From: Candidatus Humimicrobiaceae bacterium
GTDB lineage: Bacteria > Patescibacteriota > Minisyncoccia > Minisyncoccales > DG-74-1
Direction: 5' to 3'
Length of the DNA stretch: 64,000 bases
NCBI GenBank assembly: GCA_035530555.1
Contig: DATKUR010000006.1
Location: 31,673 to 95,672, forward strand
The notes beneath the pieces were generated by a model, which saw only the letters and a program-made list of their open reading frames with translations, was not told the DNA's origin and ran no database searches. Of this stretch, positions 1 to 64,000 are shown piece by piece. How positions within the stretch are numbered: the stretch's first letter is position 1; every line of letters begins with the position of its first letter. Both the position numbers and the translations under genes were made by a program.

Positions 1-23
1 GGTCATTAATTGCTAGCCAAAAT

Positions 24-2957
<2,934 letters not shown>

Positions 2958-3219
2958 ATTTTTGGCTAGCAATGAATGACCACATTCATTGTTTGATTAA
3001 TTAAGCGAAGAAGATAAACGTCTTCTCCGCCTTCGTCCCGCTCTTGCGGGATTCAGTTTTCAAGGTGCTTTCTGTTTCTTCTTTCACCAATCAAAAATCG
3101 CTTCCTCGGAAGCGATTCTCTGCGACGTCTACTGTTAAAACAACAGGTAACCAAATTGCAGAGCATTAACCGCTTCCTTTAATAAAAATATTTTCTTTTC
3201 TTATCATAAATCAATTAAT

Positions 3220-3248
3220 ATATTATCAAAACCAAAATTGGTTGTCAA
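3220..3248 (-). promoter_or_regulatory. sigma70-like promoter upstream of 23S rRNA (TTGACA-17 nt-TAATAT)
   Basis: The minus-sense sequence reads TTGACAaccaattttggttttgaTAATAT, about 260 nt upstream of the 23S 5' stem. The same TTGACA-17-TAATAT architecture recurs at rnpB and at the murB leader. Confidence 0.5.
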
Positions 3249-3249
3249 G

Positions 3250-3313
3250 CCTCCACACCTGTCTTAATTGTAAAAAAATTAAAAGATACTCATTCTTAAT
3301 ACAGGTGTGGAGG
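3250..3313. repeat. inverted repeat with 13-bp perfect arms around a 38-nt AT-rich loop
   Basis: cctccacacctgt (3250-3262) is the exact reverse complement of acaggtgtggagg (3301-3313). It lies between the stop of the 3373..4071 gene and the 23S promoter. No T-run follows on the minus strand. Confidence 0.7.
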
Positions 3314-3372
3314 ACAAGACTTTTGAATTAACGCTAAACCAGTGTTCTATCAGCGCAAAGGCCAATAATTAT

Positions 3373-4071
3373 TTAGCCTTTTAGTTTCTTTCTTATATCC
3401 TGTGCTATTTCGGCAGCCACATCTTTTCCGCCAAGACCAAAGGCAATAGCCAACATAGCAACTATTCCTACAAAAGCAATCTTAATCAATTCGAAAACCC
3501 AATCTGCCCAGTCAAACTTCAATTGCTGGAAAACAGCCAAAATGGCAAAAATCCAAATAGCCCATTTAATAATCGCCCCTACCAGATGACCATAACCTAC
3601 TTTAATGCTCTCCACGGCTGCTCTAATCACTTTTTCTACAATATCAGCTATAATAACGGCTACTACAAAAATAAGGGCAGCTACAATAACATTCGGAAGA
3701 TAACCCAAAATAGCTCCCAGTAAGTCCTTGAATGCCCCAAACGGTTGTCCTAAAGCTCCAACAGCTGCGTAAAGAAAAGTAATCACCAAAATCCATTTAA
3801 CAATAGCGCCGATAAAATCTGAGGGACTAATCTTCATCTCAGCTTTTTCTAAAGCCGTTTTCCACCCAGTCCTTTCAAAGAATTGATTTAATTTTATTCT
3901 GGTTAAGATCTCAGCCACTAATTTTCCAACGATAACCGCAAAAATCCAACCAATAAGGAAGATAATAATTGCGGCAACTAAGCCGGGAACGAAATTCAAA
4001 AACCCATCCCAGAGTTTCAATAAAGCCATAGTTGTTGTTTCGGCCCAGTTTTCTATCCAGTTTTCAAACAT
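3373..4071 (-). CDS. multi-pass membrane protein with repeated TM-helix units (conserved-TM-helix / mechanosensitive-channel-related type)
   Basis: 232-aa ORF made of several similar hydrophobic helices (e.g. LVAAIIIFLIGWIFAVIVGKLVAEIL and IVAALIFVVAVIIADIVEKVIRA). The family was assigned from memory only. Confidence 0.45.
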   Translation of the reverse strand: MFENWIENWAETTTMALLKLWDGFLNFVPGLVAAIIIFLIGWIFAVIVGKLVAEILTRIKLNQFFERTGWKTALEKAEMKISPSDFIGAIVKWILVITFLYAAVGALGQPFGAFKDLLGAILGYLPNVIVAALIFVVAVIIADIVEKVIRAAVESIKVGYGHLVGAIIKWAIWIFAILAVFQQLKFDWADWVFELIKIAFVGIVAMLAIAFGLGGKDVAAEIAQDIRKKLKG

Positions 4072-4165
4072 AGTAGTTTTATATCTTTAAAATTTTAATT
4101 TTCGACCTTTGTAAAGATTAGGATATTATATAAAAGCCAAAGAGATCTGTCTAGTGGAAAACTTT

Positions 4166-4239
4166 TGGTGGACCTAGGCAGAATCGAACTGCCGCTACTA
4201 CATTGCAAATGTAGTGTTCTACCGTTAAACTATAGGCCC
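4166..4239 (-). tRNA. tRNA-Ala (UGC), CCA encoded
   Basis: The reverse complement is GGGCCTATAGTTTAACGGTAGAACACTACATTTGCAATGTAGTAGCGGCAGTTCGATTCTGCCTAGGTCCACCA. It folds as a cloverleaf with a G3:U70 pair and the anticodon loop TTTGCAA. Confidence 0.9.
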
Positions 4240-4250
4240 AGAAAAATTTA

Positions 4251-4367
4251 GGCGGGTGAACAAATGAGGCGCCCCAGCAGTAGAACGCTTCGCGTTCACT
4301 ACGGGGCAGTCCCGTACCGTGCTTTGCTCTGATACTGGGACGTTCTAGCCAACTGAACTACAGGCCC
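4251..4367 (-). other. tRNA-like 5' half followed by a long hairpin; no matching 3' acceptor strand (degenerate tRNA or unknown ncRNA)
   Basis: The reverse complement starts GGGCCTG TA GTTC AGTTGGCTA GAAC, a good acceptor 5' strand plus D-arm. It continues TCCCAGTATCAGAGCAAAGCACGGTACGGGACTG, then the hairpin CCCCGTAGTGAACGC-GAA-GCGTTCTACTGCTGGGG, then CGCCTCATTTGTTCACCCGCC. I find no T-arm and no CAGGCCC strand. Confidence 0.3.
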
Positions 4368-4370
4368 GTT

Positions 4371-4445
4371 TGGTGGGCGCGGAAGGAGTTGAACCTTCCA
4401 CCTCTTCTTTATCAGAGAAGCGTTCTACCGCTGAACTACGCGCCC
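4371..4445 (-). tRNA. tRNA-Ile (GAU), CCA encoded
   Basis: The reverse complement is GGGCGCGTAGTTCAGCGGTAGAACGCTTCTCTGATAAAGAAGAGGTGGAAGGTTCAACTCCTTCCGCGCCCACCA, with anticodon loop CTGATAA. Confidence 0.9.
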
Positions 4446-4996
4446 AAGACAAAAAATTCTTTTTTTACCGGGAGACTGCTTATCCTTTTTTTAAAAATAA
4501 CATTCAGTCCTATCTTATCGAAGATGTTCTCCCATTCTTCTTCTGACTTAAAAGAGGCTTTATTGTAATCTCCGATGAGCTTGGTGAAAGAAATTCCGTG
4601 AATCTTACAGAATAAACTTGAAAAAAAATCATCCAACAAGTCTTCGTAAATAATGATTTTACCCTTGGCCGTTCTTTTGGCTTCTTTCAAAAGAACAACG
4701 GGGTCTTCGCTATGATGTAAAACGTAATTAATTAAAACCGTATCAAAGGAATCATCTGGAAAAAGAAGGTGAAAACCATCATAAATTTGAAAAGGAAGCG
4801 AAGAAACCCGGTAATCTTTAATATCTACTCCCAAGACTTCTGCTCGAAAAAAATCTTGAAAGGTCTTCCCAACTATACCGCAACCGCAACCCAGATCGAG
4901 AACCTTCGAACCCTTTTTAATAAAATCTTGGCAATCCAAACACATTTTCTTTGCCGCCAATTTATAAATTGGGTAGAAAGCCCGGTAATGATTCAT
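4436..4996 (-). CDS. class I SAM-dependent methyltransferase
   Basis: 186-aa ORF with motif I VLDLGCGCGIVG. Its last codons overlap the 5' end of tRNA-Ile by about 10 nt. Confidence 0.7.
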   Translation of the reverse strand: MNHYRAFYPIYKLAAKKMCLDCQDFIKKGSKVLDLGCGCGIVGKTFQDFFRAEVLGVDIKDYRVSSLPFQIYDGFHLLFPDDSFDTVLINYVLHHSEDPVVLLKEAKRTAKGKIIIYEDLLDDFFSSLFCKIHGISFTKLIGDYNKASFKSEEEWENIFDKIGLNVIFKKRISSLPVKKEFFVLGA

Positions 4997-5469
4997 TTTC
5001 TAACTTTTGTAAAATTACCGATTATCAAGTCAGGTATCATTTTTCTAAGAGCAGCGCCTTTAAGTTTAATTGAAAAATTATAATCACCGCTATTGAGAAT
5101 GATTTTGGGCAGATTAATCAAGGATTTATCAACAAATGTCGGCACTCTCCATAAATTTCCAAAAGGCGGAATAGCGCCAATTTTTACCCCTTTTAGATTT
5201 TTCTTAATCCAGGCCTCCTTAATAAAACTAATCTTTTTCGTTTTAGCTGTTTTTCCTAACTTTAGAATGTCTAAATTTTTGTTTGCTGGAATCATAACCA
5301 AAGCTACCCTTTTGTCTATTCTCGTCACTAATGTTTTCCCAATCATCTTCTCTGAGACCTTTAAAGTGGCTGCTTTGTCAAAGGCAGTATAAACCGTCCG
5401 GTGCCCAACCACTTCGTATTTTGTCTTTACCTTTTCTAAAAAATTGGAAATTTTTTTGGGAATTTGCAT
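4993..5469 (-). CDS. YbaK/ProX-type aminoacyl-tRNA editing (deacylase) domain protein
   Basis: 158-aa ORF of the right size, with GAIPPFG and SGDYNFSIKL-type motifs typical of YbaK-like domains (recognised from memory). Confidence 0.55.
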   Translation of the reverse strand: MQIPKKISNFLEKVKTKYEVVGHRTVYTAFDKAATLKVSEKMIGKTLVTRIDKRVALVMIPANKNLDILKLGKTAKTKKISFIKEAWIKKNLKGVKIGAIPPFGNLWRVPTFVDKSLINLPKIILNSGDYNFSIKLKGAALRKMIPDLIIGNFTKVRK

Positions 5470-5490
5470 ATTGAAATATTATATCAAAAA

Positions 5491-5515
5491 TAAAAAAGCC
5501 GTCAATCGGCTTTTG
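5491..5515 (-). terminator. intrinsic (bidirectional) terminator downstream of 16S rRNA
   Basis: aaaaaaGCCGtcaatCGGCtttt. In minus sense this is AAAAGCCGattgaCGGCTTTTTT, sitting just after the 16S 3' processing-stem strand. Confidence 0.6.
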
Positions 5516-5519
5516 TCAG

Positions 5520-5543
5520 TTTTTTAGAGTTGCTCCGATAATC
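5520..5543 (-). other. 3' strand of the 16S precursor processing stem (partner at 7255-7278)
   Basis: 5520-5543 (ttttttagagttgctccgataatc) is the reverse complement of 7255-7278 (ataatcggagcaactctaaaaaac). This is the classic long-range stem bracketing an SSU rRNA. Confidence 0.8.
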
Positions 5544-5621
5544 CCCCTTTAAGGTCCGGAGATTAACACCTTAAGGTTGAAAACAGAATTCTCAGTTTTC
5601 AATCCCAGTCGACAAAATTTT

Positions 5622-7184
5622 AAATTAATTGATCCACCGACAGCTTCCGCTACCGGTGCCTTGTTACGACTTCATTCTTGTTACCGACTTTAGCTTGAGC
5701 CCGCCTCAACGGCGGGATTTCGGCTACTGCCGGCTCCCCTAATGTGACGGGCGGTGAGTACAAGCTTCAGGAACGTATTCATCGCCACATAGCTGATTGG
5801 CGATTACTAGCGATTCCAACTTCATGAGGTCGGGTTGCAGACCTCAATCCGAACTGAGACCGGATTTGATGGGATTAGCTCCGCCTTGCGGCTTAGCAAC
5901 CCATTGTTCCGGCCATTGTACCACGTGTGCAGCCCAGGGCATCAAGGGCCACGCTGACTTGGCGTCATCCTCGCCTTCCTCCCGGTTATCCCGGGCAGTT
6001 CCCGGTGACAGATAAAACACAGGGTAAGGGTTGCGCAGGTTTTGGCATCTAAGCATGCACTTCAAAGCACCTGCTGACGACAGCCGTGCAGCACCTGCCC
6101 CAATGTCCTTGTGGGTAGTCCGCCGTTTCTGGCGGATTTCATTGGGGTTTCTAGCCCTGGTAAGGTTCTTCGTTTGTTGTCGAATTGAGCCACATGGTCC
6201 ACCGCTTGTGTGAAGCCCCGTCTATTCCTTTGAGTTTTAGTCTTGCGGCCGTACTTCCCAGGCGGAACACTTAACGCGTTAGCTTCGCCACCTAAAGGGT
6301 CGACACTTCAGATAGCCAGTGTTCATCGTTTAGGGCGTGGACTACCGAGGTATCTAATCTCGTTTGCTCCCCACGCTTTCGTCCTTCAGCGTCAGGACCG
6401 TCCCAGCTGAATGCCTTCGCTTTTGGTGTTCCGGTCGATATCAACGGATTTCACCCCTACACCGACCGTTCCATCAGCCCCTAACGTCCTCTAGCCAGAT
6501 AGTATTCCTGGCACCCCCAAGGTTGAGCCCTGGGTATTTAACCAGAAACTTTCCTGGCCGCCTACGGACCCTTTACGCCCAATAAATCCGGATAACGCTC
6601 GGAGACTCTGTATTACCGCTGCTGCTGGCACAGAGTTTGCACCTCCTTATTCCTCCGTTACTGTCACCCGAAGGTTCTTCACGGAGAAAAGCTCTTTACA
6701 CCCCGAAGGGCTTCTTCGAGCACGCGGCGTCGCTGGTTCAGACTTTCGTCCATTGACCAATATTCTCGACTGCGGCCTCCCGTAGGAGTGCGGACCGTAT
6801 CGCAGTTCCGCCGTTGGGGAACAAGCTCTCACTTCCCCTACCCGTCATCGCCTTGGTAGGCCATTACCCTACCAACTAGCTGATAAGTCGCAGACCAATC
6901 CTCAACCGGTAATCCTTGCGGACACCCTTTACCCACCACTTGCGTGGGGGGACTATCACGAATTAGCCAATCTTTCGACTGGTTATGCGTGTGTTGGGGG
7001 TTTGTATCTACGTGTTACTAACTCGTTTGCCACTCCCCCCATCACTTTGACCTGAATTTTCACGATTAACCTTATTTTTGGTTCCCTCGTTGAATTAAAG
7101 ACAAAGTGATGGGGAGCGTTCGACTTGCATGCCTGATCCACGCCGCCAGCGTTCATCCTGAGCTAGGATCAAACTCTCAAATAA
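5622..7184 (-). rRNA. rrs: 16S ribosomal RNA (about 1.56 kb), with expanded V1 helix and no CCUCC at the 3' end
   Basis: The 5' end reads TTGAGAGTTTGATCCTAGCTCAGGATGAACGCTGGCGGCG (reverse complement of 7141-7184). The 3' end reads AAGTCGTAACAAGGCACCGGTAGCGGAAGCTGTCGGTGGATCAATTAATTT, i.e. helix 45 with a GGAA loop, then GGATCA followed by ATTAATTT instead of CCTCCTTA. Confidence 0.93.
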
Positions 7185-7400
7185 TAGACTTAAGATATAA
7201 GTTACTAGATTAAAGAAATTTTCTAAAACCTTGAGTCTTTAATCTTAAATCTTAATAATCGGAGCAACTCTAAAAAACTAAACGAACGATAGTGAGTTCA
7301 CCGAGCATATAATTTTTTATGTGCTTCGGTTCCATTCTCACTCCGTTCAGATTTGATTTTTAAGGTACTTGCTTTCATCCGTCCAGGCTTTGCACGCCAT

Positions 7401-7426
7401 CAAAAATCAGGAAGAGACTTCCTGAT
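7401..7426 (-). terminator. terminator-like hairpin in the 16S leader, just downstream of a tiny ORF
   Basis: The minus-sense sequence is ATCAGGAAG-TCT-CTTCCTGAT followed by TTTTTGAT. Confidence 0.5.
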
Positions 7427-7457
7427 TCCTGTATCTTGATTCCTTAAATATACTTTA

Positions 7458-7490
7458 CTATTTGCGACCGCGCTTTTTCTTTTTAGCCAT
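7458..7490 (-). CDS. tiny ORF encoding MAKKKKRGRK (10 aa); coding status uncertain
   Basis: The ORF is atggctaaaaagaaaaagcgcggtcgcaaatag, about 30 nt downstream of a consensus promoter and followed by a hairpin plus T-run. A paralogous arrangement occurs at 56846..56878. Confidence 0.25.
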   Translation of the reverse strand: MAKKKKRGRK

Positions 7491-7523
7491 GGATTTATCT
7501 TTTATTGTGTCTCTTCGGGTCTT

Positions 7524-7552
7524 AGTTTATCTTTTTCAAAAATCTTTGTCAA
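7524..7552 (-). promoter_or_regulatory. sigma70-like promoter (TTGACA-17 nt-TAAACT), the only obvious promoter upstream of 16S
   Basis: The minus-sense sequence reads cTTGACAaagatttttgaaaaagaTAAACT. Confidence 0.55.
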
Positions 7553-7614
7553 GCCCAAGTATTACAACAGCAAAATGAAGCTCAGTCCAAAGTTCAATGT
7601 CGGGCAAGACCCTA

Positions 7615-7686
7615 AGCCGTCCCCGAGGCTCGAACTCGGAACCTTTTGTTTACAAAACAAATGCTCTACCATTGAGCTAGGACGGC
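7615..7686 (-). tRNA. tRNA-Thr (UGU)
   Basis: The reverse complement is GCCGTCCTAGCTCAATGGTAGAGCATTTGTTTTGTAAACAAAAGGTTCCGAGTTCGAGCCTCGGGGACGGCT, with anticodon loop TTTGTAA. CCA is not encoded. Confidence 0.88.
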
Positions 7687-7690
7687 AGTG

Positions 7691-8089
7691 TTATTTCTTT
7701 TCTTTTATCCTCTTTATTTCTTCCCAATAATTATCCTTGTCTAACTTCTCTCTTATGGTCTTTTGATTCTGCCAATTGACAGACCGAGAAGAAAAAGTTT
7801 TCTTCTTCGACTTCTCTCTTAATTTCTGGAGCCAATTAAATGTTTGCTTGTCGGTCTTCAGACTTAAAATTCTGATTTTAGAAATAAATTTCTGCAAAAA
7901 TATTTCATAAGAGAAATTTTTTAAAGGAGATAATTCTTCGGTCTTTTGCCTTAATTTTGAGCTAAATGACTCGTCTTCCTCAGTTAAATCCTCCGACAAC
8001 TCAATCAAAAGCGGAATTTTCCGCCGAACAATCAATCCTATACCTAATAAGCTACAAATTAAAATAATTGTCGCGATTATCTCAATCAT
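7691..8089 (-). CDS. hypothetical protein with an N-terminal TM anchor and a charged C-terminal region
   Basis: 132-aa ORF with a hydrophobic N-terminus (IIATIILICSLLGIGLIV). I recognise no motif. Confidence 0.4.
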   Translation of the reverse strand: MIEIIATIILICSLLGIGLIVRRKIPLLIELSEDLTEEDESFSSKLRQKTEELSPLKNFSYEIFLQKFISKIRILSLKTDKQTFNWLQKLREKSKKKTFSSRSVNWQNQKTIREKLDKDNYWEEIKRIKEKK

Positions 8090-8538
8090 TACATTTCGTA
8101 TCTTACAAATCTTTTTATAATGATATTTTCTCCTAATTTGGCAATATATTCATCAATCAAATCTTTTATCGTCTTTGTTTCGTCTCTTATCCACGGTTGG
8201 TTAAAAAGTGAATTTTCTTCTGAAGGACTGATAGCGGTAATTTGCAGTGCTAATTCGTGGGCTAACTTTTGAAAATCAGGGGTTTTAGCAACGAAATCGG
8301 TTTCACAACAGAGCTCAATCATTGCCCCGACCTTCTTATTAGAATGGATGTAGCTTTCAATTATTCCTTGTTTTGCTTCCTTTTCTGTCCTTTTTTTAGC
8401 AAAATCTTTTCCCCATTTTCTTAAAATATCTTTTGCCTCCTGGAAATCGCCCTTGGTCTCTGTTAATGCTTTTTTACATTCGGAAATGGAAACTTCCGTC
8501 TCTTCTCTTAGTTTTTTAATCTGGTCAATATTTACCAT
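8089..8538 (-). CDS. tsf: translation elongation factor Ts (short form)
   Basis: The N-terminus IKKLREETEVSISECKKALTETKGDFQEAKDILRKWG is a typical EF-Ts UBA-like domain. The gene lies next to rpsB as in most bacteria. Confidence 0.85.
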   Translation of the reverse strand: MVNIDQIKKLREETEVSISECKKALTETKGDFQEAKDILRKWGKDFAKKRTEKEAKQGIIESYIHSNKKVGAMIELCCETDFVAKTPDFQKLAHELALQITAISPSEENSLFNQPWIRDETKTIKDLIDEYIAKLGENIIIKRFVRYEM

Positions 8539-8552
8539 AAACTTAAAATTAT

Positions 8553-9377
8553 TTAGCCTTGAGTTTTAGACTGTGGTTTTTCGTCTTTCACTTTAAGCTT
8601 TGCGCTTAAAATCGCTTTTTTTATCTTATCCAATATATATTTTACTGAGCTTATGGCGTCATCGTTGGCCGGAATCGGATAATCGACTAAGCTTGGATCG
8701 GTATTAGTATGAGAAATAGCAATGATTTTTATTCCTTTCATTGTTGCCTCTTTTACCGCTAAATCATCTTTTTTCATATCTAAAACCAAGATAGCATCGG
8801 GCAATTCTTCCAAATTTTTTATCCCGCCAAATTTTATTTCCAAATCATGCAATTCCTTGTCAATTTTATTTCGCTCTCGTTTTGTATATTTCTCCAGCTC
8901 TCTTTCTTTTTTCTTCCTTTCCACTTCTTTAAAATAGGCTATCCTCTTTTTTATTATTTCAAAATTGGTAAAAGTTCCTCCTAGCCATCTTTCTGTTACG
9001 TAAGGCAAGGCTAGTTCTTGAGCAAGAACTTCAGCAAGGCTTTTAACCTGAACTTTTGTACCAACTATTAACAAAGTTTTATTTCCCAAAATTAATTGCT
9101 GGATGAACTCTAAGGCCTTTTCTAGTTTCTCCTTTGTTTTTTCCAAATCAATAATATGGATAGCATTTCTCACGCCAGCTATAAAGGGCATCATTTTCGG
9201 ATGAATCTTAGAAGTTTTGTGTCCAAAATGAAGACCGGCTTGGGCCATTTCCTCAAGGTTAATATTAAAATCCTTACTCTTCCGAGCGTCAGTGAGACGC
9301 GCAGAAGACAATTTATCCTTTTCGCCCGCCAAAATCTTAGCAGAGGCGGGAACTTTTTTCTCTTTTGTCTCTGACAT
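8553..9377 (-). CDS. rpsB: 30S ribosomal protein S2
   Basis: 274-aa ORF with HFGHKTSKIHPKM, LLIVGTK and other S2 hallmarks, in the conserved rpsB-tsf pair. Confidence 0.93.
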   Translation of the reverse strand: MSETKEKKVPASAKILAGEKDKLSSARLTDARKSKDFNINLEEMAQAGLHFGHKTSKIHPKMMPFIAGVRNAIHIIDLEKTKEKLEKALEFIQQLILGNKTLLIVGTKVQVKSLAEVLAQELALPYVTERWLGGTFTNFEIIKKRIAYFKEVERKKKERELEKYTKRERNKIDKELHDLEIKFGGIKNLEELPDAILVLDMKKDDLAVKEATMKGIKIIAISHTNTDPSLVDYPIPANDDAISSVKYILDKIKKAILSAKLKVKDEKPQSKTQG

Positions 9378-9465
9378 AATTTAATTCAATTTAATAATAC
9401 TATCAAAATCTAAAAAACAAATCAAGGGTTGCTTTCCCTAATAATATATTATAATATTACAATAT

Positions 9466-9675
9466 ATGAAAAAAGGTATTCATCCCAAATATTACCCAAA
9501 TGCTAAGGTTAAATGTGCCTGCGGCAATATTTTTACCGTTGGTTCAACCAAGGAATTTATTGAAATTGAAATTTGTTCAAAATGTCATCCGTTTTACACT
9601 GGCAAAGAAAAGATTGTTGATGCTATGGGCAGGGTTGAAAAATTCAGAAAAAGATTGGCAAAGAAAAAGAAATAA
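9466..9675 (+). CDS. rpmE: 50S ribosomal protein L31
   Basis: [10 protein letters not shown]...[10 protein letters not shown] is the classic L31 sequence. Confidence 0.95.
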
Positions 9676-9762
9676 GCGACGCTAATCTGTAAATAGTATA
9701 TCGATTATAAGAACATTGGTATCGCTAGCATATTTATTGATATTATTAGTATCGTTTTATTC

Positions 9763-10815
9763 ATGTTTGATATTACGGAAATAAAAAAGGAATATAATGA
9801 GGTTCTACAACAGCTCGCTGACCCCGAGCTGATTTCTGATTGGGAAAAAAATGACAACCTGATCAAAAGAAAAAATTATCTTGAAAGAATTATTAACAAG
9901 GAGAAAGAAATCAATGACTTAGAGAATAAAATTGAAGAAAATAAAACAATTTTGAAATCTCAGGAAGAAAAAGAGCTTTTTTCTCTGGCTGAAACCGAAA
10001 TAATCCAATTAGAGGAAAAGAAAAAAATATTGGAAGAAGAATTAAAAAAAATCTTATCAGAACCGCAAGAAAAAAAAGATATCGTTAAGTCAGTAATTAT
10101 GGAAATCAGAGCAGGAGCCGGTGGAGAAGAGGCGTCTTTATTTGTTGCTGACCTTTCTAAAATGTATTTAAAATACGCTAATTTTCAAAACTGGAAAGAA
10201 AAACTTTTAGATTCCCGGCCAAGTTCTTTAAACGGTTTCAAGGAGATCGTTTTTGAAATTTCCGGTAATGAGGTTTTTTTAAAAATGAAGACAGAGGCTG
10301 GAGTCCATCGCGTCCAAAGGATACCGGCTACCGAAAAATCGGGCAGGATTCATACTTCCACGGTTTCTGTAGCGGTATTGCCAAAACCTCAAAAAGGAAA
10401 AATCACTATCAATCCTAGCGAATTAAAGGTTGATACTTATAAATCTTCGGGTCCTGGCGGCCAATATGTTAACAAAAGAATGACGGCTATAAGAGTTACC
10501 CATTTACCTACGGGTTTAGTGGTTACTTCACAGACGGAAAGAAATCTTCAGCAAAATCGGGAGAATGCTTTAAGTATCCTAGAGGCGAAACTTTTAGAAA
10601 AAAAAGAGATGGAAACAGCCACGAAATTGGGTCAAGAAAGAAGATTACAAATTGGCAAAGCCCAGAGAGCAGAAAAAATCAGAACCTATAATTTTCCTCA
10701 AAACAGGGTCACCGACCACAGAGTAAAAAAATCCTTCCATAATATAGAAGAAATCATGGAAGGCAAGCTAGAACCGATAATAAAAGCTCTCTCAAAAACT
10801 ACGATTAAGGAATGA
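9763..10815 (+). CDS. prfA: peptide chain release factor 1
   Basis: Carries the PAT tripeptide (RIPATEKSGRIHTS) and the GGQ motif (SGPGGQYVNK). Confidence 0.95.
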   Translation: MFDITEIKKEYNEVLQQLADPELISDWEKNDNLIKRKNYLERIINKEKEINDLENKIEENKTILKSQEEKELFSLAETEIIQLEEKKKILEEELKKILSEPQEKKDIVKSVIMEIRAGAGGEEASLFVADLSKMYLKYANFQNWKEKLLDSRPSSLNGFKEIVFEISGNEVFLKMKTEAGVHRVQRIPATEKSGRIHTSTVSVAVLPKPQKGKITINPSELKVDTYKSSGPGGQYVNKRMTAIRVTHLPTGLVVTSQTERNLQQNRENALSILEAKLLEKKEMETATKLGQERRLQIGKAQRAEKIRTYNFPQNRVTDHRVKKSFHNIEEIMEGKLEPIIKALSKTTIKE

Positions 10816-12181
10816 AAACCAAATTAAGACAAAGGTCAGATATTGTTCCTTTATCTATAAAAGTTTGAAGACAGTTGGCGCGTTGCACTACGGTACTATC
10901 ATAAGATAACAGCCCGGGTGCCCCGAAATATCTTCCGGCAGCCAGCAACTCATTTGAAGCAGCTCCAAGATCACGCAAATAGAGACCGGCTGCCAAAAAC
11001 GAGTCGCGTACACTCCAAGGATCTGCTGGCGACCTCCCCGTGATTGAAGAAAGCTTATCTTTTATCAGCATCCAGGTAGAGGGAATAAACTGAGCTGGCC
11101 CCATAGCTCCTCCCCATCCATAATTAGGGCCCCTGCCAACGTCAATCCAGCAGGAAACAGGGGTACGGAGAGGATTCCTCCCAAGTCCTTTAGTAATCTG
11201 TAAAAAAGGTGGCAGATCCCGTGTAGGATTAATCCCGCGAGGAAATTGCCTATTGTTTGCAATATTATATGTTGCACCAGAAGTCAAATTTGCAAGATAA
11301 CACTGTCCGACATTTCTTGCCAAGGCTGACTCCTGAGTAATAATTGACAAAAGAAGAGCCGGCCGTACCCCTGTTTGCTGCTGTACCCATTTAGCTATTT
11401 CAAGCGCCTCGCCAAAAGTAGGCATCTCAACTTCGGGAATACCGGCCAGTTGGAATATTCTTGTCCTAATCTCTGCTGCTTTCTGCTCGGTAATTTCTTT
11501 CTGTCCAATGTACTGCTGGTGCTGAACCTCAGTCATGCCCATCAATCTCTCTTGTTGTTTTCTGGCGGCTTCCGATTCCTGTTTTTGATAAGCCAGAGAT
11601 CTGACCGTCTCCTCCAGACTATCTTTTTCTCCACCTAATTTTCCTTTTTGCTCTTCTAGACTAAATTTTAAATCTTTAATATTCCCAAGAAGCTCTTGGC
11701 TTTTTAGGTTGAGGGTTTCTAAAGCCATTAAATTGTCGAAAAAACCAGAAATCGTTTCTTCAGAAAGTAAAACCTCAACTAAGGATTTTCGCTCTTCTTC
11801 ATAAACGGTTCTTAAGGTTCCGGCTAGTTTTCCTCTCAAATCTTCGATTTTTAGGCTAGTAGTTTCAATTGAACCCTCGGTATCTTGAATCTGTAAGCCA
11901 AGGTCCTGAATAAATAAATTACTTCTGCGAATTTCAAGATCCAGTTTATTGATCTTGCTTTTTAAGGCGTTAATTTGCTGCCGCAGACTTTGTATTTCAG
12001 CTTCAGTCCGAGTAATATCTTTTTCGTATTGTTTGATTTTTTCTTCTAGTTCTTTCAATTCTTTTTCCAGCTGCGCTCTTTCCTGCTCAGGGGTCATCTG
12101 CGCAAGTACAAAAAACGATGGCAGAACTACAGCCATCATGAGAGTCAGCAATAAAGCTATTTTTAGAATACGACGGCACAT
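10805..12181 (-). CDS. secreted coiled-coil protein with a C-terminal lytic-transglycosylase-like domain
   Basis: Signal/anchor sequence, about 230 aa of heptad-rich sequence, then IITQESA...GAMGPAQFIPSTW, which resembles MltB/SLT_2 catalytic motifs. Confidence 0.55.
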   Translation of the reverse strand: MCRRILKIALLLTLMMAVVLPSFFVLAQMTPEQERAQLEKELKELEEKIKQYEKDITRTEAEIQSLRQQINALKSKINKLDLEIRRSNLFIQDLGLQIQDTEGSIETTSLKIEDLRGKLAGTLRTVYEEERKSLVEVLLSEETISGFFDNLMALETLNLKSQELLGNIKDLKFSLEEQKGKLGGEKDSLEETVRSLAYQKQESEAARKQQERLMGMTEVQHQQYIGQKEITEQKAAEIRTRIFQLAGIPEVEMPTFGEALEIAKWVQQQTGVRPALLLSIITQESALARNVGQCYLANLTSGATYNIANNRQFPRGINPTRDLPPFLQITKGLGRNPLRTPVSCWIDVGRGPNYGWGGAMGPAQFIPSTWMLIKDKLSSITGRSPADPWSVRDSFLAAGLYLRDLGAASNELLAAGRYFGAPGLLSYDSTVVQRANCLQTFIDKGTISDLCLNLVFIP

Positions 12182-12213
12182 AACCTAAAATCTCTAATTA
12201 TTCTAATTTCTAA

Positions 12214-12849
12214 TTAGGCATTTTCTTCAGGACCTTCTTCCGGTTTCTTCTCTTCTTCCACTCTCTCTTCTATCGGTTTTACTAATTCTTCCTCAACTTT
12301 CTCAAGAGGCGAAAGAAAAGCGACGATTTCTTCGGGATCTTTCAAGACCTTCACACCTTCCGGCAGCTTCAAATCTTTAATTAAGACATGATCTTCAAAG
12401 GTTTTAAGGCTGCCGATATCTGCTTTAATTTCATGAGGGAGATTTTGAGGCAAAGCTTTTACCTCGAGCTCAGAAATGTTTTTAATCAAGGTTCCGCCTA
12501 AATCTTTCATCGCTATTGCTTCTCCTTCAAAAACTATTGGTACGGCCACCTCTACTTCTTCTCCAAGTCGCGGTTGATAAAAATCAACATGAATTAGCTT
12601 TTCTTCTAGAGGATCCCTTTTCAGGTCGTGGATTAAAACCAAAAACTTCTTTCCGTTTACTTCTAAAGAGATCAACGAGCTCTCTCCGGCTGTACTATAA
12701 ACTTTCTCAAAACTTTTATAATCCAATTCTAAAGGTAGGGCTGATTTTATTTCAGGCCCGTACAAAACCGCCGGTAAGATACCTTTCTTCCGAAGAGTTT
12801 TCGTTTTTTTGCCGAGTTCTTTTCTAATTTTGGCTGATAAGGTTAGCAT
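12214..12849 (-). CDS. rplY: 50S ribosomal protein L25/Ctc family
   Basis: N-terminus LSAKIRKELGKKTKTLRKKGILPAVLYG, with an acidic C-terminal tail. Confidence 0.85.
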   Translation of the reverse strand: MLTLSAKIRKELGKKTKTLRKKGILPAVLYGPEIKSALPLELDYKSFEKVYSTAGESSLISLEVNGKKFLVLIHDLKRDPLEEKLIHVDFYQPRLGEEVEVAVPIVFEGEAIAMKDLGGTLIKNISELEVKALPQNLPHEIKADIGSLKTFEDHVLIKDLKLPEGVKVLKDPEEIVAFLSPLEKVEEELVKPIEERVEEEKKPEEGPEENA

Positions 12850-12867
12850 GGCTCTTTTCTTTATTTA

Positions 12868-12899
12868 CCGAACTCCGCGGAGCGGAGCGAGGTGGAAGA
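12868..12899 (-). repeat. 32-nt GC-rich hairpin repeat (family also at 55728-55759 and 55779-55810)
   Basis: The minus-sense sequence is CTTCCACCTCGCTCCGCTCCGCGGAGTTCGG followed by TAAAT, lying in the rplY 5' region. Confidence 0.7.
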
Positions 12900-12911
12900 T
12901 GAGACACAGTC

Positions 12912-13340
12912 TCAACGACCAATTGTGAATTCGTTGGAATAAAATCTCTCGTTCTCTTCAAACTTTTCGCCGACCTGGCAATTAACACAGGAAGGAACAG
13001 CAATTCGATGAAGTCCAGAATCTGTTGCAGAGATAATAAGCTCTAAACTCTTGGTCTGATTTGACTCAATGCACATTTCTACCAAGTCCGGCTCTTTACA
13101 TTCTTCGTAAAGATAACTCTTCCATTCCCCGTTGTTTTTTTCCAAATAATAAGGATAACAACTAGAAATACAAAAATTACTGGCTAGATTATTTCTGATA
13201 GTCATCGTCGGCGCTTCCCCTAAGCCGTATTCTGTTTTTTCTGTAGTAACTATGACTTCTTGAGGAGCTTTTAACAAAAAACCTAAAACTAAAACTAAAA
13301 GAAGCGCCACCAGAATACCAATAAGAAGTTTTTTGTTCAT
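12912..13340 (-). CDS. hypothetical membrane-anchored, Cys-containing extracytoplasmic protein
   Basis: 142-aa ORF with an N-terminal TM segment (LLIGILVALLLVLVLGFLL). No recognised motif. Confidence 0.4.
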   Translation of the reverse strand: MNKKLLIGILVALLLVLVLGFLLKAPQEVIVTTEKTEYGLGEAPTMTIRNNLASNFCISSCYPYYLEKNNGEWKSYLYEECKEPDLVEMCIESNQTKSLELIISATDSGLHRIAVPSCVNCQVGEKFEENERFYSNEFTIGR

Positions 13341-13399
13341 TCCGTTAGAAGCCTGTCCTTATATTACTAATTTCAGATAGACAACTTATTTGGGTTTTT

Positions 13400-13478
13400 C
13401 CAGGTAGTAGAAGTTTGACAAGTGTTTTGCTTCGCAAAACGCTAATTTGCCACCGGCAGTCAAACTTTCACTACCTGG
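13400..13478. repeat. long imperfect inverted repeat (20-nt arms) enclosing a small hairpin
   Basis: The arms are ccaggtagtagaagtttgac (13400-13419) and gtcaaactttcactacctgg (13459-13478), with 2 mismatches. The inner hairpin is gttttgc-ttc-gcaaaac. The right arm overlaps the fbp stop codon. Confidence 0.6.
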
Positions 13479-14577
13479 TTTTAATAATAAATTTCTTCTC
13501 CAGTTCTTTTAGCGTTGTCATAACTCCGGTATATTCCAATTCAGACATAGGCAGCATAGCTGCTCCATAAAATCCCTGTCGTCGTATCTCTTCTGCTTTT
13601 CGGGAAACAGAATGTCTGACATAGTCCCAATAAGGATGGTCAAAGGTGTCAGCCGGCTCAGTTAATTTACCATTTTTTACTGAAAACCCTAAACAACTCA
13701 CTACCGGAGGTCCGTCAAAAAAGGAAATGGACGAATTCTTTTTAACCGGCATCAAAGGGCCGACATGAGAACCGCGCATAAATCCTGCCACATAAGGACC
13801 TATGGTATAGGGAGATAGGACTTCGCCAGTTGCCGGAAAATATTTCTGCACTCTGACCAGAGCTACCGGATCATCTTTGCCAACGTATTTTCCAGCTATA
13901 TTGTGAAGCCGGGTGGTGCTGACCGATGCTGCTTGCTCTTTTGAAGCTCTTGACCAGATTGATTCCACCACGAATCTCCCAGGTTCTCGTAGCAGAACGG
14001 CAATATCGTAAATGTTTTCAGGAGTGTAAAGTTCAATAAATCTGTCCGCTTTAGTATAAGACACGTCCATTATAATAAATTTGAATCCTTTTTTGATATC
14101 CGGAGAAAGTAAAAGACCCGCGTTATGCATGGGATCGGCAAAAGTTAAATACATAGGAAGGTTGTAGGCGCCGGGCTCGGTTTTATCTGCGGCAAACATC
14201 AGAAAGGGCTCGGCCGGCCTTTCCTCAATTTCAAGTTCAGCTACAGCCGGACCCATACCCTTGACATTGCCCGTAAACCCTTCTTTGAGCAAATCCTGAC
14301 CAGCACCGTAAAGCCCTTGTGCCTTGGCCGTCTTGGTGCCAGCCACAAAAGCATCCCAGCAGAGCTTGTGAACTTTACTATCTAAGGCACCTCTTTTGTG
14401 CGTACTCAGAATAGCGATATCGTCCCCGGTATGTCCAATATAATAATCAATTAATAATCCTCTGCCTTTTTCTTTAATATAATTTTCGACTGACTGCAAT
14501 AACTTTTGGCTGGGTTTTATATGCCCGCCAATACTCCCAATATCTGCTTTAATAATAGATAAGGTAATTTTCGCCAT
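13471..14577 (-). CDS. fbp: bifunctional fructose-1,6-bisphosphate aldolase/phosphatase (class V, archaeal type)
   Basis: The N-terminus ITLSIIKADIGSIGGH...YYIGHTGDDIAILSTH matches the FBP aldolase/phosphatase family signature, and the 368-aa length fits. Confidence 0.85.
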   Translation of the reverse strand: MAKITLSIIKADIGSIGGHIKPSQKLLQSVENYIKEKGRGLLIDYYIGHTGDDIAILSTHKRGALDSKVHKLCWDAFVAGTKTAKAQGLYGAGQDLLKEGFTGNVKGMGPAVAELEIEERPAEPFLMFAADKTEPGAYNLPMYLTFADPMHNAGLLLSPDIKKGFKFIIMDVSYTKADRFIELYTPENIYDIAVLLREPGRFVVESIWSRASKEQAASVSTTRLHNIAGKYVGKDDPVALVRVQKYFPATGEVLSPYTIGPYVAGFMRGSHVGPLMPVKKNSSISFFDGPPVVSCLGFSVKNGKLTEPADTFDHPYWDYVRHSVSRKAEEIRRQGFYGAAMLPMSELEYTGVMTTLKELEKKFIIKTR

Positions 14578-14648
14578 ATTTTTATTATCTTTTATTATTT
14601 TTAAAATTAATTTTTATTTGACCTTTTCTTGTATGTTATAATTATATC

Positions 14649-17027
14649 TTATTTCTTAATTTTGGCCAAGGTTAAAATGGTTTTAATGACTGTGTCGGGA
14701 TTCAAGGAGATTGATTCAATTCCTTCTTTCATTAAAAATTTAGCAAATTCCGGAAAATCACTCGGTCCCTGGCCGCAGATTCCGCAATATTTTTTCTTTT
14801 GGTTACAAAGTTCAATTACCTTTTTTATCATCTCTTTTACCGCTTCGTTTCTTTCATCGCCAATTTTGGAAACCTGAGCCGAATCCCTGTCTAATCCCAA
14901 GACTAATTGAGTAAGGTCGTTTGATCCGATGGACATTCCGTCGAATATCTTTAAAAATTCTTCGGCCAGAATGACATTGGAAGGAATTTCACACATTACA
15001 ATAACCTTCAAGCCGTCGTTCCCCTTTTTTAATCCGTTTTTTGCCATCAATTCCAAGACCTTTTTCCCTTCTTCCACCGTCCGGCAAAACGGCACCATCG
15101 CCCAGATGTTTTTTAAACCGAAAACTTCTCTGGCTCTTTTTATCGCCCGGCATTCCATCTCAAAAGCCGACTTAAACTTTTCATCGTAATAACGGGAAGC
15201 GCCCCGCCAACCAAGCATTGGGTTAGATTCTTCTGGTTCAAAGGGTTCCCCGCCCACCAAAGATTTATATTCGTTGGTTTTAAAATCGGAAAATCTGACA
15301 ATCACTGGTTTTGGATAGAAAGCAGCGGCTATTTGGGAAACTCCCCCAGCCAGCTCGTCAACAAAATACTGCGTTTTGTCTTTGTATCCGAAAGTAATTT
15401 TATCTATTTTTGATTTTAAGCTCCGATCTTTGATTTTATGATAATGATAAAGGGCCAATGGATGCACTTTGATTTTCTCTGCAAAAATAAACTCAATTCT
15501 TGCAAGTCCCACTCCTGAGTTTGGTAAAAAAGAGGTCTTGAAAGCAATATCGGGAGCGCCAATGTTTATCATTATCTTTGTTTTAAGTTTAGGTACTTTT
15601 TTCAAATCATATCTTTTTATCGTATAAGGAACTTTCCCCAAGAACACTTTTCCATCTAATCCACTAGTGCAATCAACTGTAACAATCTGGCCGCTTTTAA
15701 GAACCTTTGTGCCGTTCATTGTTCCGACTATCGCCGGAATCCCCAATTCCCTGCTGACAATTGCCGCGTGGCAAACCTTTGAACCCTCATCAGTCACAAT
15801 AGCCGAAGCTATTCTTATTACCGGCACCCAGTCAGGATCCGTCATTTTTGCCACCAAAACTTCGCCTTTCTGGAATTGGGAAATTTTGGAGATATCGGTA
15901 ATAACCCTTACACGGCCCATACCAATTTTATTCCCGATAGCGATTCCTTTAATAATCGGTTTTGCTTTTTTGGTTTTTAGTTTGTATTCTTCAAAAACCG
16001 CCTTTTTCTGCATGGCGTGAACGGTTTCGGGCCTTGATTGGACAATATAAAGTTTTCCCGTAATCCCGTCTTTTGCCCATTCAATATCCTGCGGGCTTTT
16101 GTAATGATCTTCAATGGCGCAAGCCCAGCGCGCCAGAGTTAAAACTTCTTTTTCTTTCAAAGAAAGAATTTCTTGCTCACCGGAAGAAACCCCGACTTCT
16201 TTCAACCCTCCGTCTTTGCTATAAATATATTTTTTGTCTTTCCTGCCGCAATTCTTAGTAATCATTGATTTATATCCTTGCTTTAATGTCGGCTTGAAAA
16301 CATAAAATTCATCGGGCGTAATCCTGCCCTTTACTATCATTTCGCCCACTCCATAAATTGAGTTAATTACAACCAAATCCCTGAAACCGCTTTCCGTGTC
16401 CATGGTGAACATCACTCCTGAAGAAGCTAAATCCGACCTTATCATTTTTTGTACTCCCACAGAAAGCGCAACGTCAAAATGATTAAACCCTTTTTCTTCG
16501 CGGTAAACTATCGCCCTATCGTTAAACAAAGAAGCCATGCATTTTTTAACCGCCTTTAATAAATCTTTTTCTCCTCTTATATTCAAAAAAGTCTCGTGCT
16601 GGCCGGCAAAACTGGCTCCCGGCAGATCTTCGGCAGTAGCCGAAGATCTCGTGGCAACGTCGCAGTTTTTACCGTATTTTCTTTCCAATTCTTTATAGTG
16701 GTTTAGTATTTCCTTTTTTAAATCTTCAGGGATTTTAGCGTTTAAGATAAGATTCCTGCATTTTCTGCCGACTTCCTGAAGTTTTTTGATGTTTCTCGTG
16801 TTTAGCCCCACGAATAAGTTTCTTAATTTTTTATCAAGATTATTTTCTTTTAAATAATGCCAGTAAGCGGCGGAGGTTAAAGCAAAACCGTCTGGAACGC
16901 TAATCCCCTTCTTTCCCAATCGGGAAAACATTTCACCCAAAGAAGCATTCTTTCCTCCAACCAAAGATACGTCTTGGCGGGAAATTTCTTTGAACCGAAG
17001 TATGAATTTTTCGGATTTATTACGCAT
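14649..17027 (-). CDS. ppsA: phosphoenolpyruvate synthase (pyruvate, water dikinase)
   Basis: 792-aa ORF with an ATP-grasp N-terminus, a phosphohistidine region (CHAAIVSRELGIPAIVG) and a PEP-utilising C-terminal domain. Confidence 0.9.
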   Translation of the reverse strand: MRNKSEKFILRFKEISRQDVSLVGGKNASLGEMFSRLGKKGISVPDGFALTSAAYWHYLKENNLDKKLRNLFVGLNTRNIKKLQEVGRKCRNLILNAKIPEDLKKEILNHYKELERKYGKNCDVATRSSATAEDLPGASFAGQHETFLNIRGEKDLLKAVKKCMASLFNDRAIVYREEKGFNHFDVALSVGVQKMIRSDLASSGVMFTMDTESGFRDLVVINSIYGVGEMIVKGRITPDEFYVFKPTLKQGYKSMITKNCGRKDKKYIYSKDGGLKEVGVSSGEQEILSLKEKEVLTLARWACAIEDHYKSPQDIEWAKDGITGKLYIVQSRPETVHAMQKKAVFEEYKLKTKKAKPIIKGIAIGNKIGMGRVRVITDISKISQFQKGEVLVAKMTDPDWVPVIRIASAIVTDEGSKVCHAAIVSRELGIPAIVGTMNGTKVLKSGQIVTVDCTSGLDGKVFLGKVPYTIKRYDLKKVPKLKTKIMINIGAPDIAFKTSFLPNSGVGLARIEFIFAEKIKVHPLALYHYHKIKDRSLKSKIDKITFGYKDKTQYFVDELAGGVSQIAAAFYPKPVIVRFSDFKTNEYKSLVGGEPFEPEESNPMLGWRGASRYYDEKFKSAFEMECRAIKRAREVFGLKNIWAMVPFCRTVEEGKKVLELMAKNGLKKGNDGLKVIVMCEIPSNVILAEEFLKIFDGMSIGSNDLTQLVLGLDRDSAQVSKIGDERNEAVKEMIKKVIELCNQKKKYCGICGQGPSDFPEFAKFLMKEGIESISLNPDTVIKTILTLAKIKK

Positions 17028-17066
17028 TATTATTGCTTTAATTTTCTTAATGCCTTCAGGAATAAA

Positions 17067-18965
17067 TTACTCAATAACCTTTTTAATTTTTTCTACGCTT
17101 TCCGGGTTTGCCAAGGTACTTAGATCGCCCAAGTCTTCCCCGGTAAATAATTTCCTTAAAATCCGGCGCATAATTTTGCCGGACCGGGTTTTGGGCAGAT
17201 CTTCAACTAAATAGATTTCTTTTGGCAAAGCGATCGGCCCTATTTCTCTTCTTATTAAAGTGGTAACCTCCTGTTTAATGTTTGGTGAATTAGAAAGAGC
17301 CGCGATCTTTTTCACGACAATAAAAATAACAGGTACTTCTCCTTTCAATTCGTCCGGAATACCAACAGCAGCGCATTCGGTAATTTTTGGATGTAAATTG
17401 GCTGCTTCTTCCAATTCTCCAGTAGATAGTCTGTGACCGGCCATTTTGATTACATCATCCACTCGACCAATAATTCTAATCAAGCCGTTTTCGTCTTTAT
17501 AGGCGGCATCAGAAGTGAAATAAATTTCCTTTCCGTACTGGCTCCAATAAGTTTCTTCATATTTTTCCGGATTTTGATAAACCCCCCTCAGCATTCCCGG
17601 AGAAAAAGGCGATAAAATAACCAAGTTTCCGTCCTTAATATCAACTTTAATACCGGGGAAAGGCAAGCCGGTAAAACTGGGTTTGATAGGCCCGATGCCA
17701 GGCAGAGAACTAATTAAAATTCCTCCTGTTTCTGTTTGCCACCAAGTATCAACAATCGGACATCTTTTTTTGCCTACATTCTCAAAATACCAAAGCCAAG
17801 CAGACTGATCAATCGGTTCTCCTACAGAACCCAAAAGCTGTAAAGTTTCAAAATTATATTTTTCAATTGATTTTGTGCCATATCTTTCAAACATCCTAAT
17901 GGCCGTGGGGGCAGTATAAAAAGTTGTTACTTTATATTTTTCAATAATCTTCGCCCACCTGTCAGACTCGGGCCAATCGGGCGCTCCTTCAAAAACTAAA
18001 GTCGGAGTTTTATTAAGCAAAGGGGAATAAATTGTGTAAGTGTGTCCGGTAATCCAGCCGGCATCAGAAGTACACCAAAAAATATCATCTTCTTTTAAGT
18101 CAAAAATCCATTTACCGGTAATTTTTGCTTGAACGCTATAGCCGCCGCAAGTATGCAGAATTCCTTTTGGCTTGCCGGTACTCCCACTGGTATACAAGAT
18201 AAAAAGAGGATCTTCCGCGTCCATTACTTCCGCCTGACATTCAGCGTTCTCTTTTTCAATAATCTTTTTAAACCATAAATCCCGATCATTATTCCAAGAA
18301 ACCTGGTTGTCTGCTCTTTTAACAACAATAATCTTTTCAATATCAGTCTCTTTAACGGCCTCATCGGCATTTTTCTTCAGATCAACCACTTTTCCTCTTC
18401 TGTAGTAACCGTCAGCCGTTATCAAAATTTTGGCCCCGGTATCTTGAAGCCGTACCTGCAAGGCATGAGGAGAAAAAGCAGAAAAAACAACAGTATGAAC
18501 TGCGCCAATTCTCGCGCAGGCCAACATAGAAATTATTACTTCCGGAATCATAGGCAAATATATTCCTACCTTATCCCCCTTTTTCACACCTAATTTCTTA
18601 AGGGCATTGGCGAATTGAGAGACAAAAGATAAAAGCTCTTGATAAGTAAAAATTCTGGAGGGCTGATCAGTCGGCTCAGGCTCCCAAATTAAAGCCGTCT
18701 TATCTTTTATCTTGTCCCAGCCCTGAGGGCTATTTTCAAAAATATTGGAGGTAATGTTTATTTTTCCGCCCAAAAACCATTTGAAATAAGGAGGGGTATG
18801 TTCAAAAGGCTTTTGCCATTCTTTGAACCAAAAAAGCTCTTTGGCTAATTTCTCCCAAAATTTAACCGGGTCTTTTCCAGCTGTTTGATAAATTTTTCTA
18901 TCCTTTACCCAAGCCTTATTTTTAAACTCTTTGGTTGGATAATATAAATCTTTTTTCTTTATCAT
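17067..18965 (-). CDS. acs: acetyl-CoA synthetase (AMP-forming)
   Basis: 632-aa ORF with the YTSGSTGKPKG AMP-binding motif and a C-terminal SGKIMRR. Confidence 0.9.
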   Translation of the reverse strand: MIKKKDLYYPTKEFKNKAWVKDRKIYQTAGKDPVKFWEKLAKELFWFKEWQKPFEHTPPYFKWFLGGKINITSNIFENSPQGWDKIKDKTALIWEPEPTDQPSRIFTYQELLSFVSQFANALKKLGVKKGDKVGIYLPMIPEVIISMLACARIGAVHTVVFSAFSPHALQVRLQDTGAKILITADGYYRRGKVVDLKKNADEAVKETDIEKIIVVKRADNQVSWNNDRDLWFKKIIEKENAECQAEVMDAEDPLFILYTSGSTGKPKGILHTCGGYSVQAKITGKWIFDLKEDDIFWCTSDAGWITGHTYTIYSPLLNKTPTLVFEGAPDWPESDRWAKIIEKYKVTTFYTAPTAIRMFERYGTKSIEKYNFETLQLLGSVGEPIDQSAWLWYFENVGKKRCPIVDTWWQTETGGILISSLPGIGPIKPSFTGLPFPGIKVDIKDGNLVILSPFSPGMLRGVYQNPEKYEETYWSQYGKEIYFTSDAAYKDENGLIRIIGRVDDVIKMAGHRLSTGELEEAANLHPKITECAAVGIPDELKGEVPVIFIVVKKIAALSNSPNIKQEVTTLIRREIGPIALPKEIYLVEDLPKTRSGKIMRRILRKLFTGEDLGDLSTLANPESVEKIKKVIE

Positions 18966-19075
18966 ATATATAAATTATACAATAATTTCTCCCATCCTTC
19001 CAGCTGTGGAAAACAAAAATGTGCACGTTCTAAGTTGCACATCCTTAAAAAAGGTCGCCGATTGACGGCTTTTTC

Positions 19076-20104
19076 TCATAATTTCTTACCGACGAATTCG
19101 GCAAACTCCGCTAAGCGGCAAGCGTAAGCCCATTCGTTGTCGTACCAGCCAAGAATCTTAACCAAGTTATCCTCCAGCACCTTGGTGTTTTCGGCGTCAA
19201 CAATGGCCGAATAAGAATTACCGATATAATCGGAAGAAACCAAGAGAGCGTCTTCAATCCCCAAAATCCCCTTAAGTTTTGCATTCTGGCTCGCTTTCTT
19301 AAGAGTAAAATTAACTTCCTCCGCCGTGGTTTTTTTCTCCACCTGGCAAACCAAGTCTACAACAGAAACGGTCGGAGTGGGCACCCGTATGGCAATACCG
19401 TCCAATTTTCCCGCAAGCTCGGGCAGAACCCGGCCGAGCGCTTTGGCCGCTCCCGTGCTTGTCGGAATAATATTTAAAGCAGCTGCCCGGGCTCTTCTCA
19501 GGTCTTTATGGGGTAAATCCAAAATTTTCTGGTCGTTGGTATAAGAATGAATCGTCGTCATAAACCCTTTAACGATTTTAAAATTATCGTGCAAAACCTT
19601 AGCTATAGGAGCCAAACAGTTGGTAGTGCAAGAACCCATATCTACAATTTCATCTTTTTTAGCGTCAAACTTCTCTTCGTTCACTCCCAAGATATAAGAA
19701 GCAATTTTTTCCGGATCTTTAGAAGGAGCTGAAATAATAACTTTCTTGGCGCCCGCCTTTAAATGGGCTTCCGCTTTGTCATAATTTGTAAAAGCTCCGG
19801 TACATTCAAGAACAATATCAATGTCCATTTCTTTCCAGGGTAAATTCGCCGGATCTTTTTCTGCCAAGACTTTGACCCTTTTCCCCTTTGAGGTACCGTC
19901 TATTAATAATTCGCTGTCTACGGCCTTAACGGTTTTTCTATAAACTCCGTAAACCGAATCATATTTCAGCAAATGAGCCAAGGTTTCCGGGTCAGTCAAG
20001 TCGTTTATCGCGGCCACTTCTAAATTAGGGTGGTTATCGACTATTCTTCGGAAGGTAGGTCTCCCAATTCTTCCAAACCCGTTGATGGCTATTTTAATCG
20101 GCAT
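19076..20104 (-). CDS. gap: glyceraldehyde-3-phosphate dehydrogenase
   Basis: INGFGRIGR at the N-terminus and the catalytic SCTTNCLAP. Confidence 0.95.
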   Translation of the reverse strand: MPIKIAINGFGRIGRPTFRRIVDNHPNLEVAAINDLTDPETLAHLLKYDSVYGVYRKTVKAVDSELLIDGTSKGKRVKVLAEKDPANLPWKEMDIDIVLECTGAFTNYDKAEAHLKAGAKKVIISAPSKDPEKIASYILGVNEEKFDAKKDEIVDMGSCTTNCLAPIAKVLHDNFKIVKGFMTTIHSYTNDQKILDLPHKDLRRARAAALNIIPTSTGAAKALGRVLPELAGKLDGIAIRVPTPTVSVVDLVCQVEKKTTAEEVNFTLKKASQNAKLKGILGIEDALLVSSDYIGNSYSAIVDAENTKVLEDNLVKILGWYDNEWAYACRLAEFAEFVGKKL

Positions 20105-20108
20105 AGAA

Positions 20109-20369
20109 TTATTCTTTGATGTCTAATAATTGGCAAATTTTTTTCTTATCAAAACCCGCTATCATTTCTCCGTTTATCTCCACTACCGGCACCCCCATCT
20201 GGCCTGATTTTTTTATTATTTCGTCTTTAAGTTTCTCGTCTCGAGAAACATCGACTTCTTCAAATTTAATATTATTTTCCTTCAAAAATTCCTTTAAAGT
20301 ATCGCAATAAGGACACAAAGAAGTACTAAAAACAACTATTCTGCTTTGAGGTTTTTTAGTTTTTTCCAT
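20109..20369 (-). CDS. glutaredoxin-like protein
   Basis: 86-aa ORF with a CPYC active site near the N-terminus. Confidence 0.7.
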   Translation of the reverse strand: MEKTKKPQSRIVVFSTSLCPYCDTLKEFLKENNIKFEEVDVSRDEKLKDEIIKKSGQMGVPVVEINGEMIAGFDKKKICQLLDIKE

Positions 20370-20389
20370 TTAATTGCTATTAAGTTTAA

Positions 20390-21412
20390 CTATTCGCAGC
20401 TTCCCTCACTCGAAGAGCCCGTGTCAAGACCAAAACCCGGAGAAAAGGTCTCTTCTGAAAGAACTTGAGAACATTCAGCAGGCGGCGTGTTAAAGGCTTG
20501 GCAAATTACTTCTTTGAAATTTTCCGGTGTTCTTCCAAAATCTGGGATAACCGTACATTCTATGTTTCCCTCAGGGCAATATTGTTGATCTTGAACAATA
20601 ACTGAATCGTTTATCACTATAGTTGGCGAACCCCCAACCCCGTATTTATCATTCAAATCACCTTGAACATCAAATTTAGGATAAGAGCCGCTTAACCAGG
20701 TACTTTTGTCATTATATAATTCGGTAATCTTGTATGCTTGGTCGGTCTGGGATATACAGGCATCCATTTCATTTTTATCAATATCGGCCTTATCAAGGCA
20801 CCCGGCAAAATCTTCGTCCTTAACAAAACAATTCAAGTAATCATAGTATTTTTCTTTTTGTTCTTTCTGAATGCAATACTGCCTCAAATTTTCATCGATT
20901 TCCTGTTTTTCGTGCATTATATAATTAACAAAATATATTCCCATATCGGCTTCATTCTTTAATAAATCGTAGGCCGGCAGAAACATTTTCTGCGCCTGCA
21001 AACCGTACGGACAATACGACATGACAAAAAGTTTAACATCAGGCTTGTCGCGCTTCGGCACCCCTTCTTGAGCCGAGGGAGCTCCTAAATCAATTCCTTC
21101 CTCGGGGAACAAGAGCTTGCCGTCTTTCGTTACATAAGAAGGGTATTCTTGGTCTTCAATTTTAAGCTGGATTTTATAAATTCCGCTTTCCTCGGTTATG
21201 TTTACCAAAGAAGCTGTCGTCCCTTCTGGTAGCAAGTTCTCATTAATAAAATTAATCGCTTTTTCTCCGGCCTGCTCAGATGAAAGAAATCCCGTTTCCG
21301 GAGACGGAGAAACGGCTTTTTCTTGGTTGACGAAAACTACTGCGCCGGCGATTAAAACTCCGACAATGATAATAGCTACCGCTGTTATATTTTTACCTAA
21401 TTTTTCAATCAT
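20390..21412 (-). CDS. membrane-anchored thioredoxin-fold (DsbA-like) protein with degenerate CPYG motif
   Basis: N-terminal TM segment, then VMSYCPYG and a C-terminal GVGGSPTIVIND, which resemble a DsbA-type fold. Confidence 0.4.
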   Translation of the reverse strand: MIEKLGKNITAVAIIIVGVLIAGAVVFVNQEKAVSPSPETGFLSSEQAGEKAINFINENLLPEGTTASLVNITEESGIYKIQLKIEDQEYPSYVTKDGKLLFPEEGIDLGAPSAQEGVPKRDKPDVKLFVMSYCPYGLQAQKMFLPAYDLLKNEADMGIYFVNYIMHEKQEIDENLRQYCIQKEQKEKYYDYLNCFVKDEDFAGCLDKADIDKNEMDACISQTDQAYKITELYNDKSTWLSGSYPKFDVQGDLNDKYGVGGSPTIVINDSVIVQDQQYCPEGNIECTVIPDFGRTPENFKEVICQAFNTPPAECSQVLSEETFSPGFGLDTGSSSEGSCE

Positions 21413-21430
21413 ATGTTTTATTCTATTATA

Positions 21431-22075
21431 TTAGGAAATTTTAAGCAACTTGTAAACACCTTTATCAAATTCATATTGTAGTAATCCGCCAAAAGGCACT
21501 TCAGTATTAATGATATCTCTGTCAGGAATTTTTTCAATATATTTTATAACCGCTCTGGCGGAATTATGGCTGGCGACTATCAGAACATTCTTCCCGTTTC
21601 TTAAATCTTTCTCAATATATTTTTTATAAAATGGTGTAGCCCTTTTAACCACGTCTGCCAAGCTTTCTCCTTCGGGAGGATTAACGTTGTAACTTCTGCG
21701 CCAAAGATGAACCTTTTCTTTGCCGTATTTTCTCATTGTTTCCTGTTTATTTAACCCCTGAAGTTTTCCGTAATATCTCTCGTTCAGGGCCTCAGAAACA
21801 AAAACCGGTATGTAATCCTGGTTCAGTTCTCCAAAATGAGCCCAATTTTTCATTTTGCCCTTAAAGTGGTGGAAAATAGGATATTTATCTTTTTTTTCAA
21901 AAACTTTCAAAACGGTGTGTAAATTTCTGATTAAAGGAGAAGTATAAACAACGTCAAAATCAAAAGTTGGTATCTCAAAATCGGCCTTCATTAAAGGCAC
22001 GTCAACCCAGCCAGTAAACCTATTTTCCAAATTCCACTGTGACTTAAAGTGTCTTAATAAAATTAATTTAGCCAT
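21431..22075 (-). CDS. gpmA: histidine-phosphatase family phosphoglycerate mutase
   Basis: LILLRHFKSQWN (RHG-type motif), a later SHNSARA, and adjacency to eno. Confidence 0.7.
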   Translation of the reverse strand: MAKLILLRHFKSQWNLENRFTGWVDVPLMKADFEIPTFDFDVVYTSPLIRNLHTVLKVFEKKDKYPIFHHFKGKMKNWAHFGELNQDYIPVFVSEALNERYYGKLQGLNKQETMRKYGKEKVHLWRRSYNVNPPEGESLADVVKRATPFYKKYIEKDLRNGKNVLIVASHNSARAVIKYIEKIPDRDIINTEVPFGGLLQYEFDKGVYKLLKIS

Positions 22076-22076
22076 A

Positions 22077-23222
22077 TTATTTTAATTCCTCGGCAATTCT
22101 TAATAATCGGTTATACTTGGCCACCCTTTCGCCTCTGGCTGGCGCTCCGGATTTGATGAAGTCGGCGCCGATCCCGACTGCAAAATCGGCAATAAAGTCA
22201 TCGTTGGTTTCGCCAGAGCGGTGGGAAACCATTATTTTCCAACCGAATGATCTGGCTAATTTTGCAGCTTCCAAAGTTTTTGCTACCGTCCCGATTTGAT
22301 TGATCTTCAGTAAAAGGCCGTTACAGGCTTCCTCCTGATGGGCCCTTTTTATTTTTTCGGGATTGGTAACCAAAAGATCGTCTCCAATTATTGTTATCTT
22401 TTTGCCTAATTTTTCGGTAATTTGCCGGAAATCAGACCAGTCATCTTCGGCAAAAGGGTCTTCTAAGCCGATAATCGGATATTTTACAACCAAATTTTGA
22501 AAATAATCTAAATTATAGATTTGCTTTTTTTCTTCAGAAAACTGGGAGGCAGCCACGTCTATAATAATTTTAACATTGTATTTGGATAAAAGATCCAAAG
22601 CTTCCTCCGGAGACCTAAAAGACGGGGCAAAACCGCCTTCATCCCCTACGTTTTTGCCCAGTTTCTTTCTTAGATCCTGATAAATTTCCGAAGCTTTTTG
22701 CGTGTTGCAAATAACCATAAACTCTTGAAAATCCAGCTTATTGGAAGCATGCACTCCACCATTAATCATATTAAAAGCCGGGCTTGGCAAGTTAACAGAC
22801 AAACCCTCGGAAATCTTATTGACATATTTCCAAAGGGGTATCTTGTGGACGGCAGCTCCTGCCCGACAAAGAGCCATAGATATTGGAGTGGTAGCATTGG
22901 CGCCGAATTTTTCAGGATCTAAAAATTTGTCAATTTCTTGCTGATCAATAAAGTCTTCTCCTTTTAATTTTGGAGCGATAATCTCATTAATACCCTTTAC
23001 TGCTTCTCGAGGACTGACAACGGGCGCTTCATATTTTCCGGTGGACGCACCCGATGACGCAGAATTCCTAAATAAGCCTTGTGGAGTTTCCAGATCTATC
23101 TCCACTGTCCAGCTTCCTCGGGAGTCTAAAATCTCTCTGGCTTTAATAGAGTCAATGAAAAATTTGCTTTTATTTTCATACTGCGCCTCGCTTGCATATT
23201 TAATTTTAGGAATTTTATTCAT
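22077..23222 (-). CDS. eno: enolase (short form)
   Basis: IKAREILDSRGSWTVEIDL near the N-terminus and SHRSGET...KSGAPARGERVAKYN at the C-terminus. Confidence 0.9.
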   Translation of the reverse strand: MNKIPKIKYASEAQYENKSKFFIDSIKAREILDSRGSWTVEIDLETPQGLFRNSASSGASTGKYEAPVVSPREAVKGINEIIAPKLKGEDFIDQQEIDKFLDPEKFGANATTPISMALCRAGAAVHKIPLWKYVNKISEGLSVNLPSPAFNMINGGVHASNKLDFQEFMVICNTQKASEIYQDLRKKLGKNVGDEGGFAPSFRSPEEALDLLSKYNVKIIIDVAASQFSEEKKQIYNLDYFQNLVVKYPIIGLEDPFAEDDWSDFRQITEKLGKKITIIGDDLLVTNPEKIKRAHQEEACNGLLLKINQIGTVAKTLEAAKLARSFGWKIMVSHRSGETNDDFIADFAVGIGADFIKSGAPARGERVAKYNRLLRIAEELK

Positions 23223-23932
23223 AATTTAGATGACGAAGGAGGTAGGGTTAAAATAAGAGTGATTAAAAGGGTAGCGCTACAAATAATGAAAACTATATCT
23301 CTCCAGATAGCTCCTAATTTAAAGATGGAAATAAAGAAAAAATCAAATAAAGCGCTTACTATTATAAATAAAAAAAGAAGGCTCATTCCCAAAGATTTTC
23401 TCTTAAGATAGGGGTCTTCTGAAATTTTAAATTGTGAAAGAAAAATAATAATTAGAGGAACGAAAGTAATGACGAACAAGGAGAGCCTCAGAACGGACAC
23501 CCAAACAGAGAGAGAGTCAGATGAAGGTCCCCAATTAATAGCCCCGCTTGGTTCAAGAAAGGGATTATATGGAGTAATAGAATTCAAAATTGCTAGAATT
23601 AACCCTAAAATAAGAATCGGAACAAAGCCAAACCAGGGAGAAATTTTAGGAAATTTAAGATAAATAATATGATAAGCAATTACAGCAAAAATAAAAGCCT
23701 GAATAAAGGCATTGATTCTTATTATTTTTACTAAAAAGGAAGGGGTATTGGCAAAAAATAATCCACCAATTGTATTACTTAGAATAAAAAGCCCGAAAAA
23801 AACAACAAAACAAAGCACCTGTTTTGAAATAGCATCTTTTCCTTTTCTCCAATACTGAAAAAAACGATAAATTAAATACCCTGAGGCAAAAAGTAAAGTT
23901 AAATAAGCAATTCCGGTAAAAGAGTAATTCAT
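23219..23932 (-). CDS. polytopic membrane protein, unknown function
   Basis: 237-aa ORF that is almost entirely hydrophobic helices. Confidence 0.4.
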   Translation of the reverse strand: MNYSFTGIAYLTLLFASGYLIYRFFQYWRKGKDAISKQVLCFVVFFGLFILSNTIGGLFFANTPSFLVKIIRINAFIQAFIFAVIAYHIIYLKFPKISPWFGFVPILILGLILAILNSITPYNPFLEPSGAINWGPSSDSLSVWVSVLRLSLFVITFVPLIIIFLSQFKISEDPYLKRKSLGMSLLFLFIIVSALFDFFFISIFKLGAIWRDIVFIICSATLLITLILTLPPSSSKL

Positions 23933-24858
23933 ATATTATTTATTTTTTGTAAGTAATTGGAGACAGAAAGAGCTGCTTTGGATCCTTCGCTAGCTGCCAC
24001 CACGATTTGTTTCCATTCAATATCGGTCACGTCACCGGCCACAAAAAGACCAGGCGTTTTGGTCATATTAGTCTTGGAATCAACTTTAATCTCATCCTTT
24101 TCGTTAAACTCCACTAAATCCTTAACAAAACTAGTAGCCGGAACACTTCCGATCTCTACAAAAATCCCTTCCAGGGATAAGGTTATTTCTTTATCGGTTT
24201 TACGGTCTTCGTAAATAATCGAGCTGACGAATTGGCCGCCTTCAATCTTTTTCAAGGCAGCATTAGTGATTACCTGGATTTTTTTTGATTTTTTAGCCAA
24301 TTCTTGGTTAAATTCATCTGCACCCACTTTTGAAGAATATTCTAAAACGTATATTTTCTTGGCCCAATTACTTAAAGCGATGGCCGCTTCAAGGCCGGCA
24401 TTGCCGCCACCCACCACCGCTACTACCTTCCCGGCAAACATCGGAGCATCGCAAGTCGTACAATAACTCACGCCACGTCCGATAAATTCTTTTTCGCCAG
24501 ACACCTCTAAGGGCCGAGGATCAGCCCCTGAGGCCACAATAACAGCTTTAGAGGAGAATCTGTGCTTACTAGCTGTAGTTATATAGAAATTACTATCAAC
24601 CTTCTTAATCTTAGTGACCGAATCCCTTTCAATGGCTATTTTTTGTTTTCTCAGGTGTTTTTCAAATTTTATACTTAATTCCAACCCCGAAATTTTTTCA
24701 AACCCTGGATAGTTTTCAATAGCCACGGCTTTTCTAGTCATCTGTCCGCCAAATTTCTTGGCGACCAAGAGAGTATTCAATTTTTGCCTGACAGCATAAA
24801 TACCGGCGGTAATCCCGGCCGGCCCTCCACCAACGATTATTAGATCATAATGAGCCAT
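23929..24858 (-). CDS. trxB: thioredoxin-disulfide reductase
   Basis: GGGPAG FAD motif, redox CTTC, and GGGNAG NADPH motif. Confidence 0.9.
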   Translation of the reverse strand: MAHYDLIIVGGGPAGITAGIYAVRQKLNTLLVAKKFGGQMTRKAVAIENYPGFEKISGLELSIKFEKHLRKQKIAIERDSVTKIKKVDSNFYITTASKHRFSSKAVIVASGADPRPLEVSGEKEFIGRGVSYCTTCDAPMFAGKVVAVVGGGNAGLEAAIALSNWAKKIYVLEYSSKVGADEFNQELAKKSKKIQVITNAALKKIEGGQFVSSIIYEDRKTDKEITLSLEGIFVEIGSVPATSFVKDLVEFNEKDEIKVDSKTNMTKTPGLFVAGDVTDIEWKQIVVAASEGSKAALSVSNYLQKINNI

Positions 24859-24871
24859 AAGCTATGGATTA

Positions 24872-25735
24872 TTAATGTAAGACCTCCGGAATGGCTTCAA
24901 TCAGATCTGTCGCCAGCATCCCTTCCTTTAATCTTTGACTGGCGACTTCACCGGCTTTTCCATTAATGTAGGCAGCTGCCTGGGCAGAAATGAAAACGTC
25001 AATTCTTCTGGCCATTAAAGCGCCGCAAATCCCGGCCAGGGTGTCACCAGTACCACCCGAGGTCATAAAAGGACTCCCCGTTCTATTCACAGCCACTTCT
25101 TTGCCGCCGGAAATAATATCGATCTCACCCTTAAGCAAAATAGTTGTGCCTAGTCTTTGAGCCTCTTCCTGGACTATCTTAACTCTTTCTTGTTCAGTTT
25201 TACCGAACACTTCTTTACCCGTCAATATAAAAAATTCATGACTATGTGGGGTAAAAAGAAAATTCTTATTTTTGAATATTTCCGGCTTCTGCGCCAGCGC
25301 GTAAATAGCGTCAGCGTCTACTACCACCGGCAAAGAAACCTCTGATAAATATCTTATAGTTATCTCTTGGGTTTCTTTACTTCTGCCTAATCCGCCGCCA
25401 ATAACCACCGCCGCATTCCCCCTGCCCATTGTTTTGGCTGATTCCGTCATAAAAATTAAGTCACTCAGGTCCGGCTCATCCAGCCATTTACCCTCTAAAG
25501 GATAAGCAGCTAGATTGGGAGAAAAAGAGGCTATAATGTCTGCTGCTCTCTTGGGAGCTAAAATCTTTACCATGTCTACGCCGGCCCGGAAGGCCGCTAA
25601 GGCTGAAAGCGCCGGAGAACCAGAATAAAAATCTGAACCGCCAATGACAACCAAAAGCCCGAAGTCATATTTCTTAGAATCTTTTGGCCGCTCTTTATAA
25701 ATATCTTTTAAAATATTCTTAGTTACTTCAATCAT
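24872..25735 (-). CDS. nnrD: NAD(P)H-hydrate dehydratase (YjeF C-terminal/carbohydrate-kinase family)
   Basis: Motifs GGSDFYSGSPALSA, VVDADA and GGTGDTLAG. I prefer the internal ATG at 25735 (MIEVTK...). The track ORF start at 25837 would overlap the divergent pyrH start. Confidence 0.7.
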   Translation of the reverse strand: MIEVTKNILKDIYKERPKDSKKYDFGLLVVIGGSDFYSGSPALSALAAFRAGVDMVKILAPKRAADIIASFSPNLAAYPLEGKWLDEPDLSDLIFMTESAKTMGRGNAAVVIGGGLGRSKETQEITIRYLSEVSLPVVVDADAIYALAQKPEIFKNKNFLFTPHSHEFFILTGKEVFGKTEQERVKIVQEEAQRLGTTILLKGEIDIISGGKEVAVNRTGSPFMTSGGTGDTLAGICGALMARRIDVFISAQAAAYINGKAGEVASQRLKEGMLATDLIEAIPEVLH

Positions 25736-25818
25736 CTTAAAAAGAGTAAGTTTTTTGTCTCTTCGGCCTTTAAGGTATTTTAACACAAAAGCTTTTGTAG
25801 TAAAATAAAGGATAATAT

Positions 25819-26514
25819 ATGGCAAATTCAAAAACAACTCTTATTGCCTTAGGAGGTTCAATAATCTGCCCTCAGCCAGGAAAAATCAATACAGTTTTTT
25901 TAAAGAGGTTTAAAAAACTAATTTTGAAACTTACCAAAAAGGGTTATCGGTTTATCATTGTTGCCGGCGGTGGGAAAATCTGTCGGCTTTATCAAAGGGC
26001 AGCGGCCCAAATTGTAAAACTGCCTTATGAAGACGTAGATTGGTTAGGAATACATGCTACCCGACTTAATGCTCATTTATTAAGAACGATTTTCCGACAA
26101 TCGGCTTATCCGACGGTTTTAGATGAGCCCAAAAAGCCGGTTAAAAGTAACTGGAAGGTCTTGATCGCGGCCGGCTGGAAGCCCGGCTGGTCAACCGATT
26201 ATATTGCAGTCTTACTGGCTAAAAGATTTAAGGTAAAGAAAATCATTGATGCCGGAAACATTCCCTTCGTCTACAGTAAAGATTTTTTGAAATACAAAAA
26301 TGTCTCTCCGATTAAAAAAATTTCTTGGGAAAATTACCAAAAATTAATCGGCTCAAAATGGATTCCTGGTTTACCCGCTCCCATCGACCCCATTGCCGCC
26401 AAATTAGCCCGGAAATTAAAAATCCCCGCCCTAATAGTTAAAGGTACGGGGCTTAAAAATTTAGAAAAAGTTATTTTGGGCCAGAAATTCAAAGGAACAA
26501 TTATTGAGTCTTAG
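25819..26514 (+). CDS. pyrH: amino-acid-kinase-fold UMP kinase (archaeal type)
   Basis: Motifs LGGSII, IVAGGGKICRLY and GIHATRLNAHLL. Confidence 0.6.
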   Translation: MANSKTTLIALGGSIICPQPGKINTVFLKRFKKLILKLTKKGYRFIIVAGGGKICRLYQRAAAQIVKLPYEDVDWLGIHATRLNAHLLRTIFRQSAYPTVLDEPKKPVKSNWKVLIAAGWKPGWSTDYIAVLLAKRFKVKKIIDAGNIPFVYSKDFLKYKNVSPIKKISWENYQKLIGSKWIPGLPAPIDPIAAKLARKLKIPALIVKGTGLKNLEKVILGQKFKGTIIES

Positions 26515-27963
26515 TTAATTTTTTTTCTGACGCAAAAAAGACGGAGTTTCCCAAAATTTCTCTTTTTCTAACATTTCTTCTTCTACTTCCTCGACTTCTT
26601 TTTTTATTTGGAGAGCACTTTTTCTGACTTTTGCTTCGGTTATCTTCTTTTCCTGACTTGGAAAGCTTTCAGGGTTCTCTTTCGGGGCTTCGATTTTAGG
26701 TCGAGGCCTTTTCCTAGGAAATTTCTTTGAGGTCTTTGTTTTTGTTTTTTTTGTCTTCTTTTGGGGCTTCCGTATGGGTTTAACTTTTTTAACCGCCTTG
26801 TTTTGTGGAGTTTTTTTTGAAGGTTCCGGCTTTAGGTTAACTTTTTTGGCAATTTTTCTTTTTTTTATCCTGGGAGGTTTTTTCGCCCGCCCCTTAGATC
26901 TCTTCTTTGGGGTTTTATCAGAAAAAACCTTCGTGACGCAACCGGTTGCAAAAACCGTCGTCTTAATAATATTTTGATGTCCAGTCTCCTTTCTGGAAGA
27001 CAAAGGCTGAATCCCAAAAACAATTTTTGCCTCCGGGTTGACTTTTTCTGAGATAGTTTTGGAAATCTGGTTTACCTCTTCCAATGATATTCCTTTTTCA
27101 CCAATAATATTAAATAAAATCCCTTTGGCCCCTTTGATTCCATAGGGATATAGAGGAGAAATAAGGGCTTTCTCTACCGCATCTTTGGCTGTCCCTTCCT
27201 TTTTGGGAAGAGAAATAGTATTCAAGTATGCCAATCTTCCCTGGCCCTGTAAAACTGTTCTTAAATCGGCGAAATCAATGTTAATTAAACCCGGCTGATA
27301 AATTGTCTCAATTAGCCCGCCTAAGGCCGTAGCTAAGTTTTTATTAATAGAAGAAAGGGCGGCTTTTAAAGGAGTGGTCTTGTCAACAACCTGAAAAATC
27401 CTTTCATTTGGCAAGATAGTAATACTGTTTAACTTCGGCCTTAAGTTGTCTAAGGCCGATTTAGCAATTTCCATTTTCTTTTCTCCTTCAAATTTAAAGG
27501 GTAAAGTAAAAATACCGTAAGTAAGGTTTCCTAAACTCTTTGAGATCTTCGCAAAAATAGGAGCAGCTCCGGAACCGGTCCCTCCGCCCAGAGAGGCAAT
27601 TAAAATGACCAGATCTTGACCCTGTAATATTTTTTTTATTCTTTCTTTTTCATTCTGACCGGCTGTCTCGGCCAATTCAAGATTCATGCCAGTTCCCAAG
27701 CCCCGAGTAAAGCTTTGACCGAAAGGAAAGCGTTCTACTTTTCTGGAAATTTCCTTCAAGGCCTGCATGTCAGTATTGGCAGCAAAAAAACTGGCTCTTT
27801 TTACTCCTTGAGCCAATTCCGAAACAATATTACCGCCTCCCCCGCCAATACCAATCACCCTGATTTTAGTTCTTTTCAGTGTACTAACCTTTTCCACTTC
27901 GCCTTCTTTATCCCCGGCCTTAGACAAAGGTTTTTTAACCTTCTTTTTAAGTTTTTTAGCCAT
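26515..27963 (-). CDS. ftsZ: cell division protein FtsZ with a long Lys-rich linker
   Basis: GIGGGGGN and GGGTGSGAAP tubulin motifs. A basic linker of about 130 aa ends in ETPSFLRQKK, a C-terminal peptide resembling the FtsA-binding motif. Confidence 0.95.
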   Translation of the reverse strand: MAKKLKKKVKKPLSKAGDKEGEVEKVSTLKRTKIRVIGIGGGGGNIVSELAQGVKRASFFAANTDMQALKEISRKVERFPFGQSFTRGLGTGMNLELAETAGQNEKERIKKILQGQDLVILIASLGGGTGSGAAPIFAKISKSLGNLTYGIFTLPFKFEGEKKMEIAKSALDNLRPKLNSITILPNERIFQVVDKTTPLKAALSSINKNLATALGGLIETIYQPGLINIDFADLRTVLQGQGRLAYLNTISLPKKEGTAKDAVEKALISPLYPYGIKGAKGILFNIIGEKGISLEEVNQISKTISEKVNPEAKIVFGIQPLSSRKETGHQNIIKTTVFATGCVTKVFSDKTPKKRSKGRAKKPPRIKKRKIAKKVNLKPEPSKKTPQNKAVKKVKPIRKPQKKTKKTKTKTSKKFPRKRPRPKIEAPKENPESFPSQEKKITEAKVRKSALQIKKEVEEVEEEMLEKEKFWETPSFLRQKKN

Positions 27964-27969
27964 TAATAA

Positions 27970-27998
27970 AATATAAAGCTTTTAAAGTTTAAAGTCAA
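27970..27998 (-). promoter_or_regulatory. promoter abutting the ftsZ start codon (TTGACT-17 nt-TATATT-6 nt-ATG); implies leaderless mRNA
   Basis: The minus-sense sequence reads TTGACTttaaactttaaaagcttTATATTttattaATG. Confidence 0.45.
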
Positions 27999-28039
27999 TG
28001 TGGCTAGGGGTATTGGACGATGTTCGGACCTGTTTTTGT

Positions 28040-28075
28040 TCGTAGAGACAAAAAACCGCTCTCTAAGAAAGCGGT
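28040..28075 (-). terminator. intrinsic terminator after the small membrane peptide gene
   Basis: The minus-sense sequence is ACCGCTTTCTTAGAGAGCGGT followed by TTTTTTGT. Confidence 0.6.
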
Positions 28076-28160
28076 GGGAAATCGTAATTTGATAATTGGG
28101 ACTCCTCAAGCTACTAACTTTCGCCCGAGGAGTCCCCGTGACCCGATTAGGCAAGGCAAT

Positions 28161-28343
28161 CTAACTAACGGATGGGATGAAGACGAATGAGAAAATAGTA
28201 AGAACTACCCCAAATACTATTAGAATGATTGCAGAGGTAGAGCCTTCAAGTAAAATAGTATGTTTCTTATATATCCGGACCCCCATCGCTATGGAGAAGA
28301 TTGCCACTCCCAGAAAAAGAAGATACGCTAGTACTGTAACCAT
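28161..28343 (-). CDS. 60-aa two-TM hydrophobic peptide
   Basis: MVTVLAYLLFLGVAIFSIAMGVRIYKKHTILLEGSTSAIILIVFGVVLTIFSFVFIPSVS. The gene is preceded by a consensus promoter and a strong SD. Confidence 0.6.
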   Translation of the reverse strand: MVTVLAYLLFLGVAIFSIAMGVRIYKKHTILLEGSTSAIILIVFGVVLTIFSFVFIPSVS

Positions 28344-28349
28344 CTCGGT

Positions 28350-28395
28350 TCACCTCCTGCCACACATTATACCATACAAAATATCATTTTGTCAA
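28350..28395 (-). promoter_or_regulatory. consensus promoter (TTGACA-18 nt-TATAAT) plus strong SD (AGGAGGTGA) for the 60-aa peptide gene
   Basis: The minus-sense sequence reads TTGACAaaatgatattttgtatggTATAATgtgtggcAGGAGGTGAaccgagATG. Confidence 0.7.
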
Positions 28396-28404
28396 TGCGA
28401 ACAT

Positions 28405-28634
28405 CTACCAAAAAACCGCCCTTTTAGCGATTAATTTGATGAGTTTATCTTTCGAATAAAGTTCGATGTCCTAGACGGGTACCGGGATTTTTTCTCGAAC
28501 TATTTGTCAAAATATGAGGCGGATCGGTCTCTCGAACCGCGCTCAAGGTAGCTGCGGGGACTCTATTCGAACTATAGCTTCATTTTATGTTCGAAATCCT
28601 GTATTTTTCAGTTCGAATCTCGGAGGGGTCTCTA
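28405..28634 (-). repeat. island repeat copy 1 (segments A+B+C)
   Basis: Aligns with 29385-29627 (copy 2) and, for segments A and B, with 32251-32355 (copy 3, which abuts tRNA-Gln). Contains gctgcgggg, the last 8 nt of tRNA-Gln plus its trailer. Confidence 0.85.
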
Positions 28635-29375
28635 TATTTTAATTATTTCTTTCTGGACCGAACTAGTTATAATCAATCCATAATCTCTAGTTATGTAGCA
28701 ATTTATCTCGCTTCTAATTCCAAAGTTATTCTTTAAATAAAGACCAGGCTCGATGGTAAACAAAATATCTTTCTTTAATCCAGCATTACTTTTTTTGCCA
28801 AAACGAAAATATTTTCCATGGCATTCGTTGATTCCCAAACTATGTCCTAAACCATGAAGAAAGTTATTTTCTAAACCATACTTATCGAAATAATCCCTAA
28901 CCGTCTTATCAATTAATTTAGTTTTGGGAAGCTTTTTTGTCTTTAAATTCTGACGAAGTAATTTCAGAGCAGTTTCTCTTCCTTGAATAACTCTTTTAAA
29001 AATCTTTTTTATATCTTGTGGGATGTTTTTACCACAATAACCCATCCAGGTAATATCTGCGAAAGGAGCATCTTTTTCATTAATTCTTGCCCAAATATCA
29101 ATCAATACCAAATCGTTCTTTTTTATAATCTTAGAACTATTTTTCTGAGGAAAGTAATGGACTAAAGATGTATTTTTGTCTGCAGCTACAATTGGCAATG
29201 AATATCTTTTTTCGGCAACAAGGTTCTCTTTCTTAAATTCTGATAATATAAACTGACTGACCTTATATTCGGAGACCTTACCAAGATTATTTTTGATAAA
29301 ACCAAATGCTCTATTTTTAACCTGATCCAATCTTTCAGCTGCAATCTTATGTTGTTTAATTTGGTCTTTTGTCAT
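28632..29375 (-). CDS. M24-family metallopeptidase (Xaa-Pro/methionine aminopeptidase fold)
   Basis: 247-aa ORF with HGLGHSLG and EPGLY-type metal-ligand motifs. Confidence 0.7.
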   Translation of the reverse strand: MTKDQIKQHKIAAERLDQVKNRAFGFIKNNLGKVSEYKVSQFILSEFKKENLVAEKRYSLPIVAADKNTSLVHYFPQKNSSKIIKKNDLVLIDIWARINEKDAPFADITWMGYCGKNIPQDIKKIFKRVIQGRETALKLLRQNLKTKKLPKTKLIDKTVRDYFDKYGLENNFLHGLGHSLGINECHGKYFRFGKKSNAGLKKDILFTIEPGLYLKNNFGIRSEINCYITRDYGLIITSSVQKEIIKI

Positions 29376-29384
29376 AGTTTTACC

Positions 29385-29627
29385 CTACCAAAAAAGCGCC
29401 ATTTTGGCGATTAGTTGGTGAGGTTTTCTCCCGAATAAAGTTCGGCATCCTAGATGGGTATGGGTTTAGGACGTCCTGGACCCGTCAAGAAATTAGCTTC
29501 AAAATAGGCCTCTCGGTCGGCCTCGATACTGCGCTGACTGGTGCTGCCGCGCTGCGACTCGAACTATAGCTTCATTTTATGTTCGAAATCCTGTATTTTT
29601 CAGTTCGAATCCCAGGCGGGTGTTCTA
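29385..29627 (-). repeat. island repeat copy 2 (A, divergent B, C)
   Basis: The 52 nt cgaactatagcttcattttatgttcgaaatcctgtatttttcagttcgaatc are identical to copy 1. Segment A is similar by eye, and the middle segment is divergent and GC-rich. Confidence 0.85.
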
Positions 29628-29633
29628 ATTTTG

Positions 29634-30164
29634 TTATTTTAAAATATACTTTTCTAGCAACTCAAAGTCAATTTTATCAAAATGATTGTTTCCTTCAACT
29701 ATGACCAATTCTGCATTAAGATAATTTGCCAAGTCTTTGCCGTGTTGAAGGGGCACTGCCGGATCTTCCGTTTGGTTAAAAATTATGAATTTCTCCGAAG
29801 ATTCTTTTATTTTCTCCCAACTAAAATCTCCTTCCAGAAAATTTTCTATCATTTGAAATTCCGAACCCAGCCTCCTTATTGGTGTAGCCATTAATATACA
29901 TTTCCCTACTTTATTTTTTGCTTCCTCTAAGTATCCAAGAACAGTTGTTCCGCCTAAGCTGTGGCCAATAAGAATTGAGTTTGCATCTGGATTAAAATCT
30001 TCTATAACTCTCACCCATTCTTCTTTTTGGGGATGTAAAGAATTGGGCATGTCCGGCACGGTTACCTCGTACCCCATTTTTTCTAATCTTTCTTTTTCTT
30101 CTAAAAACCAGTGCTCTTTTGAATTACTTTCAACCCCGTGGATAATTAAAACTCTTTTTACCAT
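29634..30164 (-). CDS. small alpha/beta-fold serine hydrolase (YdeN/RBBP9-like)
   Basis: 176-aa ORF with the GHSLGG nucleophile elbow. Confidence 0.65.
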   Translation of the reverse strand: MVKRVLIIHGVESNSKEHWFLEEKERLEKMGYEVTVPDMPNSLHPQKEEWVRVIEDFNPDANSILIGHSLGGTTVLGYLEEAKNKVGKCILMATPIRRLGSEFQMIENFLEGDFSWEKIKESSEKFIIFNQTEDPAVPLQHGKDLANYLNAELVIVEGNNHFDKIDFELLEKYILK

Positions 30165-30171
30165 ATTTAAG

Positions 30172-30432
30172 TTAAATTTGATTCTTATGAATAAAATTTC
30201 CTAAAACCTGGTTAATTTCTTCAATTAAGTGCGGATGCCAACGATAATCGTGAGCTGAATTAATTCTGCAAAGCTCTTTAGGCTCTGCGGCTGCTTCATA
30301 AGCCTCCATTACTACTTCCGGTTTTACTGTCTTGTCATGAATACCTAATATAAATAATTTTGGTTTAGCACAATCTTTAAGGTCTTCAAGGATATTATAA
30401 CGATCGGAATCCTCAAAAAAAGCAGAAGACAA
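30172..30432 (-). pseudogene. 3' fragment of an alpha/beta hydrolase gene (5' part missing)
   Basis: The 86-aa ORF covers only the C-terminal region (KPKLFILGIHDKTV...SAHDY). The nucleophile region is absent. Confidence 0.5.
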
Positions 30433-30581
30433 GCTTAAGGCTGAATTTTTTAAGAGTCTTTATAAGGCTTTCCAAAGAAATAAAGATGCTTGATAACAAA
30501 AAGTACATTCTCTTACAAGAATCGGTTGACGAAATTGGAAGAATGCTCGGTGGCTGGTTGCGTTCTATTAAATCAAGATAA
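30381..30581 (+). pseudogene. avd: C-terminal half of a DGR accessory variability determinant (Avd, four-helix-bundle family); 5' half missing
   Basis: The open frame has no start before M at 30486 and reads ...SLRLNFLRVFIRLSKEIKMLDNKKYILLQESVDEIGRMLGGWLRSIKSR*. From memory, the tail resembles the C-terminus of Bordetella phage BPP-1 Avd (...AEVGRILGSWIARVNRK). Confidence 0.55.
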
Positions 30582-30584
30582 TCA

Positions 30585-30613
30585 CAAAGGGCATCCATTA
30601 GGGATGCCCTTTG
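30585..30613. other. perfect 12-bp GC-rich hairpin between the avd remnant and TR
   Basis: caaagggcatcc-attag-ggatgccctttg. It lies 16 nt downstream of TR in minus sense and 4 nt downstream of the avd stop in plus sense. Confidence 0.8.
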
Positions 30614-30628
30614 TAGCTTGCGGAGAGA

Positions 30629-30758
30629 CTTCGGGAGAAACCCAGACACCGAGCCATAGTTGTCGTTGGCATTGTCGAACCAGTTCGTGTCGAACTTGAC
30701 CTTGCCGTCGTTGAAGTTGAAGTAGGGCGCGTTCGAGAAATCGCCATCAGCATCAGGT
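30629..30758 (-). repeat. DGR template repeat (TR)
   Basis: Gap-free 130-bp alignment to 31168-31297. All 17 differences are at TR sense-strand adenines. The TR is noncoding: an in-frame TAA lies immediately 5' of the homology. Confidence 0.9.
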
Positions 30759-31065
30759 TAATTGCCCCCGCTCGTCCATATCACCAGACCGTGAAGTTTA
30801 CTGCCCTAAGGCTTATATCTTTTTGGTCTTGAATTTTATTCGGCAGCATCCCGCCAGGGGCGGAAACCTGCACTAAGCAGAGGCAAGCAGTATCTCCTCA
30901 GCACAACACGCTCTTAGAAACCGTAGTCGCTAAGACTCTGGTTGTTTTTCTCCTAAAGAGAGAGTTCGGCGACAGCAATCCGTGAACTGCTGTACATTAG
31001 CCTAAGCTCATTTATAGTATAACAAAAGAAAGTTTAATTTTAAATACATTATTAAAAAAGAAAAT

Positions 31066-31097
31066 AGGGGTTATCCACTGAGATGTGAATAACCCCT
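31066..31097. terminator. bidirectional intrinsic terminator downstream of the DGR target gene
   Basis: aggggttat-ccactgagatgtga-ataacccct, flanked by an A-run on one side and TTTTTT on the other. Confidence 0.65.
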
Positions 31098-31164
31098 TTT
31101 TTGTGGCGGACGCAAGGACTCAAAATATCAAGAAGTCCAAGTATCCAAGTCTTCAAGGTTCTAC

Positions 31165-32031
31165 TTACTGCGGGAGAAACCCAGACACCGAGCCATAGAC
31201 GTCGTGGGCACTGCCGAACCAGCTCGCGCCGAACTCGACCTCGCCGTCGTAGAAGTAGAAGCAGGGCGCGTCCGAGAAACCGCCAACAGCATCAGGTGCG
31301 TACTCGTCGCCAGCACAGTCGATCCAGAGATCGTCATAATGCTGGAGTCGCTCGGGATGGGTCAGTAATATGCACCCGATCTCGAATGCGCCGAGTCCAA
31401 ACTCATTGGCCGTAAAGACCTCGCGAGCTCGACGGACACTGCGGCCCCTGTGACGGAAACCGAACTGAGCAGCCACGACCAGAATGTCGTAGCCCTTCTG
31501 CTGTTCAGCCAGCGTTTCGAGCTTCTTTACTGTACGCTCGTGCTGTCGGAGATATTGCACTCCGAGCTTGCCTTCGCGCCAGTTGTAGAACTTGCCCTTG
31601 CGCTGCTTCTTAATCAGCTCCAGCACTTTCTCCACTGCTTCATTGTAGGTCTTGGCGACCGACTGCCACTTCGGGATGGCGAACCATCCTTCAGCATTCG
31701 GCGGAAGCGGTTGCTCGACGAGCTTTTCATCGGCGAAGCCGATGCCAGGAAGGAGCTGACGCAGAATGTTGGTCTGCTCTGTGATGCCTTTGGGCTTGTA
31801 GCCCGACAGGTATCCGTATCTGGACTCCACTTCCTCGTCCGCAAACTGGTTGCTCACAGAGAGCTCCCTGATGCCAGCAATGATGCGAGCTTGAAACTCG
31901 TCACCATTCTCGATGAGCTTCTGAAGCCCATCCTTGTCGAGACCGACTTCGGCTAATGCCTTGTCGGCGGCATCCTCGACAAACCTCTTGTACTGCTTTG
32001 TCTGTCCTGACGTGATCGATTTTGTCGTCAT
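31165..32031 (-). CDS. DGR variable (target) protein, 288 aa, family unknown
   Basis: Long ORF that is GC-rich relative to its surroundings. Its last 43 codons form the VR. A strong SD GGAGGTGA lies 6 nt upstream of the ATG. Confidence 0.85.
   Translation of the reverse strand: MTTKSITSGQTKQYKRFVEDAADKALAEVGLDKDGLQKLIENGDEFQARIIAGIRELSVSNQFADEEVESRYGYLSGYKPKGITEQTNILRQLLPGIGFADEKLVEQPLPPNAEGWFAIPKWQSVAKTYNEAVEKVLELIKKQRKGKFYNWREGKLGVQYLRQHERTVKKLETLAEQQKGYDILVVAAQFGFRHRGRSVRRAREVFTANEFGLGAFEIGCILLTHPERLQHYDDLWIDCAGDEYAPDAVGGFSDAPCFYFYDGEVEFGASWFGSAHDVYGSVSGFLPQ
31168..31297 (-). repeat. DGR variable repeat (VR) at the 3' end of the target gene
   Basis: See the TR entry. The VR encodes PDAVGGFSDAPCFYFYDGEVEFGASWFGSAHDVYGSVSGFLPQ*, whereas the TR would encode PDADGDFSNAPYFNFNDGKVKFDTNWFDNANDNYGSVSGFLPK. 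Confidence 0.9.
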
Positions 32032-32093
32032 CGTCTATCACCTCCATATAGTTTTTTTACCCGAATCGCTCGGGCTTGACGGCTTGTCTCCCA

Positions 32094-32148
32094 ATGAGAC
32101 GAGCATTTTAGAAACCAGCTAATCTGACATCTAAAACGCTCGTCTCAT
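32094..32148 (-). promoter_or_regulatory. 19-bp hairpin in the 5' UTR of the DGR target gene
   Basis: The arms are atgagacgagcattttaga (32094-32112) and tctaaaacgctcgtctcat (32130-32148), with one G-U position and a 17-nt loop. Confidence 0.7.
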
Positions 32149-32189
32149 AGTTCTGAACCTATATTTCAAAGAACTTATATTACACTACA

Positions 32190-32217
32190 ATTATAGCAAA
32201 CTGTCAAAAAAAGTCAA
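32190..32217 (-). promoter_or_regulatory. promoter of the DGR target gene (TTGACT-16 nt-TATAAT)
   Basis: The minus-sense sequence reads TTGACTttttttgacagtttgcTATAAT. Confidence 0.55.
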
Positions 32218-32250
32218 GGTTATACAGATGGAAATAAAATCGTTTTATTC

Positions 32251-32355
32251 ATAAAAGTTCGATGTCCTAGCGGGGTACCGGAATAGTTTTCTCGAACTTT
32301 TTCAAAAATATGAGGCGGATCGGTCTCTCGAACCGCGCTCAAGGTAGCTGCGGGG
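32251..32355 (-). repeat. island repeat copy 3 (A+B), the native trailer of tRNA-Gln
   Basis: ataaaagttcgatgtcctagcggggtaccgg...tatgaggcggatcggtctctcgaaccgcgctcaaggtagctgcgggg aligns with copy 1. Confidence 0.85.
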
Positions 32356-32418
32356 CCTGGACTCGAACCAGGATACCATCTTCCAGAGAGATGTGTCCTA
32401 CCATTAGACGACCCCGCA
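32348..32418 (-). tRNA. tRNA-Gln (CUG)
   Basis: The reverse complement is TGCGGGGTCGTCTAATGGTAGGACACATCTCTCTGGAAGATGGTATCCTGGTTCGAGTCCAGGCCCCGCAG. It has a U1:A72 pair and the anticodon loop CTCTGGA. Confidence 0.85.
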
Positions 32419-32453
32419 ATACGTCTTATCGGCGCATCTGCCGAAGAAGGAGG

Positions 32454-33362
32454 TTATACTTTCAAGTACCTTCGGGTAGCGAGAAAACTGGAAATAACTC
32501 CAAGTAAAATTCCAGTGGCAAATTGAATCAAAATTATTTGCCAAAGATTGGTAACAAAAAATTGGAAAATATCCAAGTCAGCGAAGAAGATTTCGACCTT
32601 GGGACTTAAGGCCCAAATAGCTAGACTGAAAATTAAAAGACAAATCAAGGCAGCTAAAATCCCAGCTAATAATCCTTGCACTAAAAATGGGCCGCGGATA
32701 AACCAGCTACCGGCGCCGACCAGTCTTTGAATTTTTATCTCCTCTCTCAAATTATAAATGGCTAATCTAATGGTATTGAAAGTAACTAAAGCCGCCACCA
32801 AAGACAGAACTATTGAGAGAAAAAGAAAGCTTCTGTTAATAGTAGAAGTCAAAGAAAAGATCTTTTCAATAACTGACTTCCTTTGATAATAATCAACTTT
32901 TTCAATCAGGTCTATAAAATCGGAAGCTGCCAAAAAATTAGCAATAGCTTGGTATTGACCGGGTTCAGAAGCCATAATATTCAAAGAAGCCAAAAAAGGA
33001 TTACGACCGACCTCTGTCAAGCTAGCCATCAAAACTGGATTGTTTTTATGTCTTTCAGTGAAATCGGCCAGAGCCCTCTCTTGAGAAATATATTTTATTT
33101 CTTTAACTTCCGGAACCTTAGTTAGCTCTTCTCTAAATTCAAAAATATCGCTCTCTAATACCTCTTCTTTAAAATAAACCGAGATATCCGCTTTCTCCTC
33201 CACTGAAGAAATTAGAAATTGACTGAATCCGCGAAAAAGAAAAAGCGAGGTAGCTAAAGTAATGGCTAAAAGCAAAATAAAAACTGTAGCGACCGATAAT
33301 CCTCCATCCCGAAAAAAACCCTGCCAGCCCGATTTAGATATTCTTTTTAAACTGGTGAACAT
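32454..33362 (-). CDS. ftsX: cell division permease-like protein FtsX
   Basis: Four-TM FtsX topology, downstream of ftsE. I prefer the ATG at 33362 (MFTSLKRISKSGWQG). The track start at 33395 is a GTG inside a conserved noncoding repeat. Confidence 0.8.
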   Translation of the reverse strand: MFTSLKRISKSGWQGFFRDGGLSVATVFILLLAITLATSLFLFRGFSQFLISSVEEKADISVYFKEEVLESDIFEFREELTKVPEVKEIKYISQERALADFTERHKNNPVLMASLTEVGRNPFLASLNIMASEPGQYQAIANFLAASDFIDLIEKVDYYQRKSVIEKIFSLTSTINRSFLFLSIVLSLVAALVTFNTIRLAIYNLREEIKIQRLVGAGSWFIRGPFLVQGLLAGILAALICLLIFSLAIWALSPKVEIFFADLDIFQFFVTNLWQIILIQFATGILLGVISSFLATRRYLKV

Positions 33363-33484
33363 AGTGGTAATCCAGAGTTTATCGCTCGCCCTCACGGGCT
33401 CGCTCTTTAAAAACCCTCGGTTTTTAATATTTTCCTATATGGGGAAACCGTAGGGTTTCCCCGACCTCCTTCCGATATGGGTCA
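33363..33484 (-). repeat. structured GC-rich intergenic element, copy X (longer copy Y at 52039-52281)
   Basis: The minus-sense sequence is CATATCGGAAGGAGGTCGGGGAAACCCTACGGTTTCCCCATATAGGAAAA...AAACCGAGGGTTT...GAGCGAGCCCGTGAGGGCGAGCGAT...ACCACTATG. It shares blocks with the copy upstream of the 51379..52038 gene. Confidence 0.75.
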
Positions 33485-34165
33485 CTACAATATAAATCGG
33501 CCTTTCTCTTCGTCTCTGATTACTCTCCCGTTTTCCAGAGTAATTACTCTCTTCCCTAAAGAATTAATTGTTTCTTTATTATGAGTAGCTAAAATAATAG
33601 TTGTGCCCATTTCTTGAATTTTCAATAGAAGCCGAATGATGTCTAAGCTATGATAAGGATCAAGGTTGCCGGTCGGCTCGTCAGCCAAAATCACTTCCGG
33701 CCGATGAATCAAAGCCCGAGCAATAGCTGCCCGCTGACGTTCGCCGCCGGAGAGCTCTTCTGGAAAATTATTGGCTTTTTCGGTTAATCCGACAATTTCC
33801 AAGACCTTTGGAACGTCTCTAGTAATCTCTCGATCGGAAGCCCCAATAACCTCCAGAGCATAGGCAACGTTTTCATAGGTTGTTTTTGAAGGCAGCAATT
33901 TATAGTCCTGAAAGACTGCTCCGATTTCTCGCCTGAACTCGGGTAACTTCCCCGCTTTTATCTCAGCAATATTTTTCCCCTCAAAAAAAACTTTACCCTG
34001 GGTCGGCTTTTCCTCGGCCAATAAAAGCTTGAGCAAGGTTGTTTTTCCCGCCCCCGATTTTCCCACTACTGAAATGAACTCTTTTTCTTTAACATCAAAA
34101 GAAACATCTTCAACGGCAACAGTATTCCGGGAATAAATTTTAGTAACGTGTTGAAAAGAAATCAC
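33485..34165 (-). CDS. ftsE: cell division ABC ATPase FtsE
   Basis: Walker A GKSGAGKTT, signature LSGGERQR, and Walker B ILADEPTG. Confidence 0.9.
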   Translation of the reverse strand: MISFQHVTKIYSRNTVAVEDVSFDVKEKEFISVVGKSGAGKTTLLKLLLAEEKPTQGKVFFEGKNIAEIKAGKLPEFRREIGAVFQDYKLLPSKTTYENVAYALEVIGASDREITRDVPKVLEIVGLTEKANNFPEELSGGERQRAAIARALIHRPEVILADEPTGNLDPYHSLDIIRLLLKIQEMGTTIILATHNKETINSLGKRVITLENGRVIRDEEKGRFIL

Positions 34166-34173
34166 AATTAAAA

Positions 34174-35197
34174 TTAAAGTTCATTTTCTTTAATCTCGAC
34201 TTCTATAAATCCGTCTAATTTCCCGTCTAATATTTCTTCTACTTTTGATGTTTCAACGTTGGTTCTCAAGTCTTTCACTAACTTATAGGGATGCAAAACA
34301 TAACTTCTAATTTGATTACCCCATTCAATTGAAATTTTCTTGTTTTTTATTTTGGAAATTTCTTTCTTTTGTTCCTCTCCTCTCATCTGATAAAGTTTTG
34401 ACAAAAGCAAGCCTTGTGCTCTTTTTCTGTTTTCACCCTGTAATCTTTCCGACTGGCAGGAAACCGTTAGGCCGGTTGGCAAATGAGTAATTCTTACCGA
34501 TGTCTCTCTTTTGTTAACATACTGACCGCCGGGCCCGGATGCCCGGTAAAAATCAATTTTTAAGTCCTCCGGTCTGATTTTTATTTCCGACTCCTCAATC
34601 TTAATTTCCGGTAAAACCTCCACCAAGGCAAAAGAGGTATGGCGCAGTTTCTGAGTAGAAAAAGGGGAAATTCTTACCAGTCTATGGACTCCAGTTTCTT
34701 TCTTAAAAAAACCATAGGCGTATTTTCCTCTGATTTCCAAGGTCGCCTGCTTTGTACCGATTCTGCCTTCCGGGCCTCCGGCCTCGCCGAAGGATTGATG
34801 CAAAATTTTTGTCTTAAAGCCCTTAAAAGTAGAGTATCTCTCATACATTCTTAACAATATTGTCGCCCAATCTTGAGCGTCCTGACCGCCGGCTCCTGCG
34901 TAAACTGATAAAATAGCATTTCCCTGGTCATATTTTCCTGAAAGAAAAACCCGTAGCTCTATTCTCTTTAAATCTTCCTTGGTTTTAATATTTTCGAATT
35001 CGGAAATTTCCTGCTGGAGTTCTGATAATTCTTTAGTCACTTCCACGACTTTTTTTTGATCTTTCCAGAAATCCGGTTGCTGCATTTCCCGTTCCAATTC
35101 TCTTATTTTCTCTCTTTTTTTTCTTATGTCAAAGATGGTCCTCTAAAAAGAGGATTTTAGATTGTAAATCTTCTGGTCTGGCGCTTTCGTTTGCCAT
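34174..35197 (-). CDS. prfB: peptide chain release factor 2, requires programmed +1 frameshift (join 35197..35132 and 35130..34174)
   Basis: Frame 0 reads ATG...GAC CAT CTT TGA C, giving MANESARPEDLQSKILFLEDHL then stop. Shifting +1 at CTT_T gives DIRKKREKIRELEREMQQPDFW..., which continues into the 307-aa track ORF carrying the SPF and GGQ motifs. Confidence 0.9.
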
Positions 35198-35230
35198 ATT
35201 CTTGTTCATTTTATCATATCTTCGCCAAGA

Positions 35231-35263
35231 AGAAAAGCCGGCGGCCAGAGTCGAACCGACGGC
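35231..35263 (-). terminator. intrinsic terminator after the tRNA-Gly/tRNA-Thr pair
   Basis: The minus-sense sequence is GCCGTCGG-TTCGACTCTGG-CCGCCGGC followed by TTTTCTTCTT. Confidence 0.55.
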
Positions 35264-35282
35264 TTGCCCTGCCTCTTAAGTA

Positions 35283-35354
35283 AGCCGACTGTCGGGATTG
35301 AACCGACGACCTGCTGTTTACGAAACAGCTGCTCTACCACTGAGCTAAGTCGGC
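35283..35354 (-). tRNA. tRNA-Thr (CGU)
   Basis: The reverse complement is GCCGACTTAGCTCAGTGGTAGAGCAGCTGTTTCGTAAACAGCAGGTCGTCGGTTCAATCCCGACAGTCGGCT, with anticodon loop TTCGTAA. Confidence 0.88.
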
Positions 35355-35395
35355 ATAAAAGACAGGACTATTCTATTTTTAAGCTGTGCTGATTG

Positions 35396-35466
35396 AGCGG
35401 GATACGGGAATTGAACCCGTGTCTCAACCTTGGGAAGGTTGCATTGAACCACTCAACTAATCCCGC
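35396..35466 (-). tRNA. tRNA-Gly (CCC)
   Basis: The reverse complement is GCGGGATTAGTTGAGTGGTTCAATGCAACCTTCCCAAGGTTGAGACACGGGTTCAATTCCCGTATCCCGCT, with anticodon loop TTCCCAA. Confidence 0.85.
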
Positions 35467-35513
35467 ACCGAGACTCCATTCATAATTATATATTTAATAT
35501 ATATGGAGGCGAA

Positions 35514-35540
35514 GGTCGAAAAGAGCGCAAAGCGCTCTTT
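35514..35540 (-). terminator. intrinsic terminator after the ftsB-like gene
   Basis: The minus-sense sequence is AAAGAGCGC-TTT-GCGCTCTTT followed by TCGACC. Confidence 0.55.
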
Positions 35541-35545
35541 GAGCA

Positions 35546-35935
35546 TTAAAATCCTAATACCTCTAAAAACTTCTGCCAGGGGTTTTTTTCTTCAGCCGTT
35601 TTTTCTTTTTCAGTCGTCTCTTCTTCGGGCGGTACAACTATTACTGGAACCGACCCTGTTGGGAAATATCCTTCTTTATAAAGCTTTTCTATTTGATAAT
35701 CGTCGGTTTCGGTCTGCGTAATACCGGCTTGCAAGTTAGCGACTTGTTCTTCCAATACTTGAATTTCTTTCTTTAAGACCTGGCTCCTTTCTTGGAGTTC
35801 AGCCCTTCTTTGACTTATTCTCCAATTAGTAACGGCCAGAGATCCGATTAGGCCGACCGCCAAAAATACCAGAAAAATCGAGAAAATTACCGCCGGCCAA
35901 GATCTCTTTTTAGATCTTTTAAAATTTGCTACCAT
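35546..35935 (-). CDS. septum formation initiator (FtsB/DivIC-like)
   Basis: 129-aa ORF with a single N-terminal TM segment followed by a coiled coil (LQERSQVLKKEIQVLEEQVANLQ). Confidence 0.6.
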   Translation of the reverse strand: MVANFKRSKKRSWPAVIFSIFLVFLAVGLIGSLAVTNWRISQRRAELQERSQVLKKEIQVLEEQVANLQAGITQTETDDYQIEKLYKEGYFPTGSVPVIVVPPEEETTEKEKTAEEKNPWQKFLEVLGF

Positions 35936-35941
35936 AAATTA

Positions 35942-36043
35942 ATGAGAATTAAACCGAAAATTATTTTCAAAATAGTTTGGGCTATTTTAGTTTCTCTGGT
36001 AATTTTAGGGATGGTTGTCTGGCTTTTTGCTCCTTTGTTTTAA
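35942..36043 (+). CDS. possible 33-aa small membrane peptide
   Basis: MRIKPKIIFKIVWAILVSLVILGMVVWLFAPLF, a single TM segment. There is no other support. Confidence 0.2.
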   Translation: MRIKPKIIFKIVWAILVSLVILGMVVWLFAPLF

Positions 36044-36112
36044 GTATACCAGAAAGTTACTTATTATTTAAGAAGTGAATCTTTCTTCTCTTCTGTCTTG
36101 CCAGAGTAAAAA

Positions 36113-37906
36113 TCAGGCCTTGAAGATCTCCAAAAATAGCTTGGATGGAATCCGTATTCTTCCTTTTTCTTTTAATTCTTTCTTACCTTTTTTTTGTTTT
36201 TCCAAAAGCTTTCTTTTTCGGGTATAATCTCCACCGTAAAGGGGGGCGATGACGTCCCTTCTTTGAGCTTTGATGGTTTCTCTGGCAATAATCTTTCCGC
36301 CGATTGCTGCCTGTAAGGGCACGGAAAATAATTGGGGCGGCAATATCTCTTTTAATTTTTCTACAATCTTTTTGCCTTCCCGATAGGCTTCTTTATCTGG
36401 AACAATCCGAGATAAAACCTCTTCTTTCCGGCCCAGAATCAAAATATCTAATTTCACCAAGTCAGCCGGCCGCCAATCCAATATTTCATAACTCATTGAG
36501 GCAAATCCCTGGGTGGCTGATTTTAATCTGTCATAGAAATTCTTAGTGATGATTTCCCGCAGGGGCATCTCATAGATTAGTCCTACCTTCTCTGGCCCTA
36601 AATAATCTGTTCTTAAGTATCTGGATTCCATATTCCCTAACAATTCCGAAATCTGTCCCAAGTAATTTACCGGCGCCAAAACCTGAATTTTTACCCAAAG
36701 TTCTTGTCCTTGACCAGCCGACTGATCAAAACTTGGCCAATCAGCCGAAGTGTGAATAAGGATTTCTTTATTGTCTTGTGTCGTTATTTTATAAACTACT
36801 GAGGGCGTAGATAAAACCACGCTCAAGCCAAATTCTCTTTTTAATCTTTCTGAGATAATTTCGGCATGGAGCAACCCTAGAAAGCCGGCCTGGAATCCCC
36901 TGCCCAAGCTTTCCTTCGTTTCCGGCCTGAAAAATAGAGAAGCGTCGGTTAATTTCAATTTCTCCAGACTTGATTTCAATAATTCGAAGTCATTAGAATC
37001 CTCGGGATAAATACTTAAAAATACTTTGGACTGGGGCTCTCGGTAGCCGGGTAAAGGTTTTGCCGCAGGACTGCCAGCCAAAGTTTCTCCGGCTCTGACA
37101 TTGTTAGACGTTTTAATCCCGGTAGCGATAAAACCTATTTCCCCGGAACTTAATTTTGCTACCGGAGAAAGCTCGGGTTTAAAAACGCCAACCGATTTTA
37201 TTTCTGTTTCAATGCCTGCCTGCAGTAAATAAATATTATCCCCGGCTTTTACTTCCCCATTAAAAATCCTGACAAAAGCCAAAACGCCCTGATAGGGGTC
37301 GTATTTTGAATCAAAAACCAGCGCCCGCAACCCCTCTCCTTCTCCGGGAGGATCGGATTTGGCCGGGGGGATTTTAACGACAACGGTCTCCAAAACTTTT
37401 TCTACGTCGGTACCTTTTTTGGCAGAAATTTTGATAATAGTTGCGGGGTTAATTTTCAACAAATCGGCAATCTCTTTTTCCGTCTCCTCAACTTTCGCCT
37501 GGGGCAAATCAATTTTATTTATAACCGGAATTATTACCAGATTCTGCCCTCTGGCCATTTCTAAGTTGCCGACTGTCTGAGCTTGAATGCCTTTGGTGGC
37601 GTCAACCAATAAAATAGCACCCTCCACAGCCGCCAAGCTCCGGGAAACTTCATAATTAAAATCAACATGCCCCGGCGTGTCAATCAAATTCAAGATATAA
37701 GAACGGGAATCCAAGGTATACCGCAGGCGCACCGGATGCATTTTAATGGTAATACCTCTTTCCTGCTCCAAATCCATGGCATCCAAATATTGAGGCCGCA
37801 TCTTATCTTCAGGTATAGTTTCTGTTAATTCCAGAAACCTATCGGCTAAGGTTGATTTTCCGTGGTCTATATGAGCGAGAATACAAAAATTCCTGGTGTT
37901 TTCCAT
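36113..37906 (-). CDS. lepA: elongation factor 4
   Basis: NFCILAHIDHGKST and DTPGHVDF G-domain motifs, 597 aa, and a LepA C-terminal region. Confidence 0.95.
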   Translation of the reverse strand: MENTRNFCILAHIDHGKSTLADRFLELTETIPEDKMRPQYLDAMDLEQERGITIKMHPVRLRYTLDSRSYILNLIDTPGHVDFNYEVSRSLAAVEGAILLVDATKGIQAQTVGNLEMARGQNLVIIPVINKIDLPQAKVEETEKEIADLLKINPATIIKISAKKGTDVEKVLETVVVKIPPAKSDPPGEGEGLRALVFDSKYDPYQGVLAFVRIFNGEVKAGDNIYLLQAGIETEIKSVGVFKPELSPVAKLSSGEIGFIATGIKTSNNVRAGETLAGSPAAKPLPGYREPQSKVFLSIYPEDSNDFELLKSSLEKLKLTDASLFFRPETKESLGRGFQAGFLGLLHAEIISERLKREFGLSVVLSTPSVVYKITTQDNKEILIHTSADWPSFDQSAGQGQELWVKIQVLAPVNYLGQISELLGNMESRYLRTDYLGPEKVGLIYEMPLREIITKNFYDRLKSATQGFASMSYEILDWRPADLVKLDILILGRKEEVLSRIVPDKEAYREGKKIVEKLKEILPPQLFSVPLQAAIGGKIIARETIKAQRRDVIAPLYGGDYTRKRKLLEKQKKGKKELKEKGRIRIPSKLFLEIFKA

Positions 37907-37908
37907 TA

Positions 37909-39597
37909 TTATTTCTTAAAAATACGAGTCTTAACGGTTTTTAGTTCCGGAGATTTTAAAAGAAAAGTGGCAAGAAGATAAATCAGGCCGGCCGCGAGAC
38001 CGGCGGCGACCGTTTGGAAAACCGCTCCGGAAGTGTTCTGAATAACGAAGAGAGCGCCGGCTGTCATCAAAATACTAGCCAAAAGAATTTTCAAAAAAGA
38101 ACTGAAAATTTCCTTCAACTTAAAGTCACCGATTCTTTTATAAAGAAACGTTATCAGCAAAAGAAAATGGAAAATTGAACCAATTGACCAAGCCAAAGGC
38201 AAACCCAATATCGAGATATTTTGAATATCCTGCAGAGAAAAAACATTTTTAAGGAAGATTTGAAAACCTGCTCCAAAGCCGAAACTTGATGCGGGAGCTA
38301 AAAGCCGAACAAAATAAAAACTTAAAGCGATATTTAAAAGCATAACAACCAACGTAATAAGGGTTGGCGTTTTGGTATCTTGAAATGAGAAAAAAATCCG
38401 CGAAAGCAAAGGGACAAGAGAAAGGGCAATCGTGCCTAAGCAAAATAAACCCAGAGAGACGGCAGTTAACTGAGCGGCGACTTGGCTAAATTCGCCTTGT
38501 TCTAAAACAATTTCAACAATTTGGTTCCTAAGAAGATACATTAGAAAAGTAACGGGAAAGATGAAATAAAGAGTTTGGCGAAGGGCGGAAGAAAAAGCTT
38601 CGATAAACTTTCCGTCTTGATGATTGGCCCAAAATCGAGAAAGAAAAGGAAAAGCGGCCGTGGCAAAAGCCGTTCCGATAATACCTAAAGGCAAATATTG
38701 AAGATTATTGGCTAAATTAAAAATAGTGATTGATCCTGTGGTCAACGTTGAGGCGATGGCCGTGATAACAATCAGGTTGATTTGCCAAGAAGCTACGGCA
38801 AAAGTCCTGGGAGCCATCAAAAGAAAAACTCTTTTTAAACCAGGGGCTTTGAAATTAAAAACCGGCTGATACCTGAAACCACAGCTTAAAGCCGAGGGAA
38901 TCTGAATTGCAAAATGAAAAAAGGCGCCCAAAATCACCCCAATGGCCACTCCTAAAATCCCGAAATAAGGAACGATAAACAAAATGCCAAAGATTATTCC
39001 CAGATTATATAAAACCGGCGTCAAACTATACGCCAAAAATCGGTTGAAATACTGCAAAACTCCGGAAAAAATAGAAGACAATCCAAGAAGAATCGGGCTC
39101 AAAAAAAGAATTCTGGTTAAAAGAACCGTGAGATTAATTTGTTCGGGATTAAAACCTGGGGTAATAAGCTTTATCAGTGTCGGGGCAAAAATAAGAATAC
39201 CTAAGGAAATCAGAACAAGAAAAAATAAAAAAATACTCAGGACATTATTGACGAATCTCCAGGCTTCTTTTTGGTTTTTTAAAAAATATTCGGAAAACAA
39301 AGGCAGGAAGGCAACGATAACACCTCCGGCAATCAAAATGCTATAGACTAAATCGGGAATTCGGAAAGCGGCAAAGTAACTGTCGAGTTCCGGACTCGCC
39401 CCAAAAGTGCCGGCTAAAAGCCTGTCTCTAATTAATCCCAGGAACCGACTGACGAGCGCGGATATTGCCAAAATTCCGGCCGCCGCTCCGATACCGCCAG
39501 TTTGCGAATTTAAAAAGCGATGAAGCTTGCCTTTTTCGGGCTTGCCTTCATCTTCGCCTTCGCTTGGCTTCGCCTCGCTCAGTAAACGACTAAACAT
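37909..39597 (-). CDS. murJ: lipid II flippase MurJ (MviN family)
   Basis: 562-aa polytopic protein with FGASPELDSYFAAFRIPD near the N-terminus. Confidence 0.85.
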   Translation of the reverse strand: MFSRLLSEAKPSEGEDEGKPEKGKLHRFLNSQTGGIGAAAGILAISALVSRFLGLIRDRLLAGTFGASPELDSYFAAFRIPDLVYSILIAGGVIVAFLPLFSEYFLKNQKEAWRFVNNVLSIFLFFLVLISLGILIFAPTLIKLITPGFNPEQINLTVLLTRILFLSPILLGLSSIFSGVLQYFNRFLAYSLTPVLYNLGIIFGILFIVPYFGILGVAIGVILGAFFHFAIQIPSALSCGFRYQPVFNFKAPGLKRVFLLMAPRTFAVASWQINLIVITAIASTLTTGSITIFNLANNLQYLPLGIIGTAFATAAFPFLSRFWANHQDGKFIEAFSSALRQTLYFIFPVTFLMYLLRNQIVEIVLEQGEFSQVAAQLTAVSLGLFCLGTIALSLVPLLSRIFFSFQDTKTPTLITLVVMLLNIALSFYFVRLLAPASSFGFGAGFQIFLKNVFSLQDIQNISILGLPLAWSIGSIFHFLLLITFLYKRIGDFKLKEIFSSFLKILLASILMTAGALFVIQNTSGAVFQTVAAGLAAGLIYLLATFLLKSPELKTVKTRIFKK

Positions 39598-39660
39598 ATT
39601 TCAATCTTAATATTTTTTGGTCTTCTTTACAAATCTCTAAATTTTGATATTATCTTTCTT

Positions 39661-39692
39661 AGGAGGAAAAGCTATTTAAAAAGGAGGTAAAT
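39661..39692 (+). promoter_or_regulatory. double Shine-Dalgarno-like leader (TAGGAGGA ... AAGGAGGT-6 nt-ATG)
   Basis: The sequence is ttaggaggaaaagctatttaaaaaggaggtaaatATG. Confidence 0.6.
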
Positions 39693-40742
39693 ATGGAGAA
39701 ATTAGTACACATTGTCGAAACGCAACAGTTCACGGTGCCCTGGTTGGAGGAAGATTTCTATCCCTTGGTCGATGAAATGGAAGAATTGCTCAAAAAAAGA
39801 GAAAAAGGCCTAATAGGCTCTCCAGTGAAACCCGCTCTTACCGGAAAAAACGTCGCTGAGTTTTTTTACGGAGCCAGCACACGAACAAGACTTAGTTTCC
39901 AATTTGCTGCCCACGAATTAGGCGCAATGAACTTTCCTACGGATAACGCCGGAATTAGTTCCTCGGCTGCCAAAACAGAAAGCCTTCGTGATTCAATTCA
40001 AGTACTTTCTAGCTACCCTACTATTGACGTCATTGTTGTAAGAACCAAGATCACTCAAGAAAAAACAGAGGAATTAAATCTAAAAGAGGCTGTTCCTTAT
40101 TCCAGCAAACCCGTTATCAGTGGAGGCGACAGAAACCAGCAACACCCCACGCAAACACTGATTGACCTTTATACTATCCGAAAGGAAAAAGGTCGCATTG
40201 CTGATCTGACAATCGGCTTGGGTGGAGACGTCGGCGGCAGCCGAACAGTCAGGTCTCTCATCTATGTGGCCGCCAAATATCCTGGGACAAAATTTATCAT
40301 TATCTCACCCCAGATGGCCCAATTACCAGACGACCTCAAAGACCACCTGCGAAAACACGGCATTGAGTTTCAAGAAGTCTATGATGTAAGAGAAGTAGCT
40401 CATTTACTCGATGTTTATTATGTGGTCAGAGTCCAAACGAAGGAAGGAGATAAAAATACGAAAGATTTGGACGCGAGAGATCGGCTCTTAAAATATGGAC
40501 CCCCCGCTTTCTGGGCAGCAAACCAGGAGACACTAAAACTCCTACCTCGCAAGGCAATTATTATACATCCGTTGCCTCGGACGCAAGATGAGCTGCCTTA
40601 CGAAACCGATAAAGATCCTCGGTCAGTTTACTTCAAACAAGCCCGATATGGCGAGGCAGTCAGAATGGCTCTGTTACTAACGGTCTTAAAGGAACCCTAC
40701 CGAACAAAATTTCTCCGAAAGACAAACCCGCTAAGCTTTTAG
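39693..40742 (+). CDS. pyrB: aspartate carbamoyltransferase-like protein (ATCase/OTCase fold)
   Basis: Motifs STRTR, HPTQ and HPLPR. At 349 aa it is somewhat longer than a typical PyrB. Confidence 0.65.
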   Translation: MEKLVHIVETQQFTVPWLEEDFYPLVDEMEELLKKREKGLIGSPVKPALTGKNVAEFFYGASTRTRLSFQFAAHELGAMNFPTDNAGISSSAAKTESLRDSIQVLSSYPTIDVIVVRTKITQEKTEELNLKEAVPYSSKPVISGGDRNQQHPTQTLIDLYTIRKEKGRIADLTIGLGGDVGGSRTVRSLIYVAAKYPGTKFIIISPQMAQLPDDLKDHLRKHGIEFQEVYDVREVAHLLDVYYVVRVQTKEGDKNTKDLDARDRLLKYGPPAFWAANQETLKLLPRKAIIIHPLPRTQDELPYETDKDPRSVYFKQARYGEAVRMALLLTVLKEPYRTKFLRKTNPLSF

Positions 40743-40752
40743 CGGGTTTTTC
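40725..40752 (+). terminator. intrinsic terminator overlapping the pyrB-like stop codon
   Basis: AACCCGCT-aagctttt-AGCGGGTT followed by TTTTCT. Confidence 0.65.
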
Positions 40753-40767
40753 TAATCCAAAATTAAA

Positions 40768-41120
40768 AGCTCAAGCAGGCAATAAGCCGAATTCTGTTCC
40801 GCCAGCTGGCGGATGGCAATCATCTATCTAGCCCCTCGATTACTCTCGGGGTCAAGCGAGTCACTTTTCACCAAAACTCCAGATAAGACCAGAATTCTGG
40901 GTTTACTCTTGCTTCTGGGTAAGAATTTAGCCGTTTCACTCTTCGTCTCGCGACGAAGACTCGTCTCTGTTCGCATCTCTAGCCTCACGGCCGACGGGAA
41001 TTACCCACTACCCTTTTAGATTCGCCCGAGGGCGAAAATAGAAGTTCGGACTTTCCTCCCCTGAGATAGCGAGCTCTGCAAGCTTCATCTCATGAGGCGA
41101 TTGCCTTGCCTACTTGAGCT
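40768..41120 (-). ncRNA. rnpB: RNase P RNA (bacterial type A-like)
   Basis: The minus-sense sequence contains GAGGAAAGTCCGAAC (CR-I) and ACAGAATTCGGCTTAT (CR-V). P1 forms between AGCTCAAGTAGGCAAGG (5') and TTGCCTGCTTGAGCT (3'). A promoter is positioned exactly at the 5' end. Confidence 0.9.
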
Positions 41121-41125
41121 ATTTT

Positions 41126-41154
41126 ATATTACTGAATTAAAATTTACTTGTCAA
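41126..41154 (-). promoter_or_regulatory. rnpB promoter (TTGACA-17 nt-TAATAT)
   Basis: The minus-sense sequence reads TTGACAagtaaattttaattcagTAATATaaaatAGCTCAAG. Confidence 0.6.
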
Positions 41155-41260
41155 TTCTGAATTCTTCTTGAGGATGACCTGTTTTTAATCAATGTCTCCA
41201 ACAATAAAAACTGTGAGACCAAGCTTTACTTCGGACTTCTTCGGCTTTTCCTTGAACATC

Positions 41261-41701
41261 TTAGAGTAATTTTTGAGTTTGAGCTTGGCTATTCAAGGCT
41301 TCGTTAACCAATCTGTCGGCGGCCTGATTTCTTTGGCGAGAAATTAATTTAAATTTAACTTTTTTAAAATCTAGTTTGACATTCCAAGCAACAATAAATA
41401 GGTGCTGGATTCTTGGCTCTAAAACTTTGTATTCTCCATTTAATTGCTTAATCAATAACTCAGAATCCGATTTTAATTCAATCTCGGAATTCTTCGCTAA
41501 TTTTTTACCAAAAAGAGCTTTAAATTTTCTTAGAGCAAGGATCACAGCCTGATATTCGGCCTCATTATTGGTTGTTTCTCCCAAATACTCTGAGTAGTTT
41601 TTAATTATCTGGTCCTTTTCATTACAAAAAACAAATCCGGCCGCGGCCGGCCCCGGATTACCCCTTGAGCCGCCATCAGTATAAATAATTATCTTTTTCA
41701 T
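41261..41701 (-). CDS. rnhA: ribonuclease HI
   Basis: IIIYTDGGSRGNPGPAAAGFV and NNEAEYQAVILAL, the RNase H type 1 motifs. Confidence 0.8.
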   Translation of the reverse strand: MKKIIIYTDGGSRGNPGPAAAGFVFCNEKDQIIKNYSEYLGETTNNEAEYQAVILALRKFKALFGKKLAKNSEIELKSDSELLIKQLNGEYKVLEPRIQHLFIVAWNVKLDFKKVKFKLISRQRNQAADRLVNEALNSQAQTQKLL

Positions 41702-41766
41702 ATTATAATCTCTCGCTAATAATAAGCCAGTTCAAATGAATAGGAAGCGAATCTTTTGGCTTATTA

Positions 41767-42966
41767 TCAGCTTTTAATTTGCCTATAATTCGCGAGGAGG
41801 CATTGCTTAAATTTTTCCAGATTTTCGTTTTTTATCCTAAAACCCGAGGCCTGAGGATGACCTCCGTAAGTTAGTAAATATTTTCGGCATTTTTTCATTA
41901 GAGCCACACTGTCTGTTTCTTTCGGAGTTCTAACCGTACCCTGGCTTTCTTTCTTCAAGATTTTAAAAATGAAAGATGGTTTTTGGTATCGATGGCAAAC
42001 AACTGAGGCAACTGAAGAAATTAAAGTAAAGTCCCACCCCGCATCTCCTTCAAAAATAATAGGAACATCATTTTCTTTAATCCTTATTTCAACCTCGACG
42101 ACTATCCTGTCTATCTTTTCTTTTCTAAATCTGCTTTTCAATATTAATTTTTCAATAAGCTTTTTAGACTCTTCTATGGAAGAAGAATCTAACAGTCGGA
42201 AAGAAGCCGGCAAGTTATCTTCTACGTCTCTGACGTTTAAAAGAGAGATAATCTTGGAAATTTTTTGGCTCAGGTCAGCTTCAAAATCTGGTGCAAGGGT
42301 AAAGAAAGCTCTAATTCCTGGCCGCCAGGATTTTTCCAAGGATTTCAATCCTAGGTTTATAAATTCTAAATTATCATCTTCTCTGGGCATCATATCGGCA
42401 ATGGTAGCCAAGGCTGTCAACTGTAAAAAATTTTCTCTCAGGCCTTTCGTCATTTGCCGAGGTTTTGACTGAGGCGAGAGAAGAGCGGAGCTCTTTGAAC
42501 TCCGACTCAAAAGAACCTCTGAAAGCTTGAAAACGATTCCTGTGTTGGCCAACCCCTTAAAGGAGTATTTATCTCCTTCTTGTTTTGGATCGACAATAAT
42601 TCCTGCCTCAGGCAATTCATCTAAAACTTCATGATGATCAATAATTATTACCTCAAAACCCATTTTTTTGGCCAGTTTTACCTCTTGAAAATTACTGATT
42701 CCCAGATCAAGAACTATCAATAAAGAGGGAGTAAATTTTTTCAGCTCCCCTAGTCCTTTTTTCGTTATTCCATAGCCTTCAGTTTCTCTATCAGGAAAAT
42801 AAACAGCGGTAACTTCACCGCCTAAATTTTTAATTGTCTCTTTTAAAATAATTACCGAGGATACGCCGTCTAAGTCAGCATCTCCATAAAGAATAATTTT
42901 CTCTCGTTTTTTTATAGCTTTTAAAACCCGGTCAGCTGCTTTTTCTAGATTTTTAATTTCCACCAT
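41767..42966 (-). CDS. DHH/DHHA1 phosphoesterase (RecJ-like or NrnA-like)
   Basis: DADLDGVSS, IIIDHHEV and GGHPQASGF motifs. Confidence 0.6.
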   Translation of the reverse strand: MVEIKNLEKAADRVLKAIKKREKIILYGDADLDGVSSVIILKETIKNLGGEVTAVYFPDRETEGYGITKKGLGELKKFTPSLLIVLDLGISNFQEVKLAKKMGFEVIIIDHHEVLDELPEAGIIVDPKQEGDKYSFKGLANTGIVFKLSEVLLSRSSKSSALLSPQSKPRQMTKGLRENFLQLTALATIADMMPREDDNLEFINLGLKSLEKSWRPGIRAFFTLAPDFEADLSQKISKIISLLNVRDVEDNLPASFRLLDSSSIEESKKLIEKLILKSRFRKEKIDRIVVEVEIRIKENDVPIIFEGDAGWDFTLISSVASVVCHRYQKPSFIFKILKKESQGTVRTPKETDSVALMKKCRKYLLTYGGHPQASGFRIKNENLEKFKQCLLANYRQIKS

Positions 42967-43999
42967 ATTTCAAGGTTTCAATCCCGGGCATTTTTTCACC
43001 GGCCAGAAATTTCAACATTGCTCCACCGCCGATAGAAACATGATTAAATTTTGAGAGCAGGCCAATTTTATTGATAAATTCGATAGTGTCCCCTCCTCCG
43101 ATTAGCGAAAAGGCGCCGCTTTTAATGATAGCTTTGGCAATTTCTCTTGTTCCCTTTTGATATTTCTTGTCTTCAACTTTGCCCAAGGGTCCAGCCCAAA
43201 AAATTGTTTTAGCTTTTTTAATCTTTTCTTTAAAGATTTCAGCCGTTTTTGGACCGATGTCTAAGCTTTCCTTGTCTTCAAACGGAAAAGAAATCTTTTC
43301 AGGTTTTATCTTTATTTTTCCTTTTTTTATCTCATTGGCCACCAAGCCGCCGACTAATAAAAAATCAGCTACTTCTGAAAATCTTTCAGCTACTTTTGCC
43401 TTATCAGCGATCTTTTTCCCGCCAATAATTACCACCAAAGGTCTTTTAGGGTTTCTCGTAATTTGAGACAGAATTTTAATTTCTTTTTCCAATAAAAAAC
43501 CGCTGGCTGACGGCAAATATTCCGTTATCTCGAAAATCGAAGCATGAGTCCTGTGACAAACCGAAAAGGCATCGTTGATAAAGATATCAGCCAACCGGGC
43601 TAGGTTTTTAGCGAATTTTTTATCGTTCTCCTCTTCTTCTTTATAAAATCTTAAATTTTCTAATAAAACAACTTCTCCTGTTTTCATTTTTTTGATTTCT
43701 TTTTCCACCTTTTCTCCAAAACAATCCGGCAAGAATCTAACCTTTCTTTTCAACAGCTTCTCTAATCTTTTAGCTGTCGGCTTTAAGCTATATTTTTTAA
43801 CAAATTTTCCTTCCGGTCTTCCTAAGTGGCTGATTAAAATAATTCTTGCTTTTTTCTTAATCAAGTATCTGAGAGTCGGCAGGCTGGCTTTAATTCTAAA
43901 ATCGTCGGTGATATCTCCCCTATCCGAAAGAGGAACATTGAAGTCTACCCGAACTAACGCTTTCTTGTTTTTTAAACAAATTTTTTCTAACGTTCTCAT
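42953..43999 (-). CDS. pgk: phosphoglycerate kinase (short form)
   Basis: VRVDFNVPL, ISHLGRP and GGGDT motifs. Confidence 0.88.
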   Translation of the reverse strand: MRTLEKICLKNKKALVRVDFNVPLSDRGDITDDFRIKASLPTLRYLIKKKARIILISHLGRPEGKFVKKYSLKPTAKRLEKLLKRKVRFLPDCFGEKVEKEIKKMKTGEVVLLENLRFYKEEEENDKKFAKNLARLADIFINDAFSVCHRTHASIFEITEYLPSASGFLLEKEIKILSQITRNPKRPLVVIIGGKKIADKAKVAERFSEVADFLLVGGLVANEIKKGKIKIKPEKISFPFEDKESLDIGPKTAEIFKEKIKKAKTIFWAGPLGKVEDKKYQKGTREIAKAIIKSGAFSLIGGGDTIEFINKIGLLSKFNHVSIGGGAMLKFLAGEKMPGIETLKYGGN

Positions 44000-44006
44000 T
44001 CTTCTT

Positions 44007-45653
44007 TTAGTTCTTGGATTTTTTCAATGCTTCTTCTAAAACTTTTTTTAATTCTTCAATCTTAACTTCTTTCCGTTTCGGTCTTTCCGACCAATTCTTT
44101 TTCTTCTTTACCGAAGAAAAAGAAACCGGCTCTTCCTTCACGGCTTCTTCTAAAGAAATATTTGGAGATTCTGCTGTTACTTTCGCTGGTTCAGCTGTTG
44201 CTTTATCTTTCTCTATTTTCTTCAGACAAGGCTTGCAATAAACCGGCCGCTTGCCATCGGGTGGAAAGATTACCTTGGTCCATTTCCCGCATAAGGCGCA
44301 CTGGGCATCATAGAGAACGGAGGAATCCGGCTTGGTTTCGGTTGGTGGCTTTAAAACTTCTGTCCATTTGCTAATTTTTTCCTCAATAATTTTTCTTTGG
44401 GTGCCATATCTTTCCCGAGAAACCTTGATAATTTTTTCCCGACTGGATTTCTCCGGTATTGGAATAGGCGACAGGGTCTCGGCTGAAAAGGGCCGGCCGG
44501 CCAATCCGTTAATCATCAGTCTCAAATAAATATTATACTTTCCTAAATTAACCAAATCGTCAATCGTAAATTCGGGGATAAATTCTTTTTCTAAAAACTC
44601 AGCATCTTCGGCTCCAATCCGAAAGCAGACTATTGTTCCGACGTTGCCAAAAACCGCATCTCTGACCTTGGTAGACCTGCCCGCCGGCGTCATTTCTTCC
44701 AATTGGCCTAGATATTGATTAGCCAAGGTCAGGCAAAGTCGGTATTTTCTGGCTTCAGATAAAATATTAATAAAAGCATCGGTGGCAAAATTTTGAAATT
44801 CATCAACATATAGATAAAAATCCTGTCTTTTCTCCTCGGGTGTATCAACTCGGGACATAGCCGCCAGTTGAAGCTTGGTAATAACCAGGGCTCCCAATAA
44901 TCTGGAGTTATCTTCGCCGATCCTGCCCTTGGAAATATTAGCAATTAAAATTTTGCCCTCATCCATCACTTTTCTCATATCAATAGATGATTTGACCTGG
45001 CCAATAATGTTTCGGATCAAAGGATTGGAAATAAATTGACCGACTTTGTTTTGAATGGCGGCCGTAGCTTCACTTTCTAGCCGTTGAGTGTATCGGGCAA
45101 ATTCATTGACCCAAAAGGATTTGACCATTGGATCGCTTATTTTATCTACTACTTTTCTGCGATAATCAGGGTCGGCCAGCATTCGATTAACCCCTAGAAG
45201 CGTTGAACCGGGGTATTCCAAAAGAGCCAAGATAGCATTGTTTAAAATATATTCCATCCGAGCTGACCAGACATCGGGCCAGATCTTTTTGAAGACGCCC
45301 ATCAGGCCCGAGGCAACCAAATGATGGTGTTCAGGGTCAACCCTCTCCATGACATTAAAAGCCAACGGGCACTCCAAGTCAGCCGGATTAAAATAGACAA
45401 CATCATTGACCCTGCTTGATGGAACGAATTCCAATAATTTTTCGGCTGCCTCGCCATGAGGGTCAACAAAGCCAACTCCCCTGCCCTGCTCAATATCCTG
45501 AATGGCCATATTTAAGACCATTTCGGTCTTGCCTACACCGGTCTTCCCGACAATATAAATGTGCCTTCTTCTATCGTCGGTCTTAATACCAAATTTCTTT
45601 CTTTGATTACGAAAAGTGGTTAGTCCAAAAAAATTAATTTCGTTATTTGACAT
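44007..45653 (-). CDS. VirD4/TraD/HerA-FtsK-superfamily P-loop ATPase with C-terminal zinc ribbon and Lys-rich tail
   Basis: Walker A GKTGVGKTE, Walker B LYVDEFQNF, and a C-terminal CALCGKW...VYCKPC. Confidence 0.55.
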   Translation of the reverse strand: MSNNEINFFGLTTFRNQRKKFGIKTDDRRRHIYIVGKTGVGKTEMVLNMAIQDIEQGRGVGFVDPHGEAAEKLLEFVPSSRVNDVVYFNPADLECPLAFNVMERVDPEHHHLVASGLMGVFKKIWPDVWSARMEYILNNAILALLEYPGSTLLGVNRMLADPDYRRKVVDKISDPMVKSFWVNEFARYTQRLESEATAAIQNKVGQFISNPLIRNIIGQVKSSIDMRKVMDEGKILIANISKGRIGEDNSRLLGALVITKLQLAAMSRVDTPEEKRQDFYLYVDEFQNFATDAFINILSEARKYRLCLTLANQYLGQLEEMTPAGRSTKVRDAVFGNVGTIVCFRIGAEDAEFLEKEFIPEFTIDDLVNLGKYNIYLRLMINGLAGRPFSAETLSPIPIPEKSSREKIIKVSRERYGTQRKIIEEKISKWTEVLKPPTETKPDSSVLYDAQCALCGKWTKVIFPPDGKRPVYCKPCLKKIEKDKATAEPAKVTAESPNISLEEAVKEEPVSFSSVKKKKNWSERPKRKEVKIEELKKVLEEALKKSKN

Positions 45654-45656
45654 AGT

Positions 45657-46940
45657 TTATTCAACTGGTAGTTCTGTGGGCGGCCCGCCTTTTTTGGCCT
45701 CGACGCGAGGAACTCCCCGAGCCGGAGCGACTATTTCGCCAGGGAAATGATACAAAGTGGCCAGCTCTTCTGTATTCAGAATATAGGTTCCTCCGGGCCT
45801 GGGAAAGAGACACGGCAATCTCTGAGTATAATATCTTAACATTCTCCGCTGTCTAAGATAATATCTTCTTTTATCAAGAAACCACCAGGGAACTGATTTT
45901 ACCTTAGTCATTGTTTTTGCCCAAGGTTTTAAGCCACCTAAGTTTTCCGTAGAAATTTCTTTAAAGAAGCCGAAACCAATCTTGGTGGTCGGCTTAAAAA
46001 AGACGTCTCTTTTCCCTAAATAAATAAATCGGCAATCACAGTCATAGCCAAATTTGGCCAATTTTGCCTCAATCGCTGATAATACTTCTCTTTCTCCGGG
46101 GGTAAGTTTAAATTCTGGAGGAAAAATTTCCTCTTTTTTTTCTTCTTTTTCTGCTGCCTTGCCGGTAATTAAAATCTCAGCAGCTTCCTGGATCATCGGT
46201 TTTGGTTTTTCCTTGACTGGCCTCTTGGCCAATTTATCAACCAATTCTTTCCCTTTTTCCTGCCAGGGCTTATCTTTACCTAAAACCGGCTTAGCTAAAA
46301 TCTGAAGCCAAAACTGTTCACCCGGTCTCAAAGTGGTCAGTCCTTCTAAAAGATTGGCTAAGGGATCTCTTCTTTTTTCTTCCAGGGCCTCTTTCTCTGT
46401 TTCAAATTGAGGATAAGTTTTGATCGGATAAATTTCATCTTTAGGGTTAATATAATCGGTGCCGTAAAGGTCCCATTCTTTATTGGGAATATCATGAGGA
46501 ACGGATTTGGTATAATCCTCAACTAAAGAAATTTCCGCCTCCGGATATTGAGAATAAATGTTTGACTCGATAAAATTACGCCACATCTCCGGCATTCTAA
46601 TATAAAAATGAATTTCGCCGCCGTTGCTGACAATTTCAAGAGACAAGCCTAATTGAAATACTCCCTCTATCCAGTTTTCCCTCCAAGTCGCGATATCGTG
46701 AATCCCATGCAAATCAGTAAAGACCTGGTCCATGGCGCTAATCGGTTTCAGTACATCCTTGGGCAATTTTATCTCAAGAACAATCCTTTTTATAGTCGCC
46801 TCCCATTTTTCCTGGATGAAGAAATGATAAAGATATCTCGCCGGTCGAAGAAGAACCAAAAATAAAAACAGCCACCACCAGGCCTGAATAAATTGCCAGG
46901 CATAAGAAAAAATTAAAGATACTATTGGATCCTCCGGCAT
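45657..46940 (-). CDS. membrane protein of unknown function, likely partner of the downstream ATPase
   Basis: 427-aa ORF with an N-terminal TM hairpin. Only a 3-nt gap separates it from the ATPase gene. Confidence 0.4.
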   Translation of the reverse strand: MPEDPIVSLIFSYAWQFIQAWWWLFLFLVLLRPARYLYHFFIQEKWEATIKRIVLEIKLPKDVLKPISAMDQVFTDLHGIHDIATWRENWIEGVFQLGLSLEIVSNGGEIHFYIRMPEMWRNFIESNIYSQYPEAEISLVEDYTKSVPHDIPNKEWDLYGTDYINPKDEIYPIKTYPQFETEKEALEEKRRDPLANLLEGLTTLRPGEQFWLQILAKPVLGKDKPWQEKGKELVDKLAKRPVKEKPKPMIQEAAEILITGKAAEKEEKKEEIFPPEFKLTPGEREVLSAIEAKLAKFGYDCDCRFIYLGKRDVFFKPTTKIGFGFFKEISTENLGGLKPWAKTMTKVKSVPWWFLDKRRYYLRQRRMLRYYTQRLPCLFPRPGGTYILNTEELATLYHFPGEIVAPARGVPRVEAKKGGPPTELPVE

Positions 46941-46947
46941 TTTACTC

Positions 46948-47913
46948 TTATATTTCTAATACTTTATACTTTCCTTGAGGGTTCCTTAAAAAAATTTTTT
47001 TATTGCTCAAATTAAGTAAAATGGTGTTTTCTTTTACCAATCTTTGCTTTGAAACTCTCTCTAGAATCTCGCCCTGGGTCAGGGGACCGTTTTCTCTTAA
47101 AATTTTGGCAATAACATCCTTTACCTGACCCGGCTCATAGCCCCACTCCTTCAAAGCATAAATTCCCCTCCCGACTAGAATAAACCTCGGGTCTTTAATT
47201 AATTCATTATGAACAGTCTGAATCAAGGCTCCTTCAATTGACTTGGCTACCTCGTTAAAATGAAGAGGTTTACCGATTTTTTTAAAAACCAAATAAGCCT
47301 TGTCTTTTACTCCCCTTGGGTTAATTTCCGGCCAATCTTTTAGACCATAAAAACCATCTGGATTTTTTAGAATTTTTTTAGAAACTTCCAGATAATTAGT
47401 TAAGAATTTAGAATCAGTAAAGGAGTCAAGCTCCTTCAGACCAAGGGGTTTACCAGCTTTTTTAAATCTATTGTAAATAGCCCCAGTAATATTTTTAACG
47501 GAGCCCAGAGAGTTTTTATCAATCGACCAGAAAGAATAGAAATCCAAGTCCTCGCCAAATCTCCTAAAGTCGTCACTGACTGCCAGAAGGAAATAGACCT
47601 GAGATTGGTGTTTTTTACCGCCCAGCTCTTCTAACAAAATTTCTTCTTTTTTAAATCCGCCGCATCTTTTAAGATATTGCTTGAAATATTGAAAAATCTT
47701 TTGGCGTTCGGCAGTTTTTGGTTTTATCTTCAAAAAACCGTCTTCTTCAACCTGACGAACTCTTTCTCTGGTAATACCAAAATCTTTGCCGATGGCTTCG
47801 AGAGTCTCTTTTTCGCCGCCTTTTAAACCGAAACGACGCGAAAGAATCTCTTTTTGTCTTTGCGGCAAACCATTAAGCAATTCCTGACAAATTTTTTGAT
47901 AGTTTAAAATCAT
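46948..47913 (-). CDS. sigma-70 region-4-like HTH protein with C-terminal winged-helix (HARE-HTH-like) repeats
   Basis: LPQRQKEILSRRFGL...ETLEAIGKDFGITRERVRQVEEDGFLKIK, then GKPLHFNEVAK...DPRFILVGRGIYALKEWG. Confidence 0.45.
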   Translation of the reverse strand: MILNYQKICQELLNGLPQRQKEILSRRFGLKGGEKETLEAIGKDFGITRERVRQVEEDGFLKIKPKTAERQKIFQYFKQYLKRCGGFKKEEILLEELGGKKHQSQVYFLLAVSDDFRRFGEDLDFYSFWSIDKNSLGSVKNITGAIYNRFKKAGKPLGLKELDSFTDSKFLTNYLEVSKKILKNPDGFYGLKDWPEINPRGVKDKAYLVFKKIGKPLHFNEVAKSIEGALIQTVHNELIKDPRFILVGRGIYALKEWGYEPGQVKDVIAKILRENGPLTQGEILERVSKQRLVKENTILLNLSNKKIFLRNPQGKYKVLEI

Positions 47914-47956
47914 ATTATTTATTTAACCATTTTTAGGAGATGTAGTCAAGCTTTTC

Positions 47957-48844
47957 TTATTTCCGACGCCACTCCAGCCAAGCCACTAAAATCGGGCTAA
48001 CCAAGAAGAAGGAAGAATAAGTGCCCGCAATTATTCCTAAAATCAGAACCAAAGCGAAATATTTTAAGGTTTCTCCGCCTAAAAAGAAAATGGCTATCAA
48101 AACAAAAAGGGTAGTCAAAGAGGTATTTAGACAACGCGCCAGGGTTTGATTTAAAGACTTATCTACGGTCTCAGTAAAAGTGCTATCAACTCTCTTTAAT
48201 AAATTTTCTCTAATCCTGTCAAAAACCACTACCGTGTTATTAATTGAATACCCTAAAACCATAAGGAGGGCAATAATAACCGAGATGGTAATCTGAACCC
48301 CGTAAAATTCTCCCAAAATTGCTAAAATACCTATCGGGATTAAAACGTCATGAAAAAGAGCCAAAAGAGAAGTTAAACCATATTGCCAGGAACTGATCGG
48401 TCTTTGGATTTTCCGAAAACTGAAAGCAATATATAGGACTATTGCTAAAAGGGATAGGATCACGACAATTGTCGTTTTTTCTCTCAGTTCCCGGCCAACC
48501 ACCGGACCAATTGATTCAAAGCGCAGCTCCTCTACCTGGTAACTCTCTTTCAAAATCCCTAAAACTTGCTGGTGAGTTCCTTCGTCAATCTCTTGCATCC
48601 TGATGAGCAATCCGTTGGAATCGGTCGGTTGAACAAAAACCGGACCAACAACATCGTTTAAGACCTGTCTCACTGCCTCAATAGCGGGACGTTCCCCTTC
48701 ATATTTTATCTCTAAAATACTTCCTCCGGTAAAATCAATTCCCGGCTTCAAGCCGAAAACACCAAGACAAGTCAAACTCCCTAAAACTAAAATTCCCGAT
48801 AAGATGAAATAAATTTTGCGATATTTGAGAAAAGGGGTCTTCAT
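47957..48844 (-). CDS. secF: protein translocase subunit SecF
   Basis: GIDFTGGS, six-TM topology, and an RND-like C-terminal half. Confidence 0.88.
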
Positions 48845-49992
48845 GATAATCTCAATAATTTTTTAGTTTTGTCAGTTTTTTCCCAGGTGAATTCCGGGCC
48901 TTTTCTGCCAAAATGGCCAAAAATTGAGGTTTTCCGATAGATTGGCCGAAGCAAATTCAGCTCTTTAATAATCCCGCCCGGCGACAAATCAAAAGCCTGA
49001 GGAATAATTTTAAATAACTTTTCTTCCGAGACTTTAGCTGTGCCAAAAGTATCAACACCAAGTTCAGTCGGCTTTAAGCCGCCGATTACATAAGACATTC
49101 TGACTTGACATCTGTTTGCCAAACCGGCAGCCACGATATTTTTGGCAATATATCTTGTCATATAAGCGGCTGATCTGTCTACTTTGGTCGGATCTTTGCC
49201 GGAAAATGAGCCCCCGCCGACCGGAAAGCCGACGCCGTAATTGTCAACTATAATTTTTCGGCCCGACATCCCGGTATCGGAAACCGGGCCGCAGACAACA
49301 AAACGGCCGGTGTTGTTGATATAATATTTAGTTTTTCTGTCCAAAAATTTCTGACAAACCGGTTTAATGACTTTTTCAATAATATCCTTTCTTAGCCGAG
49401 AAAGAGAAACGCCAGGATCATGACTCGCGGCAATAACTACATTAACCAATCTTTTGGCGACTCCGTTTTCATACTCTAATGTCACTTGTGATTTCCCGTC
49501 CGGCCTCAAATAAGGCAAAATTTCTTTTTTTCTGACCTCGGTCAATTTCATCACCAATTTATGGGCCAGCATTATTGGCAGAGGCATCAATTCCAGAGTT
49601 TCTTTGCAGGCGTAACCAAGGGAACTGCCCTGGTCTCCGGCGCCCTGCTTTTTTGTTCCGGTTTTTCTTATTCCTCGTGCGATATCCGGAGATTGCCCAG
49701 AAATGGTGTTTAAAACCGCCACTGTTCGCCAATCAAAACCGTATTCCGGCTTGGTATAACCAGTATCTCTAATGACTTCTCTGGCTACATTATTAATATC
49801 AACCCAGGTTCTGGTGGTAATTTCTCCGCCAACAATGACATATCCTTTGCTGACAAAAACTTCAGCAGCCACCCGAGCATATTTGTCCTCTTTCAGGATA
49901 ACGTCCAAGATGGCATCGGCAATAGCGTCAGCCAGTTTATCAGGATGTCCGGGAGCAACCGATTCAGCTGTTAAAAATTTTTTTACACCCAT
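48841..49992 (-). CDS. metK: S-adenosylmethionine synthetase
   Basis: [19 protein letters not shown] and [19 protein letters not shown]. Confidence 0.95.
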
Positions 49993-51326
49993 AATAATTT
50001 AATTTTCTCAAGGCTTGTAGCAACAAAACATCTGAGAAAATTTTTGGTAATAATGATTGCTGAAAACATAGAGATTAAAATTCCCAAACTCAAGGTGGTG
50101 GCAAAGCCTTTAATAAAACTGGTACCAAAGCCAAATAAAATAGCCGCCACAATCAGGGTAGTCAGGTTGCCGTCTCTGATTGCCGGCCAAGCCCGATTGG
50201 AACCTTCTTCCAGGCTTTGAGAAAAGTTTTTCCCGCTGCGCAGTTCCTCTCGCATTCTTGAAAAAATCAAGATATTGGCATCAATAGCCATGCCAATTGA
50301 TAAAATAAAACCGCCGATACCGGCCAGCGTCAAAGTTACCGGTATTAATTTAAAGATGCTCAAAACCAAAACAACGTAAATTGCCAAAGCCAGACTGGCT
50401 AAAACTCCCGGCAATCTATAAAAGAGAATCATAAATAGAATTATTACCAAAAAACCGAGAAAACCCGCTTTCAGGCTTTGATCCAAAGAAATTCTACCCA
50501 AAGTCGGCCCGACTGACTGATGGGAAATCAAAGTTATCGGTGCGGACAAGGCGCCGGCATTTAAATTTCTCGCCAAAGCCCTGGCTTCTTCTGCGGTAAA
50601 ATTGCCGGTAATTTGGGCTTTTCCGCCACTAATTTTATTCTGTACTACCGGCTGGGAAATGGGTATGTTGTCAATATAGATGGCTAAAATTTTCCCAATG
50701 TTTTTTTCGGTTAATTCCTCAAAAATTTTCGCGCCTTCTGAGTCAAACTCAAGCAAAACTAAGGATCGGTAGATCGTCTGGTCAAAACCGACTTCAGCTT
50801 TTTTTAAATATCTCCCGGTCAAAGGAGTCGATTTAAAATAAGGGTCTTCAAGGGCCAGCTGCCAATCAGGAACCTCGAGAATTTCTTCCATTGTCTTATC
50901 TTTCAGCTCTTCATATTTTGAAAGAATCGTTTGGGTTTCTTCTTCGCTTCTTTCTTCTTTAAATTCTAAAAACGGTGTTTTGCCGATCTCTTCAATCGCT
51001 TCAGCCGGATCAATGGCACCGGCCAACTCAACTATTAATCTCTCTCCTTGAATCTGAACAATCGGTTCTCTGACCCCAAAAAGGTCAACCCTTTTCTCTA
51101 TTACATCTCTCAGGCCGGCCATAGCTTCTATTCTTTCTTCTTCTGCGATCGCCGAAAGATCGGCTTCATAAAGAAGATGGATGCCTCCCTGAAGATCCAG
51201 GCCTAATTCAAAGTCCCTTTCCGGAAGATAGGGAATTTTTAAAAATTCGGGATATACAAAATTTCCGGCCAAAAAAGCTAAAATGAAAATAATTCCGACA
51301 ACAATATAAGTCTTTCCTTTTTTCAT
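49983..51326 (-). CDS. secD: protein translocase subunit SecD
   Basis: LGLDLQGG, a periplasmic domain, and a six-TM C-terminal half. Confidence 0.88.
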
Positions 51327-51378
51327 AAAAACTTCTTCTTATTTTAATATAAAATCTTAAAAAGTCAAAACCGATTCC

Positions 51379-52038
51379 CTACCCGGCTAAAAGCGTCGAA
51401 ACTATTCCAACCAAAAATATTCCGTCAAAAACGCCCGCTCCCCCGATCGATAAATATCCGCCGTATTTCCGAGCTTTTCTCAAATTTAGAATATCGGCGC
51501 CAATCAGAGTTCCTAAAACGCCGCCGACAAAAGCAGTCGGCGCAGCAAATTCGGGAGCCAAAACCAAAGCAAAAACAGCTGAAAAAATCGGTGGAATAAA
51601 AAAAGGTAGGGTAATACCTTTGCCGGGGATAACTCTGGCTAAAAATTTAGTAAGAATAATCATTAAAAAAATAGTGATTAAAACCGGCGTGAGCTCAATT
51701 CCTTGTTTCAAAAGAAAAAATAAAAAATAAAAAGAGAGTAAAATTGGCAAAAGGCCGCCGCCTAAATTGATGGCTACCCCTTGAACTTCTACCTGGGGGA
51801 CACGAAATAAACCGAAAAATCTTGGCCGGCTAGAATAAAGCAATTTCTTTTTGGTTAAAGGAATATTAATACAAGAGCCGATTAAAATTAAAAAAAGCAA
51901 AAATATCGTTGTATCGCTCGAAATACCCAATCTTTCAAAACCAAGAGTAACAATATGAAAATAAACTAGCGTCAGCAAAGCCGGCAAAAATAAAATAAAA
52001 AGTAGAAAAATTAATAAAGCAATGGGAATAAAAATCAT
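51379..52038 (-). CDS. polytopic membrane protein (possibly DUF1614-like)
   Basis: 219-aa hydrophobic ORF. The family guess is from memory only. Confidence 0.35.
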   Translation of the reverse strand: MIFIPIALLIFLLFILFLPALLTLVYFHIVTLGFERLGISSDTTIFLLFLILIGSCINIPLTKKKLLYSSRPRFFGLFRVPQVEVQGVAINLGGGLLPILLSFYFLFFLLKQGIELTPVLITIFLMIILTKFLARVIPGKGITLPFFIPPIFSAVFALVLAPEFAAPTAFVGGVLGTLIGADILNLRKARKYGGYLSIGGAGVFDGIFLVGIVSTLLAG

Positions 52039-52281
52039 AGTGGTGACACAAGATTAATCGCTCGCCCTTCGGGCTCGCTCTCCAGAAGTTGAACGAAGTG
52101 AGGCGCGAAAAGAGATTTATCTCTTTAAGTACCCTCGGTTTCTGGCGGTCGGGCTACGGCCTCTCTGTTTTCCTATACGGGGAGTTCGAAGAAGCTATCG
52201 CTTCTTCTCTCGCCTCATTACTGCGCAACTCGGCAACCGTAGGGTTTCCCCGACCTTCTTCCGATTTGAGTCATCATCGGT
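52039..52281 (-). repeat. structured GC-rich intergenic element, copy Y (expanded version of 33363-33484)
   Basis: It shares the blocks ATCGGAAGAAGGTCGGGGAAACCCTACGGTT, CCCCGTATAGGAAAA, AAACCGAGGGT, GAGCGAGCCCGAAGGGCGAGCGAT and CACCACTATG with copy X, and has three insertions that fall inside X's hairpin loops. Confidence 0.75.
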
Positions 52282-54789
52282 TTATCCATATTTTGGATAA
52301 CAACATTTCTTATATTTTTTACCGGAGCCGCAGGGACAGGGGTCGTTTCGACCAGGTTTGTTTTTTGATCGCTGATTGACGCTAACTGGAGCCGCCTGCC
52401 GCTGGGAAGCGTGAATTGCTTGTTGGGCCTGCGGCTGCAAGGAAGCCCTTAAAATCATATTGACAATATTTGTTTCCATGTTAGCAATTAATCTCTGAAA
52501 CATTTTGTGTCCCTCGCTTTTATATTCCACCAAGGGGTCCCGCTGGCCGTAAGCTCGTAACCTGACCGAATCCCTTAGGGCCTCCATTTCTTCTAAATGA
52601 TTCATCCAAAACATATCAATGGTCCTTAAGGCGACAAATTTAGCAATCTGATTAAAATTTTCTCCGAGCTCTTTTTCTTTCTGTACCAGAGCTTTCTTAG
52701 CCTCGTCGCTCTTAACCCAAGCTTCAATTTGCAATCGCCAATCTTCAGTTTGTAGTAACCTTTTCCTCTTTTTGTAAATTACTTCTCGGTGCTTGTTTAA
52801 AACGTCATCGTAATCCAATAAATGTTTTCTCATATCAAAATTAAACCCCTCAATTTTTGACTGAGCCGATTCAATGGCGCCGGAAATCATTTTTGCTTCA
52901 ATTGGCTGATCCTCGGGAATTTTTAAAATGGTCATTAAGGATTGTATTCTCTCCGTAGCAAAAATTCTCATCAAATCATCTTCCAAGGAAATAAAAAATT
53001 GCGAAGAGCCAGGATCTCCTTGTCTGCCGCTTCGGCCTTGTAACTGGTTGTCAATTCTTCTGGCTTCGTGTCGTTCAGAACCTATAACGTGTAGACCGCC
53101 TGCTTCTTTGACTTTTTCAGCTTCTTCGGGGTCTTGCGGATTTCCGCCCAAAATAATATCCACTCCCCGACCAGCCATATTGGTAGCCACGGTTACCTGG
53201 CCTGCTTTCCCAGCTTGAGCAATAATTTCTCCTTCTCTTTCATGATTAGTGGCATCTAAAACCTGGCAGGTAATTCCTTCTCTTTCTAAAAGAGTTTTTA
53301 TTATTCTATTTTTTTCTATTGCTCCCATAGTGTATTGGCCAACCGTGAAACCGCCCGTACCAATTAAGATCGGTTGACCCTTTTGGTGGTGCTCTTTTAC
53401 TTCTCTCACTAAGGCTTTAAATTTTCCTTCTTTTGTTTTATAAATTCTGTCGGGCAAATATTGTCTAATCATTGGCCTGTTTGTCGGCACAATAATTACC
53501 TCCAATTTATAAACCTTATCAAACTCTTCAGCCGAAGTGGCGGCTGTTCCGGTCATGCCGGCCAATTTTTTATACATGCGGAAATAGTTTTGGAAAGTGA
53601 TTGAGGCTAGGGTTAAAGATTCCGGCTGAACCCGCACGCCTTCCTTCGCTTCAACCGCTTGATGTAGCCCCCCTGACCACCTTCTGCCCGGCATTAATCT
53701 GCCAGTAAATTCATCAACAATAATGATCTCGCCTCCGCCATCCGGGGCGGACTTAATTACATAATCTCTGTCTTTCTTAAATAGAACTTCGGCTCTCAAG
53801 GCCTGCTCTAAATGATGGACATACTTAATCCCCTTTTCTTCGTAAATATTACCCATACCTAAGATTTTTTCTATTTTATTAATCCCCCCTTCCGCTAGGG
53901 TAACCGTTCTTAATTTTTCATCTACCTGATAGTCGGTTTTGGGATCCAACCCGGGGATAATCCTGGCGAATTCTTGATACCATTTGGAGCTTTCCATATC
54001 AGGGGCGGAAATAATCAATGGCGTCCTGGCTTCATCAATCAAAATTGAGTCCACTTCATCAACAATAACAAAGTTAAACCCTCGCTGAACCTGCTGCGAC
54101 ACCTCATAAACCATATTATCCCGCAAATAATCAAACCCGAATTCGTTATTAGTACCGTAAGTAATATCCGCCTCATAGGCCTCTTTTCTGGAACAAGGTT
54201 TCAAGTAATCTTCAACAACTTTAAATGCTCCCATCGCGTCCCTTTTTTCGTCTAATTGTTCACCGCCCGCTGTTTTCTGTTCATTAATATATGTTGGGTC
54301 ATAAAGATACGCTGTATCGTGCACTATACATCCTGTTGACATACCAAGCGCGTGGTATATTTGTCCCATCCAAACCGTGTCACGCTTAGCTAAATAATCA
54401 TTGACTGTTACCAGATGACAGCCTTTTCCTTCCAGGGCGTTTAAATAAAGAGGTAGAGTGGCAGCCAGGGTTTTCCCTTCCCCGGTTTTCATTTCAGCAA
54501 TTTTCCCTTGATGCAAAACAATTCCGCCAATTAACTGACAATCAAAGTGTCGTTGATCAAGATTTCTCTTGGCCGCCTCCCGAACTTGCGCAAAGGCCTC
54601 AGGCAAAATATCGTCTAAAAACTCTCCAGCACGCAATTTCTCTTTTAACTCCTGTGTTTTAGCTTTCAGTTGCTCATTAGAAAAAGCCTCGAATTCTGAT
54701 TCGAGTTGATCAATCTTATCAACCACCGGCTGGAGCTGCTTTAAATATTTCTCGTTGGCATCGCCAAAAATTTTAGCAATTATTGACAT
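52282..54789 (-). CDS. secA: preprotein translocase ATPase SecA
   Basis: 835-aa ORF with DEAD-like motor motifs and the C-terminal zinc finger CPCGSGKKYKKCC. Confidence 0.97.
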   Translation of the reverse strand: MSIIAKIFGDANEKYLKQLQPVVDKIDQLESEFEAFSNEQLKAKTQELKEKLRAGEFLDDILPEAFAQVREAAKRNLDQRHFDCQLIGGIVLHQGKIAEMKTGEGKTLAATLPLYLNALEGKGCHLVTVNDYLAKRDTVWMGQIYHALGMSTGCIVHDTAYLYDPTYINEQKTAGGEQLDEKRDAMGAFKVVEDYLKPCSRKEAYEADITYGTNNEFGFDYLRDNMVYEVSQQVQRGFNFVIVDEVDSILIDEARTPLIISAPDMESSKWYQEFARIIPGLDPKTDYQVDEKLRTVTLAEGGINKIEKILGMGNIYEEKGIKYVHHLEQALRAEVLFKKDRDYVIKSAPDGGGEIIIVDEFTGRLMPGRRWSGGLHQAVEAKEGVRVQPESLTLASITFQNYFRMYKKLAGMTGTAATSAEEFDKVYKLEVIIVPTNRPMIRQYLPDRIYKTKEGKFKALVREVKEHHQKGQPILIGTGGFTVGQYTMGAIEKNRIIKTLLEREGITCQVLDATNHEREGEIIAQAGKAGQVTVATNMAGRGVDIILGGNPQDPEEAEKVKEAGGLHVIGSERHEARRIDNQLQGRSGRQGDPGSSQFFISLEDDLMRIFATERIQSLMTILKIPEDQPIEAKMISGAIESAQSKIEGFNFDMRKHLLDYDDVLNKHREVIYKKRKRLLQTEDWRLQIEAWVKSDEAKKALVQKEKELGENFNQIAKFVALRTIDMFWMNHLEEMEALRDSVRLRAYGQRDPLVEYKSEGHKMFQRLIANMETNIVNMILRASLQPQAQQAIHASQRQAAPVSVNQRSKNKPGRNDPCPCGSGKKYKKCCYPKYG

Positions 54790-54860
54790 ATCTTAAATTC
54801 TACACTAAAAATCGGGGTTTTTCAACCAAAAAAGGAGCTTAACTCCTCTCTGTTTAATGT

Positions 54861-55724
54861 TTAAGGTTTCTCCCTAAATACCGTTGAAGAAAAATGAATT
54901 TCTGGAGAATAATAGCTTGTTTTGATGTTCAGTTTTTTATATTTTTTTTCTATCTCTTTAAAACTGATCCTGTCAAAATTGATCTTTTTAGAACCGAAGG
55001 AAAAGGTATGTTCGTCAAAAGGAAAACAGCCGACAAAAGCTTTATGAACCCTGAAAAAGGGGAAAACTTTCTTAATTGTTTCCCTAGACTTTTTAGCAAA
55101 TTTTTCTTTTAAATAAGCGGTCTGAAAAGCAGCCACGCCTTCTTTCTGAAGAGCTTTTAAAACATCTTTGTAAAATTCGGTTTTCCAAAGAACCAATGAT
55201 GGGCCGACAGGATCGGTTGAGTCGTTAATAATAATGTCAAAGTAATTTTTATAATTCCTGACAAACTTTAATGCGTCTTCGTTAAATATCTTCAACCGCT
55301 TATCATTAAAAGCTCCGCGAGAAACCGATGGAAGATATTTTTTTGAAACCTCAATTACTTTTTTATCAATCTCAATGAGATAAATTTCTTTAACCGATTT
55401 GTGTTTTATAACTTCCCTAAGCGCTCCGCCGTCTCCGCCGCCGACAATCAAAGCTCTTTCCGGCCTTTTATGATAAAAAATGGCTGGCTGAACCAGCATT
55501 TCGTGATAAATGGCTTCGTATTTTGTTGAAAGCTGAACTAGACCGTCAAGAGCCAAAATCCGACCGAATTCTTCTGTATCAAAAATCTCGATTTTTTGGA
55601 AATTGCTTTTTCCGGAATAAATTTCTTTTTCAATGACAACGCCCCAAGTAGAGTTCGGAGACTCAGATGGCAACTTAAAGTCTTCAAAAAACCAATTTTT
55701 ACCAAAAAGAAATTTCTTAATCAT
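54861..55724 (-). CDS. speE: spermidine synthase
   Basis: The GGGDGGALREV motif and a 287-aa length. Confidence 0.88.
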   Translation of the reverse strand: MIKKFLFGKNWFFEDFKLPSESPNSTWGVVIEKEIYSGKSNFQKIEIFDTEEFGRILALDGLVQLSTKYEAIYHEMLVQPAIFYHKRPERALIVGGGDGGALREVIKHKSVKEIYLIEIDKKVIEVSKKYLPSVSRGAFNDKRLKIFNEDALKFVRNYKNYFDIIINDSTDPVGPSLVLWKTEFYKDVLKALQKEGVAAFQTAYLKEKFAKKSRETIKKVFPFFRVHKAFVGCFPFDEHTFSFGSKKINFDRISFKEIEKKYKKLNIKTSYYSPEIHFSSTVFREKP

Positions 55725-55727
55725 TTA

Positions 55728-55810
55728 CCGAATCCCGCGCAGCGGGATGAGGTGGAAGAAGAGGATTCGTCCTCTTCGCCCGAATCCCGCGCAGCGGCAC
55801 GAGGTGGAAG
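55728..55810 (-). repeat. two tandem copies of the 32-nt GC-rich hairpin repeat, separated by a GAGGA-ttcg-TCCTC hairpin
   Basis: The minus-sense sequences are CTTCCACCTCGTGCCGCTGCGCGGGATTCGG and CTTCCACCTCATCCCGCTGCGCGGGATTCGG. The second runs directly into TAAATG, the speE start. Confidence 0.75.
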
Positions 55811-55818
55811 AAAAAAAT

Positions 55819-56223
55819 TTATTCTTTTCCAGTAATTTTTCCTCTTGTTATTTCTTTTATCTCAACTCTTGTAGGTCTAAATTCTCTTTTAAAATATTCC
55901 AAAGCTCTACGGGGCATGCCTTTACATCCACAAGTAAAAATATCAATTGCCAAATAATTCATTTCCGGCCAGGAATGCAAGGCAATATGGCTTTCAGCCA
56001 ACAAAATAACTCCGGTTATCCCTTGGGGTAAAAACTTATTTACTAAAACTTTTAAAGGAGTGTTTTTAGCTTTCTTTGCTGCGGTAATCAAAATTTTTTT
56101 TAGTTCTTTCGGGTTCTTAATATCTTTTCCATGCCAAAATTCGGCGAGCAGGTGAACGCCGGCGTATTTCTGGTTTTTCTTCTGAGGGATCCATAAAGTG
56201 GATCTCTTTGTTTTTTGAAGCAT
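55819..56223 (-). CDS. speH: S-adenosylmethionine decarboxylase proenzyme (class 1, SpeH type)
   Basis: LLAESHIALHSWPE, the Glu-Ser self-cleavage site context. Confidence 0.85.
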   Translation of the reverse strand: MLQKTKRSTLWIPQKKNQKYAGVHLLAEFWHGKDIKNPKELKKILITAAKKAKNTPLKVLVNKFLPQGITGVILLAESHIALHSWPEMNYLAIDIFTCGCKGMPRRALEYFKREFRPTRVEIKEITRGKITGKE

Positions 56224-56232
56224 ATTGCTTTG

Positions 56233-56343
56233 GTTAACCGCTTACACAGAAAAGCTTACAAGCTTTTCTTAGCTGACCTCGCCTAAGCTTCTTTCTAAAA
56301 TACTTTGGCGGGGAAAAACAAAGAGTGAAAAAAAGCGGTTAAC
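56233..56343 (-). promoter_or_regulatory. structured 5' leader of speH (11-bp long-range helix enclosing smaller hairpins)
   Basis: gttaaccgctt (56233-56243) is the reverse complement of aagcggttaac (56333-56343). The 3' arm ends 10 nt before the ATG. The inner hairpin is gaaaagc-ttacaa-gcttttc. Confidence 0.45.
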
Positions 56344-56396
56344 GGATTAAAGCCTTATTTTTAATTTTCTTTGCTCCGAAAAATTTTTTAGTAAAA

Positions 56397-56708
56397 TCAG
56401 TGGCTTTTTTTCTCAAACAATCTGCAAGAAAAAATATTAATAAAGGCTCGGTTCCAGAGCTCGGAAAAATGACCGCTGAGCAAGCTCGTTTCTATCAGTT
56501 GGACTAAAGAATAACCTGCGGCGTGAGAATCGTCTAATGCAAACCTCTCACAAATTGGTTTACCATATCTCTTAATTTTTAGCAAGCTGCAAAGTTTTTT
56601 TGAGTATTGTAAGATTTTTTTCTTTGACCGGATAATTTTCGGGTCGCAATCCAACAAATCCAAAATTAATTCCTTCCCGTAAATTTTCTTTTTTATACTG
56701 CTAGACAT
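56397..56708 (-). CDS. AdoMetDC-related small protein (divergent paralog)
   Basis: 103-aa ORF with LIETSLLSGHFSE, which resembles the ES-H..H.PE proenzyme motif but has T-S at the cleavage position. Confidence 0.45.
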   Translation of the reverse strand: MSSSIKKKIYGKELILDLLDCDPKIIRSKKKILQYSKKLCSLLKIKRYGKPICERFALDDSHAAGYSLVQLIETSLLSGHFSELWNRAFINIFSCRLFEKKSH

Positions 56709-56754
56709 TTTGATTTAATAAATTTAATAACTTATCTTATAATAACGAGTCCGA

Positions 56755-56834
56755 ATAAAAAAAACAACCCCCCCATCACTTTTAAATCGAAACTTTTTAG
56801 ATTTCGTAACGGTTTCAAAAGTGATAGGGGGGGG
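56755..56834 (-). terminator. long-stem intrinsic terminator after the second tiny Lys-rich ORF
   Basis: The minus-sense sequence is CCCCCCCCTATCACTTTT...AAAAGTGATGGGGGGG followed by TTGTTTTTTTTATT. Confidence 0.65.
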
Positions 56835-56845
56835 TCAAGAAGATT

Positions 56846-56878
56846 CTATTTCTTCTTCTTCTTTCTTTTTTTTGCCAT
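56846..56878 (-). CDS. tiny ORF encoding MAKKRKKKKK (10 aa); coding status uncertain
   Basis: The ORF is atggcaaaaaaaagaaagaagaagaagaaatag. TTGACA/TTGTCA promoter-like boxes lie upstream and a strong terminator lies downstream. It is paralogous to 7458..7490. Confidence 0.25.
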   Translation of the reverse strand: MAKKRKKKKK

Positions 56879-57016
56879 GAGATTATTTTTTTTAAAGAAG
56901 ATTTGACAAATAGTCGACCGCTATTTACCTTTATTACTTTATTTTTTCACTTCAAGAAATTTTGTCAAGTGTGCATAACTCAAAAATTAAAAATTAAAAG
57001 TTAAAATTAAAAATTT

Positions 57017-57826
57017 CTAAGATAAATACTGTATTTCTTCTTTTAAGACGACCATAAACTTCTTTTTCACCGATTTTTTTACAAAACTTATTAATTTTTT
57101 GACATCTTGTGCCTTGGCATTTCCCAAATTGACAATAAAATTGGAATGTTTCTCAGAAATTTGAGTCTGGCCAATTTTTTTACCGGTCAAGCCGGCTTGA
57201 TGAATTAAAATTGCGGCTGGAATCTCTCCAACATTCTTAAAAATACTGCCCGCTGAGGGCAACCGCGGATGATGCTGCTTTCGGTAATCCAAATATTCTT
57301 TTATTTTTTTAGGATTACTCTTCCCTAATTTAATTTCTACCGAAAGAATGACTAAATTTTTTTTCTTTTTAAAAATACTGTTGCGATAACCGAATCGGCA
57401 ATCCTTATTTTTAAAAATTCTAATCTTCCCGTTTTTTGTGTCAAAAACCTCAACGGTTTTGACTGCATTTTCCATGGATTTTCCAAAAGCGCCGGCATTA
57501 CCGTAAACCGCTCCCTCAATAGTTCCCGGAATACCGGCCGCCCAATCCAACCCCTTGGAAACGTATAGAGACAACGATCTTCCAAATTTAATAACTACTC
57601 CTCGGTAACCTTTGTCAGAAACCAGCAGATTGCTGCCGCCGCCCAGGATAAAAAATGGCAGCTTCATTTTTTTTGCAAAATTTATCGCTCCTACTAATTC
57701 TTTTTTTGTCTTTGCTCCAAAGAAATATCTTGCCCTTCCGCCAATTCTAAAGGTAGTATGATTTCTTAGTAAAACGTTTTTTTGAAGTTTCATATTTAAA
57801 GGGCGGAGAAAAGAACTCCAATTCAT
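57017..57826 (-). CDS. murB: UDP-N-acetylenolpyruvoylglucosamine reductase
   Basis: An FAD-binding PCMH domain (HTTFRIGG, ILGGGSNLL) and SAGSIFKN. Confidence 0.85.
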   Translation of the reverse strand: MNWSSFLRPLNMKLQKNVLLRNHTTFRIGGRARYFFGAKTKKELVGAINFAKKMKLPFFILGGGSNLLVSDKGYRGVVIKFGRSLSLYVSKGLDWAAGIPGTIEGAVYGNAGAFGKSMENAVKTVEVFDTKNGKIRIFKNKDCRFGYRNSIFKKKKNLVILSVEIKLGKSNPKKIKEYLDYRKQHHPRLPSAGSIFKNVGEIPAAILIHQAGLTGKKIGQTQISEKHSNFIVNLGNAKAQDVKKLISFVKKSVKKKFMVVLKEEIQYLS

Positions 57827-57827
57827 A

Positions 57828-57977
57828 GAATTTAGTGAGTATCTCCGCCCAACTCCATATTAACAAAATAATGAAATAAAACAACACGCCTTGCTTAAGA
57901 AAGGCGTGCTGTCGAATAGGAGTCTTGGACTCACTAAATTCTGTTTTTATATTAGCAAATTAAATAATTTCTGTCAA
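57828..57977 (-). promoter_or_regulatory. murB leader: promoter (TTGACA-17 nt-TAATAT), 13-bp 5'/3' clamp and internal terminator-like hairpin
   Basis: The -35 box is at 57972-57977 and the -10 box at 57949-57954. The 5' arm GAATTTAGTGAGT (57941-57929) pairs with 57840-57828, which ends 1 nt before the ATG. CACGCCTT-tcttaagc-AAGGCGTG plus a T-rich tract lies at 57908-57868. Confidence 0.5.
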
Positions 57978-57991
57978 CCCCCTCCTAAAAT

Positions 57992-60106
57992 CTAATTAGG
58001 CGCAGGAACCAAGGACGTCGCCCATCCGGGATTAATTTCAATTGCTTCCTTAATTTTTCTTTCGGCTAGCTCATCATCTTCCATAATTTGGGCTATTCGA
58101 ACAACTATAAGATGAGACTGCAAAAGATTCGGCTCCAGCGTTACCGCTTTCTCGGCTAAAGAAAGGGCTTCATCAAATTTTCCCTGATAGAGCCGGGCTT
58201 GAGCTAATGACCAGTAGCCCTGCTGATTGGTCGGGCTAACTTCTATTGCTTTTTCCAGAACCCTTTCTGCTTGAGAAATTTTCGTCTGATCGATTAAAAC
58301 GGCGTAAGAATTATAAAGCTGACCCAATCTTAAATAAGAACGGAAGTCCAGCGGCGATTCTTTTACGCTTTTTTCCAGTTCTTCAATAACAAAATCAAGC
58401 TCTTTTTTGAAGTTTTCAGCCGACACTTGCCTTACCTGTTCGCTCTGGGCAAATTCCAGGGTGGTCTGGCCGAAGAATTCTCTTATCTGATATTTTCCCA
58501 AAGGAGAACTTTCCAAGGATTTTTTATATAAATCCAAGCGCTCCTCTGAGGCCGCCGGCGCCCTCAGGGCGGCAGTAGCACAGTAAGAAGTTTTCAGGGG
58601 TTGGATTATAAAGTAAATAAAGGCCGGGATAAATAAAATTAAAAATACGGAGAGAAACCAGGGCTTTGGAGAAATAAATTTTTCAGGAGCAGCCATTTCT
58701 CTTGGAGCGATCATACTAGCGATAAAGCCCAAAACCAAAAAGAACATCAAATAACTGGAAACCATATCAAAGACAGTCAAGTTCTGAACAGAATAAGCTA
58801 TTAAAACAACACTGAAAATTCCGGTTGTCCAAAAACTTACTCCCCTATCTGAAATTTTTATTTTTTGTGTATTATTTTCAAAATTATTTCCGAGAGATCT
58901 TTCGGAGTTATCCGAAGCAGACGAGGTAGACAGGGTAAAATATTTTTTCCATAAGAGATAAAAAATGGCCAGAAAAAGCCCGAGATAGCTTAGTATTCCC
59001 AAAATACCCGTGCTTACTAAGGTATCAAGAATAATGTTGTGAGCCCGGTCAAACCAAATCTCTCCCCCACATACCGGTAAAAACATACAAGGATTAAAAT
59101 TTTTAATAAAAACAAATTCAAAATTCTCCGGGCCCCAACCCAAAAGAGGTCTCTCCAAAAATCCATTCCAGGCCTTTTCCCAAACGACCAATCTGGCATA
59201 ACTCGCCTTCTCCACGAACCAATTGTGAATAAAGTTATCTGGCTGAAAAATATAAAAAGCACCTATTAAAAAAGCTATTAAAATTACCGCTAAGCTGATC
59301 TTACCTAAAATATTCAAGTAACGTTTTTGAATACCAAAGGACAAATAAAGTAAAAATAGCAAAGCTAATCCAGCCAGGATCGAATAAGTGGCCGCTCTGG
59401 CATTGATGGAAAATACAGCATAAAACATTATTACTGAAGCTACCGCAGAATAAATTTTAAAATACCTACTTTGCGAACTCAGAAATAACCAGAGGGCTAA
59501 GAAAATATTAAACAACAAATAAGTCCCTAAAAAAGAACTATTACCAATGGTCGCCCCGCCTCTCATGGCTGGGTTATCTGCGAAAAAAGCAATAAAACTC
59601 AAAATTAGCCCGATAAAAGTTGAAAGAAAAAAGATTTTGAACCAATCGGATTTTCGAAAAACCGAGGAGGTCACCAAGAAAAAAGCAAAAAGATGAAACC
59701 ACATTAAAAGACCAGTCATTCTTTCTGGTTTCGACCAGAAACTATAAGAAGGATTCTCGCCGAAAAGAGTACTTAGAGTCAGAATAAGTAAAAATACAAT
59801 TAGGGCAATTAATAAAGGATTTCTCCGAGGACGATATTGAGGGAAGTAAAAAATTAAAAACAGCCAGGTAAAGAAAATAACCTGAACAAGACCCATAAAA
59901 TATAAGCTTTTCGGGCTGACAAAGGGAAAGAAAAAACTCCCATTCATAATCAAGGGAGTAAATAAAGCTAAGCAAGTCATTGTTGCAATAATAAAAAGGC
60001 ATAGTCCTTCCAGGTGAGTTTTGGGCCTAAGCTGTCTTTCTCTTTGGTCCTCACCAAGACTTTGACTGGCAAACCTCTCTCTTTTTTCTCTAGATCTTTT
60101 CCCCAT
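57992..60106 (-). CDS. O-antigen ligase/polymerase-like polytopic membrane protein with C-terminal TPR repeats
   Basis: 704-aa ORF with more than 10 TM helices, then TPR-like repeats (YWSLAQARLYQGKFDEALSLAEKAVTLEPN). Confidence 0.55.
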   Translation of the reverse strand: MGKRSREKRERFASQSLGEDQRERQLRPKTHLEGLCLFIIATMTCLALFTPLIMNGSFFFPFVSPKSLYFMGLVQVIFFTWLFLIFYFPQYRPRRNPLLIALIVFLLILTLSTLFGENPSYSFWSKPERMTGLLMWFHLFAFFLVTSSVFRKSDWFKIFFLSTFIGLILSFIAFFADNPAMRGGATIGNSSFLGTYLLFNIFLALWLFLSSQSRYFKIYSAVASVIMFYAVFSINARAATYSILAGLALLFLLYLSFGIQKRYLNILGKISLAVILIAFLIGAFYIFQPDNFIHNWFVEKASYARLVVWEKAWNGFLERPLLGWGPENFEFVFIKNFNPCMFLPVCGGEIWFDRAHNIILDTLVSTGILGILSYLGLFLAIFYLLWKKYFTLSTSSASDNSERSLGNNFENNTQKIKISDRGVSFWTTGIFSVVLIAYSVQNLTVFDMVSSYLMFFLVLGFIASMIAPREMAAPEKFISPKPWFLSVFLILFIPAFIYFIIQPLKTSYCATAALRAPAASEERLDLYKKSLESSPLGKYQIREFFGQTTLEFAQSEQVRQVSAENFKKELDFVIEELEKSVKESPLDFRSYLRLGQLYNSYAVLIDQTKISQAERVLEKAIEVSPTNQQGYWSLAQARLYQGKFDEALSLAEKAVTLEPNLLQSHLIVVRIAQIMEDDELAERKIKEAIEINPGWATSLVPAPN

Positions 60107-60216
60107 AATGCTTTTATTTTATTATATTACCTTGATTGAATCAAGATTTTACTCAAAATCTTCCAATTATTTTTCAGGAAAGAATAAATAAGACCTATTT
60201 TTTAATTTTTAAAAAA

Positions 60217-61041
60217 TTAGGCCCGCCGGCCAGAAGTCTGGCGTTTTTTATATAGATATTCTTCTAAAAATTTTGGCTTTGGAATATAAGTATAGAAAAG
60301 TTTAAGATAATTTTTAAAAAGAGCTTTTTTATAATGAGGGTATTTATTTCTATAAGAATGAATGATAGAAATAAAGACTTTAGTTCTAGACCTACGAATC
60401 TCGGCTATGTTATTTTTTAAAGATGGGGTTCTGTACTTAATTAAATATTCTGGTAAATTATAAAACTTTCCGATAGTACCTAATTTTAACCACAAATCAA
60501 AATCCTCATCTTCAGGTAATGTATCATCGTAGCCACCAAACTTCATTGCAGCATCAATCAAAAACATCACACTAGAATGAATAAACGGATTTCGGGATAG
60601 AATGCACTGGCGAATTTCTTCATCTTTTTCTGGAGGTAGATATCTATAGAGTTCTTTGCCATCTCTATCAACAAATATCGCTCCACTCCCCATTAATAGA
60701 TATTCAGGGTTTTTTTCTAAAAACTTAACTTGTTTTTCTAATTTTTGAGGGCCCCAAATGTCATCATCATCAATCCGAGCAACGTATTTTCCCCCGGACT
60801 TTTTTAGCCCTTGATTCAAGCATTTGCGGAACCCCAGTTTTACTCCGTTCTCAAAATATTTAATCCTTGGATCTTTCTGGACATAATTATTAATAATTTT
60901 TTTAGTGCCTTTATCTATCGGAGGGTCTGTAATAATCAATAACTCCCAATCCTTAAAAGTCTGTTCTGATACACTCTTAATTGCTTCGGGAAGAAAAGTG
61001 GGCCTGTCATGGGTAGACAAAATAATACTTATTGTGGGCAT
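60217..61041 (-). CDS. family 2 glycosyltransferase
   Basis: ISIILSTHDRPTFLPEAIKSVSEQTF and DDDD-type motifs. Confidence 0.8.
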   Translation of the reverse strand: MPTISIILSTHDRPTFLPEAIKSVSEQTFKDWELLIITDPPIDKGTKKIINNYVQKDPRIKYFENGVKLGFRKCLNQGLKKSGGKYVARIDDDDIWGPQKLEKQVKFLEKNPEYLLMGSGAIFVDRDGKELYRYLPPEKDEEIRQCILSRNPFIHSSVMFLIDAAMKFGGYDDTLPEDEDFDLWLKLGTIGKFYNLPEYLIKYRTPSLKNNIAEIRRSRTKVFISIIHSYRNKYPHYKKALFKNYLKLFYTYIPKPKFLEEYLYKKRQTSGRRA

Positions 61042-61061
61042 ATTAGTAAAAAATAAAAAAC

Positions 61062-61718
61062 TTAGTTTTTGGAAGCAATCAGATAATTAGCAAAACCGGT
61101 AATATCATAAAATATACCGGCATCAACACGCTTTAATCTAAATAATGAACCTAAAATATATACTGGCAGGAAAACAATTCTCTTTACTGATCTTCTGACG
61201 CCTGATTTAATAATGGAAAGTTCATTTTTTTTCAAAAAATCTTCTATATTCTTAAGGGGATATATTTTAATATGAGTCGGGTCGCTATAAAAATTCAGGC
61301 CTATTCCCAAGTTTGGTAAACGAGTACTCCAGGGCGAGGGAGTTTCAACGTAAATTATTCCTCCTTTTTTAAGTTTTGGGAGCAAACTTAAAAGGACATC
61401 TTTGCCATCTTTCAGGTGCTCAATAGTATGGCTAAGAATTAAGCAATCAAAAAACTCATCTGGAATTATATCTAATCTCTTTAAATTAGAATTAAGATCC
61501 ACTTCGTAAAAAGCTTCCATAGCTTTAAAATCCTCGGGGCTATTCTTATAGTTTTTGTCTCTATCTAATCCGTAATACTTACAGCTTGGATAATATTTTT
61601 TTGTCCTTGACGCCGAGTGATTCCCACAACCAATATCCAATACTCTAGCCGATGGCTCGGAGAGCCATTTATTAAGCAAATCATATCTTACCGGTTTTTC
61701 TAAATATTTTCCCAGCAT
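61062..61718 (-). CDS. class I SAM-dependent methyltransferase
   Basis: VLDIGCGN motif I. Confidence 0.7.
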   Translation of the reverse strand: MLGKYLEKPVRYDLLNKWLSEPSARVLDIGCGNHSASRTKKYYPSCKYYGLDRDKNYKNSPEDFKAMEAFYEVDLNSNLKRLDIIPDEFFDCLILSHTIEHLKDGKDVLLSLLPKLKKGGIIYVETPSPWSTRLPNLGIGLNFYSDPTHIKIYPLKNIEDFLKKNELSIIKSGVRRSVKRIVFLPVYILGSLFRLKRVDAGIFYDITGFANYLIASKN

Positions 61719-61720
61719 TT

Positions 61721-62902
61721 TTATTTTTCTAATAATTCCTCATATATTTTTTCATACCGGCAGGCTGTCTCATTGATGGTAAAGTATTTTTCGAATCGGC
61801 TGCGAGCATTATTTGTCATTTTTGAGGCAATTTCAGGATTTTTATAAATTTTAATAATAGCTTCGGCTAAAGCTTGAGGATTTTGGGACGGGACTAAAAT
61901 ACCCGAGATGCTATCTTCAATTATTTCTGGAACCCCGCCCACTCTGGTAGCAACAACAGGTATCCTTAATGCCATAGCTTCTAATAAAACTGCCGGTAAT
62001 CCCTCGGTTAAGGAAGGCAGGACTATTAAATTAAAGACTTGGTAAGCGTCTGCTATATTCTCCACATAATCACAAAATATTACATGATTTTGTAAATTCA
62101 GAAATTTAACCTGATTCTCCAGATTATTTTTTGATGGCCCCTTACCGATAATTAGAAATTTTACTTCAGGATAATCTTGAACTATTATTTTAGCAGCTTT
62201 AATAAGAACAGAAAGACCCTTCCGAGGCTTCAAATTAGCCAATGTTCCTATTATAAAATTGTTTGAGTGTAAACTAAGATTTTGAAAGAGTTTTTCTCTA
62301 CCCAAATTACTCTTTTTTAACGAATTTTCATTGATGCCGCTATAAATAACCCTTATTTTTCTTTCTGGAAAACTGAGGCATAAAAGGCCTTCTTTCGCAT
62401 TTTTGGAAATCGCTACTATAATATCCTCGCCAAAAAAAGAAAATATCCAGCGAAAAAAATTCATAATACCGCCGATTACCTGCCCGTAATCTAAAGGGAT
62501 ATCTTGCGTAGGATTATGAAGAACAGTAGCTAAAATGCCTTTGCATTTTGCAATTTTTCCTGCCAAGCTTCCGTAAATTTCGGGTCTGAATCCAAAATTG
62601 TGCAGAATATCAATTCCTTCATCCTTTATAATACGGCTTAGCTTCAAAATTACTGATAAGTCAAACAGGAAAAGCATATCAAGCTCGATTACTTTAATAC
62701 CTTCTCTTTCTGCTTCTTCCTTTGCCAAAGAATCCGCCTTTCGCATACTGCAAATAATAGGATCGAATTTTGAACGATCTAACGATTTGGTAAGATTTAA
62801 AACTCCCCTGCCGGGGCTGACAATATTTAAAGTTGGAAGCAAAAAGAGAATTTTTATTTTTCCTGATTCTCTTTTCATTTTTCTACGTTTTTTTGAACCC
62901 AA
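61721..62902 (-). CDS. GT-B fold glycosyltransferase (family 4/1)
   Basis: C-terminal EGLPAVLLEAMALRIPVVATRVGG. Confidence 0.8.
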   Translation of the reverse strand: MGSKKRRKMKRESGKIKILFLLPTLNIVSPGRGVLNLTKSLDRSKFDPIICSMRKADSLAKEEAEREGIKVIELDMLFLFDLSVILKLSRIIKDEGIDILHNFGFRPEIYGSLAGKIAKCKGILATVLHNPTQDIPLDYGQVIGGIMNFFRWIFSFFGEDIIVAISKNAKEGLLCLSFPERKIRVIYSGINENSLKKSNLGREKLFQNLSLHSNNFIIGTLANLKPRKGLSVLIKAAKIIVQDYPEVKFLIIGKGPSKNNLENQVKFLNLQNHVIFCDYVENIADAYQVFNLIVLPSLTEGLPAVLLEAMALRIPVVATRVGGVPEIIEDSISGILVPSQNPQALAEAIIKIYKNPEIASKMTNNARSRFEKYFTINETACRYEKIYEELLEK

Positions 62903-63891
62903 AAATAGGTTCTTTTTAATCCTTCCTCCAGACTTACTTCTGGTTCCCAGTTTAACAATTGCCTGGCTCTGGTTATGTCTGCCGTCCGGGAAATGGGCCC
63001 AACAGGTTTTGTTGTATCATACCTCGATTCAATATTTTTCCCCGAAATCTTAATCACTTCTTTGGCTATTTCTCTAATTAAACTTCCTTTACCGGAGCCA
63101 ATGTTAACGGTAAGAGGATAATTTTCTGAGATTTTCTCTTCCATTCTAATCAAGCTTTTGACGCAGTCTTCAACATAAACATAGTCTCTACTTTGTCTTC
63201 CATCTCCCCAGATCACAAATTCTTTCTTGGGATAATTGATCGCTTTGCGGATTAAATCAGAGATGGCATGAGATCTCTCGTCTAGAGGCTCGTTTATACC
63301 ATAAGCATTAAAAATTCTGACTATTCCCATCCTTGTCTCTTTCATTAAATTAAGCTGAATTTCTGCCAAGAGTTTTGCCAAGCCGTAACCGCCGTCGGGA
63401 TTGATGGAAGTTTTGAATTTAAACCTTGGATCTTTTACTATTGATTCCACCGCCAGTTCGTCCTCGATAAATAAAGCGTCTGATGAAAACTGTTTATCCA
63501 AAGGATAAACGGCCGAACTTGAGGTGTATATTATTTTTTTTATTTCTTTCTCTACACAGGCGCGAAAAACGTTAGCATCAATAGCTAAGTTTTCTTGAAG
63601 AGTTAAAAGCTCGGCAGCCTCACTACCATGAAGGTACCTTATTCCTCCAATGCGAGCTGCCAGATGAAAAATAATATCGCCGTCCTTTAAAGCATCTGCT
63701 GTTTGATGGTAATCAGTAAGATCTATTTTTCTTACTTCGAAATCAGAAGGTTCAAGCCCTAAACTCGATAAATTTTCCATACTTCCCGAAGAAAAATCAT
63801 CTACAATAACTACTTTTCTGCCCCCTTCTATAAGTTTTTTTACCAAATGACTTCCTATAAAACCGGCGCCACCGGTAACTATAGTTTTCAT
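62875..63891 (-). CDS. NAD-dependent sugar epimerase/dehydratase (SDR family)
   Basis: VTGGAGFIGSHL, and a YGLAK catalytic Tyr-x3-Lys. Confidence 0.85.
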   Translation of the reverse strand: MKTIVTGGAGFIGSHLVKKLIEGGRKVVIVDDFSSGSMENLSSLGLEPSDFEVRKIDLTDYHQTADALKDGDIIFHLAARIGGIRYLHGSEAAELLTLQENLAIDANVFRACVEKEIKKIIYTSSSAVYPLDKQFSSDALFIEDELAVESIVKDPRFKFKTSINPDGGYGLAKLLAEIQLNLMKETRMGIVRIFNAYGINEPLDERSHAISDLIRKAINYPKKEFVIWGDGRQSRDYVYVEDCVKSLIRMEEKISENYPLTVNIGSGKGSLIREIAKEVIKISGKNIESRYDTTKPVGPISRTADITRARQLLNWEPEVSLEEGLKRTYFWVQKNVEK

Positions 63892-63896
63892 ATATA

Positions 63897-64000
63897 TTAT
63901 TTATTTTTCTGTAATATTCTCTGGCAGGCGATTCTGACAGCTTCATCGGAACTGTGCTTTGGCTGCCAGCCGAGTTCTTTCATTTTATCAATGCTAAAAT
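63897..64000 (-). CDS. C-terminal end of a second epimerase/dehydratase-like gene (partial, runs off the window)
   Basis: The frame reads ...SIDKMKELGWQPKHSSDEAVRIACQRILQKNK*, a typical SDR epimerase C-terminus. Confidence 0.55.
   Translation of the reverse strand, partial: FSIDKMKELGWQPKHSSDEAVRIACQRILQKNK

Follow-up and report, generated by a model that had tools for sequence, protein, structure and literature searches.

[quoted passage not shown]

The stretch of DNA analysed here, 64 kb in length and called the window throughout, contains a 16S rRNA gene whose 3' end raises a plain question: has this rRNA really lost the anti-Shine-Dalgarno (anti-SD) sequence and, if so, how are the starts of the genes marked, and what is to be made of the few genes that still carry a perfect Shine-Dalgarno (SD) sequence? 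The original prediction, made from the sequence alone, had described a normal helix 45 followed by a tail without anti-SD, and alignment to an SSU covariance model (RF00177), a check that it had proposed, agrees with that description.

The 3' end of the 16S rRNA gene

The 16S rRNA gene (Table 1) matches RF00177 from end to end and far above the gathering score of 50 that was used as the cut-off for SSU membership; it carries a 59-nt insertion near helix 6. Past helix 45 and GAUCA, the alignment gives AUUAAUUU instead of the consensus CCUCCUUU. When the 3' part was realigned, model positions 1515-1533 ('cgGcugGAUcACCUCCUUu') stood against 'UCGGUGGAUCAAUUAAUUU' in the gene with a posterior probability of '*' throughout, and the span 5622-5640 that had been singled out beforehand corresponds exactly to these last 19 positions of the SSU model. 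All four Cs of the anti-SD core are substituted. As helix 45 and GAUCA are intact and the 13 nt of the tail contain no CCUCC(U), GAUCAAUUAAUUU falls within the anti-SD-less class, and the anti-SD is truly absent from the only 16S gene in the window. A second rrs copy was found nowhere within the 64 kb, and the metagenome scan described below gave no near-identical 16S whose tail was canonical.

The surroundings of the gene also bear out what had been proposed for them. No CCTCC lies between the 16S end and the processing stem, the next one on the rRNA strand coming only at 3309-3313, and the 3' strand of that stem is real, as 7279-7258 pairs with 5539-5518 when leader and trailer are folded together. 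Within the trailer, the motif GTCGA..TTGAA..GAGAAT recurs 3' of the tail in many Parcubacteria among the loci compared. From the terminator-like hairpin beyond the stem, we read the 16S gene as a transcription unit of its own, and the distance from the TATAAT box to the YbaK-like gene that follows would exemplify a leaderless or near-leaderless layout.

In relatives with a canonical tail, the tail and the first bases of the trailer form a hairpin (CUCC..GGAG; mean MFE -5.5 versus -0.9 for shuffles), which some variants keep through compensatory changes (CCUCU/AGAGG, UAUCC/GGAUA and UUCC/GGAA). We considered this conserved hairpin as a constraint on the tail of the window and rejected it, because AT-only tails such as the one found here have lost the hairpin.

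Table 1. Features of the 16S rRNA locus and the three perfect SD sequences in the window
Feature	Position	Strand	Basis
16S rRNA gene, full length; sole SSU gene in the window	5622..7184	-	RF00177 model positions 1-1533, 1367.5 bits
Helix 45, CACCGGUAGC-GGAA-GCUGUCGGUG, GGAA loop kept	5635..5658	-	Covariance model alignment, pairs all standard
GAUCA, conserved element ahead of the anti-SD position, kept	5630..5634	-	Covariance model alignment and sequence
3' tail, AUUAAUUUA where CCUCCUUUA is expected; CCUCC core replaced by AUUAA at 5629-5625	5621..5629	-	Covariance model alignment
Trailer element, GTCGAC (5613-5608) followed by hairpin UUGAAAAC/GUUUUCAA (5602-5577)	5577..5613	-	Sequence, cofold
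Pre-16S processing stem, 5' strand	7258..7279	-	Leader-trailer cofold
Pre-16S processing stem, 3' strand	5518..5539	-	Leader-trailer cofold, 24 contiguous pairs
Terminator-like hairpin and T-run directly past the processing stem	5492..5510	-	Sequence, fold
TATAAT box, 8 nt ahead of the ATG (5469) of the YbaK-like editing-domain gene 4993..5469	5478..5483	-	Sequence
SD AGGAGGUGA, 9 nt, 6 nt before the ATG of gene 28164..28343 for a 60-aa two-TM (two-helix) peptide	28350..28358	-	
SD GGAGGUGAU, 9 nt, before the DGR variable protein gene 31165..32031	32037..32045	-	
SD AAGGAGGU, before the pyrB-like carbamoyltransferase gene 39693..40742	39681..39688	+	

Origin of the window and spread of A/U-only tails

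Independent contigs were located by an exact match to the protein gene immediately downstream of the 16S gene. Five of them (L121-L125), from different samples and pipelines (JGI 3300031578, JGI 3300031566, ENA ERZ27256808, ENA ERZ27256828 and Logan SRR8554505), are 99.9-100% identical to the window and end in the same tail. Metagenome contigs were also scanned with the exact 41-nt helix-45 string of the window, leaving the tail free; CCTCC was present in 59 of the 117 contigs recovered and missing from the other 58. The tail of the window is carried by L127, L232, L163 and L242, at 95-97% 16S identity, and ATTAATTTAAAA is common to the closest relatives. The four closest contigs with substantial overlap (95.6-96.6% identity) have the tail ATTAATTTAAAAG, a relative at 90% identity has CTTAATTTAATTTT, and intermediate tails were found as well (TCTCCTTT, CCTCTTTT, CCTCATTT and CTTAATTT). 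The presence of an identical tail in five assemblies, together with its being common to relatives at 95-97% identity, shows that it is not an artefact.

When genomes (one per species) were scanned for helix 45 plus GAUCA with a base other than C next after it, at least 120 loci were returned. Among these matches listed, about 105 belong to Patescibacteria/Paceibacterota-type MAGs with A/U-only tails (for instance ATTAAACTA, ATTAATTT, TTTATTT, TTTTTTTAAAA and ATTCCAATTTGG); among them are Minisyncoccus archaeiphilus, which has been cultured, and two MAGs of Nealsonbacteria. The window 16S is at most 83.4% identical to any locus among the matches listed, the best of which, at 81.7-83.4%, are L078, L007 (Paceibacterota) and L115 (Paceibacteria); the record of L078 is labelled 'uncultured Candidatus Saccharibacteria'. 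Judging from the nearest 16S and protein matches, we assign the organism to the Parcubacteria/Paceibacterota (Patescibacteria, CPR), which makes it one of the tiny-genome bacteria of the candidate phyla radiation: homologues of the window proteins are named Nealsonbacteria or Patescibacteria, and among relatives with a label, Ca. Nealsonbacteria and Paceibacterota MAGs come closest. The NCBI label Ca. Humimicrobiaceae, an Actinomycetota family, which is attached to the exact proteins, is contradicted by the 16S and the gene content, and because of this conflict we treat it as a mislabel or a mis-binning.

The loss of the anti-SD is already known as a published, lineage-wide trait of Parcubacteria, of which the window organism is one more member. 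Only 48% of Parcubacteria were found to carry the motif (Tsurumaki et al. 2022, RNA 28:1041, PMC9297842), Campbellbacteria and Wolfebacteria have been listed as SD-scarce and without CCUCC (PLoS One 2024, PMC10783764), and Era, a binder of GAUCACCUCC, is lost in most CPR (PMC10582724). A subgroup of Parcubacteria lacking uL1 has been reported to overlap the anti-SD-less lineages; rplA (uL1) was not found within the 64-kb window, and the published link concerns the whole genome. Placed beside the published anti-SD-less Parcubacteria, the window shows the same lineage, the same lack of CCUCCU past an intact helix 45 and the same lack of SD usage. Nothing essential differs, although this organism and its AUUAAUUUAAAA tail have not been individually described.

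Start regions and the order of events

The 56 ORFs of the window were analysed with starts called crudely, as the longest ORF, a procedure that blurs weak signals. SD 4-mers occur at -20..-4 in 7 of the 56 genes, versus 7.7+-2.5 in random coding windows, and the duplex energy with ACCUCCUUA, once the three genes with perfect SDs are removed, averages about -1.0 kcal/mol at -13..-10, which is weaker than in coding sequence. As a positive control, 49 kb of E. coli K-12 passed through the same crude pipeline gave SD 4-mers in 46.6% and an energy minimum of -4.07 kcal/mol at -10. The earlier statement that tsf, rpsB, rpmE, prfA, fbp, ppsA, acs, gap, ftsZ and others have no SD upstream holds among the called ORFs of the window; the lack of SD enrichment, for which a genome-wide count had been suggested, stands at the scale of 64 kb rather than of the genome.

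The start regions are marked in other ways. GC drops from 0.39 to 0.26 and the mean MFE over 40 nt rises from about -5 to -2.3 kcal/mol; A makes up 46-55% at most positions of -12..-2, U reaches 62% at -1, and G stays at 5-23% from -12 to -1. Promoters abutting start codons, also claimed beforehand, were recovered in four genes, whose -10-like boxes begin 13-14 nt before the ATG. This arrangement would be compatible with transcripts that are leaderless or have leaders of 1-5 nt.

The ORFs flanking anti-SD-less 16S genes (165 loci, ~775 ORFs) were compared with those of canonical-tail relatives sharing helix 45 with the window (59 loci, ~218 ORFs). Hybridisation profiles are flat in both, with -1.09 kcal/mol at -10 for the 773 ORFs profiled in the anti-SD-less group and -1.32 for the 218 in the canonical group, and the base composition is similarly close: A at -11..-3 is 46-54% and 38-58%, respectively, and G from -10 to -1 is at most 13% in the former and up to 14% in the latter, while both groups show 56-69% U at -1 and a depletion of upstream ATG. 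Since the relatives that keep CCUCC are equally poor in SDs, the loss of the anti-SD probably followed the disuse of SDs and was not its cause; as SDs are scarce with or without CCUCC, relaxed selection and then drift to A+T offers the most economical account.

Taken as a whole, and with a probability that we put at about 0.88, we favour the reading that the gene encodes a functional Parcubacteria 16S rRNA, that its anti-SD decayed to an A/U-only tail, that initiation is SD-independent, and that the loss came after SD disuse. In the order that we infer, the clade would have abandoned SD-led initiation first, whereupon selection on the 16S tail would have relaxed and the tail drifted towards the A+T bias of the genome, from CCUCC to AUUAA. 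Ribosomes with such a tail could not pick start sites through SD:anti-SD pairing; starts would be marked instead by a region rich in A, poor in G and low in structure that spans about -20 to +20, and further by U at -1 and the depletion of upstream AUGs, and in some genes the promoter may be placed for a leaderless or nearly leaderless transcript. The few perfect SDs would mostly precede horizontally acquired or mobile genes that bring their own ribosome-binding site.

Other explanations of the tail can be weighed against these results. It could come from an assembly or annotation artefact or from a decaying pseudogene, or the rrs genes could be heterogeneous, with a canonical 16S elsewhere doing the SD-dependent work; the analysis covers one 64-kb window, a few genes do have perfect and well-spaced SDs, and Alteromonas has been reported with two 16S types that differ in the anti-SD (PMC6107228). 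We regard this as very improbable, given that five independent assemblies share the tail, that the SSU match is full-length and high-scoring with helix 45, processing stem and terminator intact, that the contigs of the helix-45 scan with at least 95% 16S identity all have the same AT tail and in no case CCTCC, and that the 56 window genes show no SD usage. CPR genomes reportedly have, as a rule, a single rRNA operon, which also speaks against a second copy. It is very unlikely, in turn, that the anti-SD has been displaced, whether by an intervening sequence past GAUCA or by a mature 16S reaching the trailer CUCC in UAAUCUCCGG (~5553-5556). Insertions are indeed frequent in CPR rRNA genes (PMC9297842), as the one near helix 6 illustrates, and a UCUCC lies ~75 nt downstream of GAUCA, but it sits within a structured trailer enclosed by the 24-bp processing stem of the leader-trailer cofold and would thus probably be removed together with the trailer. 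Moreover, the rRNA strand is without CCTCC until 3309-3313, and the genes show no SD usage for such a site to serve. We rejected a displaced site because neither CCTCC nor GATCACCTCCTT, for which up to 3 mismatches were allowed, appeared on this strand before 3309; nor does the strand contain any GATCACCTCC-like sequence downstream of the 16S gene, searched up to the CCTCC at 3309-3313.

A replacement of the anti-SD, in which the new tail AAUUAAUUUAAAAUUUU pairs with A/U-rich upstream motifs as a co-evolved variant SD system, could draw on the A/U-richness of the upstream regions, where AATTAA-like strings are often present, on the self-complementarity of AAUUAAUU, and on the conservation of the first 12 tail nucleotides among the closest relatives. 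The energies point the other way: against 10-nt windows the actual tail yields about -0.2 kcal/mol as a 9-mer and -0.6 to -1.2 as a 21-mer, without a dip at any position when compared with coding or far-upstream windows. Furthermore, tails vary widely among relatives (from ATTAAACTA and TTTATTT to TTTTTTTAAAA and ATTCCAATTTGG) while the profile of the start regions stays constant, and in a survey of 128 taxa no variant anti-SD had a variant SD to match (Amin et al., PMC6107228). With a flat duplex-energy profile, pairing by the new tail was rejected, and a variant system of this kind seems to us extremely unlikely.

Orphan SD sequences and comparison with other systems

The perfect SDs pointed out beforehand at genes 28343, 32031 and 39693 are present, each of 8-9 nt. 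They are real and far beyond chance, as SDs of at least 5 nt precede 3 of the 56 window genes when 0.6-1.4 would be expected. Rfam E-value scans of the pyrB leader and of region 27950-28700 returned no known RNA element.

Gene 31165..32031 stands apart in composition, with a GC of 0.56 and a GC3 of 0.69 against ~0.38 and ~0.36 for the window. It has no Pfam match and more than 2400 homologues, the best 120 of which are 52-100% identical, mostly 70-91%. The final 131 nt of the gene (31167-31297) have a second copy at 30628-30758, and all 17 of the 17 mismatches between the copies are adenines in the downstream one (TR), located only at codon positions 1 and 2. Such a TR/VR pair, with the VR at the 3' end of the gene, marks it as the target of a diversity-generating retroelement (DGR). 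A DGR reverse transcriptase was found neither among the window ORFs nor within 8 kb of the homologue in L243; the only RVT_3/RNase_H match in the window is a 146-aa RNase HI-like protein (41261..41701). A Nealsonbacteria-type homologue of the gene, too, forms a single-gene insert of high GC preceded by AAGGAG.

The pyrB-like gene has ~14 close homologue clusters, all from CPR, after which identity falls to 40%, and the order MurJ / pyrB / RNase P RNA is conserved in six relatives. AAGGAG(G/A) is found at -15..-7 in 7 out of 7 orthologues (48-100% aa identity; the distant ones include genomes GCA_964568775.1, GCA_043822605.1 and GCA_043813805.1), whereas elsewhere the leaders have diverged. The murJ-pyrB intergenic region, 95 nt long, reaches 94% identity between the window and L248, versus 82-87% for most coding sequences and 16-51% for other gene-to-gene spacers; core proteins of L248 are 87-92% identical to those of the window, much like those of L242, a relative whose 16S shares the tail of the window and is 95.6% identical to it. 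Two divergent promoters also fall within the conserved murJ-pyrB intergenic region. CsrA-type dual GGA sites in the pyrB leader were considered and rejected, as L246, L250 and L249 have not kept the upstream GGA.

Orphan SDs extend beyond the window. In anti-SD-less loci, SD 6-mers precede 2.6% of the ORFs, compared with 1.1% of coding windows and 0.6% of far-upstream windows (p=7.5e-4), and GGAGG starts peak at -12..-7 (779 ORFs); in canonical relatives SD 6-mers precede 6.0% of the ORFs (Fisher p=0.018). The ORFs with orphan SDs exceed the median GC3 of their locus by 0.037 (p=6.5e-4). Our own reading is that most orphan SDs arrived with horizontally acquired genes. A pure model in which the SD is meaningless in these genomes does not predict this residue, nor the conservation in 7 of 7 pyrB-like orthologues.

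The residual SDs might instead be kept by selection for a role independent of pairing, either throttling translation or binding a regulator. Several results lean that way: the persistence of AAGGAG(G/A) in all seven pyrB-like orthologues amid a diverging leader, a murJ-pyrB intergenic region better conserved than most coding sequence between the window and L248, the positional peak of GGAGG in anti-SD-less loci and, from elsewhere, the poor translation of the SD-led rpsU mRNA by ASD-ablated F. johnsoniae ribosomes (PMC13000453). We nevertheless think such a role unlikely. The orphan-SD genes are atypical in GC3, as expected for imports; five more distant pyrB loci hold several other strong SDs, four of them in L250 and L251, so that some of those genomes may retain CCUCC; and the two divergent promoters lie within the conserved intergenic region itself. 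For the pyrB SD in particular, either CCUCC is retained in the more distant hosts or the SD has a pairing-independent role, and the latter appears rather improbable to us. The broader proposal that in anti-SD-less Parcubacteria a few genes keep long, well-spaced SDs by purifying selection, pointing to a pairing-independent SD function or to an unrecognised subpopulation of SD-reading ribosomes, we hold to be doubtful; the pyrB-like gene, a purC-like gene in Minisyncoccus archaeiphilus and the DGR target genes would be its examples. If it were true, SD-like elements may throttle translation on anti-SD-less ribosomes, or bind a protein or an RNA. As to how the orphan-SD genes are translated, we infer rather than observe.

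Outside Parcubacteria, CCUCC is missing from Weeksellaceae (Chryseobacterium, Elizabethkingia, Riemerella), Blattabacterium, some Mycoplasma and Ca. Carsonella (Lim 2012; Amin 2018, PMC6107228), and a further 128 taxa have neither anti-SD nor SD (PMC6107228). Weeksellaceae, Blattabacterium, Mycoplasma and Carsonella resemble the window in having no CCUCC, no SD enrichment and no compensating variant SD, but they are unrelated and mostly host-restricted lineages, whereas in Parcubacteria the trait concerns about half of a very large, free-environment radiation with many decayed and intermediate tails. In Bacteroidia CCUCC is still present but occluded by bS21/bS18/bS6, and it serves in rpsU autoregulation (F. 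johnsoniae: Baez 2019, PMC6847099; Naeem 2026, PMC13000453). F. johnsoniae is similar to the window in its mRNAs without SD, low structure, A-rich upstream regions, depletion of AUG near starts and the rare gene that keeps a strong SD; however, sequestration of the Bacteroidia type cannot operate here, since CCUCC itself is gone. In SD-free F. johnsoniae, ablation of the ASD is tolerated once the single SD-dependent gene is rewired, at a cost in rRNA processing (PMC13000453). Our comparative result fits these ablation experiments of 2026. Mammalian mitochondrial mRNAs are leaderless or have very short leaders. The mitochondrial 12S rRNA has no anti-SD (PMC10582724), as here, but it is organellar, works with dedicated factors and is not a relative.

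What we add to the literature is modest: relatives that keep CCUCC are equally SD-poor, and anti-SD-less genomes contain a positionally correct residue of strong SDs. The equal SD-poverty of the CCUCC-keepers, the intermediate tails and the compensatory hairpins may be the most useful new piece on how an 'invariant' rRNA element is lost. In practical terms, gene finders that train a ribosome-binding-site model will mis-start genes in such genomes, and universal primers for the 3' end of 16S will fail to bind here if they include AAGGAGGTGATCC. Heterologous expression will go wrong in both directions, whether genes of this kind are moved to E. coli or SD-led genes to anti-SD-less hosts. For the organism itself, a single genome offers a concrete case of the natural end-state of SD-independent initiation, in which the anti-SD has been physically lost, within a radiation to which a large part of bacterial diversity may belong.

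Organization of the rRNA operon and the organism label

The 16S gene is 1563 nt long, and part of this length is contributed by a 59-nt insertion in the helix 6 region, which is typical of CPR rRNA expansions. The rRNA operon itself is interrupted by protein genes, and the pair formed by the editing-domain and methyltransferase genes is also located 3' of the 16S gene in L007 (a Paceibacterota locus), in L170 and in three relatives with 95-97% 16S identity (L127, L163 and L242); relatives carrying the pair after the 16S gene go down to 83% 16S identity. The 16S and the gene content of the window are Parcubacteria-like, whereas the NCBI deposits identical to window proteins (P0001/P0121) are named 'Candidatus Humimicrobiaceae bacterium' (Actinomycetota); therefore, the public MAG probably carries a wrong label or was binned incorrectly.

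Coordinates of features in the window
Feature	Position	Remarks
16S helix 6 insertion	~7045-7110	59 nt vs 3 nt in the bacterial SSU consensus
rRNA operon interior	2961-5622	order: 16S, terminator, YbaK-like, methyltransferase, tRNA-Ile, tRNA-Ala, MscS-type TM protein, 23S
YbaK-like editing-domain gene	4993..5469	
Methyltransferase gene	4436..4996	
MscS-type TM protein gene	3373..4071	
Trailer motif GTCGA(C)...(G)TTGAA...GAGAAT	5577-5613	~15-25 nt past GAUCA
Intergenic stretch	27990-28160	slightly raised GC; flanked by ftsZ and the 60-aa peptide gene
Three-copy repeat	28411-28640, 29390-29632, 32254-32368	~100-230 nt
Repeat pair, template copy (downstream)	30628-30758	
Repeat pair, variable copy	31167-31297	in gene 31165..32031, minus strand
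murJ-pyrB divergent intergenic region	39598-39692	

Repeats, intergenic regions and adjacent ORFs

The two copies of the repeat pair span 131 nt each and differ at 17 positions. All of these mismatches (17/17) correspond to adenines in the template copy and are confined to codon positions 1 and 2; judged by its sequence, the pair looks like the template and variable repeats of a diversity-generating retroelement (DGR). The putative target gene has a GC3 of 0.69, against ~0.36 for the genome, and lacks a Pfam domain. Its homologues number more than 2400, of which the top 120 are mostly 70-91% identical; no reverse transcriptase was found across the full 64-kb window. This gene, together with a low-GC map gene and a hydrolase gene, is bracketed by the three-copy repeat, whose last copy runs into the 3' end of tRNA-Gln (32347-32418), and the region looks like the product of successive insertions beside a tRNA gene.

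The murJ-pyrB intergenic region shares 94% identity with its counterpart in L248, a relative with the pyrB-like orthologue, whereas identity is mostly 82-87% in the flanking coding sequences and 16-51% in other gene-to-gene spacers. Within this region are a predicted promoter (TTTACA-N17-TATTAT), a leader rich in purines and two copies of GGAGG. The stretch that separates ftsZ from the 60-aa peptide gene carries a long hairpin (GGGACUCCUC...GAGGAGUCCC); nothing in Rfam matched it at E<=1, and no tmRNA was called there. Two adjacent ORFs (55819-56223 and 56397-56708), both matching the S-adenosylmethionine decarboxylase family, adjoin spermidine synthase (54861..55724), with SAM synthetase (48841..49992) nearby, and could be a duplicated or split speD.

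The 16S tail and its trailer

The trailer motif folds into a hairpin, which in the window is UUGAAAAC/GUUUUCAA, and is common to many Parcubacteria with rather different tails (L009, L045, L056, L088, L115, L127, L163 and many other loci). It has no match to an Rfam family and is possibly a conserved element that serves in pre-16S processing. We compared tail-trailer hairpins at the 16S 3' ends of loci L126-L242 and L001-L120. In the CCUCC-bearing relatives, the anti-SD and the first trailer bases form a pairing (CCUCCUUUCUAGGGAG) with an MFE of -5.5 vs -0.9 for shuffles, and in several variant tails compensatory changes preserve the hairpin (CCUCU/AGAGG, UAUCC/GGAUA and UUCC/GGAA). In F. johnsoniae, rRNA processing is impaired by ASD ablation (PMC13000453). 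Because the anti-SD/trailer hairpin is kept by compensatory change in several variants, our comparison suggests that the tail is under a pre-rRNA constraint distinct from mRNA binding.

Follow-up and report, generated by a model that had tools for sequence, protein, structure and literature searches.

The composite SCC islands at rlmH/orfX are built by the CcrAB large serine recombinases, with insertion at a conserved gene's 3' end that regenerates a usable site; tandem arrays arise in this way, and recombinase-less pseudo-elements between direct repeats are among their members. In the CIME/ICE accretion of Streptococcus, att-flanked segments lacking a recombinase lie in tandem with an autonomous element and could be mobilized by it. 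The attC repeats of Vibrio were, like the repeats described here, noticed first as intergenic repeats. In the tycheposon-type islands of Prochlorococcus, a tRNA gene is the integration target, consecutive insertions lie next to one another with a partial tRNA copy between them, older elements are displaced inward by newer ones, the islands are strewn with degenerate remnants and partial tRNAs, and a minority of elements carry a large serine recombinase (Hackl et al., bioRxiv 10.1101/2020.12.28.424599).

The 64-kb stretch of Parcubacteria DNA analyzed here (the window) contains a small tandem array of gene modules adjoining a tRNA-Gln gene, with three repeats as its joints (Table 1). The interval between tRNA-Gln and ftsZ is probably (roughly 60%) a hypervariable array whose modules were assembled through site-specific recombination at the 3' end of the tRNA. 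It resembles tycheposon islands in tRNA integration, side-by-side insertions, inward displacement, remnants and the presence of a large serine recombinase (LSR) in some elements. However, its modules, mostly single genes and 0.4-3 kb in size, lack integrase and replication genes, its 'partial tRNA' is not copied from the local tRNA but is a conserved mimic (the type-ii and A-type arms described below), the junctions add a conserved unit of approximately 200 nt with terminators and a promoter, and the host belongs to the Parcubacteria (CPR). Insertion at a 3' end, site regeneration and a tandem array with recombinase-less elements are shared with SCC, whereas the target is a tRNA instead of rlmH, tRNA-like arms with a long unit stand as repeats in place of a 15-18-bp site, module size is far smaller, and the LSR family is defined by a C-terminus reading into the tRNA. 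Like CIME/ICE, the array has att-bounded recombinase-less segments at a shared site, but the streptococcal system relies on a tyrosine integrase and a target other than a tRNA, its elements are large, and it lacks a conserved promoter/terminator unit.

Table 1. Features of the array between tRNA-Gln and ftsZ (positions in the window).
Feature	Position	Strand	Remarks
tRNA-Gln(CUG)	32347-32418	-	Proximal array anchor; ARAGORN; Rfam tRNA, 58 bits
Copy 3, truncated T-type unit	32254-32346	-	Ends ...CTAGGACATCGAACTTT; nhmmer, profile positions 2-124
Module 3 promoter and long-hairpin leader of GC-rich gene	32092-32217	-	TTGACT-16-TATAAT (11/12)
GC-rich DGR target gene, 288 aa	31165-32031	-	Module 3 cargo; VR 31167-31297
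DGR template repeat (TR)	30628-30758	-	
avd remnant, last 31 codons	30487-30582	+	Inverted relative to TR/VR
Alpha/beta hydrolase fragment	30172-30432	-	Module 3 cargo; Pfam
Ser_hydrolase gene	29634-30164	-	Module 3 cargo; Pfam
A-type arm of copy 2	29543-29632	-	Ends in decayed tRNA-Gln 3' end GTTCGAGTCGCAGCGCGGCAGC
Copy 2, complete M-type unit	29368-29542	-	nhmmer
M24 peptidase gene	28632-29375	-	Module 2 cargo; 31% GC; Pfam PF00557, 2e-32
A-type arm of copy 1	28551-28640	-	Ends GTTCGAATAGAGTCCCCGCAGC; 18/23 matches to tRNA 3' end
Copy 1, complete T-type unit	28388-28550	-	nhmmer; terminator 28414-28432
Module 1	28055-28395	-	Promoter 28366-28395 (12/12); terminator 28055-28075
60-aa membrane-peptide ORF	28161-28343	-	Module 1
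Fourth arm, type-ii	28003-28036	-	AAAAACAGGTCCGAACATCGTCCAATACCCCTAGC; distal array end, abuts ftsZ promoter

The repeat is a conserved unit whose usual position is 3' of tRNA-Gln in Nealsonbacteria-like Parcubacteria. An nhmmer profile of 37 related units matches the window at 28388-28568 (copy 1, E = 3e-36), 29368-29560 (copy 2, 1e-50) and 32254-32365 (copy 3, 2e-23), and finds no further copy in the 64 kb; all three copies share one orientation on the minus strand, as an earlier note on this DNA had described. That note took copy 3 for the native trailer of tRNA-Gln. Copy 3 does adjoin the intact tRNA-Gln(CUG) gene that occupies this end of the island, but it is truncated and lacks the B terminator, whereas copies 1 and 2 are complete. 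The unit exists as two alleles, T, represented by copies 1 and 3, and M, represented by copy 2. The GC-rich middle that had been read as divergent in copy 2 belongs to the same trailer, in its M allele; copy 2 is 87.5% identical to the stretch from T-loop to trailer of tRNA-Gln in a sister species (L056). Units contain two terminator-like hairpins, in agreement with the suggested termination function, and the hairpins with U-runs noted earlier were located at 28432->28414 and 29409->29397. Most units also carry an extended -10 box ahead of the next gene (TGnTAnnnT downstream of the U-run in 24/36 units) and end near the next start codon; in copy 2 the terminator at 29397-29409 is followed by TGGTAGGGT immediately upstream of the M24 start codon.

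Each junction has as its left half either the real tRNA 3' end or an arm of 32-90 nt that imitates it and ends in CAGC, and as its right half the start of a unit. At copies 1 and 2 the unit is preceded by such a mimic (terminating ...CAGC), and the 3' 23-mer of the tRNA, at up to 6 mismatches, is found at these two copies only, both in tRNA orientation. Measured from the junction, the TCGA motif occupies -20..-17 in the tRNA and likewise in both A-type arms (copies 1 and 2); its place in the arm on contig L014 is -25..-22; the A-type spacing is thus that of the tRNA and the L014 arm is 5 bp longer. Rutherford and colleagues reportedly found in 2013 that attP carries its outer half-site motif about 5 bp farther from the centre than attB does. 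The earlier partition by three copies identified real joints but missed a fourth junction element, the type-ii arm at the ftsZ end, which is kept in sister species L055; the arms at copies 1 and 2 together with this fourth arm therefore divide the island into three modules. In 433 kb the core of the type-ii arm is present 55 times where chance would give 2.6, clustered and invariably on a single strand within each locus; 39 of the 55 are not followed by a unit.

The three modules hold a diversity-generating retroelement (DGR) remnant with hydrolases, an M24 peptidase and a 60-aa peptide. Pfam confirms the M24 gene, the Ser_hydrolase gene and the hydrolase fragment inferred earlier, and the consensus promoter described upstream of the 60-aa ORF matches at 12/12 positions. 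The proposed DGR has a TR/VR pair with 17/17 differences at TR adenines but appears to be a remnant: its avd is reduced to the last 31 codons (positions 81-106 of 107 in the Pfam bAvd profile, E = 1.3e-4, under the curated cutoff), and no reverse transcriptase was matched among the island ORFs and 10 further ORFs. The promoter and leader of the GC-rich gene are 78% conserved in L056, where they precede another gene.

No site-specific recombinase gene lies beside the tRNA-proximal junction in the island of the window, in line with the earlier statement that an integrase is absent; a recombinase is nevertheless present in an alternative allele of the same species. In sample ERZ27256847 an LSR element sits exactly at the tRNA/unit junction. 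Contig L004 follows the window as far as ...CCCCGCAGC and exactly there passes into the 3' end, in antisense, of an LSR gene; L014, from the same sample, begins with 98 nt ending ...GTTCGAAAATCGTCCACGACTCCCAGC and thereafter equals the window from 32350 onward. The far end of the element is a type-ii arm; this link between LSR and arm comes from the single allele L004/L014, two contigs that are not physically joined. With the slash marking the junction, the sites are attB GGCCCCGCAGC/TACCTTGAG, attL ...GCAGC/CAATCACCC and attR CGACTCCCAGC/TACCTTGAG, which have CAGC alone in common at the crossover. The presence/absence polymorphism thus falls precisely at ...CAGC/TACC, and the first ~20 nt of copy 3 form the right half-site of the insertion. 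The tRNA/unit junction is a live insertion point.

The tail peptide encoded in L004 aligns with LSR C-termini. Full-length homologues of 510 and 517 aa contain Resolvase, Recombinase and Zn_ribbon_recom domains, and the 3' ends of full-length homologues overlap tRNA-Gln(CUG) in two Saccharibacteria MAGs, at whose LSR loci no units or arms were found. A site-specific recombinase gene also occupies the tRNA-proximal junction in L022/L023, and only an LSR remnant adjoins tRNA-Gln in L008. An LSR is the candidate enzyme for moving the recombinase-less modules. The LSR element has no unit on its recombinase side; therefore, canonical attP x attB chemistry alone does not explain the unit-carrying modules. 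Scans of viral contigs yielded no match to a free attP, and neither a circular nor an excised form came to light.

In metagenomes, a scan located the unit at 43 loci, directly 3' of a real tRNA-Gln (CUG or UUG) in eight; among these 43 loci an LSR gene occurs in L082 only, and it is a distant one. Several loci carry same-orientation arrays of 2-3 units with unrelated cargo. For example, L063 reads tRNA-Gln/unit, NUDIX gene, A-type arm/unit, sigma factor, the arm being that of copy 2, and L092 reads tRNA-Gln/unit, 61-aa gene, type-ii arm/unit. Between species at 85-88% FtsX identity, the cargo of the interval from FtsX-tRNA-Gln to ftsZ is wholly different, so that relatives carry other genes at the locus and not, as the earlier note had considered, the same gene order without repeats. 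At finer scale, a segment of 88 nt with an end precisely at an arm is present in one and absent from the other of L055 and L054, whose identity is 99.9%; the divergence point between L053 and L055 does not coincide with the CAGC end of an arm but lies just upstream of the arm. Both readings offered in the earlier note, serial site-specific insertion at a tRNA locus and a cassette array with a recombination or termination element, are supported.

The units and arms might instead be stationary, REP-like regulatory elements of intergenic regions (terminators, promoters or protein-binding sites) in an island that varies by unrelated processes. The B part of the unit (terminator and -10 box) does occur alone at many intergenic sites, the arms are numerous, most arrays have no recombinase nearby, and the core motif holds CCGAAC-TTT-GTTCGG, a 6-3-6 palindrome and possible operator. 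Nevertheless, we regard this explanation as unlikely: the window has zero copies beyond the island, so that the dispersal of a generic REP/MITE raised earlier is not seen within 64 kb, and elsewhere the arms form same-strand arrays; moreover, mosaic junctions are sharp at CAGC, insertions fall exactly at junctions, arm and unit together flank unrelated genes, and the cargo has completely turned over between sister species.

It is less probable still that tRNA-Gln and its trailer underwent ordinary segmental duplication, the A blocks being decayed tRNA bodies and the module boundaries incidental. MAFFT sets the tRNA body against an A block of similar length, and the T-loop GTTCGA and acceptor end are shared; copies 1 and 3 have the tRNA 3' CCCCGCAGC and the trailer in common (94% identity over 64 nt ungapped, ~90% over 117 nt gapped), the tRNA tail in copy 1 being 9 nt long, not the 8 first counted. 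Yet the 90-94% identity of the trailer gives way to background level over only a few bases at the tRNA 3' end, a drop too sharp to be caused by uniform decay. The A block also shows 100% identity along 53 nt in copies 1 and 2 (28567-28619 and 29559-29611; previously given as 52 nt) and is nearly unchanged after the NUDIX gene of a different organism. The trailer allele of copy 2 differs from that of copies 1 and 3. With the covariance models of Rfam 15 the tRNA alone passes, and copies 1 and 2 give no match to any of them, the tRNA model included, even at E <= 10.

A classical integron array, with attC sites and an IntI tyrosine recombinase, would likewise show insertion beside a fixed primary site and short, co-oriented, mostly single-gene modules in tandem, with diverse cargo and a repeat at each boundary. 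This reading is largely refuted and very improbable, given that no tyrosine recombinase (Phage_integrase) was matched among the island ORFs and 10 other ORFs, the arms are non-palindromic (the inverted partner needed for an attC hairpin accompanies 3 of the 55), RNAalifold finds no conserved stem (a consensus fold of 7 pairs with zero compensatory changes), the modules have promoters of their own, and the candidate enzyme is a serine rather than a tyrosine recombinase. Least credible, and unsupported when tested, is the idea that earlier insertions left recombinase-gene 3' ends behind as attL scars, now decayed into the T, M and B blocks: GTTTTCTCGAAC in T resembles by eye the C-terminal VFSN codons of LSRs (GTATTTTCGAAC) and L008 shows that such remnants exist beside tRNA-Gln, but a profile of five LSR 3' ends matches no copy in nhmmer even at E <= 100, tblastn of the tail peptide likewise finds nothing, and the unit is a conserved trailer directly after real tRNA-Gln genes in many genomes.

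Under the preferred reading, in which the array arose through site-specific recombination at the 3' end of the tRNA, a module would consist of a unit (whole or its 5' part), then cargo, then an arm. Insertion of a module at the tRNA/unit junction would recreate that junction and displace the older arm/unit junction inward, and repeated rounds would yield the three direct copies of the window. Recombinase-less modules may be moved, now or formerly, in trans by an LSR of the L004-type family; the unit would travel together with the module, and its promoter would drive the cargo. The same joint sequences, which bound unrelated genes in dozens of other metagenome contigs, point to an undescribed integron-like cassette system at tRNA-Gln.

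More tentatively, and with the odds somewhat against it, Nealsonbacteria-like Parcubacteria may possess a form of cassette capture that parallels the integron in function and is unrelated to it in mechanism. The primary site would be the 3' end of tRNA-Gln, sometimes of other tRNAs, and short tRNA-mimic arms terminating in CAGC would form the cassette ends. The travelling unit would insulate each cassette through its terminator and express it from the extended -10 promoter, and an LSR whose own gene reads into the tRNA would act in trans. Because the incoming cassette would bring a unit, each insertion would restore the tRNA/unit site; therefore, arrays would grow from the tRNA end and, if this scheme is true, could also be reshuffled.

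The island under study lies on the minus strand, where ftsE and ftsX are followed by tRNA-Gln(CUG), about 4.3 kb of variable sequence and ftsZ. The window, part of a Parcubacteria (CPR) genome, contains an rRNA operon, an RNase P RNA and six tRNAs; among FtsX homologues, those of 'Parcubacteria bacterium DG_74_1' and Ca. Nealsonbacteria indicate the nearest relatives. The flanks have a GC content of about 0.40; the M24 gene is poorer in GC (0.31), and one further gene is richer (see the table). The three direct copies of the tRNA trailer described in an earlier note are borne out by exact searches, by a repeat finder and by aligning the three with one another, and the hairpins and 12/12 promoter seen there are reproduced by terminator and promoter scans. 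Copies 1 and 2 each begin a few bases from the stop codon of the preceding gene, and both open with the A block, one type of a class of tRNA 3'-end mimics of 32-90 nt ending in CAGC (arms). A second type, type-ii, occurs once in the window, with the terminator of the peptide gene on one side and the ftsZ promoter on the other; this arm-promoter joint is also present in DG_74_1. Thus, the island is bounded by the tRNA and this terminal arm, with three modules inside.

Positions of features in the window and in comparison contigs (an arrow indicates tRNA sense)
Feature	Position	Description
tRNA-Gln(CUG)	32418->32347	
Copy 3	32346->32254	trailer alone, after the tRNA
Hairpin leader	32092-32217; L056:10225-10430	near-perfect long hairpin ATGAGACGAGCGTTTTAGA...TCTAAAATGCTCGTCTCAT
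Gene with high GC	31165-32031	GC 0.55-0.60
DGR, module 3	30487-32031	
VR	31167-31297	GC-rich hairpin after it at 31066-31097
TR	30628-30758	GC-rich hairpin after it at 30583-30615
Copy 2	29632->29368	A block (53 nt identical to copy 1), GTTCGAGTCGCAGCGCGGCAGC, GC-richer middle, same kind of terminator
Copy 1	28640->28388	A block, GTTCGAATAGAGTCCCCGCAGC, trailer 90-94% identical to that of the tRNA, hairpin and U-run
Type-ii arm	28036->28003	
ftsZ	27963->26515	
Protein genes in rRNA operon	3373-5469	between 16S and 23S
Interrupted tRNA	L007:8230-8830	
Tandem repeats	L022:10290-10560	
Arm joined to core	L065:4785; L072:1124	
Variable locus of DG_74_1	L053/L054/L055, 10000-18900	

The tRNA is the sole Rfam family matched. 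Reading the A block as a tRNA or as a pseudogene of one was rejected: it is not recognised by ARAGORN or by the Rfam tRNA model, and its T-stem is out of register by hand. TTCGAA is rare in the whole window (16 sites versus 39.7 expected from dinucleotide shuffles), and 6 of the 16 sites fall within copies 1 and 2; this depletion may reflect a host restriction system, a foreign origin of the arms, or both. The protein genes within the rRNA operon, which adjoin tRNA-Ile and tRNA-Ala, encode a methyltransferase, a YbaK/tRNA_edit domain protein and a mechanosensitive-channel-like protein. Module 3 holds hydrolases and a diversity-generating retroelement (DGR) whose variable repeat (VR) differs from its template repeat (TR) at 17 positions, all at TR adenines. 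Only the last 31 codons of avd are present, on the opposite strand, and neither the island nor 10 other ORFs yielded a reverse transcriptase; this DGR looks like a remnant.

The middle of copy 2, which had been described as divergent, is an allele (M) of the trailer whose other allele (T) sits in copies 1 and 3, because in a sister species (contig L056, FtsX 88% identical) the tRNA-Gln from T-loop to 3' end and its trailer match copy 2 with 87.5% identity over 128 nt. The L056 trailer breaks off after CTAGGACATCGAACTTT, as does copy 3, and each then runs into a shared promoter and long-hairpin leader (78% identical) before unrelated GC-rich genes. This conserved promoter and leader may serve DGR-type targets as a module for expression or regulation. 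The GC-rich gene that follows them in L056 was considered as a homologue of the DGR target, and no homology is detectable.

Same-species contigs, found by exact-protein look-ups at 99.9-100% identity in several samples, mostly show the arrangement of the window; sample ERZ27256847 is the exception. Contig ends within copy 1 (L002, L003, L010, L011, L015 and L016) were considered as strain variants, but they fall at the repeat blocks, where assembly breaks are the simpler explanation. Contig L004 of ERZ27256847 (231 kb) equals the window as far as the tRNA's final base, where it departs (...CCCCGCAGC/CAATCACCCGTTTTTGACC, the slash marking the junction); on the opposite strand, its 229-nt tail codes for a protein C-terminus that runs antisense into the tRNA. 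Homologues of the tail peptide are short ORFs adjoining tRNAs, one of which (in L007) has Resolvase and Recombinase ORFs before it. A genome scan identified full-length homologues (510 and 517 aa) that combine the domains Resolvase, Recombinase and Zn_ribbon_recom and whose genes overlap tRNA-Gln(CUG) with their 3' ends in two Saccharibacteria MAGs; in other phyla, more distant members of this large serine recombinase (LSR) family adjoin tRNA-His, -Ala, -Glu and -Asn. Contig L014, also from ERZ27256847, begins with 98 unmatched bases ending in ...ACTGTTCGAAAATCGTCCACGACTCCCAGC and then equals the window from 32350 through ftsZ. In the simplest reading of these sequences, L004 and L014 would carry the two ends of a single element that entered where the tRNA meets copy 3, the window being the empty site; since the contigs are not physically joined, we infer the single insertion from its two ends. 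The proposed sites are attB GGCCCCGCAGC/TACCTTGAG, attL ...GCAGC/CAATCACCC and attR CGACTCCCAGC/TACCTTGAG. On its tRNA-proximal side, the L004 element has the end of the recombinase gene, without a trailer unit. Relative to its place in the tRNA, the TCGA motif of the L014 arm is 5 bp farther from the junction, a wider spacing that is typical of serine-integrase attP relative to attB; the A arms have the tRNA-like spacing. Scans of viral contigs recovered neither a free attP pattern nor LSR relatives, and the flanks of the Saccharibacteria elements (L022 and L023) contain no tRNA-like or arm-like sequence as attR.

Genes of this family (L022-L029, L008) terminate within the 3' end of a convergent tRNA gene of varying identity in Saccharibacteria, Omnitrophota, a Rickettsia endosymbiont, Alphaproteobacteria and Chlamydiae; L008 retains only the last ~125 codons of the recombinase, beside tRNA-Gln. 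In L007, the tRNA abutting the recombinase gene, for which ARAGORN made no call, is apparently split by ~500 nt that encode an HNH-type ORF; this may be a homing endonuclease within an intron. Upstream of tRNA-Gln, and thus at its 5' side, L022 has another kind of tRNA-linked repeat: two ~127-nt copies in tandem, each opening with nucleotides 1-18 of the tRNA (ATTGCGGGATCGTCTAATGG).

A 25-nt degenerate trailer motif matched 43 metagenome contigs, and alignment of these loci defines a unit of ~200 nt. At its 5' end is a junction whose last bases are (C/G)CAGC or GGAGC. Next comes a hairpin region, of which there are at least three sequence types, all with (C/T)ATTTTG after them; the near-invariant core GTACCCNNCTAGGACAYCGAACTTTRTTCGG follows, then the terminator AATCGCC....GGCGGTTTTTT and finally a TGnTAnnnT box (24 of 36) with the start codon of the next ORF shortly after. 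Left of the junction, eight loci have a genuine tRNA-Gln (CUG or UUG) and one has tRNA-Asn; others have an A-type arm resembling those of the window (L063, L077, L091), a T-arm-like CTCGGTTCTAGACCGAGGATGCCAGC or, the commonest of all, a type-ii arm (AAACAGGTTCTAACATCGTCC-N7-9-CAGC). The type-ii arm agrees with the end of the L014 element at 27 of 32 positions in a hand alignment. The 433 kb of fetched loci contain its core 55 times (2.6 expected), up to seven times per locus and invariably on a single strand within a locus; the majority of these arms have no unit after them. A 24-mer of the A block has no match in viral contigs or in the metagenome collection, which evidently lacks the JGI samples holding the window's species, and a loose three-TTCGAA pattern retrieved only unrelated iteron-like repeats from viral contigs.

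A conserved RNA fold of the unit is not supported, as RNAalifold on 36 units gives 7 pairs at -4 kcal/mol and no compensatory change. A 6-3-6 palindrome lies within the core motif, which is conserved at the sequence level; thus, a role in RNA and one as a putative DNA-binding site are equally likely. In L065 and L072, a type-ii arm is joined straight to the GTACCC...CTAGGAC core without the hairpin region, and the M-type unit has an arm-like stretch (GGGTCTAGGACGTCCTAAACCC) immediately before that core. These sequences hint at a possible origin of the unit from older copies of arms.

Cargo turnover is directly visible: the contents of the ftsX-tRNA-Gln to ftsZ locus are wholly replaced between species with 85-88% FtsX identity. 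In DG_74_1 (FtsX 85% identical), the tRNA is followed by a plain terminator and then by about ten other small genes ahead of ftsZ; a 60-aa ORF there was compared with the 60-aa peptide of the window and is not homologous. Module content differs at the orthologous locus among three samples of this sister species (L053-L055), with at least 2.8 kb of additional modules before ftsZ in L053. Across the 43 contigs, cargo includes NUDIX, M24 and hydrolase genes, small membrane peptides, a sigma factor and a DGR target. L063 reads dnaX, tRNA-Gln(UUG)/M unit, NUDIX gene, A arm/T unit, sigma factor; L092 has tRNA-Gln/unit, a 61-aa gene and type-ii arm/unit; L058 has the tRNA and the 5' part of a unit, five ORFs and type-ii arm/unit, without a recombinase; and L075 has three full units within 7 kb. 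Two DG_74_1 samples (99.9% identical) differ by the presence or absence of an 88-nt segment that is located after ...CCCATAAGG and terminates in an arm, ...CCCCCAGT/AGTCTTGTGC. These arrangements fit a module made of a unit (whole or 5' part), cargo and an arm, entering at the arm/unit or tRNA/unit junction. One misfit is the divergence between L053 and L055, which starts ~25 nt upstream of an arm.

The anatomy of the junction, the recombinase-bearing insertion at it and the recurrence of arms and units around unrelated cargo are direct observations, and they support the serial-insertion or cassette interpretation proposed in the earlier note. A stationary regulatory or REP element fits in part, as it accounts for free-standing terminator-promoter copies, but insertions are precise at the junctions and, within the window, copies are restricted to the island. 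Plain duplication of the tRNA and its trailer does not fit, because identity falls abruptly from 94% to none at the tRNA end and the A block is conserved across organisms. A classical integron does not fit on either defining feature: no tyrosine recombinase was found among the island ORFs or 10 other ORFs, and only 3 of 55 arms have the inverted partner of an attC architecture. That the trailer blocks (T, M and B) are decayed recombinase 3' ends was tested and failed, with zero matches on any copy at E <= 100 for an nhmmer profile of five LSR 3' ends and none by tblastn with the tail peptide.

Under serial insertion, an LSR of the L004-element family would move the recombinase-less modules. 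The unit would travel with the module, so that each insertion would regenerate a tRNA/unit site and arrays would extend from the tRNA end; the -10 box of the unit would drive the cargo. Among the 43 unit-bearing loci there is one LSR gene, a distant one, and the catalytic link between recombinase and modules is circumstantial.

SCC composite islands and CIME/ICE accretion are analogous systems. The closest description to this array is that of the tRNA islands of Prochlorococcus, in which tycheposons are inserted side by side with partial tRNAs between them and remnants left, a few using serine recombinases (bioRxiv 10.1101/2020.12.28.424599). Compared with these systems, the modules here are very small, mostly single-gene and recombinase-less, with conserved tRNA-mimic arms, a long unit carrying a terminator and promoter, and a CPR host. 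No account of an arm/unit array in Parcubacteria was found in the literature, and the probability that this is a fully new cassette system is put at about one third.

CPR/Patescibacteria have tiny genomes, and little is known of their gene gain and exchange. What appeared as a local repeat is a recurrent, searchable architecture that indicates a testable pair of recombinase and site. The arm and unit motifs offer a simple handle for locating variable islands in Parcubacteria MAGs and explain assembly breaks at these islands. If a serine recombinase does move the modules by acting on tRNA-mimic arms, this would represent a second, independent route to cassette arrays and would supply one LSR family with a compact group of natural landing-pad and donor sites.

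Follow-up and report, generated by a model that had tools for sequence, protein, structure and literature searches.

To our knowledge, everything known about the mechanism of diversity-generating retroelements (DGRs) was learned on a single element, that of Bordetella phage BPP-1, which has its functional RNA downstream of the template repeat (TR). In BPP-1, RNA flanking the TR is required for cDNA synthesis (PMC6182149; bioRxiv 10.1101/2023.10.23.563531), and the structured RNA that envelops the reverse transcriptase (RT) sits downstream of the TR, where it supplies the primer (Sp A56), a stop duplex, the thumb ring and an RT-binding stem-loop (bioRxiv 10.1101/2023.10.23.563531). About 20 nt upstream of the TR are enough in vitro, and about 300 nt upstream of it matter for retrohoming in vivo (PMC6182149; bioRxiv 10.1101/2023.10.23.563531). 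A published survey of DGR RNAs examined 40 nt upstream and 100 nt downstream of the TR and proposed that the stop duplex is formed by sequence upstream of the TR with sequence downstream of it (bioRxiv 10.1101/2023.10.23.563531). In candidate-phyla bacteria, a gene order named B3, TR-(avd)-RT, is reported to account for 90% of the DGR set of Wu et al. 2018 (PMC5758913).

The locus described here lies in a stretch of 64,000 nucleotides, which was analysed as a whole and is called the window in the following. The DNA is of a bacterium with a small genome, of the Patescibacteria (candidate phyla) type. It contains an rRNA operon, the RNase P RNA and six tRNAs, and the gene order around the locus is prfB, ftsE, ftsX, tRNA-Gln, the DGR region, alpha/beta hydrolases, M24 peptidase and ftsZ. 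The GC content of positions 30600-32100 is 50-60%, with surroundings of about 37%. A Pfam search of the 288-aa target protein, to which a MAG protein at NCBI is identical, gave no domain; 2,413 homologs were found, which are variable only or mainly at the C-terminus. The variable repeat (VR) occupies the 3' end of the target gene and is present in a second copy, the TR. All 17 mismatches between these 131-nt repeats replace an adenine of the TR by any nucleotide in the VR, each at codon position 1 or 2, and such adenine-only differences are the signature of the variable and template repeats of a DGR. Identical copies of the target protein occur in 10 contigs from several samples, in a look-up that sees identical proteins only, which fits a frozen VR. 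In a neighbouring lineage, target proteins that are near-identical elsewhere differ within the VR. The coordinates of all features are collected in the table.

Two further observations concern the setting. The rRNA operon holds two ORFs of 186 and 158 aa at 4436-5469, between the 16S gene (5622-7184) and tRNA-Ile (4371-4445). In addition, an intergenic element of about 100-230 nt is present in three copies (28411-28640, 29390-29632 and 32254-32368), for which Rfam gave no match at E <= 1. At 32305-32368, the third copy extends into the 3' end of tRNA-Gln (32347-32418), and a 94% identical counterpart of this part is present at 28509-28572. The copies look like att-type duplications flanking small islands, one with the DGR remnant and hydrolases and the other with the M24 peptidase.

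Table. Features of the DGR locus in window coordinates, and positions of LOOT RNA in related loci
Feature	Position	Strand	Remarks
DGR target gene	31165..32031	minus	288-aa ORF, without Pfam domain
VR (variable repeat)	31167..31297	minus	131 nt, covers the last 43 codons of the target ORF
Terminator-like hairpin of target gene, then T-run	31066..31097	minus	hairpin at the same place in relatives (alignment)
Promoter-like site of putative leader-TR RNA	31016..31044	minus	TTTAAA-17 nt or TTAAAA-16 nt, TG-n-TATACT
Structured leader RNA	30759..31009	minus	about 251 nt, between promoter-like site and TR
Helix P1, hairpin	30968..31002	minus	12 pairs, 6 with compensatory change
Conserved single-stranded motif CGCCGAACUCU	30961..30971	minus	near-invariant in alignments; about 250 nt upstream of TR
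P1.1, small optional hairpin	30949..30963	minus	local hairpin of at least 4 bp in 33/42 relatives, with differing sequences
Helix P2, long hairpin with internal loops	30904..30944	minus	13 pairs, 10 with compensatory change
Conserved unpaired stretch UGCUGAGGAGAUACUGCUUG	30884..30903	minus	near-invariant columns; last three bases UUG start the P3 5' arm
Helix P3, 5' arm	30875..30886	minus	12 pairs with 30762-30773, 9 with compensatory change; 99% of cells pair
Helix P4	30843..30871	minus	8 pairs, 8/8 with compensatory change
Helix P5 (P5a + P5b)	30786..30829	minus	12 pairs, 10 with compensatory change
Helix P3, 3' arm	30762..30773	minus	ends 3 nt before TR (TR start 30758)
GAGAUACUGC stretch			part of the leader-TR-hairpin RNA
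TR (template repeat)	30628..30758	minus	131 nt, second copy of the VR repeat
Post-TR hairpin	30583..30615	minus	terminator-like; 13 pairs, 11 with compensatory change; helix listed as 30614-30584
avd remnant	30423..30581	plus	residues 65-116 (30423-30578) and stop codon
LOOT RNA (RF03000) in related loci	L009:3618-3738 and 4295-4412; L012:7051-7170; L016:7041-7169; L019:5558-5687; L021:10843-10966; L024:1622-1751; L054:2346-2470; L120:3886-3999		

A preliminary description of this DNA had singled out about 300 nt between VR and TR (30759-31063) as a noncoding, partly GC-rich spacer with its own promoter-like element. Its noncoding nature is borne out, as all six frames are broken, the three minus-sense frames by 4-8 stops each with a longest open stretch of 38 codons, and no ORF of at least 40 aa lies inside the segment. 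The GC content is 0.42 for the segment and 0.49 for the conserved part of it, which we call the leader, compared to 0.40 for the window. The extent needs to be narrowed: the conserved RNA spans 31009-30759, and the remaining positions 31010-31063 are the promoter and the T-tail of the target-gene terminator, which fall outside of it. When the window is searched with a covariance model (R1), 30761-31009 is the only match, scoring 250 bits at E of about 1e-66.

The promoter-like element, previously placed at about 31012-31040, is found at 31044/31043-31016, with TATACT and an extended -10 TG. A -10-like hexamer, mostly TATAAT or TATACT, is present upstream of the leader in 77 of 80 relatives, its end lies 6-8 nt before the first conserved leader base in 61 sequences of this set, and 44 have the extended -10 TG. 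With the hexamer at this fixed distance, sequence conservation begins where transcription would begin. The hairpin that had been noted after the TR is likewise retained in relatives with covarying pairs, and its stem typically starts with an A-run and ends with a U-run in the sequence listing of the relatives. There it adjoins the stop codon of the convergent avd gene, which fits a bidirectional terminator. Alternatively, it may correspond to the stem-loop bound by Avd, for which Handa et al. gave a position just after the TR. The conserved promoter at fixed distance and the terminator-like 3' hairpin mark, at the sequence level, an independent transcription unit, and it is from these signals that we infer the transcription and the ends of a leader-TR RNA.

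How widely the leader occurs was followed in two sets of loci. The target-anchored set comprises 79 loci with relatives of the target in species-representative genomes, all of them Patescibacteria-type MAGs, and about 35 of these have a local TR. Two layouts are found: either target, a spacer of 350-430 nt, TR and RT follow each other on the same strand, or the TR-RT block is inverted and located upstream of the target. The spacer aligns well across the relatives with visible compensatory changes, and none of them has a conserved ORF in it. An 11-nt motif of the spacer, CRCCGAAHTCT, is located about 250 nt upstream of the TR on the TR strand in both layouts; the RT starts at a near-constant distance from it, and the motif is missing from nearly all loci in which no TR was detected. 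The RT-anchored set consists of 80 metagenome loci with RT identities of 42-59%. The covariance model of the leader (257 positions, 57 pairs) matches in 44 of the 79 target-anchored loci. Of the RT-anchored loci, 62 have 800 nt or more in front of the RT, and the model matches in 56 of these. In this set, the matches are nearly all on the RT strand, with L104 as the one exception, and the leader ends at a median of 538 nt before the RT start.

The search for the segment beside TRs in related genomes, which had been proposed as a check, has thus located the leader in more than 100 related DGR loci of candidate-phyla bacteria, and it directly abuts the TR and shares its strand, whether the target gene points one way or the other. 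This conservation supports the earlier suggestion that it leads a TR-containing transcript, to the extent that transcription can be read from sequence. That a true TR follows the leader in the RT-anchored set could be shown for about 34 loci, in which a VR with adenine-only mismatches was found, and most of these VR-bearing targets are unrelated to the target of the window. As the leader tracks the TR and RT across unrelated targets, it is part of the TR/RT core rather than of the target gene. The RT clade concerned comprises over 7,600 members (E <= 1e-30), and DGRs of candidate phyla appear to be very numerous.

Several side observations were made in these loci. Copies or fragments of the leader also occur beside target genes that are followed by neither a TR nor an RT (L013:7027-7285, L041:6994-7223, and L052:2876-3028, 135-273 and 1505-1643), and decay of DGRs appears to be common and able to start from either end. 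The target family itself, without a Pfam domain, numbers over 2,400 proteins from across Patescibacteria, with identities of 50-90%. For many of them (e.g. L001-L008), neither TR nor leader nor RT lies within 6 kb, and these are either remote targets or undiversified paralogs. Finally, LOOT RNA (Rfam RF03000, function unknown) is present in eight related loci, mostly within a few hundred bases of the target or RT and often at the outer edge of the cassette; in L021 it lies about 2 kb beyond the RT. It was not found in the window.

The secondary structure was derived from an alignment of 28 non-redundant sequences that span leader, TR and hairpin, folded with RNAalifold. Base pairs were counted in the ten helices outside the TR, with partners slid by 1-3 columns and 500 shuffles as controls. 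In the 70 pairs of these helices, 95.5% of the cells can pair, compared to 40-47% in the slid controls; changes on both sides of the pair are found in 54 of the 70, compared to 19-25; and the covariation score is 0.561, compared to 0.11-0.16. None of the 500 shuffles reached any of the observed pairing or covariation measures. The same helices were recovered by an independent scan of a 68-sequence alignment, and the single-sequence fold of the window copy reproduces the helices P1-P5 with z = -2.4. Hence the covariance analysis over homologous loci, which had also been suggested beforehand, reveals compensatory changes in the leader beyond those of the controls, as is characteristic of a structured RNA, and the strong covariation across ten helices gives substance to the idea that the flanking structure is functional. 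The one local helix that had been pointed out in the window sequence, at 30843-30871, is the consensus helix P4, all pairs of which covary. P3 closes a three-way domain and was recovered again in the 68-sequence set. Between the helices, three unpaired stretches of the leader are almost invariant, namely CGCCGAACUCU, GAGGAGAUACUGC and AAUAAAAUUCA, as is GGUGA, and the GAUACU core of the UGCUGAGGAGAUACUGCUUG stretch is kept even in distant relatives.

Some further pairings were considered and not retained. Between the leader and the end of the TR or the 3' flank, where the counterparts of the BPP-1 primer or stop duplexes would be expected, complementarity amounted only to 4-bp runs at noise level, and no covarying helix was found that links the leader to the region 3' of the TR. 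RNAalifold also paired GAACU with AGUUC in the middle of the TR, which is uninformative because it is invariant. In a candidate pseudoknot of UACU (30892-30889) with GGUG (30785-30782), both strands are too conserved for a covariation test. As a separate observation, the leader motif CCGAACUCUCUC (30961-30971) resembles the 3' boundary of the TR, CCGAAGUCUCUCC (30621-30636), in the same orientation. They match at 11 of 12 positions in the window copy, and in some relatives only CCGAA is shared. The likeness may be due to chance or to a shared binding site.

The preliminary description had further remarked that the segment takes the position of avd in canonical DGRs. The segment is indeed noncoding here, but Avd is not simply absent: in relatives, the interval from TR to RT holds an ORF of 116 aa in antisense, with a match to bAvd (PF22296, E = 3e-18), and their RT matches RVT_1. 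The synonymous sites of avd are saturated over its whole length in the relatives, which speaks against a hidden RNA element in the antisense strand of avd. As these sites are unconstrained and no helix joins the leader to the 3' flank, the conserved RNA besides the TR consists of the leader and the hairpin only. The genes avd and RT diverge from start codons that are separated by 2-30 nt (L011 at about 2020-2030, and other relatives), so that either the promoters lie inside each other's coding region or the RT is expressed by read-through from the leader promoter through antisense avd. Both routes imply long complementary transcripts.

The state of the window copy is best seen by comparison with L167, a close relative with the same neighbours and a target that is 88% identical. 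The order there is prfB, ftsE, ftsX, target, leader, TR, (avd), RT, an unannotated ORF and a serine recombinase. Homology between the window and L167 is unbroken from 33335 to 30424 and ends inside avd. Only the residues 65-116 of Avd are left in the window, compared to the full 116 aa in relatives, and these are 90% identical to the Avd of L167 (tblastn) and match the positions 61-106 of the bAvd profile. Neither a motif scan nor tblastn with the L167 RT found an RT in the window; intact relatives have theirs about 540 nt after the leader. As read from this comparison, the RT gene and the first 64 codons of avd have been deleted at about 30424, and the element of the window is a truncated DGR. 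Beyond 30424 lies an 86-aa ORF (30172-30432) without a Pfam match, beside an intact alpha/beta hydrolase gene (29634-30164). Like the RT, the serine recombinase of L167 is absent from the window.

Among the best 120 matches to the nearest RT, no protein carries the locus-tag prefix of this MAG, and layouts without an RT like that of the window were found in at least four independent assemblies. Leader and TR of the window copy are intact, and no mismatch between TR and VR other than at adenines has accumulated, so either the deletion took place recently or the RNA continues to be used in trans. Unless another part of the genome provides an RT-Avd pair that acts on it in trans, the window copy is thus a relic that was disabled recently. 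With no RT and no full-length Avd of its own, its present activity is doubtful.

Regarding the role of the leader, we are fairly confident that it is the 5' structured domain of a DGR template RNA, in a class from candidate phyla (Patescibacteria) with avd inverted between TR and RT. By analogy, it probably is a scaffold for RT and Avd and a stop for the cDNA. In the mechanism we propose, a sigma-70-type promoter just after the target-gene terminator would start a noncoding RNA of about 430 nt, composed of the leader of about 250 nt, the 131-nt TR and the hairpin, in which the leader would fold into the helices P1, P1.1, P2, P3, P4 and P5 with three strongly conserved unpaired stretches. Modelled on the flanking avd and spacer RNA of BPP-1, the leader would most likely recruit and position the RT-Avd complex, and P3, which ends 3 nt before the TR, would most likely mark the point at which cDNA synthesis stops. 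As leader and hairpin are the conserved RNA besides the TR, we infer that the functions of protein recruitment and stop, and possibly also priming, reside in the leader. A more tentative idea, which we hold to be somewhat less probable than its opposite, goes beyond this: the RNA could be permuted relative to BPP-1, with RT-binding, stop and possibly priming elements in the 5' leader and a retron-like topology, and could be a stand-alone ncRNA gene, equipped with a promoter and terminator of its own, that RT-Avd acts on in trans. If this were true, copies without an RT like that of the window could still be diversified by RT-Avd encoded elsewhere.

As alternative to a domain of the template RNA, the leader could be a cis-regulatory RNA, riboswitch-like or protein-binding, that would regulate the TR RNA, and possibly the RT, through transcription or stability. 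The multi-helix junction, the highly conserved unpaired nucleotides and the position at the 5' end of a transcription unit would suit such an element. However, with P3 closing 3 nt before the TR, there is no expression platform between leader and TR, and the TR is noncoding, so that no ribosome-binding site exists that could be controlled. The spacing of leader and TR is fixed in every locus, which is a better fit to a structural role in a ribonucleoprotein, and no riboswitch of Rfam matches. We therefore think that a cis-regulatory function is unlikely. Clearly less probable still is that the leader constitutes a small RNA of its own or a signal of a mobile element, for example in integration or processing of an island, with the TR as its neighbour by chance. 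The DGR does lie in an island-like GC-rich stretch beside the duplicated 3' end of tRNA-Gln, and an intact relative has a serine recombinase nearby, but the leader stands within 3 nt of the TR and, in the RT-anchored set, keeps a constant distance from the RT in 56 of 62 loci. No intact cassette has the leader apart from the TR, and leaders without a TR occur only in decayed loci such as L013, L041 and L052. That the segment is a decayed avd gene, the 3' UTR of the target gene or neutral filler is hardly conceivable, since, although avd holds the equivalent position in BPP-1-type DGRs and the leader follows the target gene in the window, no relative has a conserved ORF or frame there, avd has its place elsewhere, in inverted orientation in the interval from TR to RT, many base pairs show compensatory changes, and in about a dozen of the related loci the leader precedes the target and is encoded on the opposite strand, and thus cannot be its 3' UTR.

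Taking the leader as the 5' domain of the template RNA, an RNA domain of 250 nt upstream of the TR, supported by covariation, is added beyond the 40-nt stretch that the published RNA survey covered. The leader offers testable parts for the recruitment of RT-Avd and for the start and stop of the cDNA in DGRs of candidate phyla, and it defines the minimal RNA for engineering compact DGRs. Its covariance model is a sensitive marker for TRs and for decayed DGRs in metagenomes.

The leader is a well-supported structured RNA family that is new and absent from Rfam. Rfam 15 gave nothing at gathering score in the window or in 31 related cassettes, and we found no published description of the leader in a literature of which our coverage is incomplete. 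The nearest candidate is RT-7 (RF03028; Weinberg et al. 2017, PMC5737381), a candidate structured RNA next to reverse transcriptase genes. A weak partial match to it occurs in one relative, L018, with 26.6 bits against a gathering score of 116.8. The match comprises a hairpin only, falls in helix P2 and is absent from larger searches, and the window leader has no RT-7 match at E up to 10. The first approximately 42 positions of RT-7 (gCCAGAGUc...GuCAaGG...gAGaGUG) resemble helix P2, and with 191 nt it is about as long as the P2-P3 portion of the leader. On the basis of these sequence likenesses, a homology of leader and RT-7 is possible.

In terms of gene order, the relatives agree exactly with the B3 architecture, in which avd is inverted between TR and RT (PMC5758913). 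The passages searched in that survey deal with genes and repeats, and a conserved RNA in front of the TR is not mentioned in them (PMC5758913). The window copy differs from B3 by the loss of the RT and of half of avd. The arrangement is also reminiscent of the msr-msd RNA of retrons, where a structured noncoding domain stands 5' of the template in one RNA beside the RT gene. This is a resemblance only, as the RT is of the DGR clade and the product would be a mutagenized cDNA that replaces the VR, and neither a1/a2 inverted repeats nor a branching guanosine context was found around leader and TR.

The comparison with BPP-1 is the most instructive. In both systems, noncoding RNA flanks the TR, which in BPP-1 is needed for self-primed, adenine-mutagenic cDNA synthesis by RT-Avd, and in both a stem-loop stands just after the TR. 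The template RNA of BPP-1 consists of the 3' segment of avd, the TR and the spacer Sp, and this spacer corresponds to the Rfam motif RT-10, for which no match was obtained in the window or in 31 related loci. In BPP-1, a duplex beside the 5' end of the TR stops cDNA synthesis. Here, the helix that abuts the TR, P3, is formed between two upstream strands; the 40 nt upstream of the TR pair with a strand further upstream, instead of with downstream sequence as the published survey proposed for the stop duplex, so the analogy with BPP-1 is not one-to-one. Downstream of the TR, the hairpin is followed by antisense avd without constraint on synonymous sites, unlike in BPP-1. Upstream of the TR, BPP-1 has avd coding sequence, whereas this part is noncoding here. 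Indeed, the large structured part of the RNA, which in BPP-1 comprises about 140 nt downstream of the TR, is found here as about 250 nt of noncoding RNA upstream of it.
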